From the sequence record MK327932.1: a DNA stretch of 64,000 bases; one strand, 5' to 3'. Below are positions 1-64,000 of this stretch, one piece after another. Made by a program: the position numbers and the translations under genes. This DNA is from Escherichia phage vB_EcoM_G2248. The notes below the pieces were generated by a model. The model saw nothing but the letters and a program-made list of their open reading frames with translations. It did no database searches and was not told where the DNA came from. Positions within the stretch are counted from its first letter, which is position 1, and the number at the start of each line of letters is the position of its first letter.

Positions 1-2109
1 TTAAAATTTAACATTCTTAACCAGTTTCATAAAGTCTTGTGCGCGTTTGTCGTTATGTAGAATACGATACCAGTTATCTACAATATCATACAGTAACGGG
101 CTATTCTCTTTAAACTTCGCACAAACTGCTTTAATTCGTTCGTTTGCTGCCGTGAATTTTTCATCACAGATCTTTTTAGTTTCTTCGTCCATAATCCAAC
201 GAGTATGAAGGAGTAACTTGGAAACCTCTTTATTATAATGGCGACCGTACAGTCTGTCAATAAATTCTGGAATACAGCGTTCTAATTCATCGTCATGAAA
301 CAACATAGTGATCACACCCAGATATTCGCCATACCCCAGATGATTGGTCTTAACCTTCTTAGCCAGACCAGCCAGCTTACCGCGAACAAATTCTAGCGCA
401 CATTCCAATTGTTCGTCAACGAGATATTTTTGTGTCTCATTACGGGTAATAATATACTTTGTTACCCCGAAGTAGTCAAGCGCCATGTGTAATGTATTTT
501 CATTATAGATCGATTGACGGCTACGGCTTTCGAATGCATCCCCCACGCGGAACATGTGCAAGCCTGATAACTCGCGAATCTCTGCCGCTTTCATGTGATG
601 GCTGGTTTTATGCCAACTGTCACCAATCTTTTCCATGATATACACGTTAGGTAGCTTAGGAGTAGCTTCACGTTGTGTACGCTCGGTCTTCTCCGGCTTA
701 ACTGCTTTAGCACGCAGATCATCGGCCTCAGACACTTTAATCACGGTCATTTCAGATTCATCATAATACTGTTTGATGTACTCGAAAGTCTCCATATGTT
801 TTTCGTTGTTCTGACGGAACACCAGTACCTTTTTATTGATGCCGTATTCCTGGACCATGCCGTTAAGAGTCAGTGCACGCAGTTTCGGTTTATCGGTATC
901 ATCAATAAGACACAGAATATCTTCTTTATGCATCCATACAAAATGCGTAATGTTGTATTGACTGCTAACGAAAGCAGGGCGCAATTTACTGATTGTGTGT
1001 CGAGTACGATACAGAGTATACACTTGACCTTCTACGTCATTAGGCGAATCTTTACCAGCATTAACAAACTTATTATAGATTTCTACCGGATCATCCCATT
1101 GTCCGATCTTACCCATCTTGCTAATAATATTGCGTTGAGTCGATGAATACTCGCTCATAAATTGCGCAAGTTTACGCTCTGTTTTAATGTTGGCGATCTT
1201 CTCTTTGACCTTTTCCAACATCATTTCATTGATTTCTGCAATACGTTTTTCGATGTTCGCTTTAGTCTCAATTGACAAGTGAACTTCTTCACGCGATGGC
1301 ATCAGGTCCAGATCACCCAAATCAAAATTAATGTAAATGGTCTGGTGCTGACGGTTTACAGCTTCTAACCATGTTCCGCGAACATATTCATACGGGATCG
1401 GATACTGAATCTTACCCATGATTGCATATACTACATAGGAATCGTTATCACGCCCATTACAAACATAATAATTATCAAAGCTAGGGAAATAATTAATTTC
1501 GATTGCATTGATATTAGGTTTGTGTTCCCCAAAATGACGCAGTACAAATTGCGCTTCTCGATGCCATGTCTGAATATCTTTTTCTTTCACTGGAATAGTG
1601 ATTTTCAGACCATTGTCTTCATCAGTCGGTTCGTCGAAAATCTGCACCATTTTCGGCATAGAGTTTTGCACAAATGCCGTAAAGCCATAAGCGCGACCAT
1701 TGTAACAGTTTACGATTGTAAAGGTGTCAGTGTAGCTATAAGCAGATTTCGCACCTAAACCAAAAGATCCGATATAATCATTAGTTTGGTCTTTTGTTGA
1801 TTCAAAGTAAACCGTAAACAATTGTTCTAATTCTTTCTTAGACGGAATACCAGTACCATAATCACGCACAGAAAAATACGGTTCGATTGCAGTCGGTAAA
1901 TGAATATCAAACGGACGATCTAAGGTTCCGGCTTCTTTGTGAGTGTCGGTAGCATTGCACGAATACTCACGGACGCAAGCACGCTCACAATATTGATAAG
2001 TGTTCTTAGAAAGCACCATAAAAGCCTTGCTACTTGCTTTCAGTGAAAAATCAACCGCACCGCTCAAGTCACTGCCAAATACTTCTTCATTATCAATATG
2101 CATTTTCAT
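1..2109 (-). CDS. rIIA: rIIA-like protein with N-terminal GHKL-type ATPase motifs
   Basis: 702-aa ORF, stop at nt 1-3, ATG at 2107-2109 with GAGGA SD; GHKL G1/G2-like boxes RDYGTGIP and GSFGLGAKS; first gene of T4-like order next to topoisomerase. Confidence 0.75.
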   Translation of the reverse strand: MKMHIDNEEVFGSDLSGAVDFSLKASSKAFMVLSKNTYQYCERACVREYSCNATDTHKEAGTLDRPFDIHLPTAIEPYFSVRDYGTGIPSKKELEQLFTVYFESTKDQTNDYIGSFGLGAKSAYSYTDTFTIVNCYNGRAYGFTAFVQNSMPKMVQIFDEPTDEDNGLKITIPVKEKDIQTWHREAQFVLRHFGEHKPNINAIEINYFPSFDNYYVCNGRDNDSYVVYAIMGKIQYPIPYEYVRGTWLEAVNRQHQTIYINFDLGDLDLMPSREEVHLSIETKANIEKRIAEINEMMLEKVKEKIANIKTERKLAQFMSEYSSTQRNIISKMGKIGQWDDPVEIYNKFVNAGKDSPNDVEGQVYTLYRTRHTISKLRPAFVSSQYNITHFVWMHKEDILCLIDDTDKPKLRALTLNGMVQEYGINKKVLVFRQNNEKHMETFEYIKQYYDESEMTVIKVSEADDLRAKAVKPEKTERTQREATPKLPNVYIMEKIGDSWHKTSHHMKAAEIRELSGLHMFRVGDAFESRSRQSIYNENTLHMALDYFGVTKYIITRNETQKYLVDEQLECALEFVRGKLAGLAKKVKTNHLGYGEYLGVITMLFHDDELERCIPEFIDRLYGRHYNKEVSKLLLHTRWIMDEETKKICDEKFTAANERIKAVCAKFKENSPLLYDIVDNWYRILHNDKRAQDFMKLVKNVKF

Positions 2110-2123
2110 AATATAATCCTCAC

Positions 2124-2381
2124 TTAATTAAAATCTTCTTTGTCCATCTCTGCGTAGATTACATCCCACGCCCATAAATCAATAAACGCATTATATGTCA
2201 CGGTGCAATCGTTGTCAATCACTTCTTTCGCATATTTCTTGATGTTTTCGTAGGAAACTTGCGGGTCAATTTTGTGTTTACGAAGGTGCGCATATTCATA
2301 CCTCAAACATTTCATAAACAGGTCCATCGATTTCTTTTCTCGATGACACTTGGCGATCAGAAAATCAAAACTTCGACTCAT
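2124..2381 (-). CDS. hypothetical protein (rIIA.1 position)
   Basis: 85-aa ORF co-oriented, tightly packed between rIIA and downstream genes; no recognisable motif. Confidence 0.45.
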   Translation of the reverse strand: MSRSFDFLIAKCHREKKSMDLFMKCLRYEYAHLRKHKIDPQVSYENIKKYAKEVIDNDCTVTYNAFIDLWAWDVIYAEMDKEDFN

Positions 2382-2578
2382 TTTCTACTCCTTATACATT
2401 TTCAATCACCCATTGCAGATGGGCTTCTGCGTCAACCAGTTAAGCGCGGCTTTTCTCTAAGCACTTGCTGTATTCTTTACGTTCCCAATCAGCAATTTCG
2501 TTTTTCAGGACTTCTTCATAGTAAGCAATTACGCCTTTCAGGTCTGAAACTTTACGGCTTGCCAATTCGATGTAATGG

Positions 2579-2773
2579 TTACGCATTTTGATTCTCCTTT
2601 GTTACTAGATAACGAATTTGGTCTTGCATTGCGATCAGTTCCCAGCGTGCTACTTTCATCATGGAAACTGACTCTTTGAACATAATATTAGCTTTTTCCT
2701 TATTCCCTGTCAAGTAGATTTCTGCAATTTTTTCACAAAATTTTTGAGTTTCTTCATTCTTAAACGGTTTCAT
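2579..2773 (-). CDS. hypothetical small protein
   Basis: track ORF begins at TTG; first ATG gives MKPFKNEE...; preceded by promoter cassette at 2804-2832. Confidence 0.4.
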   Translation of the reverse strand: MKPFKNEETQKFCEKIAEIYLTGNKEKANIMFKESVSMMKVARWELIAMQDQIRYLVTKENQNA

Positions 2774-2803
2774 ATAAGTCAACCTTTTGTTTTCGATGGG
2801 GAC

Positions 2804-2832
2804 ATTATGATATATCCCCGATCCAGTGTCAA
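2804..2832 (-). promoter_or_regulatory. sigma70-type early promoter cassette
   Basis: minus-sense TTGACA-N17-CATAAT; G/C-rich inverted repeat in the spacer; then CATCGAAA leader. Confidence 0.5.
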
Positions 2833-2839
2833 CAGATTT

Positions 2840-3139
2840 TTAATCTTTTTTCAGTGCGTCCATTACTCGCTCTGCGATCAGTTCTCGTAAGCACTGATAA
2901 CCATGATATTTGATGGCAATGTCACGCAGATCATTAACCAGTTCCCGTACTTCATGGTCTTTCAGATCGTCTCTGTATTTCGATTTAACCGTGTCTTTAG
3001 GTGGATTGTGGATAACCTGAAAACCTTGTTCTGCAATCACTGCGGCTTCGCGCTGGCGTTCATGCTGTACTGTATTTTTGATCAGGTCTGCTTCCATGAA
3101 CTTTGCCATACTCATCATCATGTTATTCTTTTTGCTCAT
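2840..3139 (-). CDS. hypothetical protein
   Basis: track ORF starts at TTG; internal ATG at 3137-3139 has GAGGA SD 8 nt upstream (MSKKNNMMMS...); promoter at 3174-3201. Confidence 0.5.
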   Translation of the reverse strand: MSKKNNMMMSMAKFMEADLIKNTVQHERQREAAVIAEQGFQVIHNPPKDTVKSKYRDDLKDHEVRELVNDLRDIAIKYHGYQCLRELIAERVMDALKKD

Positions 3140-3173
3140 TATTAAATCCTCATAAAAGAAAAGGGAGACTCCC

Positions 3174-3201
3174 ATTATAGAGAATCTCCCTTGTATGTCA
3201 A
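3174..3201 (-). promoter_or_regulatory. sigma70-type early promoter cassette
   Basis: TTGACA-N16-TATAAT followed by GGGAGTCTCCC palindrome. Confidence 0.5.
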
Positions 3202-3204
3202 GTG

Positions 3205-5028
3205 TTATGATTGCATCCAAATTTTGCGCTGATCTGCATCTTCACTATAGAGCAAATCGAATAGCTCTTTATAGTTTTCCGGTAACGTGATGATCTCCAT
3301 GACAGGATCGTTGATCACGCGATGATAGTCTGATTCTGTGAGCGATGCTAAACCTTTGATATATCGAATGTTGTAACCTTTGATATTATCTCGGTCGTTC
3401 TCGAAATCTTCTAGGTCATAATACCATCGAACATCATCACCTTTCTTTGGTTCCGCAATGATAATAGGTGTTTTGATAAACCGGATTCGTCCATCTTCGA
3501 ACAATTCAGGCCAACGTGCAAAGAAAGAGATCAGACTAGGTTTAATAGACCCGATCCCGTCAGTATCAGCGTCTGTCATAATCGCAATATTTTTGTATTG
3601 CATAACGTCCAGCGCATCAACACCAAATTGCAAACCAGTGATCGCCATGATGTTAAAAATTTCGGCGTTCTTAACGATCTTTGCCTCTGGTTGTTCCCAC
3701 GTTGTAAGAGTTTTACCTCGCAACGGGAAACCGCCATGTAAATCTTGATCACGTACAGAGATCAGATAGTTGATCGCGGAATCACCTTCCGTCAAAAACA
3801 GGGTAGTTTCTGCGTCAGTTCCAATAAGGTTAGCTTTAACGTGTTTTGCCACCTTAGCCCGTTTCGCTGCCTTTGCTGCCTTAGTCGCTGCCGCTTTATC
3901 TGCTGCCTCTTTGCGTGCCAGGACTACAGCAATAATAGGCATGATAATGTTTTCTTTCTTAGCAATGACTTTAGCCAGCTTTTTAAAATCCAGATCAATG
4001 TGTCGCTTGATATCACCAGTTGGGTTAGTCAAGCGTTCTTTTGTCTGTGAATCAAAACGAAGGTTAGGCAATTCACGAACAATAAGAATACAGGTCAATC
4101 CAGACTTAACCGCAGCTTTAGTAACATCAACCTTATATTCTTTCTTGATTCGTTTTACAATCTCTTCACAAAGATCATCTGTCACGTAGTCTACGTGTGT
4201 TCCCCCGTTTTTGGTAAACAGACCGTTAGCAAAGGATACTGATTTAAAACCTTCTCCCTCGACCGCCGGAACTAGGGCAAGTGAAAAGTTTTTATCTTCA
4301 ATGACAAACGGATCATCATTGTATAGTTTAGCATAATCCTTGAACTTGCTGGTTATCTTTTTGCCATTAAACTTAAACGTGATCTTAGGAAAGATTACAC
4401 TCAATGAATACATTCGATCGCAAATCACATCTGAAATTTCTTGTGACATGATCATACCTTCAAAATGATCGAAATCGGGGCAGAACGTAACCTTAGTTCC
4501 TTTCAGTTTTGACGGCTTAGATGACCAGCTAATATTTTCTGCACCATTGGTACATTGAACGGTCAGTTCATTCTCTCCGTCACACGTCACACCAGTAAAC
4601 CAGGACGAGAAAAATGATGTGAGCGCGCTTCCGATCCCATTCATACCCATAGTAACACGATTTGTATCATCAAAGTTAGACCCTGCTTTAGCTCGTGTCC
4701 ATGCAGCAACTGGTTGTGGAATCTGTTTCCCTTCTGGCGTCGTAACAATATGTTGCGGAATACCGCGACCATTATCTGTTACTGACACAATGTTATCTTT
4801 TATATCCACACTAATAACATTAGCGTACTCAAAATTAGTGCGGATCGCCTCGTCCACAGAATTGTCGATAATTTCATCAATAATTTTAACTAGACCGGGA
4901 ACGTATGAAACTTTGGTCCATTTTCCAAATAGGAAACGATTGTGTGATTCATAAGTCGTTGACCCGATGTACATTGAAGGTCTCTTAAGACAGTGAGCGC
5001 GATCATCCAACAGCAAAAATTCAGACAT
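3205..5028 (-). CDS. 39: DNA topoisomerase II large (ATPase) subunit, gp39 with gp60-equivalent C-terminus fused
   Basis: 607 aa; GyrB-type GHKL ATPase motifs (DNGRGIP, GLHG-like) and TOPRIM-like region; length matches T2-type uninterrupted 39 rather than split T4 39+60. Confidence 0.9.
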   Translation of the reverse strand: MSEFLLLDDRAHCLKRPSMYIGSTTYESHNRFLFGKWTKVSYVPGLVKIIDEIIDNSVDEAIRTNFEYANVISVDIKDNIVSVTDNGRGIPQHIVTTPEGKQIPQPVAAWTRAKAGSNFDDTNRVTMGMNGIGSALTSFFSSWFTGVTCDGENELTVQCTNGAENISWSSKPSKLKGTKVTFCPDFDHFEGMIMSQEISDVICDRMYSLSVIFPKITFKFNGKKITSKFKDYAKLYNDDPFVIEDKNFSLALVPAVEGEGFKSVSFANGLFTKNGGTHVDYVTDDLCEEIVKRIKKEYKVDVTKAAVKSGLTCILIVRELPNLRFDSQTKERLTNPTGDIKRHIDLDFKKLAKVIAKKENIIMPIIAVVLARKEAADKAAATKAAKAAKRAKVAKHVKANLIGTDAETTLFLTEGDSAINYLISVRDQDLHGGFPLRGKTLTTWEQPEAKIVKNAEIFNIMAITGLQFGVDALDVMQYKNIAIMTDADTDGIGSIKPSLISFFARWPELFEDGRIRFIKTPIIIAEPKKGDDVRWYYDLEDFENDRDNIKGYNIRYIKGLASLTESDYHRVINDPVMEIITLPENYKELFDLLYSEDADQRKIWMQS

Positions 5029-5034
5029 ATTATA

Positions 5035-5778
5035 TCATTCTCCGTCAGTTCGTTTCAGGTATTCCAATGCCGCATATAATCTTTGAGGATCGTCTTTGAA
5101 CATCCCTAATCCGGCATTACATTTTCCACAAAGAACACCTCTTATCTTACCAGTCTTATGATTATGGTCAAGATGTTTCCACTTTTGGCGTTTTCTCACG
5201 CCGCATCGTTCATTTATGAATTTTACACCGCATATCTCGCAATTGTCAACTCTGCCTAAAATTTCTAACGCTTCTCTTTTTGATATTTTTATACCATTTT
5301 CGGCATGATGATATGGCCTATCTAGTTCTCGCTCTCGCTTCTCAAACAATCGACACTCATCAGAACAATACTTTTGAGATACGTTTATTGCAACAAATGG
5401 TTTACCACATTTAGCGCATTCTCGTTCAATCTTTATGTTTTGTGCCTGGTCCAACGATGCGCAACGAGAACAGCAAAATTTATGATAGCCTTTAGAGTAT
5501 GTATGATAATTTACAGGATTTGGGCATCTTGCACATTTAACTATTCCTGTTATTCCGTGGCGCAATCTATAAACAGCCTCGTTATATGGTTGTTGATTTC
5601 TGAGACCTCCATTACAGAACTTAAACTCATTCCTTATAATCTGAAATTCAGCAGGATACAATTTTTCCATTTCTGGAATTTTATTTTCTTTAAAAAGATT
5701 TGAGTTTAGTCTATTTCCGCTTTTCGCCTCCAGAACATCAACAATAAACTTTTTGATGTTCACTTTTTCTCTCTCCAA
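5035..5778 (-). CDS. HNH endonuclease of the Endo VII type with N-terminal zinc-ribbon repeats (probable homing endonuclease)
   Basis: C-terminal HLDHNHKTGKIRGVLCGKCNAGLG matches the T4 endonuclease VII catalytic signature; several CxxC...CxxC ribbons upstream; locally AT-rich. Confidence 0.65.
   Translation of the reverse strand: MEREKVNIKKFIVDVLEAKSGNRLNSNLFKENKIPEMEKLYPAEFQIIRNEFKFCNGGLRNQQPYNEAVYRLRHGITGIVKCARCPNPVNYHTYSKGYHKFCCSRCASLDQAQNIKIERECAKCGKPFVAINVSQKYCSDECRLFEKRERELDRPYHHAENGIKISKREALEILGRVDNCEICGVKFINERCGVRKRQKWKHLDHNHKTGKIRGVLCGKCNAGLGMFKDDPQRLYAALEYLKRTDGE
5035..5778 (-). mobile_element. free-standing HNH homing-endonuclease-like gene inserted between topoisomerase and dexA
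   Basis: endonuclease signature plus compositional shift; no T4 counterpart at this position. Confidence 0.45.
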
Positions 5779-5866
5779 TACATAACATAACCATAACTTA
5801 CTGCAACCGCCACAAAGACGGCTGCAACAATCATATTAAAAATTGAGTGATTGTCAAGTATATGAC

Positions 5867-6040
5867 TCATGACACGCGCACATTTTTATCATAGTACCCG
5901 CCATTAATCCCGCGCGGGGCGGTTAATCCCTGTTTGCATTCTTTACCACATTCAGGGCATTCTGCCTTTTCACGTTCGGAAATTTTGCGGATTTTCTGAA
6001 ATTGACCGTGTTCTTCACAAGAATAATCATATAATGGCAT
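5867..6040 (-). CDS. small zinc-ribbon protein (FmdB-like CxxC...CPxCG)
   Basis: internal ATG at 6038-6040 (MPLYDYSCEEHGQF...CPECGK); track ORF extends further 5' over dexA. Confidence 0.45.
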   Translation of the reverse strand: MPLYDYSCEEHGQFQKIRKISEREKAECPECGKECKQGLTAPRGINGGYYDKNVRVS

Positions 6041-6041
6041 A

Positions 6042-6710
6042 TTATCCCCTTTGTTTCTTAACTGAATTTGGATCTGGATTTTCTGGCAAGTCTTCCAGAC
6101 CCATAGCATAACGTTGTGCATAGATTAGCATAAGAATATCGCGAGCGCAATCATGAATCGCATCATGTGCGATAAAACCATCTAGCGTACCCATTGGTAA
6201 CGGACACTCACACATCCCGCGATGCATCAATGTACGCTCAATGGCGGTACGAACATCTCGGATGTTCCAGAATCGCACAGGTTCAAGATTGAACGTCTCT
6301 CGTGTATTGTGTGAACGGCGGATCATATCAACTAGTAACGGAATATCAAACGCATTACCGCGTGACCACATTACGGATTTAACCGGATCTACTCCTACGG
6401 CTTCACAGAATGCGTTAAAACGCGCTAAACCTTCTTTAGTTGATACTTCCGTACCATTTGTGATTAATTGCTTTCTCATGCCTTCTGAGGCGGTATTCTT
6501 CCACCATTCAACCACACCATGATCAAACACCCTTACACCTTTCTGGGAAGGAATATCAAATTTTACCAGAAAGGAATTGTCAACCAGTTCTTTAAATGTA
6601 GGTGGATTGTGCGGATCTTCTTTAAATCCGATTGCCGCCATATTGATCACCGCCCCATCAGGCGGATAACCTAAACTTTCAAAGTCAATCATTAAATCCA
6701 CTGGAAGCAT
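6042..6710 (-). CDS. dexA: exonuclease A (DEDD-type 3'-5' exonuclease)
   Basis: start at internal ATG (MLPVDLMIDFESLG...), about 222 aa as in T4 DexA; position upstream of dda. Confidence 0.75.
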   Translation of the reverse strand: MLPVDLMIDFESLGYPPDGAVINMAAIGFKEDPHNPPTFKELVDNSFLVKFDIPSQKGVRVFDHGVVEWWKNTASEGMRKQLITNGTEVSTKEGLARFNAFCEAVGVDPVKSVMWSRGNAFDIPLLVDMIRRSHNTRETFNLEPVRFWNIRDVRTAIERTLMHRGMCECPLPMGTLDGFIAHDAIHDCARDILMLIYAQRYAMGLEDLPENPDPNSVKKQRG

Positions 6711-6711
6711 T

Positions 6712-6954
6712 TTAAATATCCTCCGCGATGTGCCGGAATAACTCCAGATCATTTTTATCAAGAATGAAACCACTACAATCAATAATTCCTTTACCGTAAT
6801 TATCGATTAATAGTCGGTCCGTTGCCATGTATGCGCGTACTTTGTTGTTAAAATTAATTACATGTTGTGCATAGTCACAATGAATCTTTTGACGGTTCCA
6901 CGCGACAATTGATTGTAGATGTATTACATTAGCCATATCATTAATAACAACCAT
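6712..6954 (-). CDS. hypothetical protein
   Basis: 80-aa ORF, ATG at 6952-6954 with GAGG SD, stop abuts dexA start. Confidence 0.5.
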   Translation of the reverse strand: MVVINDMANVIHLQSIVAWNRQKIHCDYAQHVINFNNKVRAYMATDRLLIDNYGKGIIDCSGFILDKNDLELFRHIAEDI

Positions 6955-6957
6955 ATC

Positions 6958-7128
6958 AAAAACCTCGCTTAGTGAAATGCTCGATCATTTTATTGATACA
7001 TGCAGCTTCACTATCGCCGGACACGTTCCAGCCGTATAGACCCCATCTAAAGCACATGGTAACAGTTCCATTGTGACGGCTTACCGTCACATCATTAAAT
7101 TCTGGGATACTTCGCATAATCATAATAA
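6958..7128 (-). CDS. hypothetical small protein (56 aa)
   Basis: untracked short ORF with GAGGA SD, fills the gap between dda and the next gene. Confidence 0.3.
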
Positions 7129-7133
7129 TTTCC

Positions 7134-8525
7134 TCAAATATAGTCTACTCGATACCGCGCACGGGTAACACCCACATATAATAACTGCATTGCCAATTCA
7201 AAGTCAACATTGTCTGTACACATACAAGGAGTATACAGGAACACGCGGTCTACGCTGACCCCTTGTGACTTATGAATGGTGCAAGCTGGTAATGCTTTTA
7301 CATTCAAGAACATACGTTTAATCGTCCAGAAGGAATCCCAATCTGGTTTAAATTTTGGATTCTCTTTCTTCATTTCGCGATATTGTCCGGCGACCGTATT
7401 CAGATAGATAAAGAAAATGTTCTTCTGACGTTGTTCTGTCAGAATGTTGATTTCTACCAAATCCGGTTTATCTGTAGTGATTCCGACTGCATCTAAACCG
7501 ACTTTCTGATTTAGGATTTCTTTGTCTTCGTCATCATCGACGCTTTCCACTTTCAGAGTATAGCCTAAAACTGGTTGCGGATCTACCCCCGTGCAACGTA
7601 ATGTAAATTCACGCGGGATGACCTCTTTAACTCGGATCATCTCACCATTGTTAAAAATGACATTGGGAATCTTCTTCCCGCGTTCATCTCGCAGATATTC
7701 GATCAACGGTTCCTGAGTAACCAGAATTTCATCTACAATCACTGGTTCATCTGTGTTATAAACGCGCTTGCGCACAATTTCATTGAGTTTTTCGACGCTC
7801 TTGTTAGTGTAAGCCAGAATACGGTTTTCTAGAAGGTCTTCCGGCGTTTTAACGGTTTCGAAATAATGTTTCATAAACTCCGGCAGAGTTGAGCTATGGA
7901 ATACACCCTCGTTACCGCACTGCTTTTCGAATACCCATTTACCGTTACGGACAGCGGTCGCCACATCAATGATCGGTGCATTAGAACGTTTAATTTCTGT
8001 CAACTCCACGTTTTGAAAATTTTCATCCGTGAAGAAAGGAGAAATTGACGTTGCACCGCTCGGATCAACTGGTCGTAACTGGTGCGGATCGCCAACGGCA
8101 ATAATAACAATTCGACCGTTGATACTCTTCATGAGAATATCAAATAACTTCTTATCGACCATACTCGCTTCATCAACAATGATGATCTGAACATCATCTA
8201 GTTTAGGAGTATCTTTTTGTTCAAATACTTGAGTATCTTCATAGTTGGTCGGGTTTAGTCGCAATAAAGCATGTAAAGTAAATGCTTGACGACCTACCGC
8301 TTTACTCAAAACTTTTTTAGCCTGGTGGGTAGGCGTTGCCAAAACCACACCAGTTACACCACGGCGGACCATTTCCTGAACAATGAATTTCATCATTGCG
8401 GTTTTACCAGTACCCGCCGCACCACGGACAGTTGTATGCTTCTTTTGTTCAATTCGTTTCATTAGAACATCAAAAGCATGTTTTTGTCCGTCTGTCAACA
8501 TATCGAAAGTTAATACTCTGCTCAT
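7134..8525 (-). CDS. dda: Dda-type SF1 DNA helicase
   Basis: 463 aa; Walker A GAAGTGKT, Walker B IIVDEASM, C-terminal LYVGVTRARY; collinear with T4 Dda. Confidence 0.9.
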   Translation of the reverse strand: MSRVLTFDMLTDGQKHAFDVLMKRIEQKKHTTVRGAAGTGKTAMMKFIVQEMVRRGVTGVVLATPTHQAKKVLSKAVGRQAFTLHALLRLNPTNYEDTQVFEQKDTPKLDDVQIIIVDEASMVDKKLFDILMKSINGRIVIIAVGDPHQLRPVDPSGATSISPFFTDENFQNVELTEIKRSNAPIIDVATAVRNGKWVFEKQCGNEGVFHSSTLPEFMKHYFETVKTPEDLLENRILAYTNKSVEKLNEIVRKRVYNTDEPVIVDEILVTQEPLIEYLRDERGKKIPNVIFNNGEMIRVKEVIPREFTLRCTGVDPQPVLGYTLKVESVDDDEDKEILNQKVGLDAVGITTDKPDLVEINILTEQRQKNIFFIYLNTVAGQYREMKKENPKFKPDWDSFWTIKRMFLNVKALPACTIHKSQGVSVDRVFLYTPCMCTDNVDFELAMQLLYVGVTRARYRVDYI

Positions 8526-8839
8526 TATCCTAAAATCCTCACCTTGCGAACACAGATAGTATTGAGTTCCCGCCGTACCCGTTCTTTTTCATATTCAGGA
8601 ATTTTGTATTCTATACCATCCCGAACAATTTCAGAAGATCGGATTATACCAAATTTTCTTTTAGGCACAACCTTGTATTTCGGTTCGCCTGCCAATAGAC
8701 TCTCACAATAATCTATCTGATCACACATTGACGCTAACGCAGCATCATGTGTTTCGCAAGTTAGGACGCGACCTTTCGCGTCCACTGAGTATTGAAAGAA
8801 TCCGTCTTTATCACGATAACATACAGCAAATACATGCAT
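8525..8839 (-). CDS. hypothetical protein (dda.1 position)
   Basis: 104-aa ORF, start overlaps upstream stop. Confidence 0.5.
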   Translation of the reverse strand: MHVFAVCYRDKDGFFQYSVDAKGRVLTCETHDAALASMCDQIDYCESLLAGEPKYKVVPKRKFGIIRSSEIVRDGIEYKIPEYEKERVRRELNTICVRKVRILG

Positions 8840-9594
8840 TATAAACCTACCTTCGCTTTCATCAATTCAATCCACGACGCATCAATCGGAAGCCCGTATT
8901 TCACGCGTTCTTTTTGTGCTGGCGTTAAGTTCTCATACTTAGAAAGAGATTCAATCAAAACGCTGGTATATTTTAGCACGATTTCGGTATTGTTTGCAAT
9001 AGCCTTGAGTTTTTCCTCTTTCTTGTTGATTTCGCTAAGGGCTTGCTTGAGATCTGCAATTTTCTGATAACGTTCTTCCATACGGAAGATAGTATTTTTA
9101 ATCGCTCGCTCGGCTGCCTCTGCTTTCTCCGGTTCGTTGTGCTTTTTGTGGCGCTCGATTGCTAATTTCTTTTCTTCGATTGCTATTTCCTGATTTTTGA
9201 TGCGATTCTCGTTAAGTTCGATCCACTCGATGTACTTCGCACGTAGGGCAATTTCATCATCAGAAAGTTTACCGTTAGTTCCTAGTTCCTGAATCTCTTT
9301 AAGAGATTCGATAGTGTGATTGCCACGGAAAGAATTATATTTCAGTTTAACCGGAATTACATTGCCATCAACATATCCCAGATTGCAATCAATGCGCTCT
9401 AAGGAGAGTCCGTCATCACCTTCACCGAAAGCCTCACCTGAATAGGCGCAATGAGTCTGACGGTAAATGTTACGCACAGTGACTAAGCTCATAGAGAAGT
9501 CTTTGTTGCGACGTGAAGCGCCAGCCATGATAGAGTTCAGACGGAAAACAACCAGCGCCAGTTCTTCGTTAGATTTAAAAGCAAACAGTTTCAT
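8839..9594 (-). CDS. hypothetical protein with K/E-rich coiled-coil C-terminus (srd position)
   Basis: 251-aa ORF; ATG at 9592-9594 with GGAGAATCAATTATG; promoter cassette at 9624-9652. Confidence 0.5.
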   Translation of the reverse strand: MKLFAFKSNEELALVVFRLNSIMAGASRRNKDFSMSLVTVRNIYRQTHCAYSGEAFGEGDDGLSLERIDCNLGYVDGNVIPVKLKYNSFRGNHTIESLKEIQELGTNGKLSDDEIALRAKYIEWIELNENRIKNQEIAIEEKKLAIERHKKHNEPEKAEAAERAIKNTIFRMEERYQKIADLKQALSEINKKEEKLKAIANNTEIVLKYTSVLIESLSKYENLTPAQKERVKYGLPIDASWIELMKAKVGL

Positions 9595-9623
9595 AATTGA
9601 TTCTCCTTAGTTGGTATGTGTGT

Positions 9624-9652
9624 ATTATTGTCTATCTGGTTTGTGCTGTCAA
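9624..9652 (-). promoter_or_regulatory. sigma70-type early promoter
   Basis: TTGACA-N17-AATAAT upstream of GGAGAATCAATTATG. Confidence 0.45.
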
Positions 9653-9655
9653 CAC

Positions 9656-10159
9656 TTAAATTAAAGAAAATTTGTAAATCTCTATCAGATCGCCATTACA
9701 CGCGTAAACTTCCTCGATCTCATCAAGGATCATGGTCGTCCCTGTCTTGTATATGCACTCGCGCTCATCTGCCAACATAGCATACAAAGACAGTCGAGTA
9801 GTCGGATTGTCATACTCTTTAGACACCACTCGGTCAATAGCATGTTCGTAATAATTCATGCAAGGCTTGGTAGGTTTTATTGCAATAATCTTTCCTGTTG
9901 CATAAACATCGGTTGCAAAGTCCTCTGCTGTTGATTGCAGTGGCGTAAAGCTCATAGGACGCTCTACAACGAAAGAATCACCTACAATTAAGGTATCCAG
10001 CTTACGGCCTTCTCTTTTGCTCACACCGCGATACAAGGCTTCATGATGCACTAACCGCTCAGTCTTTTCGATCAATCCATTAAGGATCGACATATCGATA
10101 TTTTCTTTAGAGTTCATCACTTCATCAATGATGTTAAGTTCTTCTGGTGTAAATTGCAT
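9656..10159 (-). CDS. ADP-ribosyltransferase, ModA/ModB-like
   Basis: 167 aa at the T4 modA/modB position; R-S-ExE-like triad candidates (LYRG, QSTAED, ADERE). Confidence 0.5.
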   Translation of the reverse strand: MQFTPEELNIIDEVMNSKENIDMSILNGLIEKTERLVHHEALYRGVSKREGRKLDTLIVGDSFVVERPMSFTPLQSTAEDFATDVYATGKIIAIKPTKPCMNYYEHAIDRVVSKEYDNPTTRLSLYAMLADERECIYKTGTTMILDEIEEVYACNGDLIEIYKFSLI

Positions 10160-10162
10160 AAT

Positions 10163-10192
10163 AAAAAAGCCTCCAATCTTTCGACGGGAGGC
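10163..10192 (-). terminator. rho-independent terminator-like hairpin that also sequesters the SD of the Mod-like gene
   Basis: minus-sense GCCUCC-loop-GGAGGC followed by U6, ending 8 nt before the ATG at 10157-10159. Confidence 0.45.
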
Positions 10193-10228
10193 ATAATAAA
10201 ACCATGATAGAGTAGTGTCAACTAATTT

Positions 10229-10753
10229 TTAGTAGCCGCGTTCTTGACGGGCGAAGTTTTCAGCATTTTTCAGATAGTACAGAATAAAGAGTTCTTGAGC
10301 GTCAATACCCAGCGGGATCATCTTTGACAGAATGAAGTGGATCGCGTCCACAAATTCAAATTTCACTTCAAGCTGATCTTCTGGTGACAGTTCAGAGAAT
10401 TTACGCGCTCGCGCTTCCCCGTGGTTCTTTTTCCACATTTTCCAGATTGCACTTGCATCTTTACCATTGGACATTCCACCCAGCGATGTGTAAAGCTCTC
10501 GTGTTTCGTCTGCGATAGCGTCATCCATCCGTTGCATCCAATCCAGCATTTCACCGCAAGTCTCTAGCTTAGTTGGATTTGGGACCCAATCAAATTTTTC
10601 GGATAGTGCAACCTGCAAACCAGTTTGCATTTCTAGCATCACCTGAAACGGATCTTTACCTTCTGCAATCGCGTGATGATATGCGGCGATAGCCGCGTTA
10701 ATATCTTTTTCGTTAACCAGACCAGCACAAGAATTAAATTCTGACATATTCAC
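10229..10753 (-). CDS. 56: dCTPase/dUTPase (MazG-like), gp56
   Basis: 174 aa; matches my recollection of T4 gp56, notably the C-terminal LYYLKNAENFARQERGY. Confidence 0.8.
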   Translation of the reverse strand: MNMSEFNSCAGLVNEKDINAAIAAYHHAIAEGKDPFQVMLEMQTGLQVALSEKFDWVPNPTKLETCGEMLDWMQRMDDAIADETRELYTSLGGMSNGKDASAIWKMWKKNHGEARARKFSELSPEDQLEVKFEFVDAIHFILSKMIPLGIDAQELFILYYLKNAENFARQERGY

Positions 10754-10761
10754 CTCATTAA

Positions 10762-11790
10762 TTAAAATTTACAATATTTCATAAACCGCATTTTAGCCAT
10801 CAGACCTTGTACGGTGTTCTCTTTGATATATTCCATGATCTGGTCGCGTGTAGCGCCCTCGTCCTGAATCATGGCGTTAACGTCTTTAGAATGCCACGGG
10901 CAACGGTCCCACAATACAATCTTTTCCCCTGCATTGATAAACTTTTCCAGTCGGTGCATTGTATCGGCAGACCGTGGTTCCGCATCAAGTACAAACACTC
11001 GCTGATCAGGGAAAGGAATTTCATCTAATCCCAAAGTACCGCCAGTAATTGCACACCCGTTATCAATAAACAATGAATCGATCGGACCTTCTAAGAAATA
11101 CACTGGCCTACTCGGATCGGCGCGTTCAAGACCATAGACCTTACTCGCTAACTCATGAGTTTTAATCGTCATATATTTGGTCTTTCCGTAATCCTTTCTC
11201 AATGCTCGCCCCTGAATGGATTCTATCTTGTTCTCGCGGTTAAAGATAGGAATCACTAAACGCGGTTCAGGTTGTGGATTCTTGAAAGTATCAGCCTTAA
11301 TGTGATTTGCTACCTTTTGCCATTCTCTCGTGAAATACAGAAGATCCCATTTATCGTGGGGAATGCAACGATCACTGACATACTTTATTATAGGATGATT
11401 AGCCGGAAGAGTATCTAATCTCTCGCAGAAAGGCAATGTTTGCACTTTCTTAATCTCCGGCTTTTCTACCTTTTTAAGTGGCTTGAACGTGGTGTTCTTG
11501 TGGTCGCCTTGTTCCTTCCGTCGTTCCATAAGCCATTCCCTGAATAGGTCCGGCTTATACTGTTTGAGAAATTCACCTAACGGCTGATTGTAGTTACAGT
11601 TGAAACAACCACAACGCAAACTATCTTTATAGGTATAGATACGGAATCGCGCTTGAGTATGATTTTTCTTTGAGTCACCGCAGATCGGACAACTACAGAC
11701 CAGCGTAAATGAGCTAGTATGCAACCGTTTAAAATTTCGTTCGCCGTATATGGCTTTTTCCGCTATTTCATAATCTGCGTAGTAAATCAT
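10762..11790 (-). CDS. 61: DNA primase gp61
   Basis: 342 aa (T4 gp61 length); N-terminal zinc-binding CxxC...CxxC; position upstream of 41. Confidence 0.9.
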   Translation of the reverse strand: MIYYADYEIAEKAIYGERNFKRLHTSSFTLVCSCPICGDSKKNHTQARFRIYTYKDSLRCGCFNCNYNQPLGEFLKQYKPDLFREWLMERRKEQGDHKNTTFKPLKKVEKPEIKKVQTLPFCERLDTLPANHPIIKYVSDRCIPHDKWDLLYFTREWQKVANHIKADTFKNPQPEPRLVIPIFNRENKIESIQGRALRKDYGKTKYMTIKTHELASKVYGLERADPSRPVYFLEGPIDSLFIDNGCAITGGTLGLDEIPFPDQRVFVLDAEPRSADTMHRLEKFINAGEKIVLWDRCPWHSKDVNAMIQDEGATRDQIMEYIKENTVQGLMAKMRFMKYCKF

Positions 11791-11799
11791 AATAACCTC

Positions 11800-12003
11800 T
11801 TATAGCTCAAATTTCATGAAAGTTCCTACACTTTCATTTTCATTCTCTCCGTTTTCATCTAAGCCAAATTTGTAGACACTACCATCTGGCGATGTGTAAG
11901 AGAATACACGAAAACGGCCTACCGAATCAAGTTCTGTAAATTCATATTCTTTTCCGGCTTCAAAAAGTGCATATGTGCTTTTAAGACATTTCATCGTAAT
12001 CAT
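11800..12003 (-). CDS. hypothetical protein
   Basis: 67-aa ORF, start overlaps upstream stop (ATGA). Confidence 0.45.
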   Translation of the reverse strand: MITMKCLKSTYALFEAGKEYEFTELDSVGRFRVFSYTSPDGSVYKFGLDENGENENESVGTFMKFEL

Positions 12004-12143
12004 TTAAGCGCCACCGACAACAGAATGAGAACTACACCAACATACATTGTGATCTCGGATAACTTTTCTGTTTTTGTTTTGTGTCCAGATAATCCGAAAA
12101 CAACAACACCGATAATAGCGGACAGCAAGCCAACGATAAACAT
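12000..12143 (-). CDS. small membrane protein (47 aa)
   Basis: untracked ORF MFIVGLLSAIIGVVVFGL...; single TM segment; stop overlaps next ATG. Confidence 0.35.
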   Translation of the reverse strand: MFIVGLLSAIIGVVVFGLSGHKTKTEKLSEITMYVGVVLILLSVALK

Positions 12144-12150
12144 GATGATA

Positions 12151-12327
12151 CTAAGCACCGTCTTTCTCCTTTTTGCGTTTTTCTTTACCCGCTACACTAG
12201 GTCCACGATTGGTAATAGATCCGCTCGTTTCACCTGCTGCGATCTTCTCAGGATTGCCGCCAGCATCGCCAGCGGTCATATCTTCTTTGAGTTTATTTTC
12301 TTCAACAAACTGTTTAAATCCAATCAT
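12151..12327 (-). CDS. hypothetical small protein (58 aa)
   Basis: untracked ORF; ATG overlaps stop of upstream gene (ATGA). Confidence 0.3.
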   Translation of the reverse strand: MIGFKQFVEENKLKEDMTAGDAGGNPEKIAAGETSGSITNRGPSVAGKEKRKKEKDGA

Positions 12328-12701
12328 AGAATAATCTCTTTCAGTAAGTCAACAATTTGGTCTTTCGTCAGTTTATCCTGATTCTCTACAATCTTGATAA
12401 CACAAGCATTAACATCTTTTCGAGTCACGCGGGAGATCGTTTTAATACGATGAAACGGTTCGTAGAAATATACTGCTTCATTATAGAGCGCAGCAATTTT
12501 TCGACGCATTTGATCTTTATCTGACAAGAAAACAAGTGCTGTTTTATGACCTTCTACACCCGCCACGTTATATAGTTCAGCAACACCCCAGCGACCTTCC
12601 GGTTCAATCATTCCGGCGTGTTTACCGTCGATAAAAATAAGAATATCTCCGTTGAATGCGGTTTTGAATGCTACATCTTCCGGCGTAATCATATTTTTCA
12701 T
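12324..12701 (-). CDS. hypothetical protein
   Basis: 125-aa ORF in the 61-41 interval. Confidence 0.5.
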   Translation of the reverse strand: MKNMITPEDVAFKTAFNGDILIFIDGKHAGMIEPEGRWGVAELYNVAGVEGHKTALVFLSDKDQMRRKIAALYNEAVYFYEPFHRIKTISRVTRKDVNACVIKIVENQDKLTKDQIVDLLKEIIL

Positions 12702-12731
12702 AATATAGTCTCCTTAGAGTTTCATTATAGA

Positions 12732-13367
12732 TCAAGCGAATGTAGAAAGCAAATGTTTTGTTTCTTTCAGTTGTCGTTCAAGATCTTTGCGTTTCTCTTT
12801 AAGTTGCATTTTAGCATTATTTCGCTGTTTTTCAACATCTTTATCAATACTCTTATTCCAGTTATCAATATCAGAATAAGTTGGCATACCCAATTCTAGA
12901 CCTAATGCGGTTGGATACAGGGTAACAGTCCATAAACCGCTAATCTTCTTAAATAGGTCGGGGTGTAGTGTACTATCTACATCTTCCGGTGTCAACTCTT
13001 TTTCTTCTTTCAGTGGTGGGATCTCGTCATATGGTTCCAGTGCATTTACTTTAATATCAGATACCTCATCAAAGAATCCGCGTACATCCGCAGGAAATAC
13101 ACAAGCAATTTCCCAACCGTGATCACGCAGAGAAGTAATATTTTTCACTCCCCCGCCATGTGTGATGATTGATGTGACATTGCCATCAAGGTCCACCGAA
13201 TTTACGAGAAATGGCTTATCGTCTGTCAGATCATTATAAAACTGTGCTTCGGCTGTAGTCATCTCCAGAAACAGATCTCGGATCGGACGACCATCAGGTG
13301 CGTTACCTTCCTTGAGAGTATAAAAGCGACTTACGATCCATTTTGGCGGTAAAGCATTAGCGATCAT
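12732..13367 (-). CDS. hypothetical protein
   Basis: 211-aa ORF immediately downstream of 41; acidic middle region, basic coiled-coil tail. Confidence 0.5.
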   Translation of the reverse strand: MIANALPPKWIVSRFYTLKEGNAPDGRPIRDLFLEMTTAEAQFYNDLTDDKPFLVNSVDLDGNVTSIITHGGGVKNITSLRDHGWEIACVFPADVRGFFDEVSDIKVNALEPYDEIPPLKEEKELTPEDVDSTLHPDLFKKISGLWTVTLYPTALGLELGMPTYSDIDNWNKSIDKDVEKQRNNAKMQLKEKRKDLERQLKETKHLLSTFA

Positions 13368-13417
13368 GTTATATCTCCTATCAAATCATTCACCAGCGCC
13401 CCGCAGGGCGCATTTTA

Positions 13418-14830
13418 TTAGAAAGTCATGTTATTTGCTAGCTCGTCGAGTTTTTCTCGTTTCTCGGCTTGCTGTGCGCTTTGTGGTTTAACTTGTGCAT
13501 TCTCCTGATCTGCGATCTGGTTTGGAACTTCATACCAACGCTGATTTCCTTTTTTCACACCAACGTTAAACCGTGAATAGTAGTTCTTATCGCCGTAACG
13601 AGACTTGATCTGCTTCATGAGTTGGACGCCCATTTTAGCCAGGTCTTCGGTTTCGATAACACCCAACATAAAATCTGCTGTAGCCGGAAGACCTGCTGAT
13701 TCAGCGGTATCACTCATGTTAAGGTCTGACGCATCCCAACCCGCGCGGGTAGTCTGTGCCGCAGTCCAACCAACAACATCCCACTTAACAAAAAATCCTC
13801 GCAGTTCTTCCGCAATCGCCTTAACTAGTGTGTAACTATTTTCAGAGTATACACGCAAGCGAGACGATGCGCAAATCCCCAGATAGTCAACAATCACAAC
13901 ATCAGGTTTAAACTGTTTCTTGAGTCGCAATTCATTCATTAACGCCTCAAAGTGATTGGAGTTCGCGCCACCAGTCGGATACTGCTTGATCATCAATTTT
14001 CCAACCGGACGATCTCCGATCTTCTTATTCTTAACACGCTTCATACGTGCGGAATATTCCGCAAAAGAAACATTACCATTATCCAATTCATCTAATGTAA
14101 TGTCAAGCAAGTTTGCGTCAATACGTTTGGCTACGACATGCTCTGCCATCTCCATTGAGATATACAATACATCATAACCACATTCCATATAATCCGCAGC
14201 AAGAGAACACAATCCAAGCGATTTACCAACATTTACACCAGCAAGCAACACATTTAGCGTTTTTCTTTCCGCCCCTCCTTTCGTGATTTTATTCAACATC
14301 GGCAGCTTAAACGGGATCTTATTCGCCTTAGTCTGATATAGCAAGAATCGTTTTTCAAAGTCATTAAACCAGTCATGACCTACATCAGAATCAAACGTAA
14401 TTGATAGTGCTTCCTGCATAATCTCAGGAATAGCTCCCTCGCCAGGCAATTTCTTATTCTGTTTCTCTTTTGGTAGTTGTGCGTTCGCCTGAATCTCTAG
14501 CGCCCGTGACATTGCATTATACATGGCACGGTCACGAATAAATTTTTCGGTTTCCTTCATCAACCAATCAAGGTCTTCCGGTGTATTCTCAAGCGAATCA
14601 AGAAGAGTTTTAGCCCCTTCATATGTTGTCTGATTGCCTCTCTCCTTGTCTAAAGCAATCTGTAATGCAGTTGGCGTAGGAATATTGGAATATTCGTCTA
14701 CGTGCTTTTTAATCAGCTTATAAATCAGTTTTTCTTCGTCTTCGGTGAAGTAGTCCGCTTTAAGGTGAGGCCATACATTCGTAAAGAATGCGCCATTGTA
14801 AATCAACTGTGAAAAGATAGTTTTAATCAT
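13418..14830 (-). CDS. 41: replicative DnaB-like helicase gp41
   Basis: 470 aa; Walker A GVNVGKS; collinear with T4 gp41 over full length. Confidence 0.9.
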   Translation of the reverse strand: MIKTIFSQLIYNGAFFTNVWPHLKADYFTEDEEKLIYKLIKKHVDEYSNIPTPTALQIALDKERGNQTTYEGAKTLLDSLENTPEDLDWLMKETEKFIRDRAMYNAMSRALEIQANAQLPKEKQNKKLPGEGAIPEIMQEALSITFDSDVGHDWFNDFEKRFLLYQTKANKIPFKLPMLNKITKGGAERKTLNVLLAGVNVGKSLGLCSLAADYMECGYDVLYISMEMAEHVVAKRIDANLLDITLDELDNGNVSFAEYSARMKRVKNKKIGDRPVGKLMIKQYPTGGANSNHFEALMNELRLKKQFKPDVVIVDYLGICASSRLRVYSENSYTLVKAIAEELRGFFVKWDVVGWTAAQTTRAGWDASDLNMSDTAESAGLPATADFMLGVIETEDLAKMGVQLMKQIKSRYGDKNYYSRFNVGVKKGNQRWYEVPNQIADQENAQVKPQSAQQAEKREKLDELANNMTF

Positions 14831-14832
14831 AC

Positions 14833-15144
14833 TTAGCCCCCAACTACACGCATAACAAAGGTCTTGAGTTTATACCAGAAAGTTTCTTTTTTCAACTTTT
14901 CTTCTGCTTCTTTGATTTGCGCGGTTAACGCCTTAATGACGTGTGGATATACCACATCACGATCTGACGGCGTGGAGTAGTCGACCACAATACCTTTAGT
15001 GTCTGGATCGTATTCAACATTATGAATATAGACAATATGATGCTCTCCCTCTTCATCAACAATTATCAATTCCTGAATAACTGTCTTCATTGCTTCTTGA
15101 ATCAAGCCGTGTGCTTCTTCTAAACTTGTTGGTTTCTTATCCAT
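14833..15144 (-). CDS. hypothetical protein
   Basis: 103-aa ORF between 41 and uvsX. Confidence 0.5.
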   Translation of the reverse strand: MDKKPTSLEEAHGLIQEAMKTVIQELIIVDEEGEHHIVYIHNVEYDPDTKGIVVDYSTPSDRDVVYPHVIKALTAQIKEAEEKLKKETFWYKLKTFVMRVVGG

Positions 15145-15166
15145 AATATAATCCTCTCTAGATATG

Positions 15167-15186
15167 AAAAAGGGGCACGTAGCCCC
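15167..15186 (-). terminator. rho-independent terminator after uvsX
   Basis: hairpin GGGGC-ACGUA-GCCCC followed by U-run in minus sense. Confidence 0.5.
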
Positions 15187-15199
15187 TTTACTACCATTG

Positions 15200-16270
15200 T
15201 TATGCTAACATATCTTCGATTTCTTTGTCAACTGCTTCGTCGCTGATCACTTGCCCCAGCTTATAATGATCGTTGATTGCTTCGTTAAACTTATCGTTTG
15301 TCAGAAGTGGTTTCCAGAACTCAATGCTATTGGTTTCTTTAGCACGGAACTTGCGTTCTTCGGTTTCCATCTCTCCGGTCTCGGTATTCAGGATTGAACG
15401 AGAATACCAGCCGTTTGACGGTTTCACTACCCAGCCTAACTCTACAGCCAATTCCAGCAAGCCAGAATAAGGATCGATACCACCGCTAAATGTTACGCTA
15501 ATCGGGAACTTAGATTTTTCTTTAACGGTTCGTGATTTTTCCGCATTCAGGATAAAATCATAACCAGTAATTTCGGTTCCTTCTTTCTGCTGACGACGAC
15601 CAATAATGAAAACTTCATTGGCTGAATACATCGCGCCCGTACCGCCGGACATAACGGTCTTACTAAACATTTCTTGCGTTTCGTAAGTGTGGTTAATAGC
15701 GATGCACGGGATATCATTCATAGTCAGATACGGCGTCACCATACGGAACAAGCCTTTAAGTGCTTTAGCTCGCGTCATATCCTGTGCGGATTTCTCATTA
15801 ATCGCGTCTTCAACTTCTTTTTTACTTGCTAAGTTACCGATTGAGTCAATAAAGATGATCACTTTATCTTCACGGGTAATTTGCTCAAGCTGGTTCATGA
15901 TTTCAAATTTAAGTTCTTCGATGTTCTTGATTGGAACATGCACCACGCGATCAGGATCTACACCCATAGATTCAAGATAAGCGGATGTAATACCGAACTC
16001 AGAATCAAAGAACAAACACGCCGCATCAGGATTCTGTTTCATGTATGCACTAACACAAGTTAATCCCATGTTTGATTTAAAGTGCTTAGACGGACCAGCA
16101 AAGAAAATCAGACCAGATTGAAAGCCTTTTTTAACATCACCCGAAAACGCAATATTCAGCATCGGGATCTTAGTGCGAGTATTTGTTTTTTCGTTAAAGA
16201 AGCTGGATTTAGACAGTACCGCAGTAGTTTTCAGTGTAGAGTTCTTTTTCAGTTTTTCCAGTACAGACAT
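15200..16270 (-). CDS. uvsX: RecA-like recombinase UvsX
   Basis: 356 aa; Walker A GPSKHFKS; RecA-fold motifs. Confidence 0.9.
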   Translation of the reverse strand: MSVLEKLKKNSTLKTTAVLSKSSFFNEKTNTRTKIPMLNIAFSGDVKKGFQSGLIFFAGPSKHFKSNMGLTCVSAYMKQNPDAACLFFDSEFGITSAYLESMGVDPDRVVHVPIKNIEELKFEIMNQLEQITREDKVIIFIDSIGNLASKKEVEDAINEKSAQDMTRAKALKGLFRMVTPYLTMNDIPCIAINHTYETQEMFSKTVMSGGTGAMYSANEVFIIGRRQQKEGTEITGYDFILNAEKSRTVKEKSKFPISVTFSGGIDPYSGLLELAVELGWVVKPSNGWYSRSILNTETGEMETEERKFRAKETNSIEFWKPLLTNDKFNEAINDHYKLGQVISDEAVDKEIEDMLA

Positions 16271-16281
16271 TATTAATACCT

Positions 16282-16509
16282 CTATTCAGTTAATCCGTAA
16301 TACTTTAATTGCTTCATTGTTATTCGATCTTTGTAGTGCTCTTGAATTAACTTTTTCATCGCATCAACATCGATCGTCACAAATACTTCGTTGCTGTGAT
16401 TTCCGTGAACTTTCTTGAAATGCTCTATGCCTTCCTCACGTTCACGTTTAATCTTTTCAATGTCTCTCATAGTATATTTCTCACGTTGGCGGGTATCGTC
16501 ACACAACAC
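16282..16509 (-). CDS. hypothetical protein
   Basis: 75-aa ORF; the only ORF between uvsX and 43. Confidence 0.4.
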   Translation of the reverse strand: MLCDDTRQREKYTMRDIEKIKREREEGIEHFKKVHGNHSNEVFVTIDVDAMKKLIQEHYKDRITMKQLKYYGLTE

Positions 16510-16531
16510 CCGCCATTATACACACTTTATC

Positions 16532-19240
16532 TTAAATGTCAAACAGGTCAGTAAGCGATGCAACTTTTTCGTATTGCAGCTTTGCAGCCGTGGTAATGTT
16601 CTCCAGCGGTTTGACGAAAGTCTTATTAAACAACAAAGGCCAGTCTAACCACTTCAACACTTCTGATTCAATTTCTGGCGGAATACGAGTACCAGACAAC
16701 CAACCAAAACAGATTTCTCCAAACGGATTTCGATCTTTAAGCGGTACAATCATAACCTTCTCGCCTTCACGAATCGGATCTAGTCCGAATTTTCTGGCAT
16801 TACGATTATAACACAATACACTCTTAACCGCATACGGACAACCCTTAATCGGATACCCGTTTGAATCGCTGTATTTCTGTAGGTTGTTTGCCGATGATAC
16901 CGCAGCAACCTCAAGATAGTCAAGTTTTCGAAACTCTTGCTCAAAAATACCGTAGTATTCCTGCAATGACTCTTCCCCTTCCTGCAACATACGGCGAATA
17001 CATTCTTTCAGTGATTTCTGACATGCTTTAGGGGTGGAGCTACGTTGCGTTTCCAAGCCCATGATTTTTAGCTTAGGTTCAGCAAAGCGCGTTCCTTCCA
17101 TATCCCAAACATTAAGAGCATAACGCTTTTTGCCAGTCCAGAATCCACCGATACCCGCAGATTTCAACGGAGGACCAGCAATTGCCTCGCGGTCCATAAA
17201 CATCAAGTGCTCGTAGTTGTTCATGTACTCGCATAACTCGCGATATCCCTTGTCGATAATAGGTTCCATTCGATGTTTACCGAAATTATCAAGGAAGTCA
17301 ACAAGTTTTTCGGTATCGTCGAAACGGTCTTCCCCGCCAACCTTATCAATAACATTGTTAACCAGCACATAAACGGAGTCAGTATCACAATAACGAACAT
17401 ATGCAAAATCGGTTGTTCCGCAAAGATCGTTTAAGTATTCGTTAATCTTACGCTCAATCCACTGAATTGCAAGCTGACCGAACAGTGTGATCGCACTAGC
17501 GTTACGGAGATCATAAAAACGGAATTTAGGATTCCCCAACGCACCATAAAGGGAGTTGATCAAAACTTTTCGAGAAAGCTGGTTTGTATTGCACAAGATC
17601 GACTCGCCTTTACATTCTTCCAGCAATTTCTCTAAGGCATCTTTACTTAATTCAGAAAGCATCGATTTAAACGCTTCATCGAAGTCGTGACGCACTTCAA
17701 CGCTATAGCTAATGGTTCCCCCATAAACATGATTTTCATCGTGTAGAATCGCTTTACAGAGTTCAGCATTGCGATCACATGCCAACATCATGTTTTTGTA
17801 CTGCTTACGCTGATCGAATACCTTTTTAATCTCAATCGGTACGATACCATGAATATCTTTTCTATACATCCATCCGTTAGGCGAGCAAGAATACTCATCA
17901 CTCGGACGTGGTGCAGTTTTATTGATATACTCGTGCATCGGTGCAGCATCAAAAGATCCAGCGATTGTTTCAGGCGAAATGTTAACCTGTCGAATAATAG
18001 ATGGGTACAGACTTGTTAAGTCAAAGCTCATCATCCAACGGTAAGCATTCGGCACAGGTTCTTTTACGAATGCGCCTGGATACGTCTGCTTAGGCTGTAT
18101 CTTGTTCTCTGGTACTACTTTACCCTCAGCTTTCAGAGATCCGAAGATAATAGCATCCCATACTTTCATTGGGTTATAAACATGGTTAAATTTAATCTTT
18201 GCATAGAAACATAGGCTATACACCAGATCAATAAAACCACGCTTTTTATCAATCGCCAGCACACGGTCAACGTCGCCGATGTTATAATCTATGTAAAGTT
18301 GATGGTTGTCATCACGCAATTTCTTTAACGGACCATCATAATCAACCTTACCGATTCCGGTCTCATATTCAGCAACATAATCTAACGCATATGTTGGTTG
18401 AGTCGTAAAGCTAAATTTCTTGTACAGGTCAATATAATCAAGGCTTTCGATCCCCATGATCGTAAATGCTTCACGCTCGTTGCCAAAATCATCCTGTGAG
18501 ATTCGGGATTTAATCTTACCGCACGGGCTTAGACGGTTAGCGGTTCTACTTCCGAACTTATTACTGATACGTTTAATGATATACGGTATATCGAATGTTT
18601 CTGTGTTCCAGCCAGTGAAACCAACGGGTCGGTTTTCCTCAAAGAATCGGACGTATTCTAACAGCAATTCATCTTCTGTGTCATAGACGTTATAAACAAC
18701 GCGCTCTACAATATCAGGTCGAAGAATAGACTTGCTTGCTTCCCAGATTTCATCGTTTTTTCCTTTCAAATCAAATACAAAGAAACGATCATGTACGGAA
18801 TCATAATGCGTAATTGCATCGATAGGATATTTCGCTTCTTCTGGTTTAGGAAATTCTGGGGCAGTGACCTCGATATCAACCCATGCTACACGGATTTTAT
18901 TTCGGTCATATCGAATCTCTCCTTTATACGTATCGGACAGATAGGAGATGATAAAATCATCCATCCCTAGTGCCTCTTGCCCCATCTCCCCCATCTTTTT
19001 ACGCCATTTGTTGGCCTCGTTCATAGAGGGGAATTTTTTAGCAATGCAAGGCTTGCCATAGATATCTTTATAATTCGTCACCATACCAGGCGCGGCATGA
19101 TGAAATAAAGTTGGCGTATATTCAACGTAACGCTCTTGTTCTTGTCCAGCATCATCAATATAACGCTCGTAGATCTTATCACCCACTCGCTCACATGACA
19201 GAAAATACATAATATAAACTCCTTCACTTACGAAAGACAC
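16532..19240 (-). CDS. 43: family B DNA polymerase gp43
   Basis: 902 aa; exonuclease and polymerase motifs (DxE, YGDTDS-like CDTDSVYV, KxxxNSxYG) collinear with T4 gp43. Confidence 0.95.
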   Translation of the reverse strand: MSFVSEGVYIMYFLSCERVGDKIYERYIDDAGQEQERYVEYTPTLFHHAAPGMVTNYKDIYGKPCIAKKFPSMNEANKWRKKMGEMGQEALGMDDFIISYLSDTYKGEIRYDRNKIRVAWVDIEVTAPEFPKPEEAKYPIDAITHYDSVHDRFFVFDLKGKNDEIWEASKSILRPDIVERVVYNVYDTEDELLLEYVRFFEENRPVGFTGWNTETFDIPYIIKRISNKFGSRTANRLSPCGKIKSRISQDDFGNEREAFTIMGIESLDYIDLYKKFSFTTQPTYALDYVAEYETGIGKVDYDGPLKKLRDDNHQLYIDYNIGDVDRVLAIDKKRGFIDLVYSLCFYAKIKFNHVYNPMKVWDAIIFGSLKAEGKVVPENKIQPKQTYPGAFVKEPVPNAYRWMMSFDLTSLYPSIIRQVNISPETIAGSFDAAPMHEYINKTAPRPSDEYSCSPNGWMYRKDIHGIVPIEIKKVFDQRKQYKNMMLACDRNAELCKAILHDENHVYGGTISYSVEVRHDFDEAFKSMLSELSKDALEKLLEECKGESILCNTNQLSRKVLINSLYGALGNPKFRFYDLRNASAITLFGQLAIQWIERKINEYLNDLCGTTDFAYVRYCDTDSVYVLVNNVIDKVGGEDRFDDTEKLVDFLDNFGKHRMEPIIDKGYRELCEYMNNYEHLMFMDREAIAGPPLKSAGIGGFWTGKKRYALNVWDMEGTRFAEPKLKIMGLETQRSSTPKACQKSLKECIRRMLQEGEESLQEYYGIFEQEFRKLDYLEVAAVSSANNLQKYSDSNGYPIKGCPYAVKSVLCYNRNARKFGLDPIREGEKVMIVPLKDRNPFGEICFGWLSGTRIPPEIESEVLKWLDWPLLFNKTFVKPLENITTAAKLQYEKVASLTDLFDI

Positions 19241-19292
19241 TCATTATAGGGGAATCGACTTAGTTTGTCAATACCCCTATCTCATCAGTATC

Positions 19293-19655
19293 TTAGCGTC
19301 CGATCTGATATTTCTCGATCAGCGTCCACTCTTCTTTCTGTTTGAAAGACAGTACACGGAAATTATTAACTTCGGTAGTTTCAAAATCACTATCAATCAG
19401 GGTACACAGATTCCACTGCGCCAGAAGTTTTGCAATGTTATTACGGCGTAATTCATCTTCCCACGTCATTTTAACACTACGACCATCTAATTTCAACAAC
19501 TCCTTGAAATGAACGATGTAATAGCGCCCTTTCTTCTGGAGAATATGACAAGACTGATACAGTGTCTTGTCACGATTGTTGGCAATGCCGCAGCGGGTTA
19601 AAGTCTCCTTAATTTTAAGGAAGTTTTCAGGACTAATCAAATTAATTTCAATCAT
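19293..19655 (-). CDS. regA: translational repressor RegA
   Basis: 120 aa; near-identical blocks to T4 RegA (VLYQSCHILQKKG, NNFRV). Confidence 0.9.
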   Translation of the reverse strand: MIEINLISPENFLKIKETLTRCGIANNRDKTLYQSCHILQKKGRYYIVHFKELLKLDGRSVKMTWEDELRRNNIAKLLAQWNLCTLIDSDFETTEVNNFRVLSFKQKEEWTLIEKYQIGR

Positions 19656-19656
19656 T

Positions 19657-20235
19657 TTACCACCTTTCTATAATCTTTTTAAGTCGTTTCCTTTCTGTCT
19701 GATTCTTAGTAACACCCGCCAAAAGTTCATCGGTCGCATACGGTTTAATGTGCTTCAATAACTTGTCCATATATCCCTTTTCATTAGCCAAATCGAGATA
19801 AAACCGGGCGTCATCCATATTTACACAATATGCTTTCGCCACTGCCATTAAAACCAATTTTTGGTCCAATTCTTCTGTTAGTTTAGCCCATTTACCGTAT
19901 CGTTTCCCCTTAGAAATACTCTGTAAGAGATAATCAAAATGCATTTGATCTGGGAGGCCATGACCGATTAAATTCATCACATACGCGCTATATAGACAAT
20001 CTGCGTGCTGGGAAAGAGCGGTGTTAATCCATCTCTGGTTATATGCAGAATTGTTTCCCACATTAACGCGCTGTTTATCTAAGGTGATATGATCCATCAG
20101 AGCAAATAATGCATTGTCGGTTTTCTCGGTGAATGTGTCCGCTAGTTCAGACACTTTTTCCCAATCACGAGAGCGCCATGCAATTTCATGCTCGTTTAAT
20201 TGTGTATCATCTTCACCGAAAAATTGACCTAACAT
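19657..20235 (-). CDS. 62: clamp loader small subunit gp62
   Basis: 192 aa; position and KGKRYGKWAKL block. Confidence 0.85.
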   Translation of the reverse strand: MLGQFFGEDDTQLNEHEIAWRSRDWEKVSELADTFTEKTDNALFALMDHITLDKQRVNVGNNSAYNQRWINTALSQHADCLYSAYVMNLIGHGLPDQMHFDYLLQSISKGKRYGKWAKLTEELDQKLVLMAVAKAYCVNMDDARFYLDLANEKGYMDKLLKHIKPYATDELLAGVTKNQTERKRLKKIIERW

Positions 20236-21224
20236 TATACAAACTCCAATTCAACCATTAATTGCATTAACAAAAAGACAATGTGAATCTCTTTATCAGC
20301 CGCGTGCGCAAACATCTGATTATTTTCACCGATAATCTCGGTCAGACGGATAATCGACGCTGGCTTAACTTGAGTATACAACTCATTATAAAGTTTCTTG
20401 ACAAATTGAGCGTATGTATTGGTATATCGCGGTGCAAGTTTACGCACATTAGCAAACTGTTTAGTTTTCAGTGCTTCCACCACATCGGTTACTTCGGTAT
20501 TGCTACTTTCGATAACCATACTCAATACGCCAGCATCAATTTTACCATGTTTAGCGTAGCGGTCCAAAAGTTTCATTACGCGCCGGAAGTCTGGGAAGTT
20601 CTGCTTAACCAGTTCCGCTAATACGCGCATTTCTTCGACTGGCACACCTTCTTTATCAAGAATTGCTTTACACCGGACGATCATTTCTTTCATCATGCGA
20701 AGCTGATCATCTTTAGTCGGAGATCCAAACGTGATGGGATCAAAACGAGAACGTAACGCTGGGATAATACCTTCTAGATCGTTTGCTGTGATAATGAATG
20801 TCACGTTGTTTGAGTATGCCTCAGAGAAACTACGCAAGTGTCTTTGAGCGTCAGCCAACCCAGCTCGGTCATACTCATCGATAATAACAACTTTGCCTTT
20901 TTCTCGTTTTTCTTCATCGAGTGATACACTCTGCGCAAAGCGTGTAATCTCATCGCGGATAAAATCAATCTTACAATCTGCGCCGTTAACAAACAGATAA
21001 TCAACACCCACATCTTCGCAAAGCGCCTTAGCAACGGTTGTTTTACCAGTACCCGGCGATGGGCTATGCAGGATCATAGAAGGGATTCGGCCTTGCTTAA
21101 CAATCTGCGCGAAGATCTTTTTATCTGCTTCCGGCAGAATACATTCAGAAATTGATTTCGGACGGTATTTCTGTTCCCACTGAAACTCATTTTCATTAAC
21201 ACTCAGCATATAATCACCTCTCAC
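20235..21224 (-). CDS. 44: clamp loader ATPase gp44
   Basis: 329 aa AAA+; Walker A PSPGTGKTT. Confidence 0.9.
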   Translation of the reverse strand: MRGDYMLSVNENEFQWEQKYRPKSISECILPEADKKIFAQIVKQGRIPSMILHSPSPGTGKTTVAKALCEDVGVDYLFVNGADCKIDFIRDEITRFAQSVSLDEEKREKGKVVIIDEYDRAGLADAQRHLRSFSEAYSNNVTFIITANDLEGIIPALRSRFDPITFGSPTKDDQLRMMKEMIVRCKAILDKEGVPVEEMRVLAELVKQNFPDFRRVMKLLDRYAKHGKIDAGVLSMVIESSNTEVTDVVEALKTKQFANVRKLAPRYTNTYAQFVKKLYNELYTQVKPASIIRLTEIIGENNQMFAHAADKEIHIVFLLMQLMVELEFV

Positions 21225-21274
21225 AAATTACATCATTAAAACGGGGAGTATTTACACTCCCCACAAACATTATA

Positions 21275-21964
21275 TTAGTCGGTGTAGCTGGAGTCAAGGT
21301 CACACGCGATCATATAAGATACGGTTTCACTTGCCAGCCATACAGCCTTACGGCGAGTGAAGCTCAGTTTGTAATCGCCGAAGTCAGTAGCAACCAGTTT
21401 CATGTTATCTTTACGAATAAAGAAATGGAAGTCTGCGGTTCCGGTATATTCGCCCATATCAAGACAAAACATCTCATTAGGATTATTTTTGTCAATCTCT
21501 TCCCAACCTTTGATCATCAGACGACCATCAATCGGAAGAAATTCAAGGCGATCCACTTTAAGCTGATTGCTCATTTTCATAAGCTGTTTCAGATCGTCGT
21601 TGCTCAGTTCGTAATCTACATCGCTTGCGGGTGGAGTAACTCGGCCTTTCGGTGATACGATAGCAGCAGCACTAGCACCAGGGTAATTAATTTTCAGACG
21701 ATCATTAGACACACGAATGTTACCAGTGCGGTCATCAACCGTAATATCTGCTTCATCGCCTACCAGATTCAGAATACCCAGGAAAGAGTTAAGGTCATAG
21801 ATCCCGATTTCGTGTTCCAGTTCTTGATTCAGAGTCGCTTCACCATATACAACGTTTGTCATGTTTTTGGTGATCAGGACGTTTCCTTTTTTCAGGATGA
21901 TACCTGGGTTAATAGCGGAAAAGTTTTTCAGGGTAGCAATGGTTTCTTTAGTCAGTTTCATCAA
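21275..21964 (-). CDS. 45: sliding clamp gp45
   Basis: 229 aa; collinear with T4 gp45. Confidence 0.9.
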   Translation of the reverse strand: MMKLTKETIATLKNFSAINPGIILKKGNVLITKNMTNVVYGEATLNQELEHEIGIYDLNSFLGILNLVGDEADITVDDRTGNIRVSNDRLKINYPGASAAAIVSPKGRVTPPASDVDYELSNDDLKQLMKMSNQLKVDRLEFLPIDGRLMIKGWEEIDKNNPNEMFCLDMGEYTGTADFHFFIRKDNMKLVATDFGDYKLSFTRRKAVWLASETVSYMIACDLDSSYTD

Positions 21965-21991
21965 ATCACCTTTATCATGTTAATCAATTAA

Positions 21992-22390
21992 TTATGGGTT
22001 TACTGCGTGTTCGTTACGAATCTTGAGCATTTTGTTTTGGAAGTTTTCCGCAGCTTGCTCATCAATAGCATGAGTATACTTAAATCCAATGTATGCTGTC
22101 AAGTATTGTTGCAGAGCATAGACAGTAACAGGATTCTTTGCGGTCTTCTTGCCTTCGAGATATATCAGATCACCACGAACATCAAACGCAAGTTTACGAC
22201 GAATCACATTATCAACAAACTCATCAACAACAAAATGCCAAATGTTGCTATCGGTTCCAATATCAAAATTAACCACACATCCTCGTTTGACATAATCAAA
22301 CGGTATCGGGAATAGTTTATAGTCAAGTTCGATAAACATTAATTGTTCTTTTAGGCTCATACGTTTCATTCTATCACTTCCCATCAGCAA
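21992..22390 (-). CDS. hypothetical protein at the rpbA position
   Basis: 132 aa; synteny only (45-rpbA-45.x-46). Confidence 0.45.
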   Translation of the reverse strand: MLMGSDRMKRMSLKEQLMFIELDYKLFPIPFDYVKRGCVVNFDIGTDSNIWHFVVDEFVDNVIRRKLAFDVRGDLIYLEGKKTAKNPVTVYALQQYLTAYIGFKYTHAIDEQAAENFQNKMLKIRNEHAVNP

Positions 22391-22766
22391 TTGCGATCAG
22401 ACGAGTTACTACTACGCCAGCGGCTTCAATCAGCAGTTCATCAGTGTCAATCTGATAACCCTTTTCGAGAATATCTTTACCTCGAATAGTTTTAGCGCCT
22501 TTAGCAATTGAATCATCGTAATACTTGCGCATTGCAGCGATCCATTCTTTTTGCACCATATCATCAATATGCGCGTACAGTTCAAAGCGTGCTTGCTGCG
22601 GGATAACCTTCATTTTAGCTTTCTCGCTTTCTGGCATTTGTAGTACCCACGCTTTACGGATCTTGTTCATTGCTCGGTCAAATTCGAGACTGGTTTTCTT
22701 GTTCTGAATGTCTGCTACAGTAATTTTAGCCAGGTTTGCGGAAGTAGTCATAATATTAATCTCCAA
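22374..22766 (-). CDS. hypothetical protein (45.x position)
   Basis: 130-aa ORF. Confidence 0.45.
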   Translation of the reverse strand: MEINIMTTSANLAKITVADIQNKKTSLEFDRAMNKIRKAWVLQMPESEKAKMKVIPQQARFELYAHIDDMVQKEWIAAMRKYYDDSIAKGAKTIRGKDILEKGYQIDTDELLIEAAGVVVTRLIAIADGK

Positions 22767-22781
22767 AATAAAATCAGTATA

Positions 22782-23012
22782 TCACGTTCTAAAGTTTGTT
22801 GCAACCCCAGCATCAGGGTAATCAAGTTTATCAAAGTTGGGGACCAGCATAAACTCATGATGACGACAAGACAACATTTTTGTTATGTCTTCATCGCTGT
22901 ATATGCTGTTTTTCATATCCCACATACTAACTACATATTCTTCACCGGAATATAGATTGATTAATGTATACAATTCTAACTCCGGCTGCGTTACTCTGTC
23001 AAATGTTAACAT
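22782..23012 (-). CDS. hypothetical protein (45.x position)
   Basis: 76-aa ORF. Confidence 0.4.
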   Translation of the reverse strand: MLTFDRVTQPELELYTLINLYSGEEYVVSMWDMKNSIYSDEDITKMLSCRHHEFMLVPNFDKLDYPDAGVATNFRT

Positions 23013-24696
23013 TCATTTCAGTGAATCGCCCACGTTTAACCATCTTGAGATGACGGCTAAAATCATCAGGGTTATGGTCACGATGGCTGATAATATACAC
23101 GTTATCATCTAACTTGTCAATGATGGAATCAAGTGCTTTTACGCCTTGAACGTCCGTAGCCCCATCATAAATTTCGTCGAGTACCAACAAAGAAATGTTA
23201 GTACCAGATACTTTACCAGCAACATCACGCCATGTAAAGAGCATCGCAAGGTCAATACGTGCCTTTTCGCCTTGACTGAATGATGTATACGAAAACGATT
23301 CACGCCCCCGTGATTTGATTGTTTCGTTAAACTCTTCATCTAGCGTAAAGATATAATCCGCTTCCATGATATCAAGATAATATGCAATCCGATCATTGAA
23401 ATATGGAATATATTTCTTGACGATAGACGCCTTAACACCGGAATCCTTCAACATTTCTGTTACAAATCCACGATGATATTTTTCAAGAACTAGTTTTGAT
23501 TTTTCATTAGTGATCTCTACCAGTTCGTGTTCCAGTTTAGCAAGTTCTTCGGAATTGTCAACCCTTTCTTTTTGCAATTCCTGCATTGCTTTCTGGATCT
23601 GTTTAGCCCGACCTACAGATGCCGTTAAATTCGCTCTCTGTGACTCTATAGCGCGTTTAATTTCCAAGACCTTAGTTTGTGCTGTCTGGAAAGAATTTGC
23701 TTTCTCTGCGTATTCTACGCGTTTCTCGTCAATAAGAGACAGTTTATGTTCCGCTTGTGCTTTTTGTTCGCGTACAGCCTGATCATTACCCTGAATGATC
23801 GGTTGTGTGCACGTAGGACAGATCCCGCCTTTCTCGTGCATATGGATAACACGGTCAAAGTTCTGGATCTGCGCACCAATCTGTGCGATAGCCGTATTAA
23901 TTTTCGCCAATGCCGCGCTAGGATCTTCCGGCATAACAACAGCCAATAGCTCATCGGTCAAGCGCGTTTCTTCGGCTTTAAATGCTTTAGCCGATTCTAC
24001 CTCTTTATCATACATATTCTGTAAACGCTGGATATTCTCGGCACTCGCCTTGCTAGCGTCTTCTATGTACTTTTTATGAGTGTTGATTTGTTGCTGAACG
24101 TGATTAGCTTTCATTTCCTGCATTTGGATATTCTGGGTAATCTCGCGCACATACGCTTTATTCAGTTTATCCATTTCGCCTAGCGTAGCAATATCAAGCA
24201 AATCCTCGACCAGTTTACGGCGACCCGCTGCCGGAAGACTCATAAACGGAACATAACCAGCAGTGCCTAAAACAACGATCTGTTTAAAGCTGGCTAGGTT
24301 CATGCCTATGATACCTTCAAAATATTCCTGAAAGTCTTTGGTGCTTGCGCTCTCGTCGATCTTTTGACCGTCGCGATGCACTTCGAATACTTCCGGCTTT
24401 TGACCACGTTTGATATAAAACTCTTTCCCGTCCAGTTCAAACCAGACTTCGACTAACAGTTTCTTTTTGTTGACGCTGTTAATCAATTGGCCTTTCTTGA
24501 TACTACGAAACGGTTTACCAAACAGCACAAAGCAAAGCGCCTCGATCATTGTTGATTTACCAGCACCGTTAACACCAGTGATCAGTGTCTTTTTGAATCC
24601 GTCTAGCTGAATCTCTACAGGTTCAGCACCCACGCTCATTATATTTTGATAGCGCAAGGTTTTAAAATTTAACTTTGCCATTAATCCACTCCGCAA
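22999..24696 (-). CDS. 46: recombination endonuclease subunit gp46 (SbcC/Rad50-like)
   Basis: 565 aa; Walker A GVNGAGKST, central coiled coil, C-terminal signature/Walker B. Confidence 0.9.
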   Translation of the reverse strand: MRSGLMAKLNFKTLRYQNIMSVGAEPVEIQLDGFKKTLITGVNGAGKSTMIEALCFVLFGKPFRSIKKGQLINSVNKKKLLVEVWFELDGKEFYIKRGQKPEVFEVHRDGQKIDESASTKDFQEYFEGIIGMNLASFKQIVVLGTAGYVPFMSLPAAGRRKLVEDLLDIATLGEMDKLNKAYVREITQNIQMQEMKANHVQQQINTHKKYIEDASKASAENIQRLQNMYDKEVESAKAFKAEETRLTDELLAVVMPEDPSAALAKINTAIAQIGAQIQNFDRVIHMHEKGGICPTCTQPIIQGNDQAVREQKAQAEHKLSLIDEKRVEYAEKANSFQTAQTKVLEIKRAIESQRANLTASVGRAKQIQKAMQELQKERVDNSEELAKLEHELVEITNEKSKLVLEKYHRGFVTEMLKDSGVKASIVKKYIPYFNDRIAYYLDIMEADYIFTLDEEFNETIKSRGRESFSYTSFSQGEKARIDLAMLFTWRDVAGKVSGTNISLLVLDEIYDGATDVQGVKALDSIIDKLDDNVYIISHRDHNPDDFSRHLKMVKRGRFTEMNVNI

Positions 24697-24925
24697 TCAC
24701 ACATTCCATAATATTAAATGCTAACACATCTTCATCAATGTTGTAAACACTTGCCGCCTTCACTTTAACTAGTGTGTCTCTGCGATCTGGCAACATGATC
24801 ACATAATCCAGTGTCGCCGGATCATATGTCATAAAGGGATCAACATAAATCCCTTTATTCAATGCCAGATATTCGCGAAGACCTTCTATAACCCTGTGTC
24901 TAAGGTAGGTCATCGATAGAATCAT
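24662..24925 (-). CDS. hypothetical protein
   Basis: 87-aa ORF in the 47-46 interval. Confidence 0.45.
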   Translation of the reverse strand: MILSMTYLRHRVIEGLREYLALNKGIYVDPFMTYDPATLDYVIMLPDRRDTLVKVKAASVYNIDEDVLAFNIMECVIAEWINGKVKF

Positions 24926-25518
24926 TTTAGTTTATGTTCCTCTAAAAATTCTTCAATTTCACCTTGCAGGTCTTCCGCTTGTTGTTCCAGAATATCGCGA
25001 AATTCACCTACAGTCAAGCGGTAATCACATTTCACCAGTCGATGCGGGAGAATATACCCTTTATACATTGTCTCTGACGCTTCCAGGAATACCCCACTAT
25101 GCATGACAGAGATCCAACCTGTTAGCGTCAATGGAGTATTCGGAAAATAATACTTGCTGGATTGTTTCCACTGGACGAAAGCACTATATACAATCGGATT
25201 ATATTCACCAACCACACTCTTAATAATTGCTTCTACTTTGTCTTTTACAAAGTCGCCAATACCCACAGTCACCATCAATTCTTGTGGGTGAATCACTTTA
25301 AGGTAACGACGGTAGCCGTCATCATACCACAGCTTAACCACTGGCTGACCCCACATTTTAGCAATACGCGCTTTCAGATAACCATAAATCGGATTCTTGT
25401 AATATGATTGTTTTAGTGTGTATGCGTGCACTAATTCAATAAAATATTCCATTGCTATCGAATCAGGATCAGCCGCGACCATAGTCGTATTCATAATATG
25501 TTCCTCGTTCAATTTCAT
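24922..25518 (-). CDS. hypothetical protein
   Basis: 198-aa ORF; true start probably an internal ATG. Confidence 0.45.
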   Translation of the reverse strand: MKLNEEHIMNTTMVAADPDSIAMEYFIELVHAYTLKQSYYKNPIYGYLKARIAKMWGQPVVKLWYDDGYRRYLKVIHPQELMVTVGIGDFVKDKVEAIIKSVVGEYNPIVYSAFVQWKQSSKYYFPNTPLTLTGWISVMHSGVFLEASETMYKGYILPHRLVKCDYRLTVGEFRDILEQQAEDLQGEIEEFLEEHKLK

Positions 25519-25786
25519 ATTGTTTCAGGTCTTCTAACATTTCATCAATAGCTTGTTTCAGCATATGACGCAGCGTAAAGTAATAGCTTTCATCAAATTC
25601 TATTTCCGCGCGAGGAATAGAGCGAAACTTGCACTTAACGGTAGTATCGGTGAGTCGCTTTTCGACCATCATCCGAACTTCTTCATGCTCTTTGGAATAC
25701 CATACATCAACGGAGATCCCCTTGCGTCGAGCAAACATAGGCAATGCCGCATTAAATTCCATTACCTTTTGTGCAAGTGTTTTCAT
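25469..25786 (-). CDS. hypothetical protein
   Basis: 105-aa ORF. Confidence 0.45.
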   Translation of the reverse strand: MKTLAQKVMEFNAALPMFARRKGISVDVWYSKEHEEVRMMVEKRLTDTTVKCKFRSIPRAEIEFDESYYFTLRHMLKQAIDEMLEDLKQYEIERGTYYEYDYGRG

Positions 25787-26034
25787 CGTACAGACTCCAT
25801 AGATCCACGCGCAATAACATTCTGGGTAATATCAGCAACCTTACGGGATACAATGTTTGTTAGCCCCTCTTTGGTGATATGTTCACGATCAAATGGGATT
25901 TCGTCATGAGTCCACAAACCATAGTTAGACCGAAATGATAGCATATACTGACCATCTCGCACAACCTCAAATACATGGATCTTAGTGAATTTCGATAAAC
26001 CTTCGTTGATTTCTTTCAGTGCATTAGCAATCAT
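25783..26034 (-). CDS. hypothetical protein
   Basis: track start is TTG; ATG 12 nt in has GGAGG SD; promoter at 26060-26088. Confidence 0.45.
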   Translation of the reverse strand: MIANALKEINEGLSKFTKIHVFEVVRDGQYMLSFRSNYGLWTHDEIPFDREHITKEGLTNIVSRKVADITQNVIARGSMESVR

Positions 26035-26059
26035 AACAACCTCCAATCAATTTTTAGAG

Positions 26060-26088
26060 AGTATACCGGGGATTTCTCCCCGCGTCAA
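26060..26088 (-). promoter_or_regulatory. early promoter cassette with spacer palindrome
   Basis: TTGACG-CGGGGAGAAATCCCCGG-TATACT. Confidence 0.5.
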
Positions 26089-27114
26089 CTAACTTTTTGC
26101 GCTATTTACTTCGGCTAAAAGTTCATCAGAAATACGCTTGACCGCCGCAAGTTCTTCCGGTTCTAGGTTTTGTTCTTCCAGATATTCATAGACCATCTGA
26201 ATAGTGCTTTTAACTTCAATAACACCTGTTTCCTGTGATGCGCTACTCTCCAGTTTATGGACCACTTTTAGCTTGTGTACAACGGCCTCTAACGCGCTTT
26301 CTAACTTAGTTAACCCATTATCAGCAACCGTTGCGATAAGACGCACACTAAGCCCCTTAAAGCGTTCTACATCGATTTTATCATCTGACGGGTAAGTGAT
26401 ACGCACATGATAAGTTTTGTCATTCTGGATAAACTCTTTTTTGTGTGTATCGGTATCGAATACCCAAAACCCACGCGGATCGTTTTCGTCACCCGCCGTT
26501 AGTGTGTATGGTGTACCAATATACGTTACGTTACCGCCATCACTGATAGTATGAAAGTGACCCGAAAACACTTCACGGTATTTCTTGAGGAAGTCCGCGC
26601 TATAACCTTCGGATTTTAGCCCTTTATAGAAATAGTAACCGGACAATTCCCAATGGCCTACACAATATTCGCTGAATGAGTTTTGAATAAACTCTAAAAT
26701 CTCTGATTTATTGTCATCACAAAACCACGGGAACAGATCAAATGATACACCATCAAAGGTAACTGTTTCCGGTTTATCGATAACCTTAATGCAATCATAC
26801 TGGCTTAACACTTCACGCGGTGCGTTAGGCTGGATCTTGTTTCGTTTAAACATATCATGATTCCCGACCGTGGTATAACAAGTAATATCAGCCTCTTCCA
26901 GTAGCGGTATGACCTTAGTACGGTTAAATTTCATGGTTTCATGGGTAATTGCTTTTCGGCAATCAAACCAATCCCCTGTTTGAATCCATGTCTTAATATT
27001 ATGCTCTTTGGAGTATTCAACCGCTTTCTTGATGGTGTCAAGAATATACTCATGCACCCACGGATCATCGCCACCGATACCAGTATGCAGATCACCTAAA
27101 AGCAAAATTTTCAT
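26089..27114 (-). CDS. 47: recombination endonuclease subunit gp47 (Mre11/SbcD-like phosphoesterase)
   Basis: 341 aa; calcineurin-like motifs (MKILLLGDLH, GNHD). Confidence 0.9.
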   Translation of the reverse strand: MKILLLGDLHTGIGGDDPWVHEYILDTIKKAVEYSKEHNIKTWIQTGDWFDCRKAITHETMKFNRTKVIPLLEEADITCYTTVGNHDMFKRNKIQPNAPREVLSQYDCIKVIDKPETVTFDGVSFDLFPWFCDDNKSEILEFIQNSFSEYCVGHWELSGYYFYKGLKSEGYSADFLKKYREVFSGHFHTISDGGNVTYIGTPYTLTAGDENDPRGFWVFDTDTHKKEFIQNDKTYHVRITYPSDDKIDVERFKGLSVRLIATVADNGLTKLESALEAVVHKLKVVHKLESSASQETGVIEVKSTIQMVYEYLEEQNLEPEELAAVKRISDELLAEVNSAKS

Positions 27115-27205
27115 AGTCTCTTCCTCTCTTCGTTTTCGATGCTCTCACTATATCACAGAAAAATAAAAAGGGAAACCCCTTTCAGAGTCTCCCTTATAAA
27201 AGCCA

Positions 27206-27493
27206 TTACAGCATACTTAATACCGTTTGCCGTGTACTAATCCACATAGCAGAAAGCAGTTCTGGCGTGTGTGGCTGTTTGTAGATATCACGTAACTTTC
27301 CGATAGCGTAGATATACGCATCACGGTTATCATCGATGATAGCTTGTTCAGCCCACCGCTTAAGGCGTGCAATCTCTCGCGAGTTCTTACGCAAGATCTT
27401 TTCCGCTTTCTTAGCGGCTTTAGCCTCTAGTTCTGCTTGTACTTTGTCTACTTCATTCACTGCAATCTGGTCATGCTGTTCATTGCAAGTCAT
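27206..27493 (-). CDS. hypothetical protein
   Basis: 95-aa ORF between 47 and 55. Confidence 0.45.
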   Translation of the reverse strand: MTCNEQHDQIAVNEVDKVQAELEAKAAKKAEKILRKNSREIARLKRWAEQAIIDDNRDAYIYAIGKLRDIYKQPHTPELLSAMWISTRQTVLSML

Positions 27494-27494
27494 A

Positions 27495-27728
27495 TTATTT
27501 TACCTCTGGGATATAATCAATTATTAAAGAAAATTCATCTTCTGATACATTATAGCTATGTGAGATTGTACCCGTAAAGACCTCAAGATCCGGTGATTTG
27601 ATATTGCACGGATCGATAATCACCGGAACGCCGCAATCTCTCAAAAATAATTTGGCGAAATACGGCACAAGGTCAGTTTCAAACTCTGCTTCTTCCAGCA
27701 AACGGGAAATGTTAATTTTCAATCTCAT
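27495..27728 (-). CDS. hypothetical protein
   Basis: 77-aa ORF between 47 and 55. Confidence 0.4.
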
Positions 27729-28245
27729 AAAATTGGTCCAGGCTAGGCAATTCCTCGGTCAATACATCTTCAACCTTTGGCGCTTTCGGTTTATTGACCG
27801 ATTCCTCGTAGTTGTTGATTTTATCGTAAATGTCCTGTATGAATGCCTCATCAGCAATCTGGCACATATCAGCGTCGCGTTCGTCATATACATGATGCAC
27901 AAAATATTTGTATTTTGCGGCTGTCGCTGTTCTCTCTTTTTTAATGCGCTGTACAAAAGCATTAAAGCACGCTTGCGTGATGTAAGCATGAGGATTTTTA
28001 TACTTTGTCTCGTCAAAATTAATCAAACCCTTGACCGCCGCTTCGATTCCGTCGTCGATCATTTCTTCGCGCCATGTTTGACTATAACCAGAAAAGTTAA
28101 AACGACGTGATAGATTTTTAGAGATTTGCATAATTGCTAGGCCGATTTGATCGCTCATTGGAACTTGCCGACCTTCTGCTGCAATTTGTTGTTTCCAACG
28201 GCAAATTTCTTCGTAAAGCTCTTTATTGTTTACATAATCAGACAC
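27712..28245 (-). CDS. 55: late-transcription sigma factor gp55
   Basis: 177 aa; long identical blocks to T4 gp55 ([33 protein letters not shown]). Confidence 0.9.
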
Positions 28246-28285
28246 TTCGCACCCTCGCTATTATTTAGGAAATAACCCTTTCGGG

Positions 28286-29755
28286 CTATTCCCCATTGCC
28301 ATTATACTTTCTTTGCTTAGTTATCCACACTCTAACCATCTCTACAGATTCGCCGTCAGACGGATCAAGAGTTTTTCCTTTTTTCTTCATACGGTACTTA
28401 AATCCGTTAAATCTTGCATTCTCTTGCTCGTTAAAGTCGAACATCTTTTTAAATGATTTTCGCCCTTTACGCTCGCCACATTCTAGCGGAATCATTCGGT
28501 CTGTTATTACATTGGCATTAGGTAGAAACGTTTTTAGATAATCTACCAACGCCCAATCAGGAACATATAGATTAACATTCTCCTTGCTCTCGTTGTCTCT
28601 CAGGTTACAACGCAAACATAATTGAAATGCTGGTTCCAGATAATCAGACACATGACGCGCTTTCAAAAACTCGTTTGTCGGGAGATCGCAACTATTAGCA
28701 AGACCTTTTAAAATATCAATCTCCCATCGTTGAGGGTTAAAGCTGAACATCACAGCAACATTTTTATGATGAATGTAAGAGTTAAGACCATAAGATCCGT
28801 AAGGTATCCTCTCACCAATACCATTTGTGCACGCTTCACGGTCCCGATTCACGGTATAAATGAAGTCATCACCACATTCATTTTTAACCATATCAACAAG
28901 ACGTTCAAAGGTATTGTTTGTTTCTGACTGGTGACGCGACCATCGTTCAGAATCCGTCATAAGGATGATGTTAACTCTATCTGTATTTTTATACTCTTTG
29001 AAATATAGTCTGGATTCTAGCGCACTCGGAACAAAATCGCAATTTGCATAGTATCGTAGATACTTCCCACTATATGTATCAAAGAGATTTGCACATGCTA
29101 TCGTAACCTTTTTAAAGTCTCCCCACGTACCGTGTTTGTTATCGTTCAAGAAAACAATTTTCGACCCATTCTTCCGGTGTCCTTCGTTATGTTTTACCAT
29201 AACGTTGATTTTCTTCTCTAATAACGCCTCATAAAGCCCTCTAAGAGAAGAATCGATCATATCAGTACCATCCTTTGCACTTTCTATCTTTTCTTTGATA
29301 ACGGCCTTCTCAGAGTCTTTTAGAACTAAGTTCTGTAGGCATTCCGATTCGTCGGCGATTGGTTCGCAATGCTTCGTGATAAGTTCAAGATTAGACTTAA
29401 ACGGATACTCATTAAATTCAACCAGTTGAGGAACTTCATCAATGTAAAGAGCATATTCACCAAACATTTTTGAACGTTCCATATTAGATAACGCTGTATG
29501 TGTAATGAATATCACATCAGCACCATCTTTAACTGATTGCATTATCGACGCTTGCACTGTCTTAAGGCTTCTTAGTCTTGTGCTATCAATCAAGACAGCA
29601 CGACCGCCCATTCTTTTAAACTTATTGTAAGATTGTTCACTTAAAACACGAGATGGCGAAGCAATAACCGCTTTTTCTTTTGTCTCTAGGACGTGGGAAA
29701 GTATAGCATCAGTTTTCCCCGCCGCTGGCAATGCGATTAATGTTTCAATCTTCAT
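28286..29755 (-). CDS. helicase-like P-loop NTPase, function unknown
   Basis: 489 aa; Walker A-like LPAAGKTD, motif Ia-like ASPSRVLSEQ, Walker B YIDEVPQ; C-terminal ~300 aa without recognisable motifs. Confidence 0.55.
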   Translation of the reverse strand: MKIETLIALPAAGKTDAILSHVLETKEKAVIASPSRVLSEQSYNKFKRMGGRAVLIDSTRLRSLKTVQASIMQSVKDGADVIFITHTALSNMERSKMFGEYALYIDEVPQLVEFNEYPFKSNLELITKHCEPIADESECLQNLVLKDSEKAVIKEKIESAKDGTDMIDSSLRGLYEALLEKKINVMVKHNEGHRKNGSKIVFLNDNKHGTWGDFKKVTIACANLFDTYSGKYLRYYANCDFVPSALESRLYFKEYKNTDRVNIILMTDSERWSRHQSETNNTFERLVDMVKNECGDDFIYTVNRDREACTNGIGERIPYGSYGLNSYIHHKNVAVMFSFNPQRWEIDILKGLANSCDLPTNEFLKARHVSDYLEPAFQLCLRCNLRDNESKENVNLYVPDWALVDYLKTFLPNANVITDRMIPLECGERKGRKSFKKMFDFNEQENARFNGFKYRMKKKGKTLDPSDGESVEMVRVWITKQRKYNGNGE

Positions 29756-30042
29756 TAGAAACCCTTACGTCGTGCTTTCTGACATTTCTTGATCATTTTA
29801 TCAGAAATTTCGCGCTTAGGTGCAATCTCTTTCACACCGAAAGCACTAATGCCAAATTCAGAGAGAATATATTCAACCAACAATTCACGCACACGCGCTT
29901 TACCGATATTCACGCCGTTATTTTTCAGATATGTCTGACCTTCGACTTGCATCAGATCTAAATCTGCGTCTGTGATATTGATTTCTTCCATGCGCCCAAA
30001 TCGAGAATAAACCATGTGTGCGATTGCATTGTGTACTAACAT
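29755..30042 (-). CDS. hypothetical protein
   Basis: track start is TTG; ATG at 30040-30042 with GAGGAA SD (MLVHNAIAH...). Confidence 0.45.
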   Translation of the reverse strand: MLVHNAIAHMVYSRFGRMEEINITDADLDLMQVEGQTYLKNNGVNIGKARVRELLVEYILSEFGISAFGVKEIAPKREISDKMIKKCQKARRKGF

Positions 30043-30063
30043 AATATATTCCTCACTCAAGAA

Positions 30064-30222
30064 TTACTTAATGATACTTACTTTACCAGATCCGTGACAA
30101 TGAGCACAACACCCATCACCACGCAATCCTGTTCCGTTACAGTGTTTACACTTCTTCAACGGTAAAGCCATTATAGCAAATAAAGCAATAATGAATACCG
30201 AAACTAAATTCTCAATAATCAT
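30064..30222 (-). CDS. small membrane-anchored zinc-ribbon peptide (52 aa)
   Basis: untracked ORF MIIENLVSVFIIALFAIMALPL... then CKHCNGTGLRGDGCCAHCHGSGK; start overlaps nrdH stop. Confidence 0.3.
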   Translation of the reverse strand: MIIENLVSVFIIALFAIMALPLKKCKHCNGTGLRGDGCCAHCHGSGKVSIIK

Positions 30223-30481
30223 AAATCGCCCTCAGTTCTTTATAGCCTCCAATGTGCTCGTTGTCAATGAATATCTGGGGGTATACAAACCGGAGGCTCT
30301 TTGAGTTCAGCCTCCCCGCCAGTTCTTCAATCATATCACGGTCGGGAATAATGTCAACCCCGACCTGCTTGAATACTGGTTTAAGTGTATACGGAATACC
30401 CAGATCATCCAGTAGCTTCATTGCACCAATACAACCATAACAATGATAAGCCTCTTTCGGTATGCCGTATATCTCGATCAT
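30212..30481 (-). CDS. nrdH: glutaredoxin-like protein NrdH
   Basis: 89 aa; CYGC redox motif near N-terminus; position near nrdG/nrdD. Confidence 0.7.
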   Translation of the reverse strand: MIEIYGIPKEAYHCYGCIGAMKLLDDLGIPYTLKPVFKQVGVDIIPDRDMIEELAGRLNSKSLRFVYPQIFIDNEHIGGYKELRAIYDY

Positions 30482-30978
30482 TTCTCAGCCTTTAATCTTT
30501 CTAGTTCTTCTTCCAGTTCCTTGATCCGTTGGTCACGTTCAAAGTCACGCTGTAGCTTAGTGGCAAATACTCGCTTAAACTGATTGTAATCATCGATTTT
30601 AAACACTTCTTCTTCGCCATAGCGACGTACAGAAACTTCGTAGTTATTGAAGAATTGTTGCATCATTGCTTCGGATGATAGTTCTGCTGATACTACTTTA
30701 AAATATTGATCTTCTGTAGGCGAAAACCAATTACAAGCATAAAGATAAACCTTTTCATTGTCTGGACACTGGTAAGCCTTACCATCGATTTCAATCACAG
30801 AAACATATTCAGGTATAGTAGATGAATCAATAGCTAAGACTTTAAACGAACGGTCCCCGATAAACTCGGAGATCACACGATTCGCATCACTGGTTGCAAA
30901 TGCTTTACGCGCTTGTTCGTTTTTCCACTGATAGGTCATGCCAACAACAAACATATTACCATCCTCGCTCTTTACCAA
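30478..30978 (-). CDS. paralogous family member A (beta-rich domain + charged coiled-coil tail)
   Basis: 166 aa; shares domain pattern with ORFs at 30956, 31793, 32283, 36635, 37184, 38419 and 39000. Confidence 0.5.
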   Translation of the reverse strand: MVKSEDGNMFVVGMTYQWKNEQARKAFATSDANRVISEFIGDRSFKVLAIDSSTIPEYVSVIEIDGKAYQCPDNEKVYLYACNWFSPTEDQYFKVVSAELSSEAMMQQFFNNYEVSVRRYGEEEVFKIDDYNQFKRVFATKLQRDFERDQRIKELEEELERLKAEK

Positions 30979-31780
30979 TCAAAAATTCAACTTCACGACG
31001 TTTAATATCTTCTTGAAGGTCTTTAATCTTCTGGCGATCTTGCATGATTTCATCCATCTTGTCAAGTGCCGCAATGAAATCATCGAAACGTTCAAAGGTT
31101 TTACCTTCATTTGCTTCGCCAAATTTAACCATTGTCAGGCCGTAACGACTACTAAACAGACGTTTCAACTGTCCAACGATTTTAGAATCAGTGGTTATAA
31201 CTTCCAATTCTTCTACCTCTTGAAAGAATTTTCTATCAGAATCAATAAACCAGCTAGTTCCCTTATGGTCGCTATCTTCGGTTGCGCTCATTAGAGTATG
31301 GTCTTTACCATCAATTTCAATTACATTAACTTGCCCACATAGACTAACATTTTTAACAGTAAAAGGTCTATAATTTATTGCTCGTGCAATAACATAATTA
31401 AGGTTAGATACGTTTTCAGCATAATGACAGAAGTCGGTCATAGCATTCGCATCTTTCCAAGTATAAGTTTTACCAACTTCCCATTTCTGGGGAACTTCTT
31501 CAACTTCACGAAAGAATTTTCGATCGAATGGACTAAAGAAATATGTTGCAGTCCAAATGTCTTTTCCTGTAGCAGTTTTCGCCGTATGATAAACACCGTC
31601 TAGCTCTATTGCATTAATCCAACCGTTACCCTCGATCTCGATGATGGTAAATGGCTTGTCACCAATAGCTGCACTAATATCGCTGTTAAGTGGAGAAAGA
31701 ACACCTTCTCCGTTAGTAATAAACTCAGTTTTAGCGTTTTCATCTTTCCAGGTGTAAGTTTTACCAATTTCCCATTTCAT
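30956..31780 (-). CDS. paralogous family member B (two tandem copies of the domain)
   Basis: 274 aa; repeats MKWEIGKTYTWKDENAKTEF and KWEVGKTYTWKDANAMTDF, each ending RKFF(R/Q)EVEE. Confidence 0.5.
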   Translation of the reverse strand: MKWEIGKTYTWKDENAKTEFITNGEGVLSPLNSDISAAIGDKPFTIIEIEGNGWINAIELDGVYHTAKTATGKDIWTATYFFSPFDRKFFREVEEVPQKWEVGKTYTWKDANAMTDFCHYAENVSNLNYVIARAINYRPFTVKNVSLCGQVNVIEIDGKDHTLMSATEDSDHKGTSWFIDSDRKFFQEVEELEVITTDSKIVGQLKRLFSSRYGLTMVKFGEANEGKTFERFDDFIAALDKMDEIMQDRQKIKDLQEDIKRREVEFLIGKERGW

Positions 31781-31792
31781 AATATATTCCCC

Positions 31793-32293
31793 TTAACCGA
31801 TTTTATCAAGTTCGTTTAATGCTTTCTCAGCTTCCTGTATAGCTTGCACTCTTTCCGGCATTTTGTCAAGAAAATCTTTCAACTCTTCAAAACTGGAGAT
31901 ATGACGCAAGGCGTTAGCACCGATAGCCGCATGTGATTTGCATTCAAAGCGGATTTTATAATTATCCATAGCCAATTTTAGAAGGTCTATTAGATCATAT
32001 TCATGACCAGGCAATAAAACTTCTTTGAAGCACGCTCGGTCGCCATCGGAAAACCATATATTATCACCAACATCGATAGAACTAATATAATCCCCTTCGT
32101 GATTATAGATTGAACGTACATTACCCCAACGGTCTACCGTAGCGACAGTAAATGGTTTATCTAGATATGTAAACACACCATCAATATTAGGTTTTTGTTC
32201 GTAACGCCAACAATCACGCAAAATACGCTTTTCGTCCTCACCAACCAACTTATATGTCTTCCCTTCTTCCCATTTCATAATATCATCTCTCAT
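31793..32293 (-). CDS. paralogous family member C
   Basis: 166 aa; MKWEEGKTY... domain plus helical tail. Confidence 0.5.
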   Translation of the reverse strand: MRDDIMKWEEGKTYKLVGEDEKRILRDCWRYEQKPNIDGVFTYLDKPFTVATVDRWGNVRSIYNHEGDYISSIDVGDNIWFSDGDRACFKEVLLPGHEYDLIDLLKLAMDNYKIRFECKSHAAIGANALRHISSFEELKDFLDKMPERVQAIQEAEKALNELDKIG

Positions 32294-32819
32294 TTTTGAT
32301 ACGTGATTCTAATTGGATCATACGGTCTCGCGTTTGCTTGTATTCGCGGATAGCACCAATCCGGCTAGGCATACCATTTAGAACGCTCTTAATACCTTCT
32401 AGGGTAGTGATTTTGGCAATACTATGTTGTAGCCCCGTCTTATCGATCAACTGAATGTCGTAGGCTTCCATAAGCAGACCCAGACGTTCTAAAGTTAGGT
32501 CTTCTTCTTTTTCTTCCGATTCTGGAATCTTAGGTTCAATAGTAACTTCGGTAAAGAAACGACGCTCACCCGACCAAAACCACACACCGGAACAGCCAAT
32601 AGGGGATTCTTTTAACGTCATAGAGTCGAAATCACTACCAATAATAGTAATTTCTCTAACATCACCATCATCGTCAATGTCTTCTACCCTAAACGGGCGA
32701 CCAGCCAACAAGTCAACAATACATCTGTTAATAGACGACGAAAATTTAGTCAGTTCGGCTTTCGACGCTTCGCATTCAATCTTGTAAGTTTTACCAACTT
32801 CCCATTCCATAATAATCAC
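32283..32819 (-). CDS. paralogous family member D
   Basis: 178 aa; MEWEVGKTYK... domain, ERRFFTEV motif, helical tail. Confidence 0.5.
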   Translation of the reverse strand: MIIMEWEVGKTYKIECEASKAELTKFSSSINRCIVDLLAGRPFRVEDIDDDGDVREITIIGSDFDSMTLKESPIGCSGVWFWSGERRFFTEVTIEPKIPESEEKEEDLTLERLGLLMEAYDIQLIDKTGLQHSIAKITTLEGIKSVLNGMPSRIGAIREYKQTRDRMIQLESRIKNER

Positions 32820-32820
32820 C

Positions 32821-33330
32821 TCAAATAATTTTCACTGGAATACTATTAACAATCTTGTATTGTACTTGATTGTCGGACCCACGCCACGGTTTTTTCGTTG
32901 GCATGTCTTTAATATACCGACCATCGATGAACATGTCAACTGATTCTACAATTTTTCTTTGCTCATCATTCAATTGGTCAAGGGTATAACCGGACCATAG
33001 CCAAATATCTTTATTTGGCATCCATGATTTTACTTCATCGATGATCCGCTGTACACCCTTTAAATTGCGTTTATACAGTGGATCGCCACCTAAGAATGTT
33101 AGCCCCTGAATAAAATCAGGTCTAAGCAGATCCAGAATCAATCCCATTGTATCATCGGTGAATGGTTCCCCGTTCTTAGGATTGAGTATGCTAGCATTAA
33201 AGCAACCATCACATGCGTGTGAACATCCGGTAACGTAAAGGGAGACTCTCACTCCCTCACCGTTAACCATATCACAATCTTTAATATCGGCATAGCGTAG
33301 TTTGCCGTATGTATCAGAACTCATATTCAA
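32821..33330 (-). CDS. nrdG: anaerobic ribonucleotide reductase activating protein NrdG (radical SAM)
   Basis: 169 aa; CxxxCxxC cluster CSHACDGC; adjacent to nrdD. Confidence 0.85.
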   Translation of the reverse strand: MNMSSDTYGKLRYADIKDCDMVNGEGVRVSLYVTGCSHACDGCFNASILNPKNGEPFTDDTMGLILDLLRPDFIQGLTFLGGDPLYKRNLKGVQRIIDEVKSWMPNKDIWLWSGYTLDQLNDEQRKIVESVDMFIDGRYIKDMPTKKPWRGSDNQVQYKIVNSIPVKII

Positions 33331-33466
33331 TTACCCCGAACTCGTTTACAATCTGCGCTTTATAGTAACCACCGCGAGATGCCAATAGATAAGCTGGGCT
33401 TAGGTATTCGTATTCACGGATTTCTACTTGTGCGTTTTCAGTTTCCCAAATCAGTAAAGTCCACAT
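33314..33466 (-). CDS. hypothetical small protein (50 aa)
   Basis: track ORF 33314-33541 overlaps the promoter at 33509-33537; ATG at 33464-33466 follows GGAGAATCAAATATG. Confidence 0.3.
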   Translation of the reverse strand: MWTLLIWETENAQVEIREYEYLSPAYLLASRGGYYKAQIVNEFGVIEYEF

Positions 33467-33508
33467 ATTTGATTCTCCTGTAAGGTTGTATCTCGTCTTG
33501 ATGAATAT

Positions 33509-33537
33509 AGTATAGGGGATCTCGCGATCCCCGTCAA
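33509..33537 (-). promoter_or_regulatory. early promoter cassette with spacer palindrome
   Basis: TTGACG-GGGATCGCGAGATCCCC-TATACT. Confidence 0.5.
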
Positions 33538-33541
33538 GCAT

Positions 33542-34069
33542 TTATTTTAAATTTTTTCGAATGTATTCAGACCATTCCTTCCCTGTCATTTCGGACCCGT
33601 TCTGGAAACTGAAATATTCATACGGCATCGAGTCAAGATAAAACAGGATCATACATCGCGCCATATAATACCAATCACGATTAAAGTAAACTACGTTATC
33701 ACCAGTACCATCAGCACCTTTATCATAACCATCGCGGGTACGGGCGACCCATTGAATAGTATCATTTTTCTCACGGATAGTAACAGGTTCCCAATATCCA
33801 GCACATCCAGCATGACCACACGAACAAGTAAGGAAATATTGACCTTTTGCTTTGTTGTCATCCCATTCACGATGGATTGGTTCGATCTCGTGAAACAATG
33901 CCAAGCAATCATGATTATGCAACACTGGCTTACCATCAATCAATGCATGGAATGTATACAAACGACCAGTAGACAGATAGCTATCCTCACGCTCAACCAG
34001 TTCAATAGCAATCTTTTTAGCTCGTTCTTTGTGTCGTTGTGCTTTACGCTTACGGTTTAATGATTTCAT
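33542..34069 (-). CDS. hypothetical Cys/His-rich protein
   Basis: track start is TTG; first plausible ATG gives MKSLNRKRK...; CSCGHAGCAGY cluster. Confidence 0.45.
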   Translation of the reverse strand: MKSLNRKRKAQRHKERAKKIAIELVEREDSYLSTGRLYTFHALIDGKPVLHNHDCLALFHEIEPIHREWDDNKAKGQYFLTCSCGHAGCAGYWEPVTIREKNDTIQWVARTRDGYDKGADGTGDNVVYFNRDWYYMARCMILFYLDSMPYEYFSFQNGSEMTGKEWSEYIRKNLK

Positions 34070-34086
34070 ATTCACCCCACACATTA

Positions 34087-34626
34087 TCAAAGGTCGCGAT
34101 ATAGTACATTATGAAAATGAGAACTTGCATTACCAATATTGTAGATAATAAATTCTTCATCCGGCGCTTGCGCTACAAATTGAGTATGAGCAACCGCCAC
34201 AACCTTAAAAATACGATCCGTGATCTTGTGTTTAATTTCTGCCCCTACTTCCATAGGAACATATTCATTTGTTTCTGTTTCAGTCGCAAAACAGCCATCT
34301 TCTTCATAAGCACGAATAAATCGGTCGCAATCAGTACGCTTAACAAATTCAAGAGTATATAATTCTCGTGAATTGTCGGTATAGACCAATACAGAATTAT
34401 TATGATAGCGAATCACATACAGGTTATTATCATCGTCAATTACGCAAAAGCTACGGATTCCTTCGCCTTGACTCCAGCAGATATTAACCACCGTTCCTCT
34501 AATAAAAAAACTTTCCTTTAAATTAAAACTAGCCAATGTGCTAGCGTGCATTTTAACAACAACACCATCACCAATTTCCAGTTTACGAAGTTTAACTTCT
34601 TTGCTCAGTACACAAAACATCATCAT
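34087..34626 (-). CDS. hypothetical protein
   Basis: 179-aa ORF; triple ATG with GAGGA SD; promoter at 34656-34683. Confidence 0.5.
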   Translation of the reverse strand: MMMFCVLSKEVKLRKLEIGDGVVVKMHASTLASFNLKESFFIRGTVVNICWSQGEGIRSFCVIDDDNNLYVIRYHNNSVLVYTDNSRELYTLEFVKRTDCDRFIRAYEEDGCFATETETNEYVPMEVGAEIKHKITDRIFKVVAVAHTQFVAQAPDEEFIIYNIGNASSHFHNVLYRDL

Positions 34627-34655
34627 GTTGTCCTCTCGTTGTTTTCGATGTGAGC

Positions 34656-34683
34656 ATTATACATTAGCTAATCATGTTGTCAA
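34656..34683 (-). promoter_or_regulatory. early promoter
   Basis: TTGACA-N16-TATAAT then CATCGAAAAC leader. Confidence 0.5.
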
Positions 34684-34695
34684 CACCCCAAAACG

Positions 34696-34720
34696 AAAAA
34701 GCCGACCCTTTCGGATCGGC
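34696..34720 (-). terminator. rho-independent terminator after nrdD
   Basis: hairpin GCCGAUCC-GAAAG-GGUCGGC + U-run, 6 nt after nrdD stop. Confidence 0.6.
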
Positions 34721-34726
34721 TAAAAA

Positions 34727-36589
34727 TTACATGTGCTTAACGCGGTTTACCATCTCGGAGTGTTTCCCGTGGTTGAATGGACGCAGATCAACAGATCCAA
34801 GATATCCACTAACGCGACGGATAACATTCATCTTTTCCAGATTGTCATTGCCGCAATCAGGACAAACAAAACCAGACTCGGTCGCTCTCATTTCCTTAGT
34901 AGATCCGCATACATGACATACATCAGAAGGAGTATTAACACCGAAGTAGTGCAATTTATCCATTGCATAGTCTACTACAGTTTCAAGACCTTTCAGGTTG
35001 TTTTTCATGTCTGGGAACTCAACATAAGAGATCATGCCACCGGACGCCAGCCAGTGATAATCTTTCTCAAAGTCGATTTTCTCAAATGGAGTGACTTTCC
35101 GGTCTACGTCAAGGTGGAATGAGTTGGTGTACCAGTCTTTATCGGTAGCACCCTTAACAATACCAAATTGCTCTCGGTCCAGTCGATTAAATCGATAGCA
35201 AAGGCTCTCGGCTGGCGTACCGTAAAGACTAAACCCAAGTCCGGTTTCATCCTTCCATTTTTCAGTATAATGACGCAAGATCTTAAGAATATGTTTACCG
35301 TATCGCTGCGCATCTTCCGAATCAAACGGATGAACACCAAACAGGACGCTCAATACCTCATGTAAACCAATATATCCAAGAGAGATACTAGCGCGACCAT
35401 CTTTCAGAACTTCCAAAATTTCATCGTTTTGATGAATACGGAAAAATGCACCTTCTGTATACAGTACAGGAGCAACATTGGCTTTAGCCCCTTTTAAAGC
35501 GTCTACGCGACTCATGAGCGCATCAAAGCAAATAGGCATACGATTAGCTAGCTCTTGTTCGAATAGCTCAATTCTGCGCATTACAGACGCTTTACCAGCA
35601 CGACGCGCGGCAATAAGGGCAATACGCGGAAGATTTAGAGTCACAACACCTAAGTTATTACGTCCGTCTAATACTTCTTCGCCTTTCTCATTATGCCACA
35701 CACCCAGGAAGCTACGACAACCCATCGGGCTAACCGGAACACTAGATCCAGTGATACTACGGTTATTCTTCGCAGAGATATAATCAGGGTAAAGACGCTT
35801 ACTAGAACATTCCAATGCAAGTTGCTTAATGTCGTAGTTCGGATCTTCCGGTTTAAGGTTTAATCCTTCTTCTAAGAACATCACCAGCTTAGGAAACACC
35901 GGAGTTATACCGTCTTTACCTAAACCTTTAGTTCGAACTTTCAGGATCGCTTTCTGAATCAGTTTTTCTTCCCAGCTAGTACCCATACCAAAGGTTAAAG
36001 TCACAAAAGGCGTTTGACCGTTGGTGGAGAACAAAGTGTTGATTTCATATTCCAACGCTTGATACCCGTCTAGCGTTTCTTTTTCTGTCTTCTCTTGTGC
36101 ATAGAGAGTATCAGCTTTGATTCCGTAGGTTTCGGCATCAGCAAGGTGTTTATGATATGTTTTCTCAACGTATGGCGCTAAAACCTGATCGATGTTTGCA
36201 ATTGTGGTCCCGCCATATTGATGACTTGCCACCTGTGCGATAATTTGAGCGGTTACAGCACAAGCAACGCCGATCGATTTCGGACTTTCGATTTGTGCGC
36301 TACCCAATTTAAAACCATTCTCTAACATGTCTTTGAGATTAACAAGACAGCAGTTAGTAAACGGCATAGCGGGTGCATAATCCATATCATGATAATGAAT
36401 ATCACCATCTACATGCGCTTTATAGATGTGCTCAGGTAACACGGTTTTAGCAATCTGTTTAGACACAGCACCAGCAATCAGATCTCGACGTGTCGGGAAT
36501 GTTCGCGCGTCTTTGTTCGCGTTCTCTTTGCTTACTTCGTTTTCTTTACCCGTTGCGATCTCTGTAATGTCTTTGATTAGTTTTTCCAT
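34727..36589 (-). CDS. nrdD: anaerobic ribonucleoside-triphosphate reductase NrdD
   Basis: 620 aa, uninterrupted; C-terminal zinc ribbon CHVCG...CPDCG. Confidence 0.9.
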   Translation of the reverse strand: MEKLIKDITEIATGKENEVSKENANKDARTFPTRRDLIAGAVSKQIAKTVLPEHIYKAHVDGDIHYHDMDYAPAMPFTNCCLVNLKDMLENGFKLGSAQIESPKSIGVACAVTAQIIAQVASHQYGGTTIANIDQVLAPYVEKTYHKHLADAETYGIKADTLYAQEKTEKETLDGYQALEYEINTLFSTNGQTPFVTLTFGMGTSWEEKLIQKAILKVRTKGLGKDGITPVFPKLVMFLEEGLNLKPEDPNYDIKQLALECSSKRLYPDYISAKNNRSITGSSVPVSPMGCRSFLGVWHNEKGEEVLDGRNNLGVVTLNLPRIALIAARRAGKASVMRRIELFEQELANRMPICFDALMSRVDALKGAKANVAPVLYTEGAFFRIHQNDEILEVLKDGRASISLGYIGLHEVLSVLFGVHPFDSEDAQRYGKHILKILRHYTEKWKDETGLGFSLYGTPAESLCYRFNRLDREQFGIVKGATDKDWYTNSFHLDVDRKVTPFEKIDFEKDYHWLASGGMISYVEFPDMKNNLKGLETVVDYAMDKLHYFGVNTPSDVCHVCGSTKEMRATESGFVCPDCGNDNLEKMNVIRRVSGYLGSVDLRPFNHGKHSEMVNRVKHM

Positions 36590-36602
36590 TGTATCACCTA
36601 TG

Positions 36603-36624
36603 AAAAAGCGGGATTTTCTCCCGC
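36603..36624 (-). terminator. rho-independent terminator upstream of nrdD
   Basis: hairpin GCGGGA-GAAAA-UCCCGC + U5 between family member E and the nrdD RBS. Confidence 0.55.
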
Positions 36625-36634
36625 TCGTTGATAG

Positions 36635-37129
36635 TTATTTTACCAGTTCTGCTAATTCTTTTTCTTTAGCTTCTAGTTCAGCTTTAAGCTGTTTAATCTC
36701 TTGTCGCTTCTTATTAGCGGCTTCTTGCTTACTATTTCGGATAACCTGATCTAGATACAACTCCCAATCCTGAATATTTTTGATAATGTAACCGTCAACA
36801 TTAATTGGTCGGAGATTCAGTACAGCTTCCAGTTTAGTTGCAAAAACTTTAATTGCTGGTGTGAAGTATTCATATTCGTTATCTTCAAACCAATAACCTA
36901 GACTTGCATTCTCAATACGAAGATGAAGTTTAAGATCAAGGTCTTTATCATCGGTATATAGGTCTTTTACACACCCAATAGAATTAACAACAACTTTAAA
37001 ACGAATTTTATCTACACCACCAAACACATCTTCAAGAATATCAGCAATTGAGCTATTAGCGCAAGATTGGTCGCTGAATGCGTCAAGGTTTTCTTTAGTT
37101 ACAGTATACCAAACATCTTGTACCCACAT
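36635..37129 (-). CDS. paralogous family member E
   Basis: 164 aa; family-like N-terminal domain with K/E-rich coiled-coil tail. Confidence 0.45.
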   Translation of the reverse strand: MWVQDVWYTVTKENLDAFSDQSCANSSIADILEDVFGGVDKIRFKVVVNSIGCVKDLYTDDKDLDLKLHLRIENASLGYWFEDNEYEYFTPAIKVFATKLEAVLNLRPINVDGYIIKNIQDWELYLDQVIRNSKQEAANKKRQEIKQLKAELEAKEKELAELVK

Positions 37130-37159
37130 AATATAATCCTCTCGTTGTTAAGTGGGAGT

Positions 37160-37187
37160 ATTATAGCATACTCCCTTCGCATGTCAA
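37160..37187 (-). promoter_or_regulatory. early promoter cassette, stem-loop enclosing the -10
   Basis: TTGACA-N16-TATAAT with GGGAGTA...TACTCCC inverted repeat around the -10. Confidence 0.5.
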
Positions 37188-38362
37188 GCACTAACTTTTT
37201 TCTTTACTGCTTTCACCTTCTGGCGAATTGCTCGAATCTCTTCGATCTCTTTTTCAGTCTCTTTAACAATTTCTTTGCGATTCTGAATATCTGTATCTAG
37301 ATTATCATCAAGTTTAGGCAGCATGTCAATCAAGAACTTTTTAAAGTCTTTCAGGTTTCGGATAACAGCACCTTCACCCATTACCGCCACGCCTACACCA
37401 TCCGGCAGGTCGCCAAACAGTTTAACCAGTTCAGACAGATGATCATGATCTTCTAGTGCTTCTTCCGGTTCAGATGGCAGTTCCACAAAGTAATAACGTT
37501 CATCATTGCTGATCAGGTGATACCAGCAAAGCCCAAAAGATTTAGGAGTATATTCTACACCACCAACTTCAACTGCGTCAACACTTCCGAAAGAATCTAC
37601 TTTAGTTACCTTAAATCCATGTTCCAGCGTTTTAATAATTTCAATAACATGACTGGATACGGTTTCAGTATTAAACCAATGAGGCAAATTATGTGGATTT
37701 GGCTTGTATCGTTCGCCTACTTTAAATCTCTGACCACGCTCTTGCATACGGACATATTCAACTCGCGTGATTTCCGCGAAGTATTCAAATTCGCCACCGT
37801 CAAACACAGAAGCCCATTGATCACAAAAACGATCTGCCTTAACAGTTTCACCTTTCGCGGTGATCATGGTAGCTGATCCGTGCAATTCTTCTTCAACTAA
37901 AAAGCCATATTCGACAAAATCAACAAGTTTCATAGCTTCTTTGTGATCTGGATCATGCTCTCCCCAGAATCGCTTAAATTCTTGCAAACCTTCTGGGGTA
38001 AACGAATAACATTTACCTTTTTCAAAGTAAGTCGGCATTGCATCCTCTTTCTTGTTCATCGCTTCGTATGCCTCTTTTGAGATGCGTTTAAAGTATTTAC
38101 GCTCATTGTGCATAATCATAGTAGCCCAATAATCAACAATATCATTAGCGGAATAAACTACATCTCCAGCTTCAATAGTAATAACATGACCGTGGTCATC
38201 TTTTTCTAATACTTTAAAGCCCTTTTCTACGATTTCAGCAACACGAATATGACCACGGCGCGAAGCATCGGTCAGAATAATTGAATAGCGAGAAAAGTCT
38301 AGAAACTCATCTTTACCGCCTTCACGGAATGCATAGCAATGACCTTCAAAGAATTTAGCCAT
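37184..38362 (-). CDS. paralogous family member F (three domain copies)
   Basis: 392 aa; repeated ERKYFKRI / FEYFAEI / ERYYFVEL motif blocks; K/E-rich tail. Confidence 0.5.
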   Translation of the reverse strand: MAKFFEGHCYAFREGGKDEFLDFSRYSIILTDASRRGHIRVAEIVEKGFKVLEKDDHGHVITIEAGDVVYSANDIVDYWATMIMHNERKYFKRISKEAYEAMNKKEDAMPTYFEKGKCYSFTPEGLQEFKRFWGEHDPDHKEAMKLVDFVEYGFLVEEELHGSATMITAKGETVKADRFCDQWASVFDGGEFEYFAEITRVEYVRMQERGQRFKVGERYKPNPHNLPHWFNTETVSSHVIEIIKTLEHGFKVTKVDSFGSVDAVEVGGVEYTPKSFGLCWYHLISNDERYYFVELPSEPEEALEDHDHLSELVKLFGDLPDGVGVAVMGEGAVIRNLKDFKKFLIDMLPKLDDNLDTDIQNRKEIVKETEKEIEEIRAIRQKVKAVKKKVSA

Positions 38363-38393
38363 AATATAATCCTCTCGTTGTTTAGATGGGAGT

Positions 38394-38422
38394 ATCTTAC
38401 TACTCCCGTTTCATCATGTCAA
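38394..38422 (-). promoter_or_regulatory. early promoter cassette, stem-loop enclosing the -10
   Basis: TTGACA-N17-TAAGAT within GGGAGTAGTAAGATACTCCC. Confidence 0.5.
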
Positions 38423-38985
38423 GCGTTAAATGACTTTTGGATCTCTTTCAGTTCAGCTACTTTATCGGCGCTATATTTTGCTTGATGTTCCATGCGCTTA
38501 AGCTCACCTTTGATATAGGTTTCTAGCTTAGGTTTATTCTCAATCAGAAAATCTTTCAGGTCATCGGCATTTTTAAAGTATAGCTGATTATCAAAGCTAA
38601 AATCTTCCAGCGTCAATGATACCAAAGAAGACTTCGCAAACAAGTTAATCAGATCTTCCAGAGATTCTTCTTTCTTAATTGGTTTCATTTCTTCAAACTG
38701 CTTTTTAGTGATGCGTTTAAAGTATTTTCGCTCGTTTGCAGCAATCAGAACAGATGCACCTTCATACTCATGAGTTTCTACCAGATACACACGCCCCATC
38801 GCATCAACAGTGAGAACTTTAAAGCCGTTACAAAGCACGTCATACAAGAACTTATTATGTTGCGGACATCGTTTGATAAATTCTGCGACTGTTTCTGCAC
38901 TACGGAAAGTATAGTAACGACCTCGTTCAAAAACAGCGTCATTGGGTGACTTAACCGAATATACTTTGTATGTTTTCTGTACCAT
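38419..38985 (-). CDS. paralogous family member G
   Basis: start at internal ATG with GAGGATTATATT SD (MVQKTYKVY...); ERKYFKRI motif. Confidence 0.5.
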   Translation of the reverse strand: MVQKTYKVYSVKSPNDAVFERGRYYTFRSAETVAEFIKRCPQHNKFLYDVLCNGFKVLTVDAMGRVYLVETHEYEGASVLIAANERKYFKRITKKQFEEMKPIKKEESLEDLINLFAKSSLVSLTLEDFSFDNQLYFKNADDLKDFLIENKPKLETYIKGELKRMEHQAKYSADKVAELKEIQKSFNA

Positions 38986-38999
38986 AATATAATCCTCTA

Positions 39000-39272
39000 T
39001 CATTTCACTAATTGAACAGCACGGAACAGAATGCGGTCACACGGAAGCAGCATAAATTCCCAACGCGGATCAAAGTCTTTAGCGGTATATGTTTTCCCAT
39101 CAACCGAGATTTCACTTACATAACCAATAGGTGACACTTTAAGAACAGTAAATCCATTCTTGATGACTTCGTAGGTATCTTTCAATCCTTCGTAGTCATC
39201 CTCTAGGAAGTCTTTACGTGCTTGCTCAGATTTAAAAACATAGGCCACACCGGATTTAAACATCTTACGCAT
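39000..39272 (-). CDS. paralogous family member H (single domain, no tail)
   Basis: 90 aa; GFTVLKVSPIGYVSEISVDGKTY resembles the family core. Confidence 0.45.
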   Translation of the reverse strand: MRKMFKSGVAYVFKSEQARKDFLEDDYEGLKDTYEVIKNGFTVLKVSPIGYVSEISVDGKTYTAKDFDPRWEFMLLPCDRILFRAVQLVK

Positions 39273-39303
39273 TGTTGATTCTCCTTCTTGATTAGATGGG
39301 AGT

Positions 39304-39332
39304 ATTTTACTACTCCCATTTCATGTTGTCAA
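39304..39332 (-). promoter_or_regulatory. early promoter cassette, stem-loop enclosing the -10
   Basis: TTGACA-N17-TAAAAT within GGGAGTAGTAAAATACTCCC. Confidence 0.5.
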
Positions 39333-39335
39333 CCA

Positions 39336-39809
39336 CTATCTTAATCTTTGTATGAATTGTTTCTTATACTTCTTCGTGATCTCTTCTCTTGTATCCGCGT
39401 CACAGTAATCGAAACCTTCTGCGTCCATAATAGCAACCATCTCCGCTCGTGTCAAGCGTGAAAATCGTTTTACTTTATCAACAGCATATTGAGGATGTAA
39501 ATGATTGTTGGTGTAGTCTCCTTTGATGTAATTAACATAGTTTGTAGCCCAAACAACGAAATCAGCACCTAAAGCACCAACACCAAACCGTTTAAAGTCT
39601 CCGGTCAACGATCCTTCTAGGCGGTTGCAACACGAATGAAGCAATCCCCTTACGCGGCCTTGCCCTTTCCCATCTAGATCGTGGTCGTGGTCAAGATGGT
39701 TTTTGCTCATATCCTCAAAAAGTGGCAATTGACAAAGGGGGCAAATGCCCCCCTGTTTTTCGAATAGTTCTTGTTTGTACTCTTTAGCACTCTTAGCAGT
39801 CAGTAACAT
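39336..39809 (-). CDS. 49: recombination endonuclease VII (gp49)
   Basis: starts at ATG giving MLLTAKS... as in T4 gp49; HLDHDH...RGLLHSCCN catalytic/zinc motif. Confidence 0.85.
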   Translation of the reverse strand: MLLTAKSAKEYKQELFEKQGGICPLCQLPLFEDMSKNHLDHDHDLDGKGQGRVRGLLHSCCNRLEGSLTGDFKRFGVGALGADFVVWATNYVNYIKGDYTNNHLHPQYAVDKVKRFSRLTRAEMVAIMDAEGFDYCDADTREEITKKYKKQFIQRLR

Positions 39810-39833
39810 AAATTCACCCTCCAAAGAAGGTAT

Positions 39834-40115
39834 TTAACCATTAATCTTGTTTTTGACTACAAAGGATCGGAACTCATCAAAACCACCGATATAATCACCA
39901 TCATAGAAAATCTGCGGCATGGTGGCAATAACTTCTACCCCTGCGCGATCCTGAATATCGGCAATGATAGAATCAATCTTTACCGGACGACCGTTTTCGT
40001 CCACACCATCATTAACCGGAATGTAGATGTAAGGGATCTTACGCGCTTCACAAAGGCGCTTTGCATTCTGGCAATACTTACAGTTGTAACCTTCAAAACC
40101 AAAAATTTCTACCAT
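39834..40115 (-). CDS. nrdC: glutaredoxin/thioredoxin NrdC
   Basis: CKYCQNAKRL redox motif comparable to T4 NrdC CVYCDNAKRL. Confidence 0.75.
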   Translation of the reverse strand: MVEIFGFEGYNCKYCQNAKRLCEARKIPYIYIPVNDGVDENGRPVKIDSIIADIQDRAGVEVIATMPQIFYDGDYIGGFDEFRSFVVKNKING

Positions 40116-40123
40116 GTTATACC

Positions 40124-40936
40124 TCAATCTACGTTAGTTACATAAACTTCTTGCGTATCAGAAGACTTACCACCTGAACGATCTAGGCAATAGGTCTTAT
40201 TCAACAGGACGCAGTTTAAATCATTCCGCTTGATAAAGTCAAGGAGATGATCATTTACCTTTCCCTTATGATGCGTGACATTACTGATACCAAACTGAAA
40301 ACCACGCGCCATAATCGATTCTACCCACTGATAGAATTTAATCTCTTCCTCGTCACTCCAGAACTTATTATATTCCGCAGAAGTGATAAGGTACGGCGGG
40401 TCCAAATAAACGAAATCACCTGGCAAGATCTCGATCTCGTCATAGCGACCAGACGTAAAACTGATTCGACCGTCTTTGTTTTCTTCCTTAAAATTCAGGA
40501 CACGCTCTACCGCGTTTTCGTTAAAAGTCCGGCGACCAAAATTAGCATTAAATTCTCCCTTCCTGTTATGGCGGTTAATGTTGCTAAAACTGTGCTGAAT
40601 CAGAACAAACAGAGATAGCGGATCTGGATTCTCATTATACTTCTTGCGGAATGCCATATAAGAATCTTTATCATCACGAGACAAACCATTCTCGGCAATA
40701 ATCAGCTTGATCGTAGAAACCGGATCAGGACACTCGTCAATCGCTTTGTACGCGTCAATTAAGCGGTGATCATAGTCATTAGCCAGAACACCCCCTTCGA
40801 CGTACAGAGACACGCTCAAGCCACCACAAAAGGCATCAACAAAGCGGTTATAGTGCTTAGGGAAATACTTACTAACACTTGGCAATAACTTTTCCTTATT
40901 GCCAGTATAGGGAATTAAACCTAATGCTTTCTTCAT
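40124..40936 (-). CDS. dam: DNA adenine methyltransferase (Dam)
   Basis: 270 aa; SAM-binding FCGGLS and catalytic DPPY motifs. Confidence 0.85.
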   Translation of the reverse strand: MKKALGLIPYTGNKEKLLPSVSKYFPKHYNRFVDAFCGGLSVSLYVEGGVLANDYDHRLIDAYKAIDECPDPVSTIKLIIAENGLSRDDKDSYMAFRKKYNENPDPLSLFVLIQHSFSNINRHNRKGEFNANFGRRTFNENAVERVLNFKEENKDGRISFTSGRYDEIEILPGDFVYLDPPYLITSAEYNKFWSDEEEIKFYQWVESIMARGFQFGISNVTHHKGKVNDHLLDFIKRNDLNCVLLNKTYCLDRSGGKSSDTQEVYVTNVD

Positions 40937-41367
40937 TATCCCTTCCTCAAATAAGTTCGCTCAATCTCTACCAGTTCGAAAAATTCATCCCAATCACACG
41001 GAAAATTGCAGTTTCCAAAATGGTCTTCATTGTAAAGCTCTTTACCGGATGGCAACTTAATATCTGTTACAGTATACCAACCGCAACAATCACAATCACC
41101 CTCAACAACAGAAACTTTCGTCGGAATTTGCATCATTGCCAGATAGGTCGGCACGTCAGACTGTTCAAAGATCATGTAACCTTCATTGTCAAACGAAACA
41201 AAATTATCATCGCCCAAAAAAGGGATATAGTGGTCATAATCGGTTACAGGTTGACCGTGCAATTCCCATTCTACAATTTTAACATTACCACTAAACTTGA
41301 TACCCATCATATCAACCATAAAATGAGTATCGTCAATGTAAATCTTACTAGGAGTTGGATAAACCAT
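40936..41367 (-). CDS. hypothetical Cys-rich protein
   Basis: 143-aa ORF; CDCCGW...CNFPCDW. Confidence 0.45.
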   Translation of the reverse strand: MVYPTPSKIYIDDTHFMVDMMGIKFSGNVKIVEWELHGQPVTDYDHYIPFLGDDNFVSFDNEGYMIFEQSDVPTYLAMMQIPTKVSVVEGDCDCCGWYTVTDIKLPSGKELYNEDHFGNCNFPCDWDEFFELVEIERTYLRKG

Positions 41368-41377
41368 TATATAATCC

Positions 41378-41674
41378 TCATATCTCAGAGAATAGAATCT
41401 CTGTTAGCTTCACTGACTGCTCTCTGAATGTTAGCGTATACTCGAAAGGAAAGTCAACACCTAATTTCAGAAGAGAATAGCCTACCGCCTCTTTATGCTT
41501 ATCTGTTAGGGCAATCCTAACCAATTCCAGTTGAATCTCTTTAGGCGGTGAATGGATAGTAACACGGGTATCATGCAATGTCCAGTCACCATTACGAATC
41601 AAGATTAACGGTTTATCGTCATTGAAGATCACCGACCCCTTTCCGGTCGGTGAGTGTTTTATACTAATCATCAA
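41378..41674 (-). CDS. hypothetical protein
   Basis: 98-aa ORF. Confidence 0.45.
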   Translation of the reverse strand: MMISIKHSPTGKGSVIFNDDKPLILIRNGDWTLHDTRVTIHSPPKEIQLELVRIALTDKHKEAVGYSLLKLGVDFPFEYTLTFREQSVKLTEILFSEI

Positions 41675-41885
41675 ATTCTAAGAAATATTCTGGAACGATA
41701 TAACCGTTAAAGTCATTGCACTTATAAAAATGTGGTGCATTTAATGCTGGATGAGCGTTTGTAAAGAGTTTACCCTCTAGAAACAGAATGTAATTAATAG
41801 GTCTAATACCTACAGAATCAGGGTCTAAACCTTTTTCTTTCAGTTCAGCCAGCGTTAAAACTCGTCCAGATCGTAACTTAGCCAT
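41664..41885 (-). CDS. hypothetical protein
   Basis: 73-aa ORF. Confidence 0.4.
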   Translation of the reverse strand: MAKLRSGRVLTLAELKEKGLDPDSVGIRPINYILFLEGKLFTNAHPALNAPHFYKCNDFNGYIVPEYFLEFDD

Positions 41886-42171
41886 GATTTACCCCTAATT
41901 CATCAAGATTATGTCGCAGCATTTCAGAGTATTTTTCTACTTCCTTGATCTTAGTGTGGATCTCCACGATCTCATCTTCACTATCAGATAGTTTAATGGC
42001 AATTGCGAGCGTGCTTTTACCAGCTTTCATAGTCTCTTTCCGTTCAACCAATAGATCCGCGTGTTTCAATAGCAATTCTTCACGTCGAACATAAGCGACG
42101 GTCAAAGCCTCATCAGCAATTTCTAAAGCGTTTTCAGCGACACCAACAACCATTTTACGAGTAGACAGCAT
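41878..42171 (-). CDS. hypothetical helical protein
   Basis: 97-aa ORF. Confidence 0.45.
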   Translation of the reverse strand: MLSTRKMVVGVAENALEIADEALTVAYVRREELLLKHADLLVERKETMKAGKSTLAIAIKLSDSEDEIVEIHTKIKEVEKYSEMLRHNLDELGVNHG

Positions 42172-42185
42172 AAATTCACCTCACA

Positions 42186-42494
42186 TTATTTCACGTTAAC
42201 GCCGTCATCAATCCAGCCGACGCTATTTGGTTTAACAGTTTTACCATAGGATGCATACTTAATCAAGCATGGTTTAACATCATTATCAAATCTTCCTAAA
42301 CGTACTCCCAAATCAGGAATATCCATGTATGCGGCTTTATATCCCCATGTGCCATATTCAGAATCAATCTCAACCGGACGGCCTTTAAAAGCATACACTA
42401 CACCGTGACGGTCAACGATAACATAGCAATAGCCAGCCGGAAGATACACAGTTTCGCCGTAAACTTTAACTGGAGTAGCAGAAGAGATAAACAT
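42186..42494 (-). CDS. hypothetical protein
   Basis: 102-aa ORF; GAGGATTATATT SD; promoter at 42529-42557. Confidence 0.5.
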   Translation of the reverse strand: MFISSATPVKVYGETVYLPAGYCYVIVDRHGVVYAFKGRPVEIDSEYGTWGYKAAYMDIPDLGVRLGRFDNDVKPCLIKYASYGKTVKPNSVGWIDDGVNVK

Positions 42495-42528
42495 AATATA
42501 ATCCTCACATCGTTCATTTGATGCGGTT

Positions 42529-42557
42529 ATTATAGGATAACCGCATTTTCATGTCAA
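42529..42557 (-). promoter_or_regulatory. early promoter cassette, stem-loop enclosing the -10
   Basis: TTGACA-N17-TATAAT within GCGGTTATCCTATAATAACCGC. Confidence 0.5.
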
Positions 42558-42563
42558 CAGTTT

Positions 42564-42938
42564 TTAAAAATCTTCTTCCGGTTTATATCGACCGTCATCA
42601 ACTGGTTTTGGACTGAATCCGGTATGTTTGCGCGGCTTCGCTTCCGGTTTCCCCGCAATCATCAAACCAAAACATTTCATCCCCTTATAACACATAACAA
42701 TATCAACCACGGTCCACGTTATAGGCCATACGATTGCAGCAATACAAAATGCTCCTGTATCGACCTCTTTGGTGTCCTTATCGAATCTGGCATACAAGCA
42801 GAATACTAGATACGAGATCATTGCACCAGTAAGCCAGATATAAAGCACATTAACAATATCTTGTGTTGTCACGTTATCCTCCTTACATGTCTTGCAGTGC
42901 ATAAAAGCATTTTTCTTCATAGTCATAGAAAATGTCAA
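42564..42938 (-). CDS. hypothetical membrane protein
   Basis: two hydrophobic segments; true start probably internal. Confidence 0.4.
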   Translation of the reverse strand: MTFSMTMKKNAFMHCKTCKEDNVTTQDIVNVLYIWLTGAMISYLVFCLYARFDKDTKEVDTGAFCIAAIVWPITWTVVDIVMCYKGMKCFGLMIAGKPEAKPRKHTGFSPKPVDDGRYKPEEDF

Positions 42939-43161
42939 AGTATGCTTTTTCTACATACTCACCATTGATCCAAGCGGCAGTAACAATCAGAGTGGTCCAG
43001 TTCGATCCACTCTCAACGGTAAAGGTTTTAATACCCAGCTTCGCTGCCAAGTCGAACGCAAACCGGACGCAACCACGGCAGGAAGTGATATTTGAAGTTT
43101 TGATTTTAAAGCCACCGCGAGTTTTGGTAATTTCTACTTTAGCGAAAGACAGGTTGCTCAT
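42883..43161 (-). CDS. hypothetical protein (small-protein family 2)
   Basis: 92-aa ORF; GGAGAATCAAAATG start; promoter at 43204-43232. Confidence 0.5.
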   Translation of the reverse strand: MSNLSFAKVEITKTRGGFKIKTSNITSCRGCVRFAFDLAAKLGIKTFTVESGSNWTTLIVTAAWINGEYVEKAYFDIFYDYEEKCFYALQDM

Positions 43162-43203
43162 TTTGATTCTCCTTAAGAAAGTGTGTTTCGTTTTGATGTG
43201 TGT

Positions 43204-43232
43204 AGTATAGGGGATACGTGATCCCCTGTCAA
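43204..43232 (-). promoter_or_regulatory. early promoter cassette with spacer palindrome
   Basis: TTGACA-GGGGATCACGTATCCCC-TATACT then CATCAAAACGAAACAC leader. Confidence 0.55.
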
Positions 43233-43240
43233 CAACTTTT

Positions 43241-43570
43241 TTATGATTTTAGTGAATTAACCACTACATCAAAATGATGTACAGAGTACACCTTATTAAA
43301 CACATATTCATCGTGTTTAGGAATAGCCCCTAATCGCTCTATTTCGCTCGCTGACACGATAAACCGTTTATCCGGTGCATTTACCTTATATGCTTCAACA
43401 ACGCACGGAAAACGCGTTTTAGCGAGTTCGGGATAGTTTTCTGACTCCATCAGGACAATGAATACCCTGTTACATTGATTGTAGAATCCTGTTTTTGATT
43501 TCATCAAGTTTTCTTCTATGTTCAAGTCGTGCAATCTTCTTTTCATGATTTCGTTGGTTCTTGTCTTCAC
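43241..43570 (-). CDS. hypothetical protein (family 2-like)
   Basis: track start is GTG and overlaps upstream gene; true start uncertain. Confidence 0.35.
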   Translation of the reverse strand: MKTRTNEIMKRRLHDLNIEENLMKSKTGFYNQCNRVFIVLMESENYPELAKTRFPCVVEAYKVNAPDKRFIVSASEIERLGAIPKHDEYVFNKVYSVHHFDVVVNSLKS

Positions 43571-43811
43571 AGTTTACCCACTCAACAAGATCTTTACCTA
43601 ACTCGAAAGCCCATTCTCGGTCTTGCTTTACGTTTTGTAGGTATGGACTTTCTGACACTCTACGAAGTGATGTTGTCGTAACAAGAATGATCCCAGGAAT
43701 GGTCGGATGTTCCTTTCCATATACAATCGGACGGGAATCACTTTCGACACCTTGTAAGAAGGTGTATCCTGAATCATTCAGCAACAAATACATTTTCGGT
43801 TCGTTCATCAC
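43470..43811 (-). CDS. hypothetical protein (family 2-like)
   Basis: 113 aa; N-terminus similar to ORF at 43808. Confidence 0.45.
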   Translation of the reverse strand: MMNEPKMYLLLNDSGYTFLQGVESDSRPIVYGKEHPTIPGIILVTTTSLRRVSESPYLQNVKQDREWAFELGKDLVEWVNCEDKNQRNHEKKIARLEHRRKLDEIKNRILQSM

Positions 43812-44065
43812 AGATTCCTCAACCAGTTATTAAAGCGAGCAAAGCATGATTCTTTTCGTGCTTTTTCTGCTTTACGGGCAAATCTATCCAAGAAACACCA
43901 TTCATAATCATCATTGTAAATTCCCTCAAAGGAAGCTCCAGCTTTGCGTAATTCTTTGGTTGTTACCAAGAAACTATCATAGAAGGGAGTTCCTCTAACA
44001 ATGACCGGAAGTTTAACACCTTTCAAGAAAGAATAATCGGCATCATTAATAATTTCAATTTTCAT
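43808..44065 (-). CDS. hypothetical protein (family 2-like)
   Basis: 85 aa; IINDADYSFLKGV...FLVTTKELRK parallels LLNDSGYTFLQGV...ILVTTTSLRR in neighbour. Confidence 0.45.
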   Translation of the reverse strand: MKIEIINDADYSFLKGVKLPVIVRGTPFYDSFLVTTKELRKAGASFEGIYNDDYEWCFLDRFARKAEKARKESCFARFNNWLRNL

Positions 44066-44310
44066 TTTACATTATCTCCATAGATCTTTCCAGCAATATC
44101 AATTTCACCAGCACGAACATCTAGGATAAGATGCGGTAGGTGTATGCAGTTTTCCCACCCTACGCGCTTCATTTCTTCTACGGTAACGTAAGCCCACCCG
44201 TTAGCTGTAATAAAGTCTACTTCAACCTTGAGAGGAAAGCAAGACTTTTCTATGTCTCCGAATCCGACAATATGTTTTGTTGTTGAATATGGAATATATC
44301 CTGTGATCAT
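44062..44310 (-). CDS. hypothetical protein (family 2-like)
   Basis: 82-aa ORF. Confidence 0.45.
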   Translation of the reverse strand: MITGYIPYSTTKHIVGFGDIEKSCFPLKVEVDFITANGWAYVTVEEMKRVGWENCIHLPHLILDVRAGEIDIAGKIYGDNVK

Positions 44311-44768
44311 TTTGTGATCTCCTTATACTCAACACACCATAAGCGTGTAGCCCATGATAAACGCTCATAACGCTGGCAGAAATCGGACCATAGATATTGT
44401 GTACCGTCTTGCATAGTTGAAATATGCGTTTTCTCGCCTACTTTCACGAAAGATGTATTTGACTTCGTGATCTCGACCGGAGTATATCCGAAAGCGGGTT
44501 CCAAGTCAACATCTGAACTAAATGCCAATTTAACAGAATTTGTTTTTCTGACCGCTGTCCGGTTTCCTTCTGGGTACAGCACAGCAGGTTTAGAGCCTAA
44601 GCGGATAAACTCAGTATTTTTAATGAACAGAATATCATGATAACCGTCATATTCCGACACTTCCATAGTAACAGGAAAATCGATATGTGCTAAACCTGGT
44701 AGATCTCGCATATCATGAAATGTAGCCATCAACTTTTTCATTCTATATTCCTCACTCTTCTGTTTCAT
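44307..44768 (-). CDS. hypothetical protein (family 2-like N-terminus)
   Basis: 153-aa ORF; start probably internal. Confidence 0.45.
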   Translation of the reverse strand: MKQKSEEYRMKKLMATFHDMRDLPGLAHIDFPVTMEVSEYDGYHDILFIKNTEFIRLGSKPAVLYPEGNRTAVRKTNSVKLAFSSDVDLEPAFGYTPVEITKSNTSFVKVGEKTHISTMQDGTQYLWSDFCQRYERLSWATRLWCVEYKEITK

Positions 44769-44988
44769 TTCTTTTATATGGTACTATAACAGGATTAATA
44801 CAGCAAGCACCAATTACGTTATGAGCACCACAATTTAAGCATTTATAATCATGGAACTTATTAAGGAATCGCCCGAACTCATAACCGACTAACGCCGCGT
44901 GTACTTGAGTATCGATCTCATCCATATCAGCCAATGTTTTAACCTTCATAATATAATCCTCAAATACTGGTTTTGCGAAGATGGTCAT
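44752..44988 (-). CDS. hypothetical Cys-rich protein
   Basis: 78-aa ORF; CLNCGAHNVIGACC. Confidence 0.4.
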   Translation of the reverse strand: MTIFAKPVFEDYIMKVKTLADMDEIDTQVHAALVGYEFGRFLNKFHDYKCLNCGAHNVIGACCINPVIVPYKRNETEE

Positions 44989-45250
44989 TACATGCTTTTA
45001 ATGCATCAGTCGAGGTGTCATAGCGAGTATTATCATAGCACCAATAACCATCTGTCAACTGATAAATTAATCCATCCTTTTTAGCGTCGATGAAAGACAA
45101 TTCTTTGAAAGTTTCTACTTTCTTTGCTGATACTCCACGGTCACGGCGTTTATAGAGTTTAGCTAAAACGCGTTCAGCTTGTTCCTCTTTATCGCCAGAC
45201 AGATCCCAGATGACGTTTCTGATATGCTTGATTAATTGTTCAGTGGTCAT
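44960..45250 (-). CDS. hypothetical protein
   Basis: 96-aa ORF; GGAGAATCAAATATG start; promoter at 45281-45308. Confidence 0.5.
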   Translation of the reverse strand: MTTEQLIKHIRNVIWDLSGDKEEQAERVLAKLYKRRDRGVSAKKVETFKELSFIDAKKDGLIYQLTDGYWCYDNTRYDTSTDALKACNDHLRKTSI

Positions 45251-45280
45251 ATTTGATTCTCCTTAGTTGGTATGGTTATC

Positions 45281-45308
45281 ATTATACGGGGATTTCTCCC
45301 CGTGTCAA
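45281..45308 (-). promoter_or_regulatory. early promoter cassette with spacer palindrome
   Basis: TTGACA-CGGGGAGAAATCCCCG-TATAAT. Confidence 0.55.
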
Positions 45309-45311
45309 CAA

Positions 45312-45533
45312 TTAAATGATCTCTGCTTCACCGTTAAGGAAGAAAGACCATGTTTTGTTAGGATAACGAAGCGCCCATGATTCAGCAGTTTTAACACCAG
45401 CTTCGAACAATTGACGGCTGGTTACTTTAGCCATACCATCTTCGATGGCAACGTTTTCAATAATCATCGGGTACTTAGCGCCACGCATGAAACCGAAGCC
45501 AGTGGAAGATTTGATAATTTTAACAGTTGCCAT
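45312..45533 (-). CDS. hypothetical protein (family 2-like)
   Basis: track ORF overlaps promoter 45573-45601; ATG with GGAGAATCAAAAATG gives MATVKIIK... Confidence 0.5.
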   Translation of the reverse strand: MATVKIIKSSTGFGFMRGAKYPMIIENVAIEDGMAKVTSRQLFEAGVKTAESWALRYPNKTWSFFLNGEAEII

Positions 45534-45572
45534 TTTTGATTCTCCTAGAAAGTGTCGTGTTTCGATGGGTGT

Positions 45573-45601
45573 ATTATGCAATAACACCGGATCGCTGTCA
45601 A
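45573..45601 (-). promoter_or_regulatory. early promoter
   Basis: TTGACA-N17-CATAAT then ACACCCATCGAAACACGAC leader and GGAGAATCAAAAATG. Confidence 0.55.
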
Positions 45602-45619
45602 CACTTTCTAAGAAAAATT

Positions 45620-45904
45620 TTAAATTAATCGAATATAACCAAGAATTTCAGCGCCTTTAGCCAGTCCTAAAACTTCCCATTCAAGGTCGCCGTAGTCATA
45701 ATTTGCAACCATCAACTGACCATTTTTCATGCAGCAATCATGAGAGAAAATTTTCCCCGTATAAACTACGATAGTAATAAACTTTCCTGATTCTGGCGGT
45801 GTGGAAGACAAAGCGACCATATGACCATTCAGCTTAGTCACCAGTGATGGAACAATAAAATTCGGGCTTACCTGAATACCGTTAAATTCGTTTGTGTCTT
45901 TCAT
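45620..45904 (-). CDS. hypothetical protein
   Basis: 94-aa ORF. Confidence 0.45.
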   Translation of the reverse strand: MKDTNEFNGIQVSPNFIVPSLVTKLNGHMVALSSTPPESGKFITIVVYTGKIFSHDCCMKNGQLMVANYDYGDLEWEVLGLAKGAEILGYIRLI

Positions 45905-46251
45905 GCCAGACCTCGCAAAACACTAATAGCATAATCATGCTGGTTATTCATAATATCAATTGCATTGTGATAACGAGCTAAACCATCAAGGATAAATTCT
46001 TGTTTATCCTGTTTCAGTTTTGTATCACGCGCAGCCATAAGAGCATCAAGAACAGGTCCAAAGTGATTATCTAATTCATCTTCGGTTGCAATGTTTCCTA
46101 TTGCCTCGTCGATCCGTGATTCTAATGCTTGCTTTTCGTTGATCACTTGCTGGGTATATTCCAACACATCAAGAATATCGCGGGTAACGTCGCCATGATA
46201 AGGTATTCCCGCATGAAAATGATCAATTAATCGCTGAATATCAATGTTCAT
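45901..46251 (-). CDS. hypothetical protein
   Basis: 116-aa ORF. Confidence 0.45.
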   Translation of the reverse strand: MNIDIQRLIDHFHAGIPYHGDVTRDILDVLEYTQQVINEKQALESRIDEAIGNIATEDELDNHFGPVLDALMAARDTKLKQDKQEFILDGLARYHNAIDIMNNQHDYAISVLRGLA

Positions 46252-46586
46252 TTGTAACCCTCCTCTGAAAGCACATCCCAGATCGTTGCGTCAAGATGCA
46301 TTAAATTCCACATAATAGAGTCATAACTACCGAAGCCAGAAGTAAAAATTACATCACACTGGCGATATGTCTTATGAAAATCGGTGGCTGTCTCTGCATC
46401 AATCGGCATATCGTCACCGGAAAGCACCAGACATTTAAGAATCATAACTCTGTTAGCCGTTGGCGCTTGCTTAGTCTTTTCAGCATATTTTTCGATGATC
46501 CGTTTTGCCTTTTCTTCTTTGATACGTCCAGACCAAATCCGGTTTCGGTATTGATTCATAATAATTTCAATCACATCATTTTGCAT
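46248..46586 (-). CDS. hypothetical protein
   Basis: 112-aa ORF. Confidence 0.45.
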   Translation of the reverse strand: MQNDVIEIIMNQYRNRIWSGRIKEEKAKRIIEKYAEKTKQAPTANRVMILKCLVLSGDDMPIDAETATDFHKTYRQCDVIFTSGFGSYDSIMWNLMHLDATIWDVLSEEGYK

Positions 46587-46785
46587 TCTTCACGGTCTCC
46601 ATAATTGTTTTGTAAGCCAGCTTAAAATGATCACCGAAAAACTTTGCGGTGTTACCATTCGGATCGCGGAGCATGGTTTCTACGATCTCATCGGCAGTAA
46701 CAATTTCTCCTTTCTTTGCTGCATGTTCTACCATATACTTCAAAGTTTCTTCGGAGGCAAGTGCTGCGGCTACTGGATTAATCAT
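46576..46785 (-). CDS. hypothetical protein
   Basis: 69-aa ORF; promoter at 46815-46843. Confidence 0.45.
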   Translation of the reverse strand: MINPVAAALASEETLKYMVEHAAKKGEIVTADEIVETMLRDPNGNTAKFFGDHFKLAYKTIMETVKNAK

Positions 46786-46814
46786 TTTGGTTCTCCTTTG
46801 TTGTCGATGTGTGC

Positions 46815-46843
46815 ATTATGCTATACCCTATTCCGGTTGTCAA
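46815..46843 (-). promoter_or_regulatory. early promoter
   Basis: TTGACA-N17-CATAAT then CATCGACAA leader; just downstream of terminator 46856-46883. Confidence 0.5.
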
Positions 46844-46855
46844 CACCTAAAAACG

Positions 46856-46883
46856 AAAAAGCCACCCTTTCGGATGGCTTTTT
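46856..46883 (-). terminator. rho-independent terminator after the 714-aa gene
   Basis: hairpin AGCCAUCC-GAAA-GGGUGGCU flanked by A-run and U-run. Confidence 0.6.
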
Positions 46884-46892
46884 GATTATATT

Positions 46893-49037
46893 TTATTCAC
46901 GTCCATTTGTATAGTAGTGTTTGAATCGACCGTAACCAGTTTCAATGGTCATTGTTCTTTGGTGAACAATAGCCCAATAACCGTTACAGGAATCTTGCAG
47001 ATACAAATCTTTACCTTTCATAAACTCATTAAAGATTGTTTTCTGCCAGTCATAATAGACAGAATCTTCAATCTTATCCATCCAACCGTGTGGGTCTTCA
47101 AGCAGTTCAACAAGTTCATCGATAACCCAATACGGACACGGACTAAATCGACCTTTACTAAATTCGTTGAACACAGTAACGGTTTTAGCTTCCGGTCTAG
47201 GTTCATCAGGTTCTTCCGGTCGACGATTAACCACAACCTGAACATATTTTGTATAACCGATAATTTCCCCAGAGTCCAACTCATCGTTATTGTTCTGGTC
47301 AGCAAAAGCAACGAATCTATAGACTCCAGAGTCACCTATAGTAGCATTAACTTTTGTGTATATCGGTGTTTTGGGATCGATAATCGGCAACCGAACACCA
47401 TTTTTACTAAACTCATACGTTGGAACGTATGTAGAAGGAGGATTTAATGTCGTTGCTTCTAATGTCAAAGTATCCCCTTCCATAATCTGTACAGGATGAG
47501 GTCCGTCAAATTCCATATTAGGAACAACTTCAACATTATAGGTTGCACGCCCTGCAATATCATAATCATGATGCGCACTATATGGGTCTACACTAGGACT
47601 ATCTCTATATTCATGCGCCCAAATGCCATTATGTTCACGATCCGCAGAGTCAGTAATTTTATACTCTTTAGCCTCAATTGGTAGTTCGGTCACAAAAACA
47701 TCATTTTTTGTTATAACCAAAGAACGAGTTTGAGTAAAATCGCTACTTGCGGGTGGCTCTGGATCGACGATCTTAATAACAATAGGTTCACCAACCTCAA
47801 TATTTCGATAATCGTATTCTTTGTCATAAATGTCAAGCATACGACGGTCGTAAAATAATGGCCTTCCTTTATTGAGGTCATATGCACCATCTTGATTAGA
47901 AGGGGCAACTAGTAATTGTAAAGCAACGCTATTATCATACTGCAAGTCCGATAAAGTAATTCGGTCATAACCTTCATCGCCATATTTTTTGCTTTGTAGA
48001 GTTTTACCACCCAACATCCACGTAAAATAAACATTATTATTAATCAAACTATAATGTCGATTCCACGTATTATCGGATGTTACTAATGGCATATCTAGAT
48101 TGACGGTGGACCCAGAAGGATAACGAAATTCAACGGAATTAAAATCACGATCAAAAAATTCATTGTCTTTGATTGTTACCGTGAATCTATGACGATCACC
48201 ATCAATATATGCTGTCCCTTCTCTGGTTTCACTTGCGGCCTTATATGCACGAACCAAAGCAACATAAACACCCGCATCGGTTTCTTGAGCATGTTTCGTT
48301 ACAAACAGAGTCCTGTCTGTAGATTCATAAATTAAGCTACCATCTTCTCTTTCCAGACGATAACGGACAACGGTATATTCATCATTGGCGGGAGAATCGT
48401 CTGTCACCGTAAAATAGACAGGAGCATATTTCTGTGCGTTAAAAATTTCCGCGCTTTCCTGAATGGTGGCCTCAAACGGATAAACAAATTTCACGTCACC
48501 CGCTTCATCGCTAAGTTCCATTCTATATGTGCCAGAAAATTCAGGCCATGCAAATTTTGCAATTTTAAATTCACGATGGTCTAAACCAAGATCCCCGTCA
48601 ATAGTATCAACAAGACCGTCATTATAATAAAGGTCGATAGAAATGTTTTCTGGGATATGAATACGAAAAACAATTTTAGCCTTTATTTCGTCACCAACCA
48701 CAAAGGAAGTTGGAGGATATACATATTCAACATACTGATTATCAAATAATTCAAATGTGAAATTTTCCGTGCCGATATCAACGGATTCACCAGCAAAATC
48801 ATTATCATCTTGGGCATAGCCACGAACATTAACAGACCATCCTGTTTTATCGCTTTCTTTCACAGATTTTAATTCAAAAGACGGTGTATCGGTTGTAGCA
48901 ACAACCACCCCACCTTTTTTCCAAACATAACCTTTTTTCGGTTTAGTTGGATCATCTGATTCGGCAGCAATTGAGCACGCGAACGTATGAGGAAGCCAAA
49001 TGGTTGTGTTAATGCTAGTATCTTTTACTTCTGGCAT
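46893..49037 (-). CDS. large beta-rich protein, function unknown
   Basis: 714 aa; strong SD GGGGGAA; repetitive beta-strand-like segments and distinct C-terminal domain; followed by terminator 46856-46883. Confidence 0.55.
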   Translation of the reverse strand: MPEVKDTSINTTIWLPHTFACSIAAESDDPTKPKKGYVWKKGGVVVATTDTPSFELKSVKESDKTGWSVNVRGYAQDDNDFAGESVDIGTENFTFELFDNQYVEYVYPPTSFVVGDEIKAKIVFRIHIPENISIDLYYNDGLVDTIDGDLGLDHREFKIAKFAWPEFSGTYRMELSDEAGDVKFVYPFEATIQESAEIFNAQKYAPVYFTVTDDSPANDEYTVVRYRLEREDGSLIYESTDRTLFVTKHAQETDAGVYVALVRAYKAASETREGTAYIDGDRHRFTVTIKDNEFFDRDFNSVEFRYPSGSTVNLDMPLVTSDNTWNRHYSLINNNVYFTWMLGGKTLQSKKYGDEGYDRITLSDLQYDNSVALQLLVAPSNQDGAYDLNKGRPLFYDRRMLDIYDKEYDYRNIEVGEPIVIKIVDPEPPASSDFTQTRSLVITKNDVFVTELPIEAKEYKITDSADREHNGIWAHEYRDSPSVDPYSAHHDYDIAGRATYNVEVVPNMEFDGPHPVQIMEGDTLTLEATTLNPPSTYVPTYEFSKNGVRLPIIDPKTPIYTKVNATIGDSGVYRFVAFADQNNNDELDSGEIIGYTKYVQVVVNRRPEEPDEPRPEAKTVTVFNEFSKGRFSPCPYWVIDELVELLEDPHGWMDKIEDSVYYDWQKTIFNEFMKGKDLYLQDSCNGYWAIVHQRTMTIETGYGRFKHYYTNGRE

Positions 49038-49059
49038 GTATTCCCCCTTGTGACTGGCA

Positions 49060-49458
49060 TTAAGCCAGTCGAGTGAGTTTATAAATGGTTTTAAAGCATA
49101 GAGCTTTGATATCGTCTAAAACGCTCTGTAACGAGCTATCAACATCATTATAAATCTCACTAGCCATTTGCGTTAACTCTTGCAAATAGGCAATTTCGCT
49201 AATCTCCTTGCGGACGACCAACGTTGGTTGATAACGACCAGTGATCCCAATATTGGTTTCAGTGAAATTATCAACCAATTCTTGCATTTCAAGATAGAAC
49301 TCTTCTAGCGCCTTATGTTTTGCATAAGAACCAGGACCAGTCACCCCAAAATGCGCAGAATGCATATAAGTAACACTCATCAGACATTCACCGATAAAGC
49401 GGTCAACTTTATTAGCTTTCCCGTCTTCGGACGTCTTTCGAAAATCACTGAATTTCAT
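49060..49458 (-). CDS. hypothetical protein, possibly ferritin/Dps-like
   Basis: start at internal ATG with GGAG SD (MKFSDF...); HSAHFGVTGPGSYAKHKALEEFY resembles the Dps H-x12-H ferroxidase helix. Confidence 0.35.
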   Translation of the reverse strand: MKFSDFRKTSEDGKANKVDRFIGECLMSVTYMHSAHFGVTGPGSYAKHKALEEFYLEMQELVDNFTETNIGITGRYQPTLVVRKEISEIAYLQELTQMASEIYNDVDSSLQSVLDDIKALCFKTIYKLTRLA

Positions 49459-49747
49459 GTTCTCGATTCTCCATATTATGCAACATAACAAATTGGTTTG
49501 CGGCATATTCCCCCATAATAAAACACTGCTTAGAGTCCATACATTTACTACGAGCGTACATCTTCATAATGTGGGCATGAAATTTCTGGCTGGTTTCAAT
49601 GGAAGGAGATATTTTGTTTACATATACTATCATCGCACCGTCGAAATAATCAGTAAAGTCACCAGTTAGATCATATTGATCAGCACTGACACTTCCGACC
49701 GCTGTCAAGCATATTGCCGTTGTTAGAGTTTTACGAATAAATGACAT
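49445..49747 (-). CDS. small secreted protein (signal peptide)
   Basis: 100 aa; N-terminal MSFIRKTLTTAICLTAVGSVSA; late-promoter motif TATAAATA about 33 nt upstream. Confidence 0.5.
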   Translation of the reverse strand: MSFIRKTLTTAICLTAVGSVSADQYDLTGDFTDYFDGAMIVYVNKISPSIETSQKFHAHIMKMYARSKCMDSKQCFIMGEYAANQFVMLHNMENREHEIQ

Positions 49748-49780
49748 GAGTCATTCCCCCAGATTGAAAATATTCAGTTA

Positions 49781-49788
49781 TATTTATA
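49781..49788 (-). promoter_or_regulatory. candidate T4-type late promoter (TATAAATA)
   Basis: minus-sense TATAAATA about 33 nt upstream of the ATG of the secreted-protein gene 49445-49747. Confidence 0.35.
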
Positions 49789-49815
49789 ATCTGGGGCTTT
49801 ATTTATGATTAACTC

Positions 49816-50412
49816 TTAGTTGGTAGTGCCGTCAATAAAATGTTTACGGCACACAGAAACATATTTATCCTCTGCACCAACTTCTATTTGAGCACCATCG
49901 CGAACAACATTACCCTCTTTATCTACACGAAGGACCATAGTTGCTTTCTTACCGCAATGACAAATACCCTTCATTTCGACCAGTTTATCAGCAAATGCCA
50001 TCAATGCCGCAGATCCTTCAAATAGATTGCCCTGAAAGTCGGTGCGAAGCCCATAACACAAAACAGGGATATTGGCATCATCAACCAGTGCACACAAGCC
50101 TAAAACATGCTCTTTAGTCATAAATTGGGCTTCATCTACAAACACAGCAGCAGGACGCCAGCGATCTGGTCTACGCTTACCTAGTGATTCACGATAAACC
50201 AAATCGAAAAGATCATCTGATTTAGTGAATGTGATCGCTGGAGCACTTAGACCAATTCGGGAAACAACTTCACTCTCTGAATCTCGATTATCAATCGCTG
50301 GCTTAAGAATCAATACTCGCATATCACGTTCGGTATAGTTATAAGCACTTTGTAACAGAGAAGTTGATTTGCCAGCGTTCATAGATGCATAGTAGAAATA
50401 TAATTGCGCCAT
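49816..50412 (-). CDS. tk: thymidine kinase
   Basis: 198 aa; P-loop SMNAGKST and C-terminal zinc ribbon CHCG...CRKH. Confidence 0.9.
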   Translation of the reverse strand: MAQLYFYYASMNAGKSTSLLQSAYNYTERDMRVLILKPAIDNRDSESEVVSRIGLSAPAITFTKSDDLFDLVYRESLGKRRPDRWRPAAVFVDEAQFMTKEHVLGLCALVDDANIPVLCYGLRTDFQGNLFEGSAALMAFADKLVEMKGICHCGKKATMVLRVDKEGNVVRDGAQIEVGAEDKYVSVCRKHFIDGTTN

Positions 50413-50705
50413 TAATTAATCTCCAAAAATCCAACAAGACCTAAACCGATATAAGTCCAGATACCAATGAAAAAGATGTTAATGCTCATGGCAAGGATAA
50501 ACCCTTTCAGAGTTTTGGGATACCCGACCCAATATTCCAGACCATCTTCTAACCGGATCAACTTATTGCCTTGCGAGTCCATATCAACTACAACATGTTT
50601 ATTTCGAGATTGCAATAGATATTGTTTTACAATCTCTACACCCGCCATAATAACAATAACGAAAATAAAAGTCCACACAACAAGATTAATGATAGTCTCA
50701 AGCAT
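50412..50705 (-). CDS. small membrane protein
   Basis: 97 aa, two hydrophobic segments. Confidence 0.45.
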   Translation of the reverse strand: MLETIINLVVWTFIFVIVIMAGVEIVKQYLLQSRNKHVVVDMDSQGNKLIRLEDGLEYWVGYPKTLKGFILAMSINIFFIGIWTYIGLGLVGFLEIN

Positions 50706-50940
50706 TTTCTATCACCTCCACCCAATCAGGTGTTTCCTGAAAGACTCCTTCACCTTCATGATGGTCGCAACCTTTATTGCTGCAATACATCCACCAATCC
50801 CACATTCCCCACGGTAAACGCTGCATATCGTCGTTACAGCAAGTGAATACAATAGGCCAACCACATCTACCACAACGGCAGTTTTCCTTCATGTGAGCGG
50901 TATTAGGCTTCTTCATAGATGACTCCAATATAATCGACAT
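50698..50940 (-). CDS. Cys-rich zinc-ribbon-like protein
   Basis: 80 aa; CRCGRCG...CCND...CSNKGC. Confidence 0.4.
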   Translation of the reverse strand: MSIILESSMKKPNTAHMKENCRCGRCGWPIVFTCCNDDMQRLPWGMWDWWMYCSNKGCDHHEGEGVFQETPDWVEVIENA

Positions 50941-51143
50941 TTACATTTAGGGCAATGCGGTTCTTTAATATAATACCCGTCTGTCTTTGGAACACTAACA
51001 GGAGCGGTTTTTATATTGTATTCAGTGAAACAACGAAAACAAGTTACGTTTTCTACAGACTGACGTTTCACCCAATCACCGGAATAGAGATCATTTTTAT
51101 TTGTCATATTCCACCACCACAATGTTAATGTCTGGAGTGGCAA
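50913..51143 (-). CDS. Cys-rich zinc-ribbon-like protein
   Basis: 76 aa; CFRCF...CPKCKC. Confidence 0.4.
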   Translation of the reverse strand: MPLQTLTLWWWNMTNKNDLYSGDWVKRQSVENVTCFRCFTEYNIKTAPVSVPKTDGYYIKEPHCPKCKCRLYWSHL

Positions 51144-51552
51144 TATTAATGATTTCTTCTACACATTCCCACTCAAGGCCACCGATACCGCAACCGATTT
51201 TAGGAATATAGAAAGGCTGTATAGCACCTTCAAAAACATCATTGAGAGCCTCAAATCCTTTCAGGATAGCACCATATTCAGCATTTGGACCCGGTCGGAA
51301 TTGGGTATAGAGATTAACCCCGCACCAATTATAACCATTAACTTGATGCGTCCAGACACTAAACCCACCCAGCTTTTCGACCTTACCGCGAGAAGTTTGC
51401 TTGTCAATCTCTAACGCTTGCGGGAACTCTTTCGCGATCTTCGCAGCAATACCAGCGCCCATAGTATGAAAACAATTACAACCATGAATTAAATGACCTT
51501 TTCCTTGTTTAAACAGGGCGATGAGATCGCCCTTTACAGTATCAATAATCAT
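51097..51552 (-). CDS. macro domain protein (ADP-ribose binding/hydrolase fold)
   Basis: 151 aa; VKGDL...HGCNCFHTMGAGIAAKI and IPKIGCGIGGLEWE resemble macro-domain glycine-rich loops. Confidence 0.6.
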   Translation of the reverse strand: MIIDTVKGDLIALFKQGKGHLIHGCNCFHTMGAGIAAKIAKEFPQALEIDKQTSRGKVEKLGGFSVWTHQVNGYNWCGVNLYTQFRPGPNAEYGAILKGFEALNDVFEGAIQPFYIPKIGCGIGGLEWECVEEIINIATPDINIVVVEYDK

Positions 51553-51567
51553 AATATAAACCTCTCA

Positions 51568-51927
51568 TTAGTCACGGGAAGACAACCCAGCCATAAAACG
51601 GCTTAACAGTGTGTCGCGATAAGCAAAGCATAATTGCTTATCAGGGGCAGTATCACACAGGTTGCGTTTTGTTTTAGCAAAGCTGGCAATACTCAGATCC
51701 CATGCTCGATTTTTTCGTTTTTCGTCTCGACCTTGTTTGTATGCTTCATCAAGTTCGAGCGCGATAAAATCACTACACATGTTATCATCATCACAGAAAG
51801 TTTTAATGATCTTTTTGTTGATCTCAAATCCTTTGTATTCGAACTTTGGATAATGGCGCTCATTACTAGCAAGCGCACCAGCCGATAACATCATAGCAAT
51901 CATAGCAATTATTGTCAACTTTTTCAT
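51568..51927 (-). CDS. small secreted protein (signal peptide)
   Basis: 119 aa; N-terminal MKKLTIIAMIAMMLSAGALA. Confidence 0.5.
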   Translation of the reverse strand: MKKLTIIAMIAMMLSAGALASNERHYPKFEYKGFEINKKIIKTFCDDDNMCSDFIALELDEAYKQGRDEKRKNRAWDLSIASFAKTKRNLCDTAPDKQLCFAYRDTLLSRFMAGLSSRD

Positions 51928-51934
51928 ATATTCC

Positions 51935-52525
51935 TCAATAGCGTTTAGTCTTAAGAATGCCTTTACTCTTTAGATGGTTGGCCTTTTTTAGTACGTCATC
52001 AGCATAACCTAATCCGGCTTTATAGTTCCATCCAGCATTGTAAGAAGCTAGCGCGAGTCGGATATTACCGTTTCGAACATCCAGCCAGTATGCTAACTCA
52101 TCCATCGCGTAGAATGCAGAAACCTCGCGATTCATGATAAAGTTGATAGTCTGGCGATCACTCATTTTAACACCGCGCTTTGCATTTTTCGCTTTCACCG
52201 TTTTAAGGTAATTTTGAAATAATCCATAAGCATGATGATTTTTCTTTGGTGCTAAGTTTGCACCCGCGCTTGATTCTTGCCATGCGATACCCGCCAGGAT
52301 GTGGCCTAAACCCTTTCCGTCATAGCGAATATTCGGATGGTCATTTTTCAACTTACCGCTTTTCTCGAATTGTTCGCCATATTGATAGGCGAAATGTAAA
52401 TTATCTAGTTGGTGTGCTGTAAAGTTGTCTATCGGCGCTTTTTTGATCGGTGCGCTAGTCGATGCGTGTGTAGCACCAACGGCTAGTGACAGACTCAATA
52501 CTATCGCTTTTAGAACTTTTAACAT
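51935..52525 (-). CDS. secreted lytic transglycosylase (SLT domain)
   Basis: 196 aa; signal peptide; SLT catalytic motif GIAWQESS and AYNAGWN. Confidence 0.65.
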   Translation of the reverse strand: MLKVLKAIVLSLSLAVGATHASTSAPIKKAPIDNFTAHQLDNLHFAYQYGEQFEKSGKLKNDHPNIRYDGKGLGHILAGIAWQESSAGANLAPKKNHHAYGLFQNYLKTVKAKNAKRGVKMSDRQTINFIMNREVSAFYAMDELAYWLDVRNGNIRLALASYNAGWNYKAGLGYADDVLKKANHLKSKGILKTKRY

Positions 52526-52612
52526 TAATTTCTCCTGTTTGGCTTAACTTTCTGATTCCATAATATAGCCCTATCACCAGAAAGTCAAGCATTATTTTTA
52601 ACCAATTTTCCA

Positions 52613-53035
52613 TTATTGGTCTACCTTCAAAACAACCGCCGACATTTTACCCGCCAGTCGTTTTGGATTCTCTATAATCATTCGACAGCATAGACCGTGA
52701 TATGGCTTACCCTCTTCGATTAGATCTACTGTCATCCCGATCCACATGTTGCCGTCAGTAATTTCTAATCGATTAGGTCGGTCTTCCATTTTCAGGAAGT
52801 CGAAGATCTCCGGCAAACGAGTTTCTATCTTATTGAATAATTCCATTGTCTTATGTTCATCGATATGACGATCGGTTAGACGGTCGATCATATGCGGACT
52901 AAAGCGAATGAAAATATACTCACCGTAACCATCATTCAAGCACTTTTCTTTGATCTGCGCATTGGTTTTGCGCATTTCGGTTTCGAAGAATCTACGCAGC
53001 TTACTACGGCGAACATGTACGTTAATTGTTTCCAT
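52613..53035 (-). CDS. regB: RegB endoribonuclease
   Basis: start at internal ATG (METINVHVRRSKLRRFFE...) paralleling T4 RegB; RLEITDGN block. Confidence 0.6.
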   Translation of the reverse strand: METINVHVRRSKLRRFFETEMRKTNAQIKEKCLNDGYGEYIFIRFSPHMIDRLTDRHIDEHKTMELFNKIETRLPEIFDFLKMEDRPNRLEITDGNMWIGMTVDLIEEGKPYHGLCCRMIIENPKRLAGKMSAVVLKVDQ

Positions 53036-53039
53036 TTTA

Positions 53040-53375
53040 TTATCCTTTCTTAAACAAATTGCGAATCCAGTATACAAACGGGATTTCTTTAAACTTGAAT
53101 TTCTCTATAGTTAATTCTTTAGTAGCAAGATGAATACCATAAGCATCATGTGTCACGATATGCCATTTTCTATAGTCCAAATGTGAACAACCGTCTGGAT
53201 CTAGGTTAATAAGAGTTTCTCGCTCACTAGGATTATTTTTCCACAATTTTGTAATAGGATCGCACATAATTCGACCTAGCGTACCATGAATAATCTCACA
53301 ACGGTAAAGTTTTCCAGCAGTGAGATAGGCGCACCCGTCATAGTCGGTATAAACAAACACTTCTTTAATACTCAT
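53040..53375 (-). CDS. hypothetical protein (triplet family, CxHLD...W)
   Basis: track ORF overlaps promoter 53404-53432; ATG at 53373-53375 (MSIKEVF...). Confidence 0.45.
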   Translation of the reverse strand: MSIKEVFVYTDYDGCAYLTAGKLYRCEIIHGTLGRIMCDPITKLWKNNPSERETLINLDPDGCSHLDYRKWHIVTHDAYGIHLATKELTIEKFKFKEIPFVYWIRNLFKKG

Positions 53376-53403
53376 TTTAATACTCCTTTGTTTCGATGGG
53401 GGT

Positions 53404-53432
53404 ATATTACTACCCCCGTTTTGTTGTGTCAA
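53404..53432 (-). promoter_or_regulatory. early promoter cassette, stem-loop enclosing the -10
   Basis: TTGACA-N17-TAATAT within GGGGGTAGTAATATACCCCC. Confidence 0.5.
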
Positions 53433-53693
53433 CTACTTTTTCAAGATTTTTTTAATTGCGTTCCAAAGACCTTTATTCTCAGGTTGTTTTGGTTCTTCGA
53501 TCAGTGTCCATGTTCGACCGTCTAAGTGTGCACAATTTTTAAGACAAATAAAAATCTGGTGTCCCTTATCATCACGGATATAACCACTATTCGCAAATCT
53601 TTCATGTGGTGTATATTCATACAGTGTATTTGGTGTAATATACTTGCGGTTACTATAAGGTGTCATCACATACATCATGGTACTAACTCCCAA
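53433..53693 (-). CDS. hypothetical protein (triplet family)
   Basis: 86 aa; ...GYIRDDKGHQIFICLKNCAHLDGRTW. Confidence 0.45.
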   Translation of the reverse strand: MGVSTMMYVMTPYSNRKYITPNTLYEYTPHERFANSGYIRDDKGHQIFICLKNCAHLDGRTWTLIEEPKQPENKGLWNAIKKILKK

Positions 53694-53869
53694 CGATCAC
53701 CGCGAAGATGAGAACATCCACCATCAAGAAGTATCGTAATACGATAACCTATATCATCTTTGATGTAACCGATTGTCGGTGGATTTTCGTCGTCTCGTGC
53801 CGGGGTAAAATCATACATCTTTCCGGGCGTAATATCTTGTCCTTTATTACTATTGGTATAAACTTGCAT
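53675..53869 (-). CDS. hypothetical protein (triplet family)
   Basis: 64 aa; ...GYIKDDIGYRITILLDGGCSHLRGDRW. Confidence 0.45.
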   Translation of the reverse strand: MQVYTNSNKGQDITPGKMYDFTPARDDENPPTIGYIKDDIGYRITILLDGGCSHLRGDRWELVP

Positions 53870-53890
53870 TTTCTTAATCTCCTATATTAA

Positions 53891-54589
53891 CTAACCACGG
53901 GTATAGTGTTCCAGAACAACGGTCAGATGAATATATTCTAATAGATCTTTCCAAAAGTCAACATCTGGTTCTTCCGGCATACCGTTTTTCTTTGCCTCTT
54001 CACGCGCGAGTTTAACACGCTCGTAGAGATCTTTCAATTCTTCCCGCACATTATCAAAGGTTCTTTCTCCTAACTTACACGCTAAGATAGAAGAACGTCG
54101 CGCGAGCGGGAATTGTAGATCACCAGTTTGATAGATTTCAAGTAGCTGATAACCAACACGCAGAGCATGAGAAAGATCTTTCCAGTTACTGAAATACTTT
54201 TCAGATTTGGCTACCTGTTTCTTGAGATAACCAGACAAACCCCACATACCAACATGATAGAATTTATCGCGATGTGTTCGGATGTATTCCCATTCTCTGG
54301 AGGATTCGATCAACATGTTACTAGGCGCGTGCACCATATCAATAGCGCCGATATCACCTTTACATGCCAGATTGATAAACCGTTTTAGACTGAACATATT
54401 AACGTCAATATCGTCTTTGGTGTTCTTGATACCTTGACCGCTAGTGCTTTGGTCATAGTGTTCTTTCATCGATCCTAAGATAATTTCTTTCGCAGTCGGA
54501 ACAAAGATACCACGATAATCTTTATCGGAATTTTCAGTATCAAGGCCGTATAAGTGAGATCCGAAGACCATTTTAACCATTGTATGCAT
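53891..54589 (-). CDS. nucleotidyltransferase-fold protein (Pol-beta-like minimal NTase)
   Basis: 232 aa; hG[GS]x9-13DxD signature FGSHLYGLDTENSDKD, downstream acidic DIDV, helical C-terminal half. Confidence 0.5.
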   Translation of the reverse strand: MHTMVKMVFGSHLYGLDTENSDKDYRGIFVPTAKEIILGSMKEHYDQSTSGQGIKNTKDDIDVNMFSLKRFINLACKGDIGAIDMVHAPSNMLIESSREWEYIRTHRDKFYHVGMWGLSGYLKKQVAKSEKYFSNWKDLSHALRVGYQLLEIYQTGDLQFPLARRSSILACKLGERTFDNVREELKDLYERVKLAREEAKKNGMPEEPDVDFWKDLLEYIHLTVVLEHYTRG

Positions 54590-54638
54590 AATTAAACCCT
54601 CAGTTGATTAAGAGATTGCATCATATCATCATAAAACG

Positions 54639-54664
54639 AAAAAGCCAACCCTTTTCGGATTGGC
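54639..54664 (-). terminator. rho-independent terminator after the GrcA-like gene
   Basis: hairpin GCCAAUCC-GAAAAG-GGUUGGC + U5. Confidence 0.55.
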
Positions 54665-54675
54665 TTGATGAAAAA

Positions 54676-55092
54676 TTAGAGAGATTCGGTAAAGGTACGA
54701 GCGATAACATCACGTTGCTGGTCTGGAGTCAGACTATTGAAGCGCACTGCGTAACCAGAAACGCGAATTGTAAGCTGCGGGTACTTCTCAGGATTAGCAA
54801 CAGCATCCAGAAGAAGGTCGCGACTCATCACATTGATATTCGCGTGCTGACCACCTTCGACAACCGGAGCACCATTATCTACAATCACCGGACGGAAGCT
54901 AGTTGTGTGCAGTGCCAGCGAATCGACGTCTTCTTCGGTGATCACATGGTCTTCTGCGAAAGTTTTACTAACAATTACTTTAGCGCCGATCAGTGCTTTC
55001 GGTTCGGATACCAAAATCATAGGCGCGAAGTGTCCACCGATAATAGTACCTTTATGCTCACCTTTCATGATTTGAATTGCTTTAAATTCCAT
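54676..55092 (-). CDS. autonomous glycyl radical cofactor (GrcA/YfiD-like)
   Basis: 138 aa; C-terminal glycyl-radical signature [32 protein letters not shown]. Confidence 0.8.
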
Positions 55093-55226
55093 AATTCACC
55101 TCTTATAGATCAGGACGTTCGTCATTAATTTTACCAACCAAAACACCATAGAGTTTATCAGGTTGGATTTTACGATTCTTTTTAATTGTAGCACGAAATC
55201 GACGAGCTACGCTATCTTTATTTTCA

Positions 55227-55718
55227 TTAGTTGATACCTAAGCCAATGAAAATAGGTTGGTCTTCTACATTACCCATCCCAACACTAAGTCGATTCAATT
55301 CTAAAAACTGCAATACGCTGTCAGTAAATCCGCGCATGGTAGTATCTAGGATAAAAATTGTTTTGTCAAGACTACGACCTCGCCATGTGATCGGATTCAG
55401 GAAAGTTCGGATCGACGTACAATCTACATCTGAAATATTTACATTTTCACCACGACCGCGATCTCGGATCGTTTTGGCATGTTCCCGCGTTGTTGAAACG
55501 ATAAAGACACTATAGCCTTTTCGCGTATAATGGTCATATAACTTGATTGTAGCGTCTGTATGCCCTGTCTGACGGCCTAAATTGATTGAGACAATGGAAT
55601 CTAGGTCATCAGCAAAATTGCGTCGCTTACGGCGTTCCATGATGCCATTTACAGCAGATACACACGCAGCATAAATCAAATCTTTACTTTCTAATTCTAA
55701 ATCAATGTCAATATTCAT
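55227..55718 (-). CDS. hypothetical protein
   Basis: ATG at 55716-55718 with GGAG SD (MNIDIDLELE...). Confidence 0.45.
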   Translation of the reverse strand: MNIDIDLELESKDLIYAACVSAVNGIMERRKRRNFADDLDSIVSINLGRQTGHTDATIKLYDHYTRKGYSVFIVSTTREHAKTIRDRGRGENVNISDVDCTSIRTFLNPITWRGRSLDKTIFILDTTMRGFTDSVLQFLELNRLSVGMGNVEDQPIFIGLGIN

Positions 55719-55780
55719 GGTAAAGTCTCCAGTGAACGGGGAGAGATCCTTAGATTGTCTCCCCATTGATGGTTAATATT

Positions 55781-56356
55781 TTATTTTGGATCTGGGAAAT
55801 TCAATAGAGCATATTCTCCATAAAATTTCCTAGCTGCATTATCATAAGCGATTGCAGCTTCGATTTCTGTGTCATATTGTCCAAGAACATGTCTTTGTAG
55901 GTTGACCATTATACTAGCTCTCCATTTCTTACGCAAATCCTTCCTGTTACACTTACTAACACCCTTATACACACTAGAAAACTTTTTAGACTTCTTCTTT
56001 CTATTATGTTGATTTTGCGCGTCGGTTGCCTCCCTAAGATTTGGAGGATTGTTATTAGCAGGATTACCGTCAATATGATCAATTAATCTAACTTGCGTCC
56101 CATGTTCTAGAAACCAAACAACCCTATGCACGAATAGATGAACTCTAGGAAGACCGTCATCTCTACTATGCCAAAATCTAAGATGACCATCTTTATTTGT
56201 TCTGACTTTAACTAAATCGCCGTGTTTATATCTACTCCCTAATGGTCGTCCTTTGATAGCTTTACTATCGACTCTATAATATAAGATACCCTCTATATGA
56301 GCATATCTAAGTTTTATCTCGTTTTGTAGGGATTCATCCCAATATTTAAAAGCCAT
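55781..56356 (-). CDS. HNH homing endonuclease with C-terminal AP2 DNA-binding domain
   Basis: 191 aa; HNH motif IDHIDGNPANNNPPNLREATDAQNQHN; AP2-like YKGVS...WRASI...YDNAARKFYGEYALLNFP; AT-rich. Confidence 0.75.
   Translation of the reverse strand: MAFKYWDESLQNEIKLRYAHIEGILYYRVDSKAIKGRPLGSRYKHGDLVKVRTNKDGHLRFWHSRDDGLPRVHLFVHRVVWFLEHGTQVRLIDHIDGNPANNNPPNLREATDAQNQHNRKKKSKKFSSVYKGVSKCNRKDLRKKWRASIMVNLQRHVLGQYDTEIEAAIAYDNAARKFYGEYALLNFPDPK
55781..56356 (-). mobile_element. free-standing HNH-AP2 homing endonuclease gene
   Basis: domain architecture typical of phage homing endonucleases; compositional shift; own SD and a hairpin upstream. Confidence 0.5.
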
Positions 56357-56401
56357 TTTATAATCCTCACAAAGCCAGCGATTAAGCTGGCTTGATTTTA
56401 G

Positions 56402-56791
56402 TTATACCGGGTCTGGATATACCTTTTTATCGAGTTCCATATGCGGTCCGTCTTTAAAAGTAACCCAATCAACACCGCAGATAACAGGAACACCCAATTC
56501 TCGACCAGCTTGTTTAAATGCATCCGCGATCATGCGGTAGTATTTCATGTTCCATGTATCCTTATCTTTCGGATACGCTACAACGTCAACCGCGAAACCG
56601 TGAAGATGACGAGATTTCATAGTCTTAGATTTACCTTCCGCAACATATTTCTTTTGCGTTTCTAGACTACGTACACCTTCCGTAATACCAAAATCGACCG
56701 GAGTCAGTTCTAACGCACGATGAACGACTTTTACCAGGTCAGGATGCACACCAACAAGCCGATCTTTGCTTCTTTGAGATAATTTAAACAT
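56402..56791 (-). CDS. peptidase M15-type cell-wall peptidase (candidate endolysin)
   Basis: 129 aa; zinc-ligand pattern SRHLHGFAVD ... DGPHME as in L-Ala-D-Glu peptidase endolysins. Confidence 0.65.
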   Translation of the reverse strand: MFKLSQRSKDRLVGVHPDLVKVVHRALELTPVDFGITEGVRSLETQKKYVAEGKSKTMKSRHLHGFAVDVVAYPKDKDTWNMKYYRMIADAFKQAGRELGVPVICGVDWVTFKDGPHMELDKKVYPDPV

Positions 56792-56819
56792 TATTCACCC
56801 CCTTTGTGAGTGATAATAT

Positions 56820-57011
56820 TTAGATTCCGGCGATCCTGCATAGAGTTCTTGTATTAGCACCAATCAGGATCGCATTAACGACAACCATTCCCCAATCAAC
56901 CCACTGATTATTATAAATGCTAAACCCGTTTGCAAGACCAAATACAAGCATTCCGGTACACATACTCAGAGCAATAATCAACATCACGGTAAAACCAAAT
57001 GCAAATTTCAT
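56820..57011 (-). CDS. small membrane protein
   Basis: 63 aa, two TM-like segments. Confidence 0.45.
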   Translation of the reverse strand: MKFAFGFTVMLIIALSMCTGMLVFGLANGFSIYNNQWVDWGMVVVNAILIGANTRTLCRIAGI

Positions 57012-57012
57012 A

Positions 57013-57279
57013 TTATTTTCCTTTTCTCTGTTTACGTTTATAAAAGTAATACATTACCTCATCACGTCCGGTGATCCAACATGCTAGGGCGGTAAACAGG
57101 TTTACAATTCCCAACACACCTACTGACGCGGCGCTGTCAACAGACATAGGAACAGTAAAGGCCATAGCTAACATAGCAACGCCACAAATGACATTAAGCA
57201 CCATTATAATAAGACCGAAGAAAACCATTGTCAATCCTCCGACACAAGAAAACCAACAATCACGCCAGTGATAAGACAT
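57013..57279 (-). CDS. small membrane protein
   Basis: 88 aa, hydrophobic, basic C-terminus. Confidence 0.45.
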   Translation of the reverse strand: MSYHWRDCWFSCVGGLTMVFFGLIIMVLNVICGVAMLAMAFTVPMSVDSAASVGVLGIVNLFTALACWITGRDEVMYYFYKRKQRKGK

Positions 57280-57422
57280 GATGCGCCGCTAATCAGACAA
57301 CCCGCACCAAGTGATTCCCACCAGATCAGAGAAGCGACAATAACACAGAATCCCCATACTACCGCAATCACAACATAGGCAAGGGTCGCCCAAAACATAT
57401 ATTTGTTCATAATAAATCCCAT
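57231..57422 (-). CDS. small membrane protein
   Basis: 63 aa, hydrophobic. Confidence 0.4.
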   Translation of the reverse strand: MGFIMNKYMFWATLAYVVIAVVWGFCVIVASLIWWESLGAGCLISGASCLITGVIVGFLVSED

Positions 57423-57595
57423 TCACCAAACAAATAAGAAAAAAGCCATATCAACAGAAACGAGGCAATTGATCCGGCAAGCAAAATGATATTAGAGAAT
57501 CCGCCGTCTATCCAGGCGACAAAACAGAATACGCCAGTATAGAAGCATAAACCCATTACAAAGCATACTATAAGCAACCATAGACAAAACGCCAT
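57407..57595 (-). CDS. small membrane protein
   Basis: 62 aa, hydrophobic; GGAGGG SD. Confidence 0.45.
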   Translation of the reverse strand: MAFCLWLLIVCFVMGLCFYTGVFCFVAWIDGGFSNIILLAGSIASFLLIWLFSYLFGEWDLL

Positions 57596-57639
57596 AGAAA
57601 GCCCTCCATCGAGATAAATTAGTGCGGGTAGGGGACTGC

Positions 57640-57798
57640 ACTACCCGCTTTGTTAATCATCGCAGAGCGTGTTCTAGAACGATTCCACACCAACCGCTAA
57701 CCACACCAAAACACACAGCAACAAGCAGATTCATTCGGTCTTTTGGAATCATCGCAAACAGAACAACACCCACACAGAAAGCCATCACCATTGAAGTT
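57640..57798 (-). CDS. small membrane protein (about 52 aa)
   Basis: untracked ORF MVEQMLTSMVMAFCVGVVLFAM...; coordinates approximate. Confidence 0.3.
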
Positions 57799-57817
57799 AA
57801 CATTTGTTCAACCATTA

Positions 57818-58156
57818 TCACACCTTTAAAGTCATAGACGCATAAACATTAATGCCAGGCCAGTTAGGATCGCAATTATACTCAACATCCCACAAATAAA
57901 GCGGTTTAGATGTATCAGCCAAGTTTTTAAAATCTTCTACCCACATTTCAAGGCTATATGATGGATAAACTAGGCTATCATATCCGCCGTAACGTTGGCC
58001 TACTGGTCGGTCAGTAAAAACTACATCAAGATCCGGTAATTCTTTTTCAAGGATAACCGCCAGCGCATAAATCAGACTGTCTTCCTTGTTACGCTGCCGA
58101 AGGACCGTTGTCAGTTGGTTTTTCTGGTTCACTAGCAAGCACCTCCACATTTTCAC
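57818..58156 (-). CDS. hypothetical protein
   Basis: 112-aa ORF; true start likely internal (overlaps upstream ORF). Confidence 0.4.
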   Translation of the reverse strand: MKMWRCLLVNQKNQLTTVLRQRNKEDSLIYALAVILEKELPDLDVVFTDRPVGQRYGGYDSLVYPSYSLEMWVEDFKNLADTSKPLYLWDVEYNCDPNWPGINVYASMTLKV

Positions 58157-58409
58157 AGAATGAAATTTTCACAGACACAATTTTACCATAAGTGAAGAAT
58201 GAATATACATTATCGAGATATTCAACGTCACCTACAATCACATCAAACTGAGGATCAGCCACCGCCGCAACATATTCTACCAGTTCATCAAGAGAATGCA
58301 ACTTAATTTCATCAATTCGGCTGTATTTGGTTGCATCTTTGATTTTAAAACCACGTTCTTTCAGCTTATCAATTAGAATTTCACGCGGAGTTTCAAACAG
58401 TTTGCTCAT
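58089..58409 (-). CDS. hypothetical protein
   Basis: 106-aa ORF. Confidence 0.45.
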   Translation of the reverse strand: MSKLFETPREILIDKLKERGFKIKDATKYSRIDEIKLHSLDELVEYVAAVADPQFDVIVGDVEYLDNVYSFFTYGKIVSVKISFCENVEVLASEPEKPTDNGPSAA

Positions 58410-58430
58410 AATATAATCCTCACATTAAAT

Positions 58431-58631
58431 CTAAAATTTGTTAACGACGAATTGCATAATTAGACTAATCACAAACATTGCAAACCAAGTATAAATGCAA
58501 CAGATAAAAGCTACATACAATTCAATCTGGTCAGAGAATACACCGGGTAAAAGCATTAGCAAAATAACAACAGTAAAAACGCTAGCGATACCCGCAACAA
58601 AACCAATATCATTTTTACTAATCGTCATCAA
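58431..58631 (-). CDS. small membrane protein
   Basis: 66 aa, two TM-like segments. Confidence 0.45.
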   Translation of the reverse strand: MMTISKNDIGFVAGIASVFTVVILLMLLPGVFSDQIELYVAFICCIYTWFAMFVISLIMQFVVNKF

Positions 58632-58825
58632 GTCACCGTTTTGTAAAGAAACACAATAAAATCCCAGACAAAAAAGACAGTGAAAATAATCATCGTCAAG
58701 ACAATAAACACTGTCAGATTTTCATCGTTAGTTAATTCATGACCGTCCATCCATATAATCACCAGATAAAACATCGAAATCAAGGAGGCGAATACCAAAT
58801 TATAAAACTCTTCCTTTAATGACAT
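58628..58825 (-). CDS. small membrane protein
   Basis: 65 aa. Confidence 0.45.
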   Translation of the reverse strand: MSLKEEFYNLVFASLISMFYLVIIWMDGHELTNDENLTVFIVLTMIIFTVFFVWDFIVFLYKTVT

Positions 58826-58826
58826 A

Positions 58827-59009
58827 CTACACCTCGTCGCGGCTTAAGTCAACAGCAATTGCATACAGCATAATGAATATGCTAGCCGATCCGAGAATCA
58901 ATACACCCTCACATTTTGAAACTCGCTCATCAAAATGTAACATTATCCATCCGAGGATGTTAAAGGCGCAGACCGCGCCTATGTTCGCTAACCAATTAAT
59001 CTTTTTCAT
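58827..59009 (-). CDS. small membrane protein
   Basis: 60 aa. Confidence 0.4.
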   Translation of the reverse strand: MKKINWLANIGAVCAFNILGWIMLHFDERVSKCEGVLILGSASIFIMLYAIAVDLSRDEV

Positions 59010-59017
59010 AATATACC

Positions 59018-59344
59018 TTAGAAAGAAACAGTTTTCAAGAAATCCAGATTTTTAGTACCGAAAACAGAAAAGTAGTGTTTTCCTTTTTCGGTTTTAGAGA
59101 AAGCGATTGTCTTCTCTACATGGTGACGGAAGCCAGACAGACGATCACCCAGGTCAAGGCGGCAAGCGTAAGTAGTGCCGTTTTCGAAAGTAACCTCGAT
59201 TTGAGTTTTGTCATATTCGCTTTCATAGGCTTTTGCTGCCGCGTCCTGTGCTTTACGCTCGAAGTCTTCGAAGTGGAATACTTCGTTTGCGTTAGCGAAT
59301 ACAGAAGATTCAGAGAAGATAACTTTAACAGATACTGGTTTCAT
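59018..59344 (-). CDS. hypothetical protein
   Basis: 108 aa; GGAGTATCAAAATG start; promoter at 59387-59415. Confidence 0.5.
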   Translation of the reverse strand: MKPVSVKVIFSESSVFANANEVFHFEDFERKAQDAAAKAYESEYDKTQIEVTFENGTTYACRLDLGDRLSGFRHHVEKTIAFSKTEKGKHYFSVFGTKNLDFLKTVSF

Positions 59345-59386
59345 TTTGATACTCCTTAGTAGTTCGTGTTTCGTTTCGATGGGTGT

Positions 59387-59415
59387 ATTATGCTATACAC
59401 CCTCTCTCGTGTCAA
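59387..59415 (-). promoter_or_regulatory. early promoter
   Basis: TTGACA-N17-CATAAT then ACACCCATCGAAACGAAACAC leader. Confidence 0.55.
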
Positions 59416-59423
59416 CAACTTTT

Positions 59424-59612
59424 TTAGTCTTTTTTCATAATTTCTAGAGCAGTTTCTACAGCACCTTTCCAACCTTCCCACATAATGGACATAGTAAGGA
59501 AGTTAAAGCACCCGCAGGAATCAACCTTTTTAGAGATAAACCATTCTACAAACGCTTCGCTCATACCATGCTCTTTAGCGGATTCGCGTAATTGTTCAAT
59601 TTGGTCTTCCAT
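59424..59612 (-). CDS. hypothetical protein
   Basis: 62-aa ORF. Confidence 0.4.
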   Translation of the reverse strand: MEDQIEQLRESAKEHGMSEAFVEWFISKKVDSCGCFNFLTMSIMWEGWKGAVETALEIMKKD

Positions 59613-59634
59613 AGTATCACCTCAACACTTAACG

Positions 59635-59829
59635 TTATTCAAACTCAAACGGTCTATTCATCCTATTGTAAAAGTACATATAACAAGCATAGTTATGTTT
59701 TGGTTGTACCGTATCAGATAGACACGCTTTTACAGCCTCGCGGTCCGATGGGTCTACACCCTCAGCTTTAAGTAATGCTAAAATCTGGTTATAGCGTACT
59801 CTTAGTTGTACTAATGGTTTATCCCCCAT
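59635..59829 (-). CDS. hypothetical protein
   Basis: 64-aa ORF. Confidence 0.4.
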   Translation of the reverse strand: MGDKPLVQLRVRYNQILALLKAEGVDPSDREAVKACLSDTVQPKHNYACYMYFYNRMNRPFEFE

Positions 59830-59838
59830 ATTACCCCC

Positions 59839-60060
59839 TTATAGTTGATCAGCGATGTAAGCGTGACAAGCGCGGAGTTTCATTAATGCACTACCTTTCA
59901 CTTCGCCTACGATGTTCATAACTTCTAAGCGGTCGGATGGATTCATCTTAGAGCACCAGATCTGGTTAGCCAATTCCAGTTTACTCATATTTGGTTCCAT
60001 CTCAAACAGTTCACGCTCAAAGTCGATAATTTCTTTTGCTGCGTCTTTAAAGTTAATCAT
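59839..60060 (-). CDS. hypothetical protein
   Basis: 73 aa; GGGAGAATCAAAATG start; promoter at 60090-60118. Confidence 0.5.
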   Translation of the reverse strand: MINFKDAAKEIIDFERELFEMEPNMSKLELANQIWCSKMNPSDRLEVMNIVGEVKGSALMKLRACHAYIADQL

Positions 60061-60089
60061 TTTGATTCTCCCGTTTCGTTGATGGTTGT

Positions 60090-60118
60090 ATTGTAGGGGA
60101 GTTATCCTCCCCTGTCAA
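60090..60118 (-). promoter_or_regulatory. early promoter cassette with spacer palindrome
   Basis: TTGACA-GGGGAGGATAACTCCCC-TACAAT. Confidence 0.55.
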
Positions 60119-60126
60119 CACTTTTA

Positions 60127-60312
60127 TCAGAAATATGCAATATAGTTTGCCAGTCCTACAGAGTCATCATTCGGCATTGCTTTTACTGCCAGTTCAAACC
60201 CTACTTCAACTTTCTGTTTAGCGGATTCTTCGTTATAACCCCAGATTACCAGAATAGCTACTACGTTTTCTTTGCTTACTGCTTTCAGTGCTTTAGTGAT
60301 GCGACGTGCCAT
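60127..60312 (-). CDS. hypothetical protein
   Basis: 61 aa; GGAGAATCAAATTATG start; promoter at 60359-60387. Confidence 0.5.
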   Translation of the reverse strand: MARRITKALKAVSKENVVAILVIWGYNEESAKQKVEVGFELAVKAMPNDDSVGLANYIAYF

Positions 60313-60358
60313 AATTTGATTCTCCGTTTAAGAAAGTGTGTTTCGTTTCGATGGGTGT

Positions 60359-60387
60359 ATTATGCTATAGGCCGGATCTGGTGTCAA
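60359..60387 (-). promoter_or_regulatory. early promoter
   Basis: TTGACA-N17-CATAAT then ACACCCATCGAAACGAAACAC leader. Confidence 0.55.
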
Positions 60388-60415
60388 CAACTTTTTTAAA
60401 AAAATTTTAGGCAAT

Positions 60416-60439
60416 AAAAAAGCCACTCCGAAGAGTGGC
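60416..60439 (-). terminator. rho-independent terminator ending the structured RNA region
   Basis: hairpin GCCACUC-UUCG-GAGUGGC + U6. Confidence 0.6.
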
Positions 60440-60584
60440 TTATAGGGAAGGTAGCGAATCTTCCTTGTCTCCAACCTGCTAGCGGCCTAGCAAGTGAATG
60501 CTTTAGCGTACCGGATCGCCCATACGCTGCAATAAATGCGGCTAGGTGACGTCCAAATCATTCTAACCGCGCTGTCTTTAGTTC
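60416..60584 (-). ncRNA. candidate structured small RNA between a late-promoter motif and a terminator
   Basis: about 170 nt without convincing ORF; four consecutive hairpins (8-bp GCGGTTAG/CTAGCCGC, 6-bp AGCGTA/TACGCT, 8-bp CTTGCTAG/CTAGCAGG, 5-bp GGAAG/CTTCC) then terminator GCCACTC-CGAA-GAGTGGC + U-run; TATAAATA at 60590-60597 upstream. Confidence 0.35.
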
Positions 60585-60588
60585 ACTA

Positions 60589-60807
60589 TTATTTATATCG
60601 CTTTCTCTCGCGACGTTTTTGATCTTCTTCCTTGATAGAGTTAAATGCATCAAAAAGACACATGACACTAATAATAAACATAACCGTATTTTCTACGGTA
60701 TCCCACGGCTTCGCATCAGTACAGATCCCCCAAACGGTAAGAAATGCAAATAAGGCAGAAGAGATCACAAGAATGATACTTGCTAAAATATAAAAAGTCA
60801 TTTTCAT
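60589..60807 (-). CDS. small membrane protein
   Basis: 72 aa, hydrophobic N-terminus, basic C-terminus. Confidence 0.45.
   Translation of the reverse strand: MKMTFYILASIILVISSALFAFLTVWGICTDAKPWDTVENTVMFIISVMCLFDAFNSIKEEDQKRRERKRYK
60590..60597 (-). promoter_or_regulatory. candidate T4-type late promoter (TATAAATA)
   Basis: minus-sense TATAAATA overlapping the stop of ORF 60589-60807, directly upstream of the structured non-coding region. Confidence 0.35.
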
Positions 60808-60998
60808 GGTTTTACCTCAATTCTTCGATATTCATCACACATCCACGCAGTAAGCAAGAATCCCAACACATAAGCAACAAAATACGTTAATGCTTCTTCT
60901 GGTTCGGTGCTATGCGCCATCATCAGACCAGCGAGAAAGGTCTTAACAATTACATTTAAAATAATTAGCCACGCAAATAATTTCATCGTTTGCCCCAT
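60804..60998 (-). CDS. small membrane protein
   Basis: 64 aa. Confidence 0.45.
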   Translation of the reverse strand: MGQTMKLFAWLIILNVIVKTFLAGLMMAHSTEPEEALTYFVAYVLGFLLTAWMCDEYRRIEVKP

Positions 60999-61222
60999 TT
61001 CGGTCGAGTCTTTTCAAACTTATACATTCCGTAACAATCTCGAATCATCCACGTAACAAGAGCACCAGTCAACACAGACAATACACAGAAGAAGTAAAAC
61101 GGTCCGGTTGCATTATCAACATGAGCAAGCCAGGTAAAGAAAACACATGCAAGGAATGTAAAGAACATCATAAAGCACAAGAAAGCGAAATATTTTATAC
61201 TACTCATAGCGCCACCATACAA
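60983..61222 (-). CDS. small membrane protein
   Basis: 79 aa. Confidence 0.45.
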   Translation of the reverse strand: MYGGAMSSIKYFAFLCFMMFFTFLACVFFTWLAHVDNATGPFYFFCVLSVLTGALVTWMIRDCYGMYKFEKTRPKWGKR

Positions 61223-61310
61223 CAGATCATAAGAAACCCCAACGCAATAAGAATTGCATCAAATTTAGTGAACTCAGGTCCACCTATCAACATCATTCGT
61301 TCCTGTTCAT

Positions 61311-61553
61311 TCATAGATCACAGAGCCATCTTACAGCACCACATAAAGCGATCAAAAGACTAGGTATAAACGAGACTAAAACAAGACTACAAAAATCATC
61401 TAAGGTAACGCCGGAATAGCTACCTACTGTAACAACACCGATCATCAGACACAGAAAGAAAACAAATGCAATCAGAAACAAAGTATTGCTAAACAGTTTA
61501 GTGATCATTAGACACCCCACGACGATCAATTTCAAAAACTTTTTTATCATCAA
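61311..61553 (-). CDS. small membrane protein
   Basis: 80 aa, three hydrophobic segments. Confidence 0.45.
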   Translation of the reverse strand: MMIKKFLKLIVVGCLMITKLFSNTLFLIAFVFFLCLMIGVVTVGSYSGVTLDDFCSLVLVSFIPSLLIALCGAVRWLCDL

Positions 61554-61701
61554 CGAAGCATGTCACAACTGCATCGTTGACTTCCGCAAATTGTTGTGTT
61601 ACCCACTTAAGGTCAGAGCGAAACAATGTTCTATTAATAACAAATGTTTTACCGCTCTTATCCTTACCCATAAATTTTGCTTTAACCATATCAAATTCCA
61701 T
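61498..61701 (-). CDS. hypothetical protein
   Basis: 67-aa ORF. Confidence 0.4.
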   Translation of the reverse strand: MEFDMVKAKFMGKDKSGKTFVINRTLFRSDLKWVTQQFAEVNDAVVTCFVDDKKVFEIDRRGVSNDH

Positions 61702-61710
61702 ATTATCACC

Positions 61711-61869
61711 TTATTTGCTAATCGCTAAACCCAATCCGAAGAGAGCACCCGATGCTACAGTATACCCGAAAGTTTCAAATGCAGTAAAGATATCTAAGCC
61801 ACCAGCTAACAGAGTTGCAGTAAACAGAGTACCAGCTACGAACATAAAAGTTTTACCGATAAATTTCAT
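61711..61869 (-). CDS. small hydrophobic protein (52 aa)
   Basis: untracked ORF MKFIGKTFMFVAGTLFTATLLAGG...; GGAGAATCAAAATG start; promoter at 61901-61929. Confidence 0.4.
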   Translation of the reverse strand: MKFIGKTFMFVAGTLFTATLLAGGLDIFTAFETFGYTVASGALFGLGLAISK

Positions 61870-61900
61870 TTTGATTCTCCTTTCGTTTGTTTGTGGGGGT

Positions 61901-61929
61901 ATCTTACTACCCCCGTTTCATGTTGTCAA
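61901..61929 (-). promoter_or_regulatory. early promoter cassette, stem-loop enclosing the -10
   Basis: TTGACA-N17-TAAGAT within GGGGGTAGTAAGATACCCCC. Confidence 0.5.
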
Positions 61930-61935
61930 CTATTT

Positions 61936-62310
61936 TTAAGAATATTTTACTTCGTCTACAATGTCTTTCATGACATTGATTTCCATTCCGGTCAGAACAC
62001 GTTGGAACATGTGCTGCACATACGCTTTCAGGTATTCATTTGATGGCTTACTATCGAAAGTCTTTTTAGTGTAGTAGTCATCACCGAAAGCTACTGTAAT
62101 TACATTTTCGTCGTCGTTCCAAGCGATATAAGCAAATTTGCCGTTATCCCAGAAGCGAGCACTAATTGCTACTTTTGTTGAATCGAATCCTACTTCGCTG
62201 TGAGATTCAAGAACTACTTGCGTACCAGTTTCTTTATGAATGTAGTAGCGGGATACTAAGTCAAAGTTACGGGTGTAGTGACATTCGAATTTATCTTTAA
62301 ACATCATCAT
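61936..62310 (-). CDS. hypothetical protein
   Basis: track ORF overlaps promoter 62348-62376; ATG with GGAGAATCAAAATG gives MMMFKDKFECHYT... Confidence 0.5.
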   Translation of the reverse strand: MMMFKDKFECHYTRNFDLVSRYYIHKETGTQVVLESHSEVGFDSTKVAISARFWDNGKFAYIAWNDDENVITVAFGDDYYTKKTFDSKPSNEYLKAYVQHMFQRVLTGMEINVMKDIVDEVKYS

Positions 62311-62347
62311 TTTGATTCTCCTAAGTGTGTTTCGTTTCGATATGTGC

Positions 62348-62376
62348 ATTATGCTATAGTCGTTTATGGTTGTCAA
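62348..62376 (-). promoter_or_regulatory. early promoter
   Basis: TTGACA-N17-CATAAT then GCACATATCGAAACGAAACAC leader. Confidence 0.55.
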
Positions 62377-62385
62377 CACCTAAAA

Positions 62386-62412
62386 ACAAAAAACCCCGAA
62401 AAATTTTCGGGG
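62386..62412 (-). terminator. rho-independent terminator after the Acb1-like gene
   Basis: hairpin CCCCGAAAA-UU-UUUUCGGGG + U-run, 8 nt after stop. Confidence 0.6.
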
Positions 62413-62419
62413 TATAAAA

Positions 62420-62890
62420 TTACAGTTTGGTCGTCCACTCCAGGTCTAGATCTTCGACATACTCATGAGATCGGACAATCTCTAAATCGAACTCTAGGTC
62501 AGTGCCAAATTTACGCGCACCAACATCATAAGAAAGCGTGATATGCGGTACATATTCAGGATAATCCCACGTCGCACCTAAAGCAGTGCCGATATCGTGT
62601 CTGAATTGCATGTAGTCGCTTTCAAATGCCAGCACAAGCGCATTAGTACCGGATTGAGTTTCAAACACTTTCAGATGGCATAGAGAGCCTAAGAACTTCT
62701 CCCCTTCTTCTGGGATAAACGGAACATAGACACGAGAATATAAGATAGTGCTATGCAGTTTATCACGAGGAACGGCATTAGGCAGATCGTAGAACTCCTG
62801 CAATTTTTCAATGCGGTCTAGTGTATCCTCAGTGAATTTAACCGCCGCATATGTACCTTTAACGGATTCTCTAAACGGGGTCATAATCAA
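62420..62890 (-). CDS. 57B: 2H phosphoesterase, Acb1/57B-like (anti-CBASS-type cyclic-nucleotide phosphodiesterase)
   Basis: 156 aa; two H-x-T/S-x motifs (HSTILYS, HITLSYD); position immediately downstream of 57A and 1 as T4 57B. Confidence 0.65.
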   Translation of the reverse strand: MIMTPFRESVKGTYAAVKFTEDTLDRIEKLQEFYDLPNAVPRDKLHSTILYSRVYVPFIPEEGEKFLGSLCHLKVFETQSGTNALVLAFESDYMQFRHDIGTALGATWDYPEYVPHITLSYDVGARKFGTDLEFDLEIVRSHEYVEDLDLEWTTKL

Positions 62891-63153
62891 GCCTCCGTGA
62901 TCAGTTCTACTTCCTCTTCTGCGTCTTCCGCTGCTTCGTCTTTAGGGAGAAGTGCTTTCACTTCTTCGACAATAGCATCAAGGGAAACAGTCCCGTTTTC
63001 GTCTGGCTGAATACCCAGAATGCGTACCAGTTCCATCAATACACGCTCACGATCTTTCAGTTGGCCTTCTAAGAATGCGGCCTTTTCTTGAGTGTCAAAC
63101 AGACGTACTTTCAGGACATTAATCATTTGTTCATGCTGATTGGACATATTCAC
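62887..63153 (-). CDS. 57A: tail fiber assembly chaperone gp57A
   Basis: 88 aa, coiled-coil, acidic C-terminus; position between 1 and 57B. Confidence 0.65.
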   Translation of the reverse strand: MNMSNQHEQMINVLKVRLFDTQEKAAFLEGQLKDRERVLMELVRILGIQPDENGTVSLDAIVEEVKALLPKDEAAEDAEEEVELITEA

Positions 63154-63179
63154 ATCTCCTACTTGTTGATAACTTTTTA

Positions 63180-63836
63180 TTAAATGTTCGCGAGAATCGC
63201 GCTTTCAAATTCTTCTAATGTACCATTATTTATGATAATGGTTTCACCGTCAATAGGCAAAATTCCTTTTTCGGTGGAGTGAGTCGATACAATACCAGTA
63301 TCACGCTGAATATGCAACACCTTAGCACCCATAGCACGCATGAGAGCAATTTCAATAGGCTGACGCACATCAACCACTACAAAATACCCTTCTTCATTTT
63401 TGCGCTTCATAAACTCATTCACGAAGAGATTACACCAATAAAGCGGATTGATCAAGTTAACCATTATATCAGTACCGAGAGTGGTTAACATGAGACGAAT
63501 AGACCAGACGTTATTATGTTTTTCGCCGATCTCATTAACGACCTTGTAAATCTCAGCCAGACGATCACAAGTAAAGGAACTACCGCCATACTTCGAATCT
63601 AGCATAAGCAGACACTGAATAAACCACTTATGCGCGGTATAGGTATCAATACCTAGATCGGCTTCTCTGTCACGCCCTAACCCGTCAAAGTCAAGATAAG
63701 TCAGACCTAAGTCTGGTTGACATTCGCATAAGATTTCTTTGATCGGTGCTGCCAGTTGATAACTGTGTCCATCAATGATTAACGCGGCAGTATCTTTTCC
63801 TACTCGCTTTTTACCACAAAGTGCAATCAATTTCAT
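63180..63836 (-). CDS. 1: deoxynucleoside monophosphate kinase gp1
   Basis: 218 aa; P-loop CGKKRVGKDT, QLAAPIK, LMLTTLGTD, ALMRAMGA blocks as in T4 gp1. Confidence 0.9.
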   Translation of the reverse strand: MKLIALCGKKRVGKDTAALIIDGHSYQLAAPIKEILCECQPDLGLTYLDFDGLGRDREADLGIDTYTAHKWFIQCLLMLDSKYGGSSFTCDRLAEIYKVVNEIGEKHNNVWSIRLMLTTLGTDIMVNLINPLYWCNLFVNEFMKRKNEEGYFVVVDVRQPIEIALMRAMGAKVLHIQRDTGIVSTHSTEKGILPIDGETIIINNGTLEEFESAILANI

Positions 63837-63848
63837 TATATAAGCCTC

Positions 63849-64000
63849 TTATTACTTTCTAAAAGCAGGGTGCATAGCTTTAATACCTTCCACCCTCTGA
63901 CGATCCGCCGCCTGAATTGCTGGGCGAGGAACGATCAGTTGACCATCACGTTCAATGCTCATTGTTTTAAAGGGAAGAATTGCAGTACACACCAGAGATT
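63849..64000 (-). CDS. C-terminal fragment of an upstream gene (gene 3 position), truncated by window end
   Basis: open frame running to the window edge, ending ...AMHPAFRK-stop; synteny only. Confidence 0.3.

Follow-up and report, generated by a model that had tools for sequence, protein, structure and literature searches.

The rI operon of the Krischvirus phage vB_EcoM_G2248 probably extends into a gene for a long second Hoc-type protein

The locus and its genes

Escherichia phage vB_EcoM_G2248 is a Krischvirus (RB49-like), and the window analysed here is a stretch of 64,000 nucleotides from its sequence record MK327932.1. The region of interest (46,893-49,788) is read, with its neighbours on both sides, from the minus strand. 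Its upstream neighbour is the thymidine kinase gene tk (49816..50412, minus strand; Pfam TK 2e-51, PHROG 592 9e-80), from which early read-through transcription is predicted to enter the operon. The first gene, rI (49445..49747, minus strand), starts with the ATG at 49747 and codes for the RI antiholin, a regulator of lysis inhibition of 100 aa (Pfam PF24205 Antiholin 1.8e-22, PHROG 1246 2.2e-25). A previous sequence-only reading of this DNA had seen here a small protein with a signal peptide; the product does carry an N-terminal signal-like segment, with the hydrophobic stretch LTTAICLTAVGSVSA, and can now be given its name, the homologous gene being annotated rI in Phi1, RB49 and JK32.

The second gene, rI.-1 (49060..49458, minus strand; DUF5856, PF19174 7.8e-21, PHROG 858 1.7e-43), codes for a Dps-like protein, with its first 14 nt inside the 3' end of rI. 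We took the ATG at 49458 as its start, which gives the 132 aa annotated for the homologues (the mechanical ORF has 148 aa). The third is the 714-aa ORF of the ORF list (46893-49037, minus strand), preceded by AAGGGGGAAUAC-AUG, a strong Shine-Dalgarno sequence. The operon is closed by an intrinsic terminator (46856..46883, minus strand) with a 12-bp stem including 5 GC pairs, a 4-nt loop and a T-run, annotated at the same place in GEC-3S. Outside the operon, a sigma-70-type early promoter for the next gene (46815..46843, minus strand; TTGACA-17-CATAAT, matching 11 of 12 consensus positions and likewise annotated as a promoter in GEC-3S) forms with this terminator a "PeSL" cassette, as described for RB49 and phi1 (PMC2839356), and marks the operon boundary. 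A small hairpin at the stop codon of rI.-1 (49052-49070) is only marginally beyond shuffled sequences (z -2.6) and partly kept in JK32; we leave it uninterpreted.

Comparison with the T4 sequence gives the same order, the RI antiholin then RI.-1 downstream of tk, with TATAAATA in the tk-proximal gap and a closing terminator. In T4 a late promoter sits between tk and rI.1 (Golec et al. 2010, PMC2962797). It is because the T4 layout (tk, late promoter, rI.1, rI, rI.-1, terminator) is shared that we identify the region with the known rI operon, and the operon per se is therefore not new. The idea of a late operon, already put forward from the letters alone, was right in that a late-promoter motif heads the unit, and had missed that this unit was known from T4 (PMC2962797). 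Unlike that of T4, the present operon has no rI.1 (the tk-rI gap is just 68 nt long and holds no ORF, as also in RB49, Phi1 and JK32), and its promoter is embedded in a conserved hairpin predicted to occlude the rI ribosome-binding site. It also carries a 2.1-kb Hoc-like gene between rI.-1 and the terminator, whereas in T4 the terminator directly follows rI.-1. The new element is thus the 714-aa gene.

RI.-1 contains HSAHFGVTGPGSYAKHKALEEFY and appears to resemble the Dps mini-ferritins, as had been proposed for a protein of about 130 aa at this place. Its best PDB matches are Dps/Dlp proteins (Bacillus; E 5e-5), and its residues H36, H48, D63 and E67 align with the His, His, Asp and Glu positions of the four ferroxidase ligands of Dlp-2. 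However, it is shorter (132 aa) than Dps mini-ferritins, and the NCBIfam Dps model matches it weakly (E 0.008, 16 bits, far below the cut-off of 114).

A late-promoter motif inside a conserved predicted hairpin

The T4-type late (gp55) promoter motif TATAAATA lies at 49781..49788 (minus strand), exactly 33 nt upstream of the rI ATG, as first noticed in the sequence-only reading. It is not enriched in the 64-kb window (2 copies for 5.8 expected), and its significance comes from position and conservation, not from frequency. The motif is invariant in nine aligned relatives and in L017. All relatives examined have it in the tk-rI gap, including a lineage in which identity of the long protein falls to 45 %, and in T4 it occupies the corresponding position between tk and rI.1. 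With this conserved motif at its head, the operon would be expressed late. A separate late promoter for the 714-aa gene was rejected as weak, the only candidate upstream being TATAAACT, with two mismatches. Since this gene has an exposed Shine-Dalgarno sequence of its own, early read-through transcripts may also serve for its translation.

The promoter motif is enclosed by a predicted RNA hairpin (49757..49796, minus strand; dG -25.5 kcal/mol, z -6.4). The 5' arm (49788-49796, CCCCAGAUU) is located upstream of TATAAATA, sharing its first base, and the 3' arm (49757-49765, AAUCUGGGG) spans the rI Shine-Dalgarno sequence. All nine sequences (9/9) retain the stem, with compensatory changes at two outer-stem pairs, and L017 has at the same place an 18-bp hairpin of different sequence (z -5.4). 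With such an arrangement, the ribosome-binding site should be closed on read-through transcripts, and late transcripts should lack the 5' arm.

In T4, genes e, soc, 49 and I-TevI are gated by a hairpin that sequesters the ribosome-binding site and is missing from late transcripts (Uzan & Miller 2010, PMC3014915). The likeness is close, the late promoter being inside or beside the 5' arm and the 3' arm lying over the Shine-Dalgarno sequence, but the rI hairpin is a prediction from thermodynamic (z -6.4) and comparative support. In the literature consulted, rI is not listed with the genes gated in this way, and we noticed no obvious equivalent in the sequence of the T4 rI region. The rI hairpin would be a further predicted example of late-only translational gating.

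Six Ig-like domains in the 714-aa protein

The strong Shine-Dalgarno sequence, the beta-rich repeats, the distinct C-terminal domain and the strong terminator (46856-46883) attributed to the 714-aa gene from its sequence all hold, the protein domains being visible in the AlphaFold model. Residues 1-604 (47226..49037, minus strand) are modelled by AlphaFold2 as an all-beta array (pLDDT 77) of six Ig-like beta-sandwich domains: D1 (1-98), D2 (99-190), D3 (191-290), D4 (291-415), D5 (416-505) and D6 (506-604). Structure prediction had been suggested as a check on this protein, with Ig-like domains among the possible outcomes. Foldseek searches of PDB and BFVD with the full model returned only generic Ig arrays, including six-domain ones (contactin Ig1-6, E 4.6e-18), and the identical UniProt entry A0A482GFY1; D6 matches IgV/I-set domains. 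Pfam and NCBIfam gave nothing usable (only DUF7151, E 0.22). The Hoc proteins of T4 and RB49 have three Ig domains, whereas there are six Ig-like domains here, too divergent for any Pfam Ig model to match. The distal domain, D1, is the most variable part of the protein (62 % mean identity, dN/dS 0.30). After D6 comes a Pro/Glu-rich linker, RRPEEPDEPRPEA (residues 605-617; 47187..47225, minus strand), with low pLDDT and no secondary structure.

The whole protein is acidic, with a pI of 4.62, close to those of T4 Hoc (4.74) and Phi1 (RB49-type) Hoc (4.64) and in the range of about 4-5 that marks Hoc-type proteins. A signal peptide or lipobox, which the sequence-only reading had proposed to look for, was rejected, the protein having no hydrophobic segment.

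A C-terminal domain homologous to that of Hoc

Residues 618-714 (46896..47186, minus strand) are homologous to the capsid-binding domain of Hoc, the highly immunogenic outer capsid protein, as judged from PHROG 1149, phmmer, hhalign and tblastn. In T4 Hoc this domain takes up residues 281-376 approximately. The protein matches PHROG 1149, "Hoc-like head decoration", at 4.3e-11. With phmmer, T4 Hoc (5vf3_Z) is matched at E 7e-4, residues 513-701 aligning with Hoc 199-370, through the ESRNG loop. A comparison by hhalign of the 714-aa family with a Hoc alignment gives 97 % (E 7.8e-11). A tblastn search with the C-terminal 119 aa gave matches in 833 phage records, 822 of them at <60 % identity, and among the matches listed nearly all the weak ones fall on annotated hoc or Hoc-like genes. 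The claim that this gene has no T4 counterpart in the nrdC-tk region therefore needs qualification: there is none at this locus, but a counterpart, hoc, exists at another one. T4 hoc belongs to the hoc-inh locus, whereas the long gene is the last one of the rI operon and lies in the "early" region.

The relationship is a distant one. Against the C-terminal domain of the Hoc type found in this phage, identity over 64 aa reaches only about 30 %, and a single-sequence phmmer search with the C-terminal domain among 1.84 billion representatives recovered only its own family and not Hoc. It is profile methods that link the domain to Hoc, and it appears as an isolated sequence cluster, separate from that of Hoc. 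In a second model, restricted to D6 and the C-terminal domain and built on a deeper alignment in order to find a fold match to solved T4 Hoc, it runs as one strand, three helices and three strands (pLDDT 80-89), a predicted topology consistent with the four-stranded sheet plus three-helix bundle described for the T4 Hoc capsid-binding domain (PMC10385173). This model was better than the first, and Foldseek listed for it only Ig-domain matches in the best 50, none to solved T4 Hoc.

Each expanded gp23 hexamer of the virion takes a single copy of Hoc. The conserved capsid-contact residues of Hoc are Y293, H295, R300, W309, W310, D313 and the E355-S-R-N-G359 loop (PMC10385173). In the 714-aa protein C307, W310, D313, Q354, S356, N358, G359 and Y360 of T4 Hoc are kept, Y304 is conservatively changed to F, W309 to Y and E355 to D, and Y293 is replaced by T, H295 by T, R300 by F/S, W306 by P and R357 by C; H299 is not kept either. 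The T4 loop QESRNGY thus becomes QDSCNGY (DSCNG in place of ESRNG), and the R357 position, Cys here, is Lys in the distant member P0094.

These replacements (H295, R300, W306 and R357), together with the sharply separate sequence cluster and the retention of a canonical Hoc by the same phages, could indicate that a divergent Hoc-like domain has been retargeted. The protein would still be part of the virion, as an Ig fibre placed elsewhere (on vertex-proximal capsomers only, on the neck or on the tail), and the two Hocs would not compete. We think that this is unlikely. W310 and D313 are retained, and so is most of the central loop in contact with the six gp23 subunits (Q-D-S-x-N-G-Y). With about 22 % identity to T4 Hoc, RB49 Hoc is nonetheless able to bind T4 capsids (PMC10385173), so that divergence alone is no sign of a new site. 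We infer that the C-terminal domain probably binds the capsid.

Distribution, selection and linkage to rI

Intact full-length ORFs (706-718 aa) are found in 16 clusters (15 plus P0094), down to 45 % identity, and the order tk, rI, rI.-1, long gene is kept in all seven distinct contexts examined (7/7). The gene is under purifying selection (dN/dS 0.16 overall), and the C-terminal domain is its most conserved part (83 % identity, dN/dS 0.11). Among 58 Krischvirus records, the canonical 404-aa hoc is present in all (58/58), including the five that have the long gene at full length (5/58). The viable isolates RB49 and Phi1 hold deleted, decayed remnants of it, ORF084.1 of Phi1 being one such fragment. 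An insertion, as opposed to an ancestral gene, was rejected: RB49 and Phi1 retain decayed pieces of both the N-terminal and the C-terminal end, and their deletions stop at different points. On these comparisons, the long gene appears dispensable for growth and lost in most Krischvirus records.

One could go further and see in the ORF a decaying, functionless duplicate of hoc, which would agree with its loss or fragmentation in most sequenced Krischvirus genomes. This is very hard to reconcile with the intact ORFs of the 16 clusters and their low dN/dS, and truly inactive copies decay visibly, by loss of the start codon, frameshifts and deletions; of all the readings considered we find it the least credible.

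The invariant linkage to rI and rI.-1 in all contexts examined raises another alternative, namely that the 714-aa protein is not a virion component and acts inside the infected cell in lysis inhibition. Its constant position in the rI operon would then be accounted for; T4 RI.-1 does modulate lysis inhibition (PMC2962797). However, the long gene is missing from the operon of T4 and of most Krischvirus phages, and an acidic Ig array joined to a Hoc capsid-binding domain is the architecture of a decoration protein. Moreover, without a signal peptide or a membrane segment, the protein is unable to join RI in the periplasm. We regard such a role as very improbable.

A long second Hoc and how it might work

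We think, with a probability of roughly 0.7, that the flagged stretch represents in Krischvirus the T4 rI lysis-inhibition operon, with a gene added at its 3' end for a second, long head-decoration fibre of the Hoc type. Such a second Hoc is the most likely product of the 714-aa gene, annotated "hypothetical protein". Like Hoc proteins, this product has an acidic pI, a conserved anchor and variable distal domains, appears non-essential and is encoded as a second Hoc-type gene of the genome. Of the functions proposed from the sequence alone, decoration or adhesion fits the Hoc-homologous C-terminal domain, while an injected effector or superinfection exclusion is without support.

Neither long nor duplicated Hoc proteins are new to the literature, nor is the rI late operon. 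Serratia phage Muldoon has a Hoc-like protein of 1174 aa with 10 Ig domains and a second Hoc of 314 aa (Fokine et al. 2023, PMC10385173), and Enterobacter phage PG7 is another long or duplicated case (PMC10385173). A literature search for Krischvirus virion proteomics found nothing relevant.

The following scenario can be proposed. Early in infection, RNAs reading through from tk would carry the hairpin, in which the rI Shine-Dalgarno sequence is paired to the segment just upstream of TATAAATA, and because of this pairing rI would be poorly translated from them. After the onset of replication, gp55-RNA polymerase would start a few bases downstream of TATAAATA, giving transcripts without the 5' arm, from which rI, the overlapping rI.-1 and the 714-aa gene would be expressed up to the terminator. 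The acidic 82-kDa product, which has no signal peptide, would remain in the cytoplasm, and its C-terminal Hoc-type domain would dock at the centres of expanded major-capsid-protein hexamers, in competition with the ordinary 404-aa Hoc. The six Ig-like domains would then project as a fibre about double the length of T4 Hoc, with the distal, variable domains possibly acting as weak adhesins (for mucus, glycans or cell surfaces) and also adding negative charge. The gene would be dispensable and readily lost via microhomology deletion.

A bolder version can also be imagined, in which heads carry two Hoc-type fibres of different length competing for the same hexamer sites and the long one is deliberately co-regulated with the antiholin, as an adhesive array holding progeny near infected cells or surfaces and so promoting the superinfection that triggers lysis inhibition. 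We consider this speculative and decidedly unlikely; if true, capsid decoration and lysis timing would be functionally connected.

Implications

The result is useful as a re-annotation of a hypothetical protein; it brings no new kind of system and no new principle. The family is labelled "hypothetical protein" in all public records examined (G2248_00084, JK32_00086, Brandy, SSG23, SFHK24 and UPWr_E1), and a long second Hoc would give it a testable function. Phages otherwise about 95 % identical, with or without the long Hoc fibre, form a natural comparison set that could be used to probe the roles of Hoc-type fibres in adherence to mucus or surfaces, dispersion and immunogenicity. Such roles would be of relevance for phage therapy, with these Krischvirus phages among the candidates, and for Hoc-based display.

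The rI operon and its downstream gene

The sequence-only reading had proposed a late operon within the early region, and all of its elements were found where it had placed them, on the minus strand. After the thymidine kinase gene tk (49816-50412) comes a 68-nt gap with the late-promoter motif TATAAATA (49781-49788), whose distance to the ATG of the next gene is 33 nt. This gene, a 100-aa ORF (49445-49747), is rI, coding for the RI antiholin (Pfam PF24205, 1.8e-22; PHROG 'lysis inhibition', 2.2e-25). Then come rI.-1, a 132-aa ORF (49060-49458; DUF5856, 7.8e-21; PHROG 858, 1.7e-43) whose true start is the ATG at 49458 and which overlaps the preceding rI by 14 nt, the 714-aa ORF (46893-49037), preceded by AAGGGGGAA, a terminator with a 12-bp stem (46856-46883) and a near-consensus sigma-70 promoter (46815-46843) that drives the next gene. 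The flanks are 94-98 % identical to those of RB49, Phi1, JSE and other Krischvirus phages, and QBO62239.1 ('hypothetical protein G2248_00084', Escherichia phage vB_EcoM_G2248) has the same sequence as the 714-aa protein.

According to Golec et al. (PMC2962797), T4 rI.1, rI and rI.-1 form one operon that is served by two promoters, a late one in the tk-rI.1 interval and an early one 3.3 kb upstream. The order in the T4 sequence is tk, TATAAATA, rI.1, rI, rI.-1, with a terminator directly after rI.-1; the layout of the window is alike, but lacks rI.1 and has the 714-aa gene added before the terminator. The proposed late operon is the already known rI operon. Both this late operon and the gating of translation by hairpins are textbook T4 biology.

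TATAAATA is rarer in the 64-kb window than expected by chance (2 copies versus 5.8), so that the motif alone is not significant, and the case for it comes from position and conservation. It is unchanged in all nine aligned tk-rI gaps (the window, Phi1, RB49, GEC-3S, JK32 and four metagenomic relatives), and is also found in a more distant lineage (L017) with just 45 % identity in the long protein. The second copy (60590-60597, within 60313-60597, minus) shares bases with the stop codon of a hydrophobic 72-aa ORF, and is followed by an ORF-free stretch of about 275 nt in which neither a tRNA (ARAGORN) nor an Rfam family at gathering score was found.

The terminator and strong sigma-70 promoter directly 3' of the 714-aa gene (46815-46883, minus) make up a PeSL cassette (terminator plus early promoter), which also lies 3' of the long gene in distant relatives (loci L009, 6160-6220, and L017, 5000-5070). 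Arbiol et al. (PMC2839356) proposed that such cassettes act as recombination hot spots in RB49 and phi1.

A predicted hairpin at the rI ribosome-binding site

An RNA hairpin (49757-49796, minus) is predicted to enclose TATAAATA. Its 5' arm, CCCCAGAUU (49788-49796), ends on the first T of the motif, and its 3' arm, AAUCUGGGG (49757-49765), covers the rI Shine-Dalgarno sequence, giving a 9-bp stem with a dG of -25.5 kcal/mol (z -6.4 versus shuffles). The stem is retained in 9/9 aligned sequences, with compensatory double changes at two outer-stem pairs (C-G to U-A, G-C to A-U) and G-U variants at others. The distant relative L017 has, in the same place, an 18-bp hairpin of different sequence (2143-2189, z -5.4), and the corresponding hairpin of L009 is at 3244-3287. 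For T4 e, soc, 49 and I-TevI, the ribosome-binding site is closed in read-through transcripts, and transcripts that start at an internal late promoter do not contain the hairpin's 5' arm (PMC3014915). The arrangement predicted here, with an internal late-promoter motif, is the same, and we infer by this analogy that the rI hairpin may act as a late-only translation switch like those of e, soc and I-TevI; rI is not among the examples of such switches in the literature that we found. A separate 7-bp hairpin (GACUGGC/GCCAGUC; 49052-49070, minus) lies immediately ahead of the 714-aa gene's Shine-Dalgarno sequence, and its loop contains the rI.-1 stop codon. Its stability barely exceeds that of shuffles (z -2.6), and JK32 retains it in part via G-U pairs.

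The Dps likeness suspected for the 132-aa protein finds support at the sequence level: the best solved-structure matches are Dps/Dlp proteins (E 5e-5), and H36, H48, D63 and E67 of RI.-1 align with the ferroxidase ligand positions of Dlp-2, although the score is far under the NCBIfam Dps cut-off. The corresponding motif of T4 RI.-1 carries these residues as well. The T4 protein is known only as a lysis-inhibition modulator (PMC2962797), and an iron-oxidising Dps-like protein within a lysis-inhibition operon would, if true, be curious.

The 714-aa protein is probably of the Hoc kind

Pfam and NCBIfam searches with the 714-aa protein returned nothing. Its AlphaFold model (pLDDT 77) contains six beta-sandwich domains (1-98, 99-190, 191-290, 291-415, 416-505 and 506-604), a disordered Pro/Glu linker (605-617) and, after it, a C-terminal alpha/beta domain, and Foldseek pairs it with Ig arrays of six domains, contactin Ig1-6 among them (E 4.6e-18). 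The C-terminal part matches the final portion of PHROG 1149, 'Hoc-like head decoration' (4.3e-11), and residues 513-701 match 199-370 of T4 Hoc, the highly immunogenic outer capsid protein (5vf3_Z, phmmer, E 7e-4). When the 15-member family was compared, profile against profile, with aligned Hocs of T4, Phi1, Klebsiella and EcS1, the probability was 97 % (E 7.8e-11). By tblastn the last 119 residues match 833 phage records, 822 of them at <60 % identity; among the matches listed nearly all weak ones are annotated hoc or Hoc-like genes. Together these comparisons relate the C-terminal part to Hoc. An intracellular role of the protein in lysis inhibition would suit the place of its gene behind rI and rI.-1; beside this kinship with a head protein, we hold such a role to be improbable.

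Taking the capsid contacts of T4 Hoc described by Fokine et al. (PMC10385173) as reference, W310, D313, Q354, S356, N358, G359 and Y360 are retained, W309 and E355 are conservatively replaced by Y and D, and Y293, H295, R300 and W306 are not conserved; the R357 position holds Cys, and Lys in the most distant member of the family. A retargeted anchor, binding another virion site, would fit the missing contacts better than the retained ones, and we think it rather unlikely. A second model (residues 505-714, from a 54-sequence alignment including short Hoc-like proteins) gives the C-terminal domain a pLDDT of 80-89, with a strand followed by three helices and three further strands, which is consistent with the four-stranded sheet and three-helix bundle published for the Hoc capsid-binding domain (PMC10385173); the 50 best Foldseek matches for this model are all Ig-domain, with solved Hoc not among them. 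The protein is acidic, with a pI of 4.62 (T4 Hoc 4.74, Phi1 Hoc 4.64), and a search for a hydrophobic segment in the 714-aa protein found none. Mean identity is 83 % in the C-terminal domain (dN/dS 0.11) and 62 % in the distal, N-terminal D1 (0.30), a pattern of conserved anchor and variable tip shared with Hoc.

Many short Hoc-like proteins of other T4-like phages (P0051, P0053, P0055, P0057, P0061, P0063, P0066, P0070 and P0073 in our searches) have an N-terminal capsid-binding domain, then one Ig/Big_2-like domain, an order opposite to that of classical Hoc. Two adjacent Hoc-type genes occur in EcS1 and in Klebsiella phage PSKm2DI.

Distribution and loss

The family comprises only 15 matching clusters among 5.8 billion proteins, all of 706-718 aa, and phmmer, run exhaustively against 1.84 billion representatives, added just one distant full-length member. 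In 7/7 distinct contexts the order is tk, rI, rI.-1, long gene and terminator, the genes beyond being different. Full-length copies are present in 5 of the 58 Krischvirus records (Brandy, SSG23, SFHK24, UPWr_E1 and JK32; 73-78 % amino-acid identity), and a canonical 404-aa hoc in all 58, those five included, at the hoc-inh locus, which is not within the window. Between the window and JK32 or the related locus L014, the long gene has ~72 % nucleotide identity and rI.-1 93-94 %, which suggests either old allelic lineages swapped by recombination or fast fibre evolution.

Remnants of the gene persist in RB49 (locus L004, ~1468-1700) and Phi1 (L001, 3393-3600), both with ATG changed to ATA and the Shine-Dalgarno sequence gone. 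The Phi1 remnant carries a deletion between two GAAGACCC repeats and the RB49 remnant different ones, including one between two GGTCGATT repeats; the deletions at GAAGACCC and GGTCGATT are of the microhomology type, and the annotated Phi1 ORF084.1 is a C-terminal fragment of the 714-aa gene, not an independent gene. The remnants indicate that the gene is ancestral, dispensable and repeatedly lost. One could then see in the intact copies a decaying duplicate of hoc; this is contradicted by the selection data (overall dN/dS 0.16, dS saturated) and we consider it very improbable.

Significance

We favour, with a probability of about 0.7, a long second Hoc-type fibre. The late promoter would express it together with the lysis-inhibition genes, the C-terminal domain would anchor it at hexamer centres, and its six Ig-like domains would extend about twice as far as T4 Hoc, as estimated from the number of domains and from the T4 fibre, which has three and measures 180 A (PMC10385173). 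Fokine et al. (PMC10385173) have already reported some 650 proteins that carry the Hoc C-terminal domain, Hocs in which the Ig domains number up to 10, and phages with two Hoc-type genes. What is new is the assignment of an unannotated family to this kind, the unusual location and putative co-regulation of a Hoc-type gene, the divergent anchor of its product, and the predicted hairpin at rI.

What the first reader, a model, noticed from the sequence alone, without database searches (positions are those of the whole stretch)
51097..51552. Phage-encoded macro domain protein
This 151-aa protein has macro-domain glycine-rich loops. Macro domains bind or hydrolyse ADP-ribose adducts; the same genome encodes a Mod-like ADP-ribosyltransferase (9656-10159). 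Candidate roles are reversing host ADP-ribosylation-based immunity (DarT-type DNA modification), degrading ADP-ribose-derived immune signals, or tuning the phage's own ADP-ribosylation.
Basis: partly seen in the sequence, partly recalled or inferred. Interest (0 to 1): 0.55.

Follow-up and report, generated by a model that had tools for sequence, protein, structure and literature searches.

The report
Phage Tk.4/AdfM macrodomain, anti-DarT2 enzyme
This gene is the RB49-type phage copy of T4 gene tk.4 (AdfM), a small macrodomain enzyme that most likely strips ADP-ribose off phage DNA to defeat the bacterial DarTG2 defence; the gene family and this role were already reported for T4, so the finding is correct but ordinary.

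Summary
The ORF is real: 51097-51552, minus strand, 151 aa. It is a macrodomain by every test: Pfam Macro above threshold, PHROG 335 at E 5e-63, an AlphaFold model with pLDDT 95, and top fold matches to TARG1, Poa1p and DarG.

The window is a Krischvirus (RB49/JSE/GEC-3S-like). The protein is 99% identical to RB49 Tk.4 and 45% identical over its full length to T4 Tk.4. Gene order is the same as in T4: regB, vs.1, vs, tk.4, tk, rI.

A 2025 preprint named T4 tk.4 "AdfM". Deleting it makes T4 sensitive to DarTG2. The Mod-like ADP-ribosyltransferase at 9656-10159 is also real but probably unrelated in function.

One point the T4 preprint does not discuss (term search of its text): this family has an invariant glutamine (Q84) where DarG, TARG1 and PhiKZ "AdfM" have the catalytic lysine. 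Streptomyces SCO6735 has the same glutamine, needs it for activity, and removes thymidine-linked ADP-ribose from DNA.

Nothing was tested biochemically, and no Krischvirus has been tested against DarTG2. Verdict: already known, low interest.

The parts
51097..51552 (-). tk.4 / adfM orthologue. Single-domain TARG1-like (ALC1-like class) macrodomain, 151 aa. Key residues: H23, G24, N26, M31-G-A-G34, N80-x-Y-T-Q84, P117, G120-x-G122-x-G-G125.
   Evidence: ORF. Pfam Macro, PHROG 335, NCBIfam/PADLOC DarG N-terminal region. 99.3% identical to RB49 Tk.4. 45% identical to T4 Tk.4, E 7e-46. AF2 pLDDT 95.2. Foldseek TARG1/Poa1p/DarG/BT1257/SCO6735. Residue conservation.
51561..51566 (-). Shine-Dalgarno sequence GAGAGG, 8 nt upstream of the tk.4 ATG and 1 nt after the vs stop codon. 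This suggests translational coupling with vs.
   Evidence: Read directly from the sequence.
52560..52588 (-). Sigma-70-type promoter-like site TTGACT-17-TATTAT upstream of vs.1. It is the probable early promoter of the vs.1-vs-tk.4-...-tk transcription unit.
   Evidence: Consensus scan, 10 of 12 matches. The same position is annotated as a promoter in phage GEC-3S. The scan as a whole did not exceed shuffled controls, so this is a lead only.
51568..51927 (-). vs (valyl-tRNA synthetase modifier), the immediate upstream neighbour. It is a synteny anchor and is not proposed to work with tk.4.
   Evidence: PHROG 1256 E 2.8e-33. Annotation in JSE, GEC-3S and T4.
49816..50412 (-). tk (thymidine kinase), the downstream synteny anchor.
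   Evidence: ORF. Annotation in JSE, GEC-3S and T4.
9656..10159 (-). It is real, but it lies 41 kb away and probably has no functional link to tk.4.
   Evidence: PHROG 832 E 1e-20. BLASTP to T4 ModB 33% over 113 residues (E 8e-11) and to ModA 23% over 159 residues. Adjacent to srd, as modA is in T4. No Pfam, NCBIfam or PADLOC hit.

Best explanation
The gene is the Krischvirus orthologue of T4 tk.4, recently named adfM (anti-DarT factor, macrodomain). It encodes a free-standing 151-aa macrodomain of the TARG1/DarG/SCO6735 (ALC1-like) class. It is probably expressed early, from the vs.1-vs-tk.4-tk transcription unit. The proposed mechanism starts when a host carrying the DarTG2 toxin-antitoxin system is infected and DarT2 attaches ADP-ribose to thymidines in single-stranded phage DNA, which blocks replication. 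The phage macrodomain then binds the ADP-ribose through its two glycine-rich loops and N26, and hydrolyses the thymine-ribose bond. That restores replicable DNA, so the protein acts as an orphan antitoxin. It has no DarT-binding C-terminal domain. Catalysis probably follows the lysine-independent route described for SCO6735, in which the glutamine at the DarG-lysine position (Q84 here) positions the substrate and an activated water, rather than the Lys-dependent route of DarG, TARG1 and PhiKZ AdfM. What is shown here: the ORF, the fold, orthology and synteny with T4 tk.4, and the residue pattern. What is taken from the literature: the T4 knockout phenotype and the SCO6735 enzymology. What is inferred: that this particular protein hydrolyses T-ADPr DNA, that it protects this phage from DarTG2, and that Q84 is catalytically essential.
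For: Macrodomain identity: Pfam PF01661 above its gathering score, AF2 pLDDT 95.2, Foldseek probability 1.00 with TM 0.76-0.79 to TARG1 and DarG macrodomains. The best curated matches are DarG: NCBIfam NF048014 at E 1.4e-13 and PADLOC DarG at E 7e-15, both covering only the macrodomain part. Orthology: 45% identity and 66% positives over the full length to T4 Tk.4, E 7e-46. Gene order regB-vs.1-vs-tk.4-small ORFs-tk-rI-rI.-1 is identical in T4, JSE, GEC-3S and the window. Function of the orthologue: tk.4 was the only significant hit of a T4 transposon library on a DarTG2 host, and a clean deletion sensitised T4 (10.1101/2025.11.20.689424). Enzymology of the class: thymidine-ADPr reversal is described as a unifying function of ALC1-like macrodomains. 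SCO6735 has Gln85 at the Lys position, cleaves T-ADPr DNA, rescues cells from DarT toxicity, and is inactivated by Q85A/E (PMC9411070). A different phage macrodomain, PhiKZ gp104, was shown in vitro to remove T-ADPr from DNA and to counter DarTG2 (PMC13309987). Active site: N26 (equivalent to TaqDarG N22 and SCO6735 N27), G122 (TaqDarG G119) and Q84 (SCO6735 Q85) are conserved. Q84 is present in 118 of 120 homologues and N26 in all of them.
Against: No biochemistry exists for any Tk.4-type protein. The T4 evidence is genetic and comes from a preprint. This protein is only 45% identical to T4 Tk.4, and I found no paper on a Krischvirus and DarTG2. The residue most critical in DarG (K80) and TARG1 (K84) is Gln here, and TARG1 D125 is Gly. 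Two other residues that matter in relatives are also not conserved: DarG K29 / SCO6735 K34 corresponds to A33, and SCO6735 K89 to G88. Hydrolase activity on T-ADPr is therefore an extrapolation from SCO6735, which is only about 23% identical. The family occurs in 2,737 phage records. Whether that is wider than the known reach of DarTG2 was not tested, so other or additional substrates are plausible. The protein is acidic overall (pI 5.5), unlike SCO6735 or TaqDarG, although the active PhiKZ-type gp104 is acidic too.
Confidence: 0.7

Rival explanations
1. The protein's main substrates are small ADP-ribose derivatives rather than DNA. Candidates are ADP-ribose-1''-phosphate (the basis of the database label 'phosphatase'), O-acetyl-ADP-ribose, or ADPr-derived immune signals or toxins such as gcADPR, His-ADPR or ADPr-1''P. 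On this reading the DarTG2 phenotype in T4 is a side activity.
For: Yeast Poa1p, an ADP-ribose-1''-phosphate phosphatase, is among the best fold and profile matches. [quoted passage not shown] The family is very widespread in phages, with 2,737 records.
Against: The only experimental phenotype for an orthologue is specific sensitivity to DarTG2. T4-type RNA repair is not known to generate Appr-1''-p (my own knowledge). No phage macrodomain acting as an anti-Thoeris factor turned up in the papers read; the macrodomain mentioned belongs to the host effector ThsA. The 'phosphatase' label derives from the old domain name A1pp (T4 note 'contains A1pp phosphatase motif'). No assay behind the label turned up in the papers I read.
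Confidence: 0.12
2. The protein neutralises DarT2 without catalysis, either by binding and inhibiting the toxin directly or by occupying ADP-ribosylated sites. It would then act as an inhibitor or sponge rather than an enzyme.
For: The canonical catalytic lysine is absent. Catalytically dead SCO6735 Q85A still inhibits DarT by interaction (PMC9411070). Other phage anti-DarT factors act through direct interaction with the toxin, for example AdfB of ICP1 (PMC11481870).
Against: The full set of pocket residues is under strong purifying selection across hundreds of divergent phages: H23, G24, N26, G34, N80, Y82, T83, Q84, G120, G122. That pattern fits an enzyme acting on a chemically fixed substrate better than a binder of a fast-evolving toxin. 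The equivalent Gln is required for hydrolysis in SCO6735. The protein lacks the DarT-binding C-terminal domain of DarG.
Confidence: 0.1
3. The macrodomain is an eraser for the phage's own ADP-ribosylation by Alt/ModA/ModB-type enzymes. It would limit or time the modification of host RNA polymerase, the translation apparatus, or RNAylated proteins.
For: The same genome encodes a ModA/ModB-like transferase at 9656-10159. Writer-eraser pairs are common in ADP-ribosylation systems.
Against: The two genes are 41 kb apart and their distributions do not match. The macrodomain occurs in 2,737 phage records, including Felixounavirus, Vi01-like, roughly 137-kb coliphages, and Pseudomonas, Vibrio and Acinetobacter phages. 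Mod-like transferases are detectable in 299 records, and all 30 sampled across the ranking are T4-like. T4 Alt and ModA modify arginine (my own knowledge), a linkage that TARG1-like macrodomains are not known to cleave. T4 tk.4 was dispensable on a host without DarTG2.
Confidence: 0.05

Closest known systems
T4 Tk.4 = AdfM (anti-DarT factor macrodomain; NP_049723; bioRxiv 10.1101/2025.11.20.689424)
   Same: Orthologue: 45% identity over the full length, the same size (151 vs 155 aa), and the same position between vs and tk. It shares the signature motifs HGCNCFHTMG(A/S)G, NLYTQ and P(K/R)IG(C/A)GIG.
   Different: It comes from a different genus (Krischvirus rather than Tequatrovirus), about 55% of residues differ, and no experiment has been done on this copy. 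The Krischvirus protein is closer (68%) to copies in roughly 137-kb coliphages than to T4's copy.
PhiKZ gp104 'AdfM' and related DarG-like macrodomains of jumbo phages and phiEco32 (PMC13309987)
   Same: A free-standing phage macrodomain of the same structural class with the same proposed job, erasing DarT2 thymidine ADP-ribosylation. This one was shown biochemically and genetically.
   Different: Not orthologous: about 20% identity. PhiKZ-type proteins keep the DarG motif PTK with the catalytic Lys (K78), whereas this family has YTQ. They also occupy different sets of phages, with 271 records for the DarG type and 2,737 for the Tk.4 type. Two groups gave the same name, AdfM, to two separate lineages.
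DarG, antitoxin of the DarTG2 toxin-antitoxin system (PDB 5M3E, 5M3I; NCBIfam NF048014)
   Same: The N-terminal macrodomain has the same fold (TM about 0.78). N22 corresponds to N26, and the glycine loop G117/G119/G121 corresponds to G120/G122/G124.
   Different: There is no C-terminal DarT-binding domain. The NCBIfam match covers positions 2-141 of the 338-position model and scores 50.8 bits against a cut-off of 250. No adjacent darT gene is present. Catalytic K80 is replaced by Q84, and K29 and W83 are not conserved.
Streptomyces coelicolor SCO6735 (PDB 5E3B) and Bacteroides BT1257 (2FG1)
   Same: An ALC1-like macrodomain with Gln at the catalytic-Lys position, plus the His-x-x-Asn motif (H24/N27 corresponds to H23/N26). 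SCO6735 removes T-ADPr from DNA and protects against DarT without a lysine.
   Different: Only about 23% identical. SCO6735 K34 and K89 have no counterpart here, and I did not assess whether its 'mobile loop' insertion is present. SCO6735 is a basic chromosomal bacterial protein, whereas this is an acidic phage protein.
Human TARG1 / OARD1 (PDB 4J5R, 4J5S)
   Same: The best fold match (E 2e-10, 30% identity). It shares the MGAGIA loop and the PRIGCG loop, and it also cleaves thymine- and uracil-linked ADP-ribose.
   Different: The TARG1 catalytic dyad K84/D125 corresponds to Q84/G124 here.
AdfN (T4 30.3, NADAR) and AdfA (T4 61.2), the anti-DarTG1 factors
   Same: The same strategy as AdfN: a phage carries an orphan copy of the antitoxin's enzymatic domain to erase DNA ADP-ribosylation (PMC11825919).
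   Different: An unrelated fold. AdfN acts on guanosine-ADPr made by DarT1 and does not counter DarTG2. No AdfA homologue was found in this window, and gene 30.3 would lie outside it.

Membership tests
Macro domain superfamily (Pfam PF01661) | Sequence profile match above the curated threshold | tested here: met
   29.4 bits against a gathering score of 22, covering profile positions 1-118 of 118.
Macro domain superfamily (Pfam PF01661) | Three-layer alpha/beta/alpha macrodomain fold | tested here: met
   AF2 pLDDT 95.2. Foldseek probability 1.00 to many solved macrodomains, TM 0.7-0.79.
Macro domain superfamily (Pfam PF01661) | Glycine-rich ADP-ribose / phosphate-binding loops | tested here: met
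   G32-A-G34 and G120-C-G122-I-G-G125 align with the loops of TARG1, DarG and SCO6735. G34, G120 and G122 are invariant in the family alignment.
T4 Tk.4 / AdfM (Tk.4-type phage macrodomain) | Full-length sequence orthology to T4 Tk.4 | tested here: met
   45% identity, E 7e-46, residues 1-150 against 1-152. PHROG 335 E 5e-63. JSE and RB49 records name the gene tk.4.
T4 Tk.4 / AdfM (Tk.4-type phage macrodomain) | Conserved position between vs and tk in the regB...rI block | tested here: met
T4 Tk.4 / AdfM (Tk.4-type phage macrodomain) | Protects the phage from DarTG2 | not testable with these tools
   Shown only for T4. No paper mentions both a Krischvirus and DarTG2.
T4 Tk.4 / AdfM (Tk.4-type phage macrodomain) | Removes thymidine-linked ADP-ribose from ssDNA | not testable with these tools
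   I found no such assay for any Tk.4-type protein in the papers read. It is inferred from SCO6735, DarG and PhiKZ gp104.
DarG antitoxin (DarTG2; NCBIfam NF048014) | Equivalog-level profile score | tested here: not met
   50.8 bits against a cut-off of 250, with only positions 2-141 of 338 matched.
DarG antitoxin (DarTG2; NCBIfam NF048014) | C-terminal DarT-binding domain | tested here: not met
   The protein is 151 aa and the macrodomain fills all of it.
DarG antitoxin (DarTG2; NCBIfam NF048014) | Catalytic lysine (TaqDarG K80) in the PTK motif | tested here: not met
   Gln84 occupies this column in three independent alignments.
DarG antitoxin (DarTG2; NCBIfam NF048014) | Adjacent darT toxin gene | tested here: not met
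   The neighbours are vs and small zinc-binding-domain ORFs.
TARG1 / OARD1 | Lys84-Asp125 catalytic dyad | tested here: not met
   K84 corresponds to Q84 and D125 to G124.
SCO6735-type (Gln-type) ALC1-like macrodomain hydrolases | Glutamine at the DarG/TARG1 lysine position, required for activity in SCO6735 | tested here: met
   Q84 aligns with SCO6735 Q85 and the BT1257 Gln and is present in 118 of 120 homologues. Its requirement for activity in this protein was not tested.
SCO6735-type (Gln-type) ALC1-like macrodomain hydrolases | Other residues probed in SCO6735 (H24, N27, K34, K89) | tested here: inconclusive
   H23 and N26 are conserved. K34 corresponds to A33 and K89 to G88, so these are not conserved. 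Overall identity is only about 23%.
Poa1p-type ADP-ribose-1''-phosphate phosphatase (source of the database label 'phosphatase') | Phosphatase activity on ADPr-1''-P and the Poa1p active-site residues | not tested
   There is a fold and profile match to Poa1p (E 5e-12; TM 0.71). I did not obtain a residue-level alignment, and the activity cannot be tested here.

The most novel reading that the evidence does not exclude
The Tk.4-type proteins may form a separate, largely phage-borne branch of TARG1-like macrodomains, defined by an invariant HGxNC...NxYTQ signature. On this reading they use a glutamine-dependent, lysine-independent mechanism, and their physiological substrates extend beyond DarT2-modified thymidine in DNA, for example to uracil-ADPr on RNA, Glu/Asp-ADPr on proteins, or products of ADP-ribosylating defences not yet described. 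That would fit their presence in about 5% of sequenced phage genomes, and it would mean that phages recruited macrodomain 'AdfM' erasers at least twice independently, once as the Gln type here and once as the Lys type in PhiKZ and phiEco32.
Probability: 0.3. Interest if true: 0.45.

Novelty: already known. Interest (0 to 1): 0.22.

Why it matters
It matters little as a discovery. The gene has carried a macrodomain or A1pp annotation since the T4 genome record. Its anti-defence role was published for T4 in 2025, and an analogous phage macrodomain was characterised biochemically in 2026.

It is useful as annotation: RB49-like phages, which include phage-therapy candidates, should be predicted to resist DarTG2-carrying E. 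coli through this gene.

Two smaller points may help specialists. First, T4-type AdfM has glutamine in place of the DarG/TARG1 lysine, so assays and inactive controls should target Q84 and N26 rather than a lysine. Second, the name AdfM now covers two non-orthologous macrodomain lineages.

Tried and rejected
- **DarG membership.** I considered filing the protein as a DarG antitoxin because DarG is the best NCBIfam and PADLOC match. I rejected this: the score is far below the cut-off, there is no C-terminal domain, no darT neighbour and no catalytic lysine.
- **TARG1 membership.** I considered TARG1 because it is the best fold hit. I rejected this because the K84/D125 dyad is absent.
- **Charge as a test of DNA binding.** The protein is acidic (pI 5.5), but so is the biochemically active PhiKZ-type gp104 (pI 5.05). 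The measure is uninformative.
- **A second anti-DarT factor.** I looked for an AdfA (T4 61.2) counterpart at the syntenic site beside the primase gene and across the whole window and found none.
- **A second macrodomain.** tblastn with DarG, SCO6735 and T4 Tk.4 found only this locus in the window.
- **Literature.** I searched for Krischvirus plus DarTG2 (0 papers) and for any mention of the catalytic residue in the T4 preprint (none). A search for 'AdfM' alone was swamped by unrelated journal DOIs.
- **Promoters.** The promoter scan gave no more sites than shuffled sequence, so promoter assignments rest mainly on the GEC-3S annotation.
- **Model coordinates.** I could not access the coordinates of the model, so I made no 3D check of the pocket geometry or surface electrostatics.

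Full report
**Observation**

The window contains an ORF on the minus strand from ATG at 51552 to the stop at 51097-51099, encoding 151 aa. It has a GAGAGG Shine-Dalgarno sequence 8 nt upstream, placed one base after the stop codon of the preceding gene. Its last codons overlap the ATG of the next small gene by 11 nt.

**What it is**

Every test identifies the protein as a macrodomain.
- Pfam Macro (PF01661) is matched end to end, at 29.4 bits against a gathering score of 22.
- PHROG 335 is matched at E 5e-63.
- The only NCBIfam and PADLOC matches at E <= 0.1 are to the DarG antitoxin, at E 1.4e-13 and 7e-15. They cover only its N-terminal macrodomain and fall far below the equivalog cut-off.
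- An AlphaFold2 model built on 63 homologues has mean pLDDT 95.2 and pTM 0.89.
- Foldseek against the PDB returns TARG1 (E 2e-10, TM 0.76, 30% identity), yeast Poa1p, the Thermus and Mycobacterium DarG macrodomains (TM 0.74-0.79), BT1257 and SCO6735. All have probability 1.00.

These proteins make up the TARG1-like or 'ALC1-like' class of macrodomains.

**Where it comes from**

The surrounding 2.2 kb is 98% identical to Krischvirus genomes such as RB49, JSE, GEC-3S and KMB43. The protein is 99.3% identical to RB49 Tk.4, and JSE annotates the gene as tk.4. It is 45% identical (66% similar) over its whole length to T4 Tk.4, with E 7e-46. The gene order regB, vs.1, vs, tk.4, small ORFs, tk, rI, rI.-1 is the same in T4 and in the window. 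It is therefore the orthologue of T4 tk.4. RefSeq calls that gene 'phosphatase; contains A1pp phosphatase motif', which is an old name for the macrodomain.

**What is known**

- A November 2025 preprint screened a T4 transposon library on a DarTG2 host. It found tk.4 as the single significant hit and showed that a clean deletion sensitises T4 to DarTG2. The authors named the gene adfM and proposed, without biochemistry, that it removes ADP-ribose from DNA (10.1101/2025.11.20.689424).
- Independently, PhiKZ gp104, also named AdfM, was shown in vitro to remove thymidine-linked ADP-ribose and to protect chimalliviruses from DarTG2. Its active-site residues are N23 and K78 (PMC13309987).
- T4-like phages also carry AdfN, a NADAR enzyme that erases DarT1 guanosine modification but does not counter DarTG2 (PMC11825919).
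- I found no paper that mentions both a Krischvirus and DarTG2.

**Mechanistic detail**

Three independent alignments were used: phmmer to Mtb DarG, a family profile to TARG1 and BT1257, and MAFFT with eight reference macrodomains. All three place Gln84 of this protein in the column of the catalytic lysine, which is TaqDarG K80, TARG1 K84 and PhiKZ K78. TARG1 D125 corresponds to G124.

The glutamine is part of an N80-x-Y-T-Q84 motif that is invariant in a 63-sequence alignment. It is present in 118 of 120 retrieved homologues, and N26, G24 and G34 are present in all of them. T4 Tk.4 has the same motif.

The same column is Gln in SCO6735, BT1257 and ALC1, and Lys in TARG1, both DarGs, PhiKZ-type gp104 and phiEco32 gp37. 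SCO6735 shows that a Gln-type enzyme can do the job. It cleaves T-ADPr DNA efficiently, rescues cells from DarT, and loses all activity on Q85A or Q85E. Its authors propose a water-mediated mechanism in which Gln positions the substrate (PMC9411070).

Of the DarG residues whose mutation impairs activity:
- N22 (here N26) and G119 (here G122) are conserved.
- K29 (here A33, as in TARG1) and K80 (here Q84) are not.

I therefore propose that the Tk.4-type enzymes act like SCO6735 rather than like DarG. This is inference. Term searches of the T4 preprint found no mention of lysine or glutamine.

The ORF at 9656-10159 is a ModA/ModB-like ADP-ribosyltransferase. It matches PHROG 832 at E 1e-20, is 33% identical to the N-terminal part of T4 ModB and 23% to ModA over 159 residues, and lies beside srd as modA does in T4. 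Its LYRG, SFT and ERE segments lie opposite ModA's LWRG, SAS and EQE in those alignments; reading them as the R-S-ExE motif is my interpretation.

A functional pairing with the macrodomain is unlikely, for four reasons.
- The genes are 41 kb apart.
- The macrodomain is found in 2,737 phage records from many groups: T4-like, Felixounavirus, Vi01-like, roughly 137-kb coliphages, and Pseudomonas, Vibrio, Acinetobacter and Aeromonas phages. The transferase is detectable in only 299 records, and all 30 records sampled across the ranking are T4-like.
- T4 Alt and ModA modify arginine (my own knowledge), a linkage this macrodomain class is not known to cleave.
- T4 tk.4 is dispensable without DarTG2.

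Degradation of small ADPr-derived signals was proposed on comparative grounds for phage macrodomains in general (PMC9503650) and cannot be excluded. I found no experimental support for it. A non-catalytic inhibitor role is conceivable because the lysine is missing, but the strict conservation of the whole pocket argues for an enzyme.

**Membership**

The protein is a member of the Macro superfamily and of the Tk.4/AdfM orthologue group. It is not a DarG antitoxin, because it has no C-terminal domain, no darT neighbour, no catalytic lysine and a sub-threshold score. It is not a TARG1-type enzyme, because it lacks the Lys/Asp dyad. It shares the defining Gln with SCO6735-type hydrolases but is only about 23% identical to them and lacks two of their basic residues. 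It is best described as a separate, largely phage-borne branch of the same class.

**Verdict**

The gene family, its fold and its anti-DarTG2 role are already in the literature and databases, so novelty is 'already known' and interest is low. The residual value lies in three points: the Gln-for-Lys active site, the fact that two non-orthologous phage macrodomains now share the name AdfM, and the untested prediction that RB49-like phages resist DarTG2 through this gene.

Noticed in passing
window 51097-51552; L007 (PP925834.1) 2501-2953: The Krischvirus Tk.4 protein is 68% identical to copies in roughly 137-kb coliphages (MiataMamis, Bas59 EduardKellenberger), where the gene sits among hypothetical genes with no vs or tk nearby. 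It is only 45% identical to the syntenic T4 copy. This suggests exchange of the gene between phage lineages, or in-place replacement.
   Followed up: partly
phage collection: Phages carry two separate TARG1-like macrodomain lineages. The Gln-type Tk.4 family occurs in 2,737 records. The Lys-type DarG-like family occurs in 271 records: PhiKZ-like and other jumbo phages, phiEco32-like phages, and Thermus phage phiMa at 83% identity to Taq DarG. Both lineages have been named 'AdfM' by different groups.
   Followed up: partly
window 51890-51918 (-): A near-consensus sigma-70 promoter-like site (TTGACA-17-TATGAT, 11 of 12 matches, with an extended -10 TG) lies just inside the 5' end of vs. It would give a transcript that starts within vs and reads into tk.4. 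It could be an internal promoter for tk.4 or a chance match, since the scan overall did not exceed shuffled controls.
   Followed up: no
window 50913-51107 (-) and 50698-50940 (-): The two small ORFs immediately downstream of tk.4 match the recently defined Pfam 'Phage zinc binding domain' families PF23903 (E 1e-23) and PF23895 (E 1e-33). They occupy the place of T4 tk.3 and tk.2. Their function is unknown.
   Followed up: no
window 51935-52525 (-): The vs.1 orthologue (196 aa) has a hydrophobic N-terminus resembling a signal peptide (read by eye, no predictor run) and a Pfam SLT lytic transglycosylase domain hit (E 5e-6, above the gathering score). The records consulted annotate it only as hypothetical.
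   Followed up: no
window 11800-13367 (-): No homologue of T4 61.2 (AdfA, anti-DarTG1) is present between the primase and helicase genes or anywhere else in the window. A 211-aa ORF (12732-13367) with no similarity to AdfA occupies the corresponding position.
   Followed up: partly
window 8839-9594 (-): The Srd anti-sigma-factor orthologue (PHROG 1400, E 3e-73) also gives weaker matches to HNH / endonuclease VII-type PHROGs (E 5e-12 to 6e-5) over its N-terminal part.
   Followed up: no

What the first reader, a model, noticed from the sequence alone, without database searches (positions are those of the whole stretch)
51568..52525. Secreted lytic transglycosylase and adjacent secreted small protein
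The ORF at 51935-52525 has a signal peptide plus the SLT active-site motif (GIAWQESS) and AYNAGWN; the neighbouring 119-aa ORF also has a signal peptide. A periplasm-targeted transglycosylase made during infection could remodel peptidoglycan for DNA entry or exit, or antagonise superinfecting phage.
Basis: partly seen in the sequence, partly recalled or inferred. Interest (0 to 1): 0.4.

Follow-up and report, generated by a model that had tools for sequence, protein, structure and literature searches.

The report
Phage genes vs.1 and vs, both exported
These two ORFs are the already-catalogued T4-family genes vs.1 (a cell-wall-cutting enzyme sent to the periplasm early in infection) and vs. The finding is ordinary except that vs, always labelled a modifier of a cytoplasmic tRNA synthetase, looks like an exported protein.

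Summary
On the minus strand, 51935-52525 encodes a 196-aa protein with a Sec-type signal peptide and an SLT/GH23 lytic-transglycosylase domain. 51568-51927 encodes a 119-aa protein that also has a signal peptide.

The window is an RB49-like Krischvirus (98% identity), and the ORFs are the annotated genes vs.1 and vs ("valyl-tRNA synthetase modifier"). The similarity of vs.1 to SLT was published in 2006, so the finding is already known.

- **Vs.1:** The AlphaFold model (pLDDT 89) matches only lytic transglycosylases such as MltD, Slt and Slt70. Glu84 is invariant and aligns with the catalytic Glu of Slt70.
- **Transcription:** A sigma70-type early promoter sits just upstream, and vs follows 7 nt after vs.1.
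- **Spread:** vs.1 homologs occur in 2033 phage records across three phage groups.
- **Vs:** It is a small, T4-like-specific four-helix protein. In 61 of 62 members the signal peptide is kept (two carry a lipobox), and the only invariant residues are four Cys and two Gly. That pattern suggests a periplasmic, disulfide-bonded protein, which conflicts with its annotated cytoplasmic target.
- **Fitness:** In published T4 transposon data, insertions in both genes are about 10-fold under-represented, and vs is the gene most depleted in minimal medium.

The biological role is still untested.

The parts
52560..52588 (-). Sigma70-type (early) promoter TTGACT-17-TATTAT, 35 nt upstream of the vs.1 start codon
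   Evidence: Consensus scan, 10 of 12 matches. The same site is annotated as promoter/-35/-10 in phage GEC-3S. The 1986 T4 record X04567 also places -35/-10 just before ORF 61.4 (= vs.1). Function is inferred, not shown.
51935..52525 (-). vs.1 CDS: 196-aa precursor of an exported SLT/GH23 lytic-transglycosylase-like enzyme (AGGAG Shine-Dalgarno 7 nt before the ATG)
   Evidence: phrog_600, 5.5e-60; RB49 vs.1.
52463..52525 (-). Codons for the predicted Sec signal peptide of Vs.1 (residues 1-21, MLKVLKAIVLSLSLAVGATHA|S)
   Evidence: Heuristic and conservation across homologs. The exact cleavage site is inferred: the heuristic's top-scoring cut is after GA18, and I placed it after THA21.
52274..52276 (-). 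Codon GAA for Glu84 (mature Glu63), the candidate catalytic acid in the WQES motif
   Evidence: Invariant in 23 homologs. Aligns with Slt70 precursor Glu505, which is mature Glu478, in AIARQES. Codon read.
51568..51927 (-). vs CDS: 119-aa precursor of a small four-helix protein annotated 'valyl-tRNA synthetase modifier'. It starts 7 nt after the vs.1 stop, and its GAGGA Shine-Dalgarno overlaps that stop codon.
   Evidence: phrog_1256, 2.8e-33; PF26829.
51868..51927 (-). Codons for the predicted Sec signal peptide of Vs (residues 1-20, MKKLTIIAMIAMMLSAGALA|S)
   Evidence: Top score of all window ORFs. 61 of 62 full-length family members pass the heuristic, and two have lipobox variants.

Best explanation
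The two ORFs are the RB49-type orthologs of bacteriophage T4 genes vs.1 and vs. They form a two-gene unit transcribed from a sigma70-type early promoter.

Vs.1 is made as a 21.8-kDa precursor and exported by the Sec pathway. The ~19.7-kDa mature enzyme acts in the periplasm of the infected cell as a family-1 (GH23, Slt70-like) lytic transglycosylase. Glu84 serves as the single acid/base that cleaves MurNAc-GlcNAc bonds of host murein and produces 1,6-anhydro-MurNAc ends.

Vs is co-expressed, probably by translational coupling, and most likely also exported. It would be an 11.6-kDa four-helix protein stabilised by two disulfides.

Together they give a non-essential fitness advantage that depends on conditions, through local remodelling of the sacculus during the pre-lysis phase.

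Shown here: gene identity, domain, fold, conserved catalytic motifs, conserved signal peptides and cysteines, promoter-like site, synteny.
Inferred: actual export, enzymatic activity, disulfides, any cooperation between the two proteins, and the physiological purpose.
For: **Identity.** 98% nucleotide identity to RB49, GEC-3S, Phi1 and JSE, where the ORFs are annotated vs.1 and vs. PHROG hits: phrog_600 at 5.5e-60 and phrog_1256 at 2.8e-33.

**Enzyme.**
- Pfam SLT is above its gathering score, and 22 of 23 homologs hit it.
- The AF2 model has pLDDT 88.9 and pTM 0.85.
- The top 24 Foldseek PDB hits are all lytic transglycosylases (MltD, Slt, Slt70, Cj0843, MltF) or a GH23 chitinase, with probability 0.66-1.0 (>=0.96 for the first 23).
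- Invariant E-S, HHAYGxFQN and SYxAG motifs.
- hhalign places WQES on the AIARQES of Slt70.

**Export.**
- The two proteins give the two best signal-peptide scores in the window.
- The signals are conserved across Straboviridae, Ackermannviridae and Felix-O1-like homologs.
- In the Vs family, 61 of 62 members have signals, two have a lipobox, and the only invariant residues are 4 Cys and 2 Gly.

**Expression.**
- Early-type promoter at 52588-52560.
- No late TATAAATA box nearby.
- 7-nt gap between the genes here, and an 8-nt overlap in T4.

**Fitness (T4 transposon data, bioRxiv 10.1101/2025.11.20.689424).**
- Mean insertion counts are 26.6 for vs and 22.6 for vs.1, against 179-652 for the flanking genes.
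- LB vs M9: vs log2FC -2.19 (q=0), vs.1 -0.87 (p=0.0055).
- On clinical strain CFE299: vs.1 -1.20 (q=0.015).
- Both genes are classed non-essential.
Against: - No dedicated signal-peptide predictor or experiment was available. Export rests on a home-made heuristic plus conservation.
- Fold matches are consistent but modest (E 0.01-0.1, TM 0.45-0.55). Sequence and profile searches of PDB find nothing.
- There is no enzymology for any family member.
- Vs is annotated as a binder of cytoplasmic ValRS. If that is true in vivo, at least part of it must stay in the cytoplasm.
- Vs.1 occurs without Vs in Aeromonas T4-likes, Ackermannviridae and Felix-O1-likes, so Vs.1 does not need Vs.
- The similar transposon phenotypes could reflect polarity of vs.1 insertions on vs.
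Confidence: 0.7

Rival explanations
1. Vs is what the annotation says: a cytoplasmic polypeptide that binds host valyl-tRNA synthetase. Its hydrophobic N-terminus does not lead to export, or only part of the protein is exported. Its position next to vs.1 is inherited synteny with no functional link. Only Vs.1 is periplasmic.
For: - The name is used in all T4-type annotations and in Pfam PF26829 'ValRS_modifier'.
- From my own recollection of the 1960s-80s literature (not checked here): T4 infection adds a ~10-kDa peptide to ValRS, and vs mutations change phage growth on valS(ts) hosts, which implies an effect in vivo.
- The minimal-medium defect of T4 delta-vs fits a translation-related role.
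- Vs.1 occurs without Vs in several lineages.
Against: - Signal peptides are conserved in 61 of 62 members, and two switch to a lipoprotein signal.
- The four Cys are the only invariant side chains apart from Gly, and their spacing (Cx5C, Cx8-10C) is not zinc-finger-like.
- The 1986 T4 sequence record lists the gene only as 'ORF 60.9', with no vs assignment. I could not find the evidence that later linked the name to this ORF.
- The predicted mature size in T4 (11.0 kDa) is closer than the precursor (13.1 kDa) to the ~10-kDa peptide I recall, which would imply processing by signal peptidase.
Confidence: 0.25
2. Vs.1 is an auxiliary or secretory endolysin that contributes to host lysis at the end of infection, as Sec- or SAR-exported endolysins do. 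Vs would be its periplasmic inhibitor or timer.
For: - A muralytic fold plus an export signal.
- The antiholin gene rI lies about 2 kb away.
- Nolan et al. 2006 suggested 'some role in cell lysis'.
Against: - The promoter is early-type, with no late promoter. The nearest TATAAATA is at 49781, in front of rI.
- The h-region is short (12-13 residues) and followed by an AxA-type site, typical of a cleaved signal rather than a SAR anchor.
- The gene is not adjacent to a holin.
- T4 vs.1 is non-essential, and RB49-type phages carry a separate putative endolysin.
- The Vs model shows no fold similarity to any solved structure (all Foldseek E > 1); no lysozyme inhibitor, T4 Spackle included, is among the 50 listed PDB matches.
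Confidence: 0.1
3. The pair acts against secondary infection or lysis-from-without, as the early periplasmic T4 proteins Spackle and Imm do.
For: Early expression and predicted periplasmic location. The vs.1 insertion phenotype depends on the host strain (CFE299).
Against: - A glycan-strand-cleaving enzyme would be expected to help rather than hinder a penetrating tail.
- The Vs model has no Foldseek match below E = 1 in the PDB, and no Spackle entry is among the 50 listed hits.
- No data link these genes to exclusion.
- The fitness defect is seen in ordinary single-phage competitive growth.
Confidence: 0.07

Closest known systems
Bacteriophage T4 Vs.1 (ORF 61.4, 'uncharacterized 20.7 kDa protein') and RB49 Vs.1
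   Same: An ortholog: 98% identical to a database Vs.1 cluster (P0001) in a locus 98% nt-identical to RB49, and roughly 50% identical to the T4-type proteins. It has the same position between regB and vs, the same signal peptide, the same motifs and the same upstream promoter.
   Different: Nothing of substance. The window protein has about 15 extra residues after the signal peptide (STSAPIKKAPID...).
E. coli Slt70 C-terminal domain and other family-1 (GH23) lytic transglycosylases (MltD, P. aeruginosa Slt, Cj0843)
   Same: Lysozyme-like helical fold, the E-S / G-L-x-Q / Y-N-x-G motifs, the catalytic Glu aligned, and periplasmic location.
   Different: - It is a single small domain (175 aa mature) with no superhelical U/L domains, LysM repeats or lipid anchor.
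- Sequence similarity is marginal (no PDB sequence hit; hhalign E 0.12).
- It has a family-specific conserved N-terminal helix (QxDNLxxAYxxG).
- It is phage-encoded and expressed early.
'Specialised' lytic transglycosylases of conjugation, type III and type IV secretion systems (VirB1, P19 of plasmid R1, IpgF, EtgA). Comparison from my own knowledge.
   Same: The same minimal architecture: a Sec signal plus one ~150-170-aa SLT domain, encoded by a mobile element. These are thought to open the sacculus locally and are non-essential but improve efficiency.
   Different: No detectable sequence relationship: tblastn of Vs.1 against 72,556 plasmids finds nothing at E<=0.01. No trans-envelope machine is known to be assembled by the phage early in infection.
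T4 Vs, 'modifier of valyl-tRNA synthetase' (Pfam PF26829, phrog_1256)
   Same: A family member by sequence and by predicted fold (TM 0.71-0.88 to the S16, phi25-307 and IME340 proteins). Same gene position.
   Different: About 29% identity to T4 Vs. The annotated biochemical function has not been tested for any RB49-type protein, and it conflicts with the predicted export of the whole family.
T4 Spackle (gp61.3), a periplasmic inhibitor of the gp5 tail lysozyme
   Same: A small, early, signal-peptide-bearing helical periplasmic phage protein that deals with a muralytic enzyme. It is a conceptual model for what Vs might do towards Vs.1.
   Different: No Spackle entry is among the 50 listed PDB matches, and no match of any kind has E < 1. 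No evidence of an interaction.

Membership tests
Family-1 lytic transglycosylase / GH23 (Pfam SLT PF01464) | Match to the SLT profile above Pfam's gathering score | tested here: met
   26.5 bits against a 21.3 cut-off, E=5.1e-6, residues 76-167. 22 of 23 homologs also match.
Family-1 lytic transglycosylase / GH23 (Pfam SLT PF01464) | Lysozyme-like alpha-helical catalytic fold | tested here: met
   AF2 model with pLDDT 88.9. Foldseek PDB ranks 1-24 are lytic transglycosylases or a GH23 chitinase, with probability 0.66-1.0 (>=0.96 for ranks 1-23), TM 0.35-0.55 and E 0.01-0.8.
Family-1 lytic transglycosylase / GH23 (Pfam SLT PF01464) | Catalytic Glu in an E-S motif, plus the G-L-M-Q and A-Y-N-x-G motifs | tested here: met
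   WQES(84), YGLFQ and SYNAG are invariant or nearly so in 23 sequences. Glu84 aligns with Slt70 precursor Glu505, which is mature Glu478. That Glu478 is the catalytic residue is from my own knowledge.
Family-1 lytic transglycosylase / GH23 (Pfam SLT PF01464) | No second catalytic carboxylate (this separates transglycosylases from goose-type lysozymes) | tested here: inconclusive
   No invariant Asp or Glu other than Glu63 and Glu122 (mature numbering) in the alignment.
Family-1 lytic transglycosylase / GH23 (Pfam SLT PF01464) | Produces 1,6-anhydro-MurNAc muropeptides from murein | not testable with these tools
   Needs a purified enzyme and muropeptide analysis.
Sec/SPase I-exported periplasmic protein (both ORFs) | Positively charged n-region, 8-16-residue uncharged hydrophobic h-region, and small residues at -3/-1 | tested here: met
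   My own heuristic gives the two highest scores of 119 window ORFs. The feature is conserved in 27 of 28 and 61 of 62 homologs. SignalP and DeepTMHMM were not available.
Sec/SPase I-exported periplasmic protein (both ORFs) | Demonstrated processing and periplasmic localisation | not testable with these tools
   Needs fractionation, PhoA fusions or N-terminal sequencing.
T4 Vs family (PF26829 ValRS_modifier / phrog_1256) | Sequence and fold membership | tested here: met
   phrog_1256 at 2.8e-33. PF26829 is recorded for the 97%-identical P0024. BFVD fold matches are only to Vs proteins.
T4 Vs family (PF26829 ValRS_modifier / phrog_1256) | Binds and modifies host valyl-tRNA synthetase | not testable with these tools
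The predicted export and the invariant Cys pairs argue against a cytoplasmic site of action.
Secretory or SAR endolysin of a lysis cassette | Late expression and linkage to holin/spanin genes | tested here: not met
   Early-type promoter and no late promoter. The neighbours are regB, vs and a macrodomain gene. A short cleavable signal rather than a SAR domain.
Specialised lytic transglycosylases of conjugative plasmids/T4SS (P19, VirB1) | Detectable homology to plasmid-borne members | tested here: not met
   tblastn against 72,556 plasmids finds no match at E<=0.01. Only the architecture is alike.
Spackle-like periplasmic lysozyme inhibitor (for Vs) | Fold similarity to T4 Spackle or to Ivy/MliC/PliC inhibitors | tested here: not met
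   Foldseek of the Vs model against PDB gives no match with E<1, and no lysozyme inhibitor appears among the 50 listed hits.

The most novel reading that the evidence does not exclude
The ORF carried in every T4-like genome as 'valyl-tRNA synthetase modifier' is really an exported, disulfide-bonded periplasmic protein. It works with, or regulates, the upstream periplasmic lytic transglycosylase Vs.1. The decades-old ValRS assignment to this ORF would then be a mis-mapping, a post-lysis artefact or a secondary activity. The minimal-medium fitness defect of T4 delta-vs would be an envelope phenotype, not a translation phenotype.
Probability: 0.3. Interest if true: 0.6.

Novelty: already known. 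Interest (0 to 1): 0.33.

Why it matters
vs.1 is one of the most widely conserved uncharacterised early genes of large virulent enterobacterial phages. It occurs in 2033 of 50,697 phage records, across Straboviridae, Ackermannviridae and Felix-O1-like phages.

An enzyme that cuts the host wall from inside the periplasm long before lysis has no assigned purpose. T4 transposon data show that losing it, or losing vs, costs fitness.

If Vs is truly periplasmic, a textbook T4 annotation needs revisiting, and the only strong minimal-medium phenotype found in T4 would point to envelope physiology. For this particular window, however, nothing is new: the genes are 97-98% identical to annotated RB49 genes.

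Tried and rejected
- **PDB sequence searches.** Sequence and profile searches for both proteins found nothing useful.
- **NCBIfam.** No hit for either protein.
- **Plasmids.** tblastn of Vs.1 against plasmids, looking for P19/VirB1-type relatives, gave no match.
- **Vs fold.** Fold search of Vs against PDB returned only non-specific helical bundles with E>1. BFVD returned only other Vs proteins. The afdb50 library was unavailable.
- **Rosetta-stone fusions.** A Vs profile against 1.84 billion proteins found 27 clusters, all 77-134 aa, with no fusions.
- **Vs-like gene next to vs.1 in other lineages.** An HMM search in Ackermannviridae and Felix-O1-like loci found none. The downstream genes there have no signal peptide.
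- **The 'Bacteroidales MAG' Vs homolog.** It turned out to sit on T4-like phage contigs.
- **Literature.** No paper in the held library characterises Vs.1 beyond Nolan 2006. The original ValRS papers and the 2003 T4 genome review are not held, so I could not check how the vs name was assigned to ORF 60.9.
- **The 52-aa ORF at 52455-52613(-).** Rejected as a gene because it overlaps the promoter and Shine-Dalgarno sequence of vs.1 and is not annotated in RB49 or GEC-3S.

Full report
**What is there.**
On the minus strand, ORF 51935-52525 (196 aa) and ORF 51568-51927 (119 aa) lie head to tail. They are separated by 7 nt, and the GAGGA ribosome-binding site for the second ORF overlaps the stop codon of the first.

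The surrounding 2.1 kb is 98.4-98.6% identical to RB49, GEC-3S, Phi1, JSE and about 50 other Krischvirus genomes, which are T4-like Straboviridae. In RB49 the two ORFs are annotated vs.1 ("conserved hypothetical protein") and vs ("valyl-tRNA synthetase modifier"). They lie between regB and the macrodomain gene tk.4, a few genes from tk and rI. Pfam and PHROG scans of the neighbours confirm this context: REGB_T4, Macro, Antiholin and RlaP. The T4 locus has the same order.

**Check of the observation.**
- The SLT match is real. Pfam PF01464 scores 26.5 bits against a gathering score of 21.3 (E=5e-6), and 22 of 23 family members match it.
- GIAWQESS is present.
- The second motif reads ASYNAGWN rather than AYNAGWN.
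- No signal-peptide program was available, so I wrote a simple n/h/c-region heuristic. Vs and Vs.1 score highest of 119 non-overlapping ORFs in the window. The other ORFs that pass are mostly small hydrophobic proteins.
- More telling is the conservation. The N-termini of 27 of 28 database homologs, and of the T4, Acinetobacter 133, KP27, Roth19, Felix-O1-like and Ackermannviridae proteins, keep a basic n-region, a 10-16-residue hydrophobic core and an AxA-like site, although their sequences differ.

**Vs.1.**
- An alignment of 23 homologs (44-90% identity) has invariant Glu63 and Ser65 (mature numbering; Glu84 in the precursor), HxAYGxFQN and SYxAG.
- The AlphaFold2 model of the mature protein is confident (pLDDT 88.9, pTM 0.85).
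- Its Foldseek matches in the PDB are lytic transglycosylases from rank 1 to 24: MltD, P. aeruginosa Slt, E. coli Slt70, Cj0843 and MltF, interleaved with a GH23 chitinase. Probabilities are near 1, but E-values (0.01-0.8) and TM-scores (0.35-0.55) are modest.
- hhalign against E. coli Slt places GIAWQESS on AIARQES. From my own knowledge, that segment contains the catalytic Glu478 of mature Slt70.
- Plain sequence and profile searches of the PDB find nothing, so the family is a distant, compact offshoot of family-1 transglycosylases.
- The SLT similarity of vs.1 was reported by Nolan et al. 2006, who cite earlier PSI-BLAST matches for T4 vs.1 (PMC1524935).
- tblastn finds vs.1 homologs in 2033 phage records. 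Besides Straboviridae these include Ackermannviridae and Felix-O1-like phages, where the gene follows rIIA-rIIB.

**Vs.**
- The 119-aa protein belongs to phrog_1256 and Pfam PF26829.
- A profile search gave 45 proteins. An exhaustive HMM search of 1.84 billion cluster representatives found only 27 clusters, all 77-134 aa. This is a small family with no fusions, and every genomic context I examined is a T4-like phage.
- In an alignment of 43 members, the only invariant residues are four cysteines and two glycines.
- 61 of 62 full-length members pass the signal-peptide heuristic. The single exception looks like a mis-called start. Two members have a lipobox (LSGC, LVSC) in place of the AxA site.
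- The AF2 model is a four-helix bundle (pLDDT 83). The cysteine pairs straddle the H1-H2 and H3-H4 turns.
- The fold has no significant match in the PDB. In BFVD it matches only other Vs proteins, including T4-type ones (TM 0.71-0.88).
- These are the hallmarks of an exported, disulfide-stabilised protein, which does not fit the annotated partner, cytoplasmic ValRS.
- The original 1986 T4 sequence record calls the gene merely "ORF 60.9". I could not retrieve the evidence on which the vs name was later attached.
- The predicted mature T4 protein is 11.0 kDa and the precursor 13.1 kDa. From memory, the ValRS-associated peptide was reported as about 10 kDa.

**Expression and linkage.**
- A sigma70-type promoter (TTGACT-17-TATTAT) lies at 52588-52560, 35 nt upstream of vs.1. 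It is annotated as a promoter in GEC-3S, and the T4 record places -35/-10 boxes at the equivalent position. KP27 annotates a middle promoter there.
- No late-promoter box is near.
- In T4 the vs start codon overlaps the end of vs.1 by 8 nt.
- In all 10 loci examined that contain vs, vs.1 lies 0-1.1 kb upstream.
- vs.1 occurs without vs in Aeromonas T4-likes, Ackermannviridae and Felix-O1-likes.
- So Vs.1 is the older and more widespread component. Vs is a lineage-restricted companion, or simply a syntenic neighbour.

**Phenotype (published data).**
The source is the HIDEN-SEQ transposon study of T4 (bioRxiv 10.1101/2025.11.20.689424).
- Both genes are classed non-essential on plates.
- After liquid competition in LB, mean insertion counts are 26.6 for vs and 22.6 for vs.1. 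The flanking genes give 179 (regB), 290 (tk.4) and 652 (vs.3).
- In M9-glucose, vs is the most depleted gene (log2FC -2.19, q=0), and vs.1 trends the same way (-0.87, p=0.0055).
- On clinical strain CFE299, vs.1 is significantly depleted (-1.20, q=0.015).
- A clean vs deletion plaques poorly on M9.
- The parallel behaviour could mean a shared function, or polarity of vs.1 insertions on vs.

**Interpretation.**
The best-supported reading is an early, Sec-exported, Slt70-like lytic transglycosylase plus a co-expressed, probably exported, small disulfide protein. Both would act in the periplasm as non-essential fitness factors.

Its functional guesses are untested, and a role in lysis is disfavoured by the early promoter and by non-essentiality.

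The architecture resembles the "specialised" transglycosylases of secretion and conjugation systems, but there is no detectable homology to plasmid genes.

**Novelty and score.**
The genes, their names and the SLT similarity are already on record, so the finding itself is "already known" and of modest interest.

The one point a specialist might find surprising is that the whole "ValRS modifier" family looks exported and is tied to a periplasmic murein enzyme. I put about 0.3 on the reading that the annotation is wrong or incomplete and that Vs works in the periplasm with Vs.1. It is cheaply testable by fractionation, PhoA fusions, a ValRS assay after a clean deletion, and complementation with signal-less Vs.

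Noticed in passing
window 46893-49037 (-): A 714-aa ORF next to rI.-1 with no Pfam domain. It is full-length in only four Krischvirus records (UPWr_E1, Brandy, SSG23, SFHK24), at about 77% nucleotide identity, and is absent from RB49 and Phi1. It is a variable accessory gene of unknown function.
   Followed up: partly
window 51890-51918 (-): The best sigma70-like match in the 7-kb scan (TTGACA-17-TATGAT with an extended TG, 11 of 12) lies inside the signal-peptide codons of vs. It may be chance or an internal promoter for tk.4.
   Followed up: no
window 51097-51552 (-): The tk.4 macrodomain protein (Pfam Macro, phrog_335). Its T4 ortholog was recently named AdfM, an anti-DarTG2 factor.
   Followed up: partly
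public records: L010 (Erwinia phage Panisse) 3004-3516; hits H22, H34, H23, H78, H106: Annotation errors are propagating. vs.1 homologs are labelled 'endoribonuclease/RegB' (Panisse, TB34, vB_EcoM_P8) or 'C-type lysozyme/alpha-lactalbumin family' (Roth19). vs is labelled 'valyl-tRNA synthetase' in Kpn6N and JK08.
   Followed up: no
window 56820-61869 (-): A run of at least nine small (52-88 aa), strongly hydrophobic ORFs that pass the signal/TM heuristic. They are probably small membrane proteins of unknown function.
   Followed up: no
window 52455-52613 (-): A 52-aa ORF overlapping the vs.1 promoter, Shine-Dalgarno sequence and first codons. It is not annotated in RB49 or GEC-3S and has no family hit, so it is probably not a gene.
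   Followed up: partly
window 49781-49788 (-): One of only two T4-type late-promoter boxes (TATAAATA) in the window sits 34 nt upstream of the rI antiholin gene (49445-49747), consistent with late expression of rI.
   Followed up: no
L017 3868-4308 (Aeromonas phage 31): In this phage, which has vs.1 but no vs, a 146-aa putative lipoprotein (MKKSIATLIAIGMYGC...) lies about 300 nt downstream of vs.1, after an intervening 75-aa ORF. It could be an analogous exported partner or unrelated.
   Followed up: no
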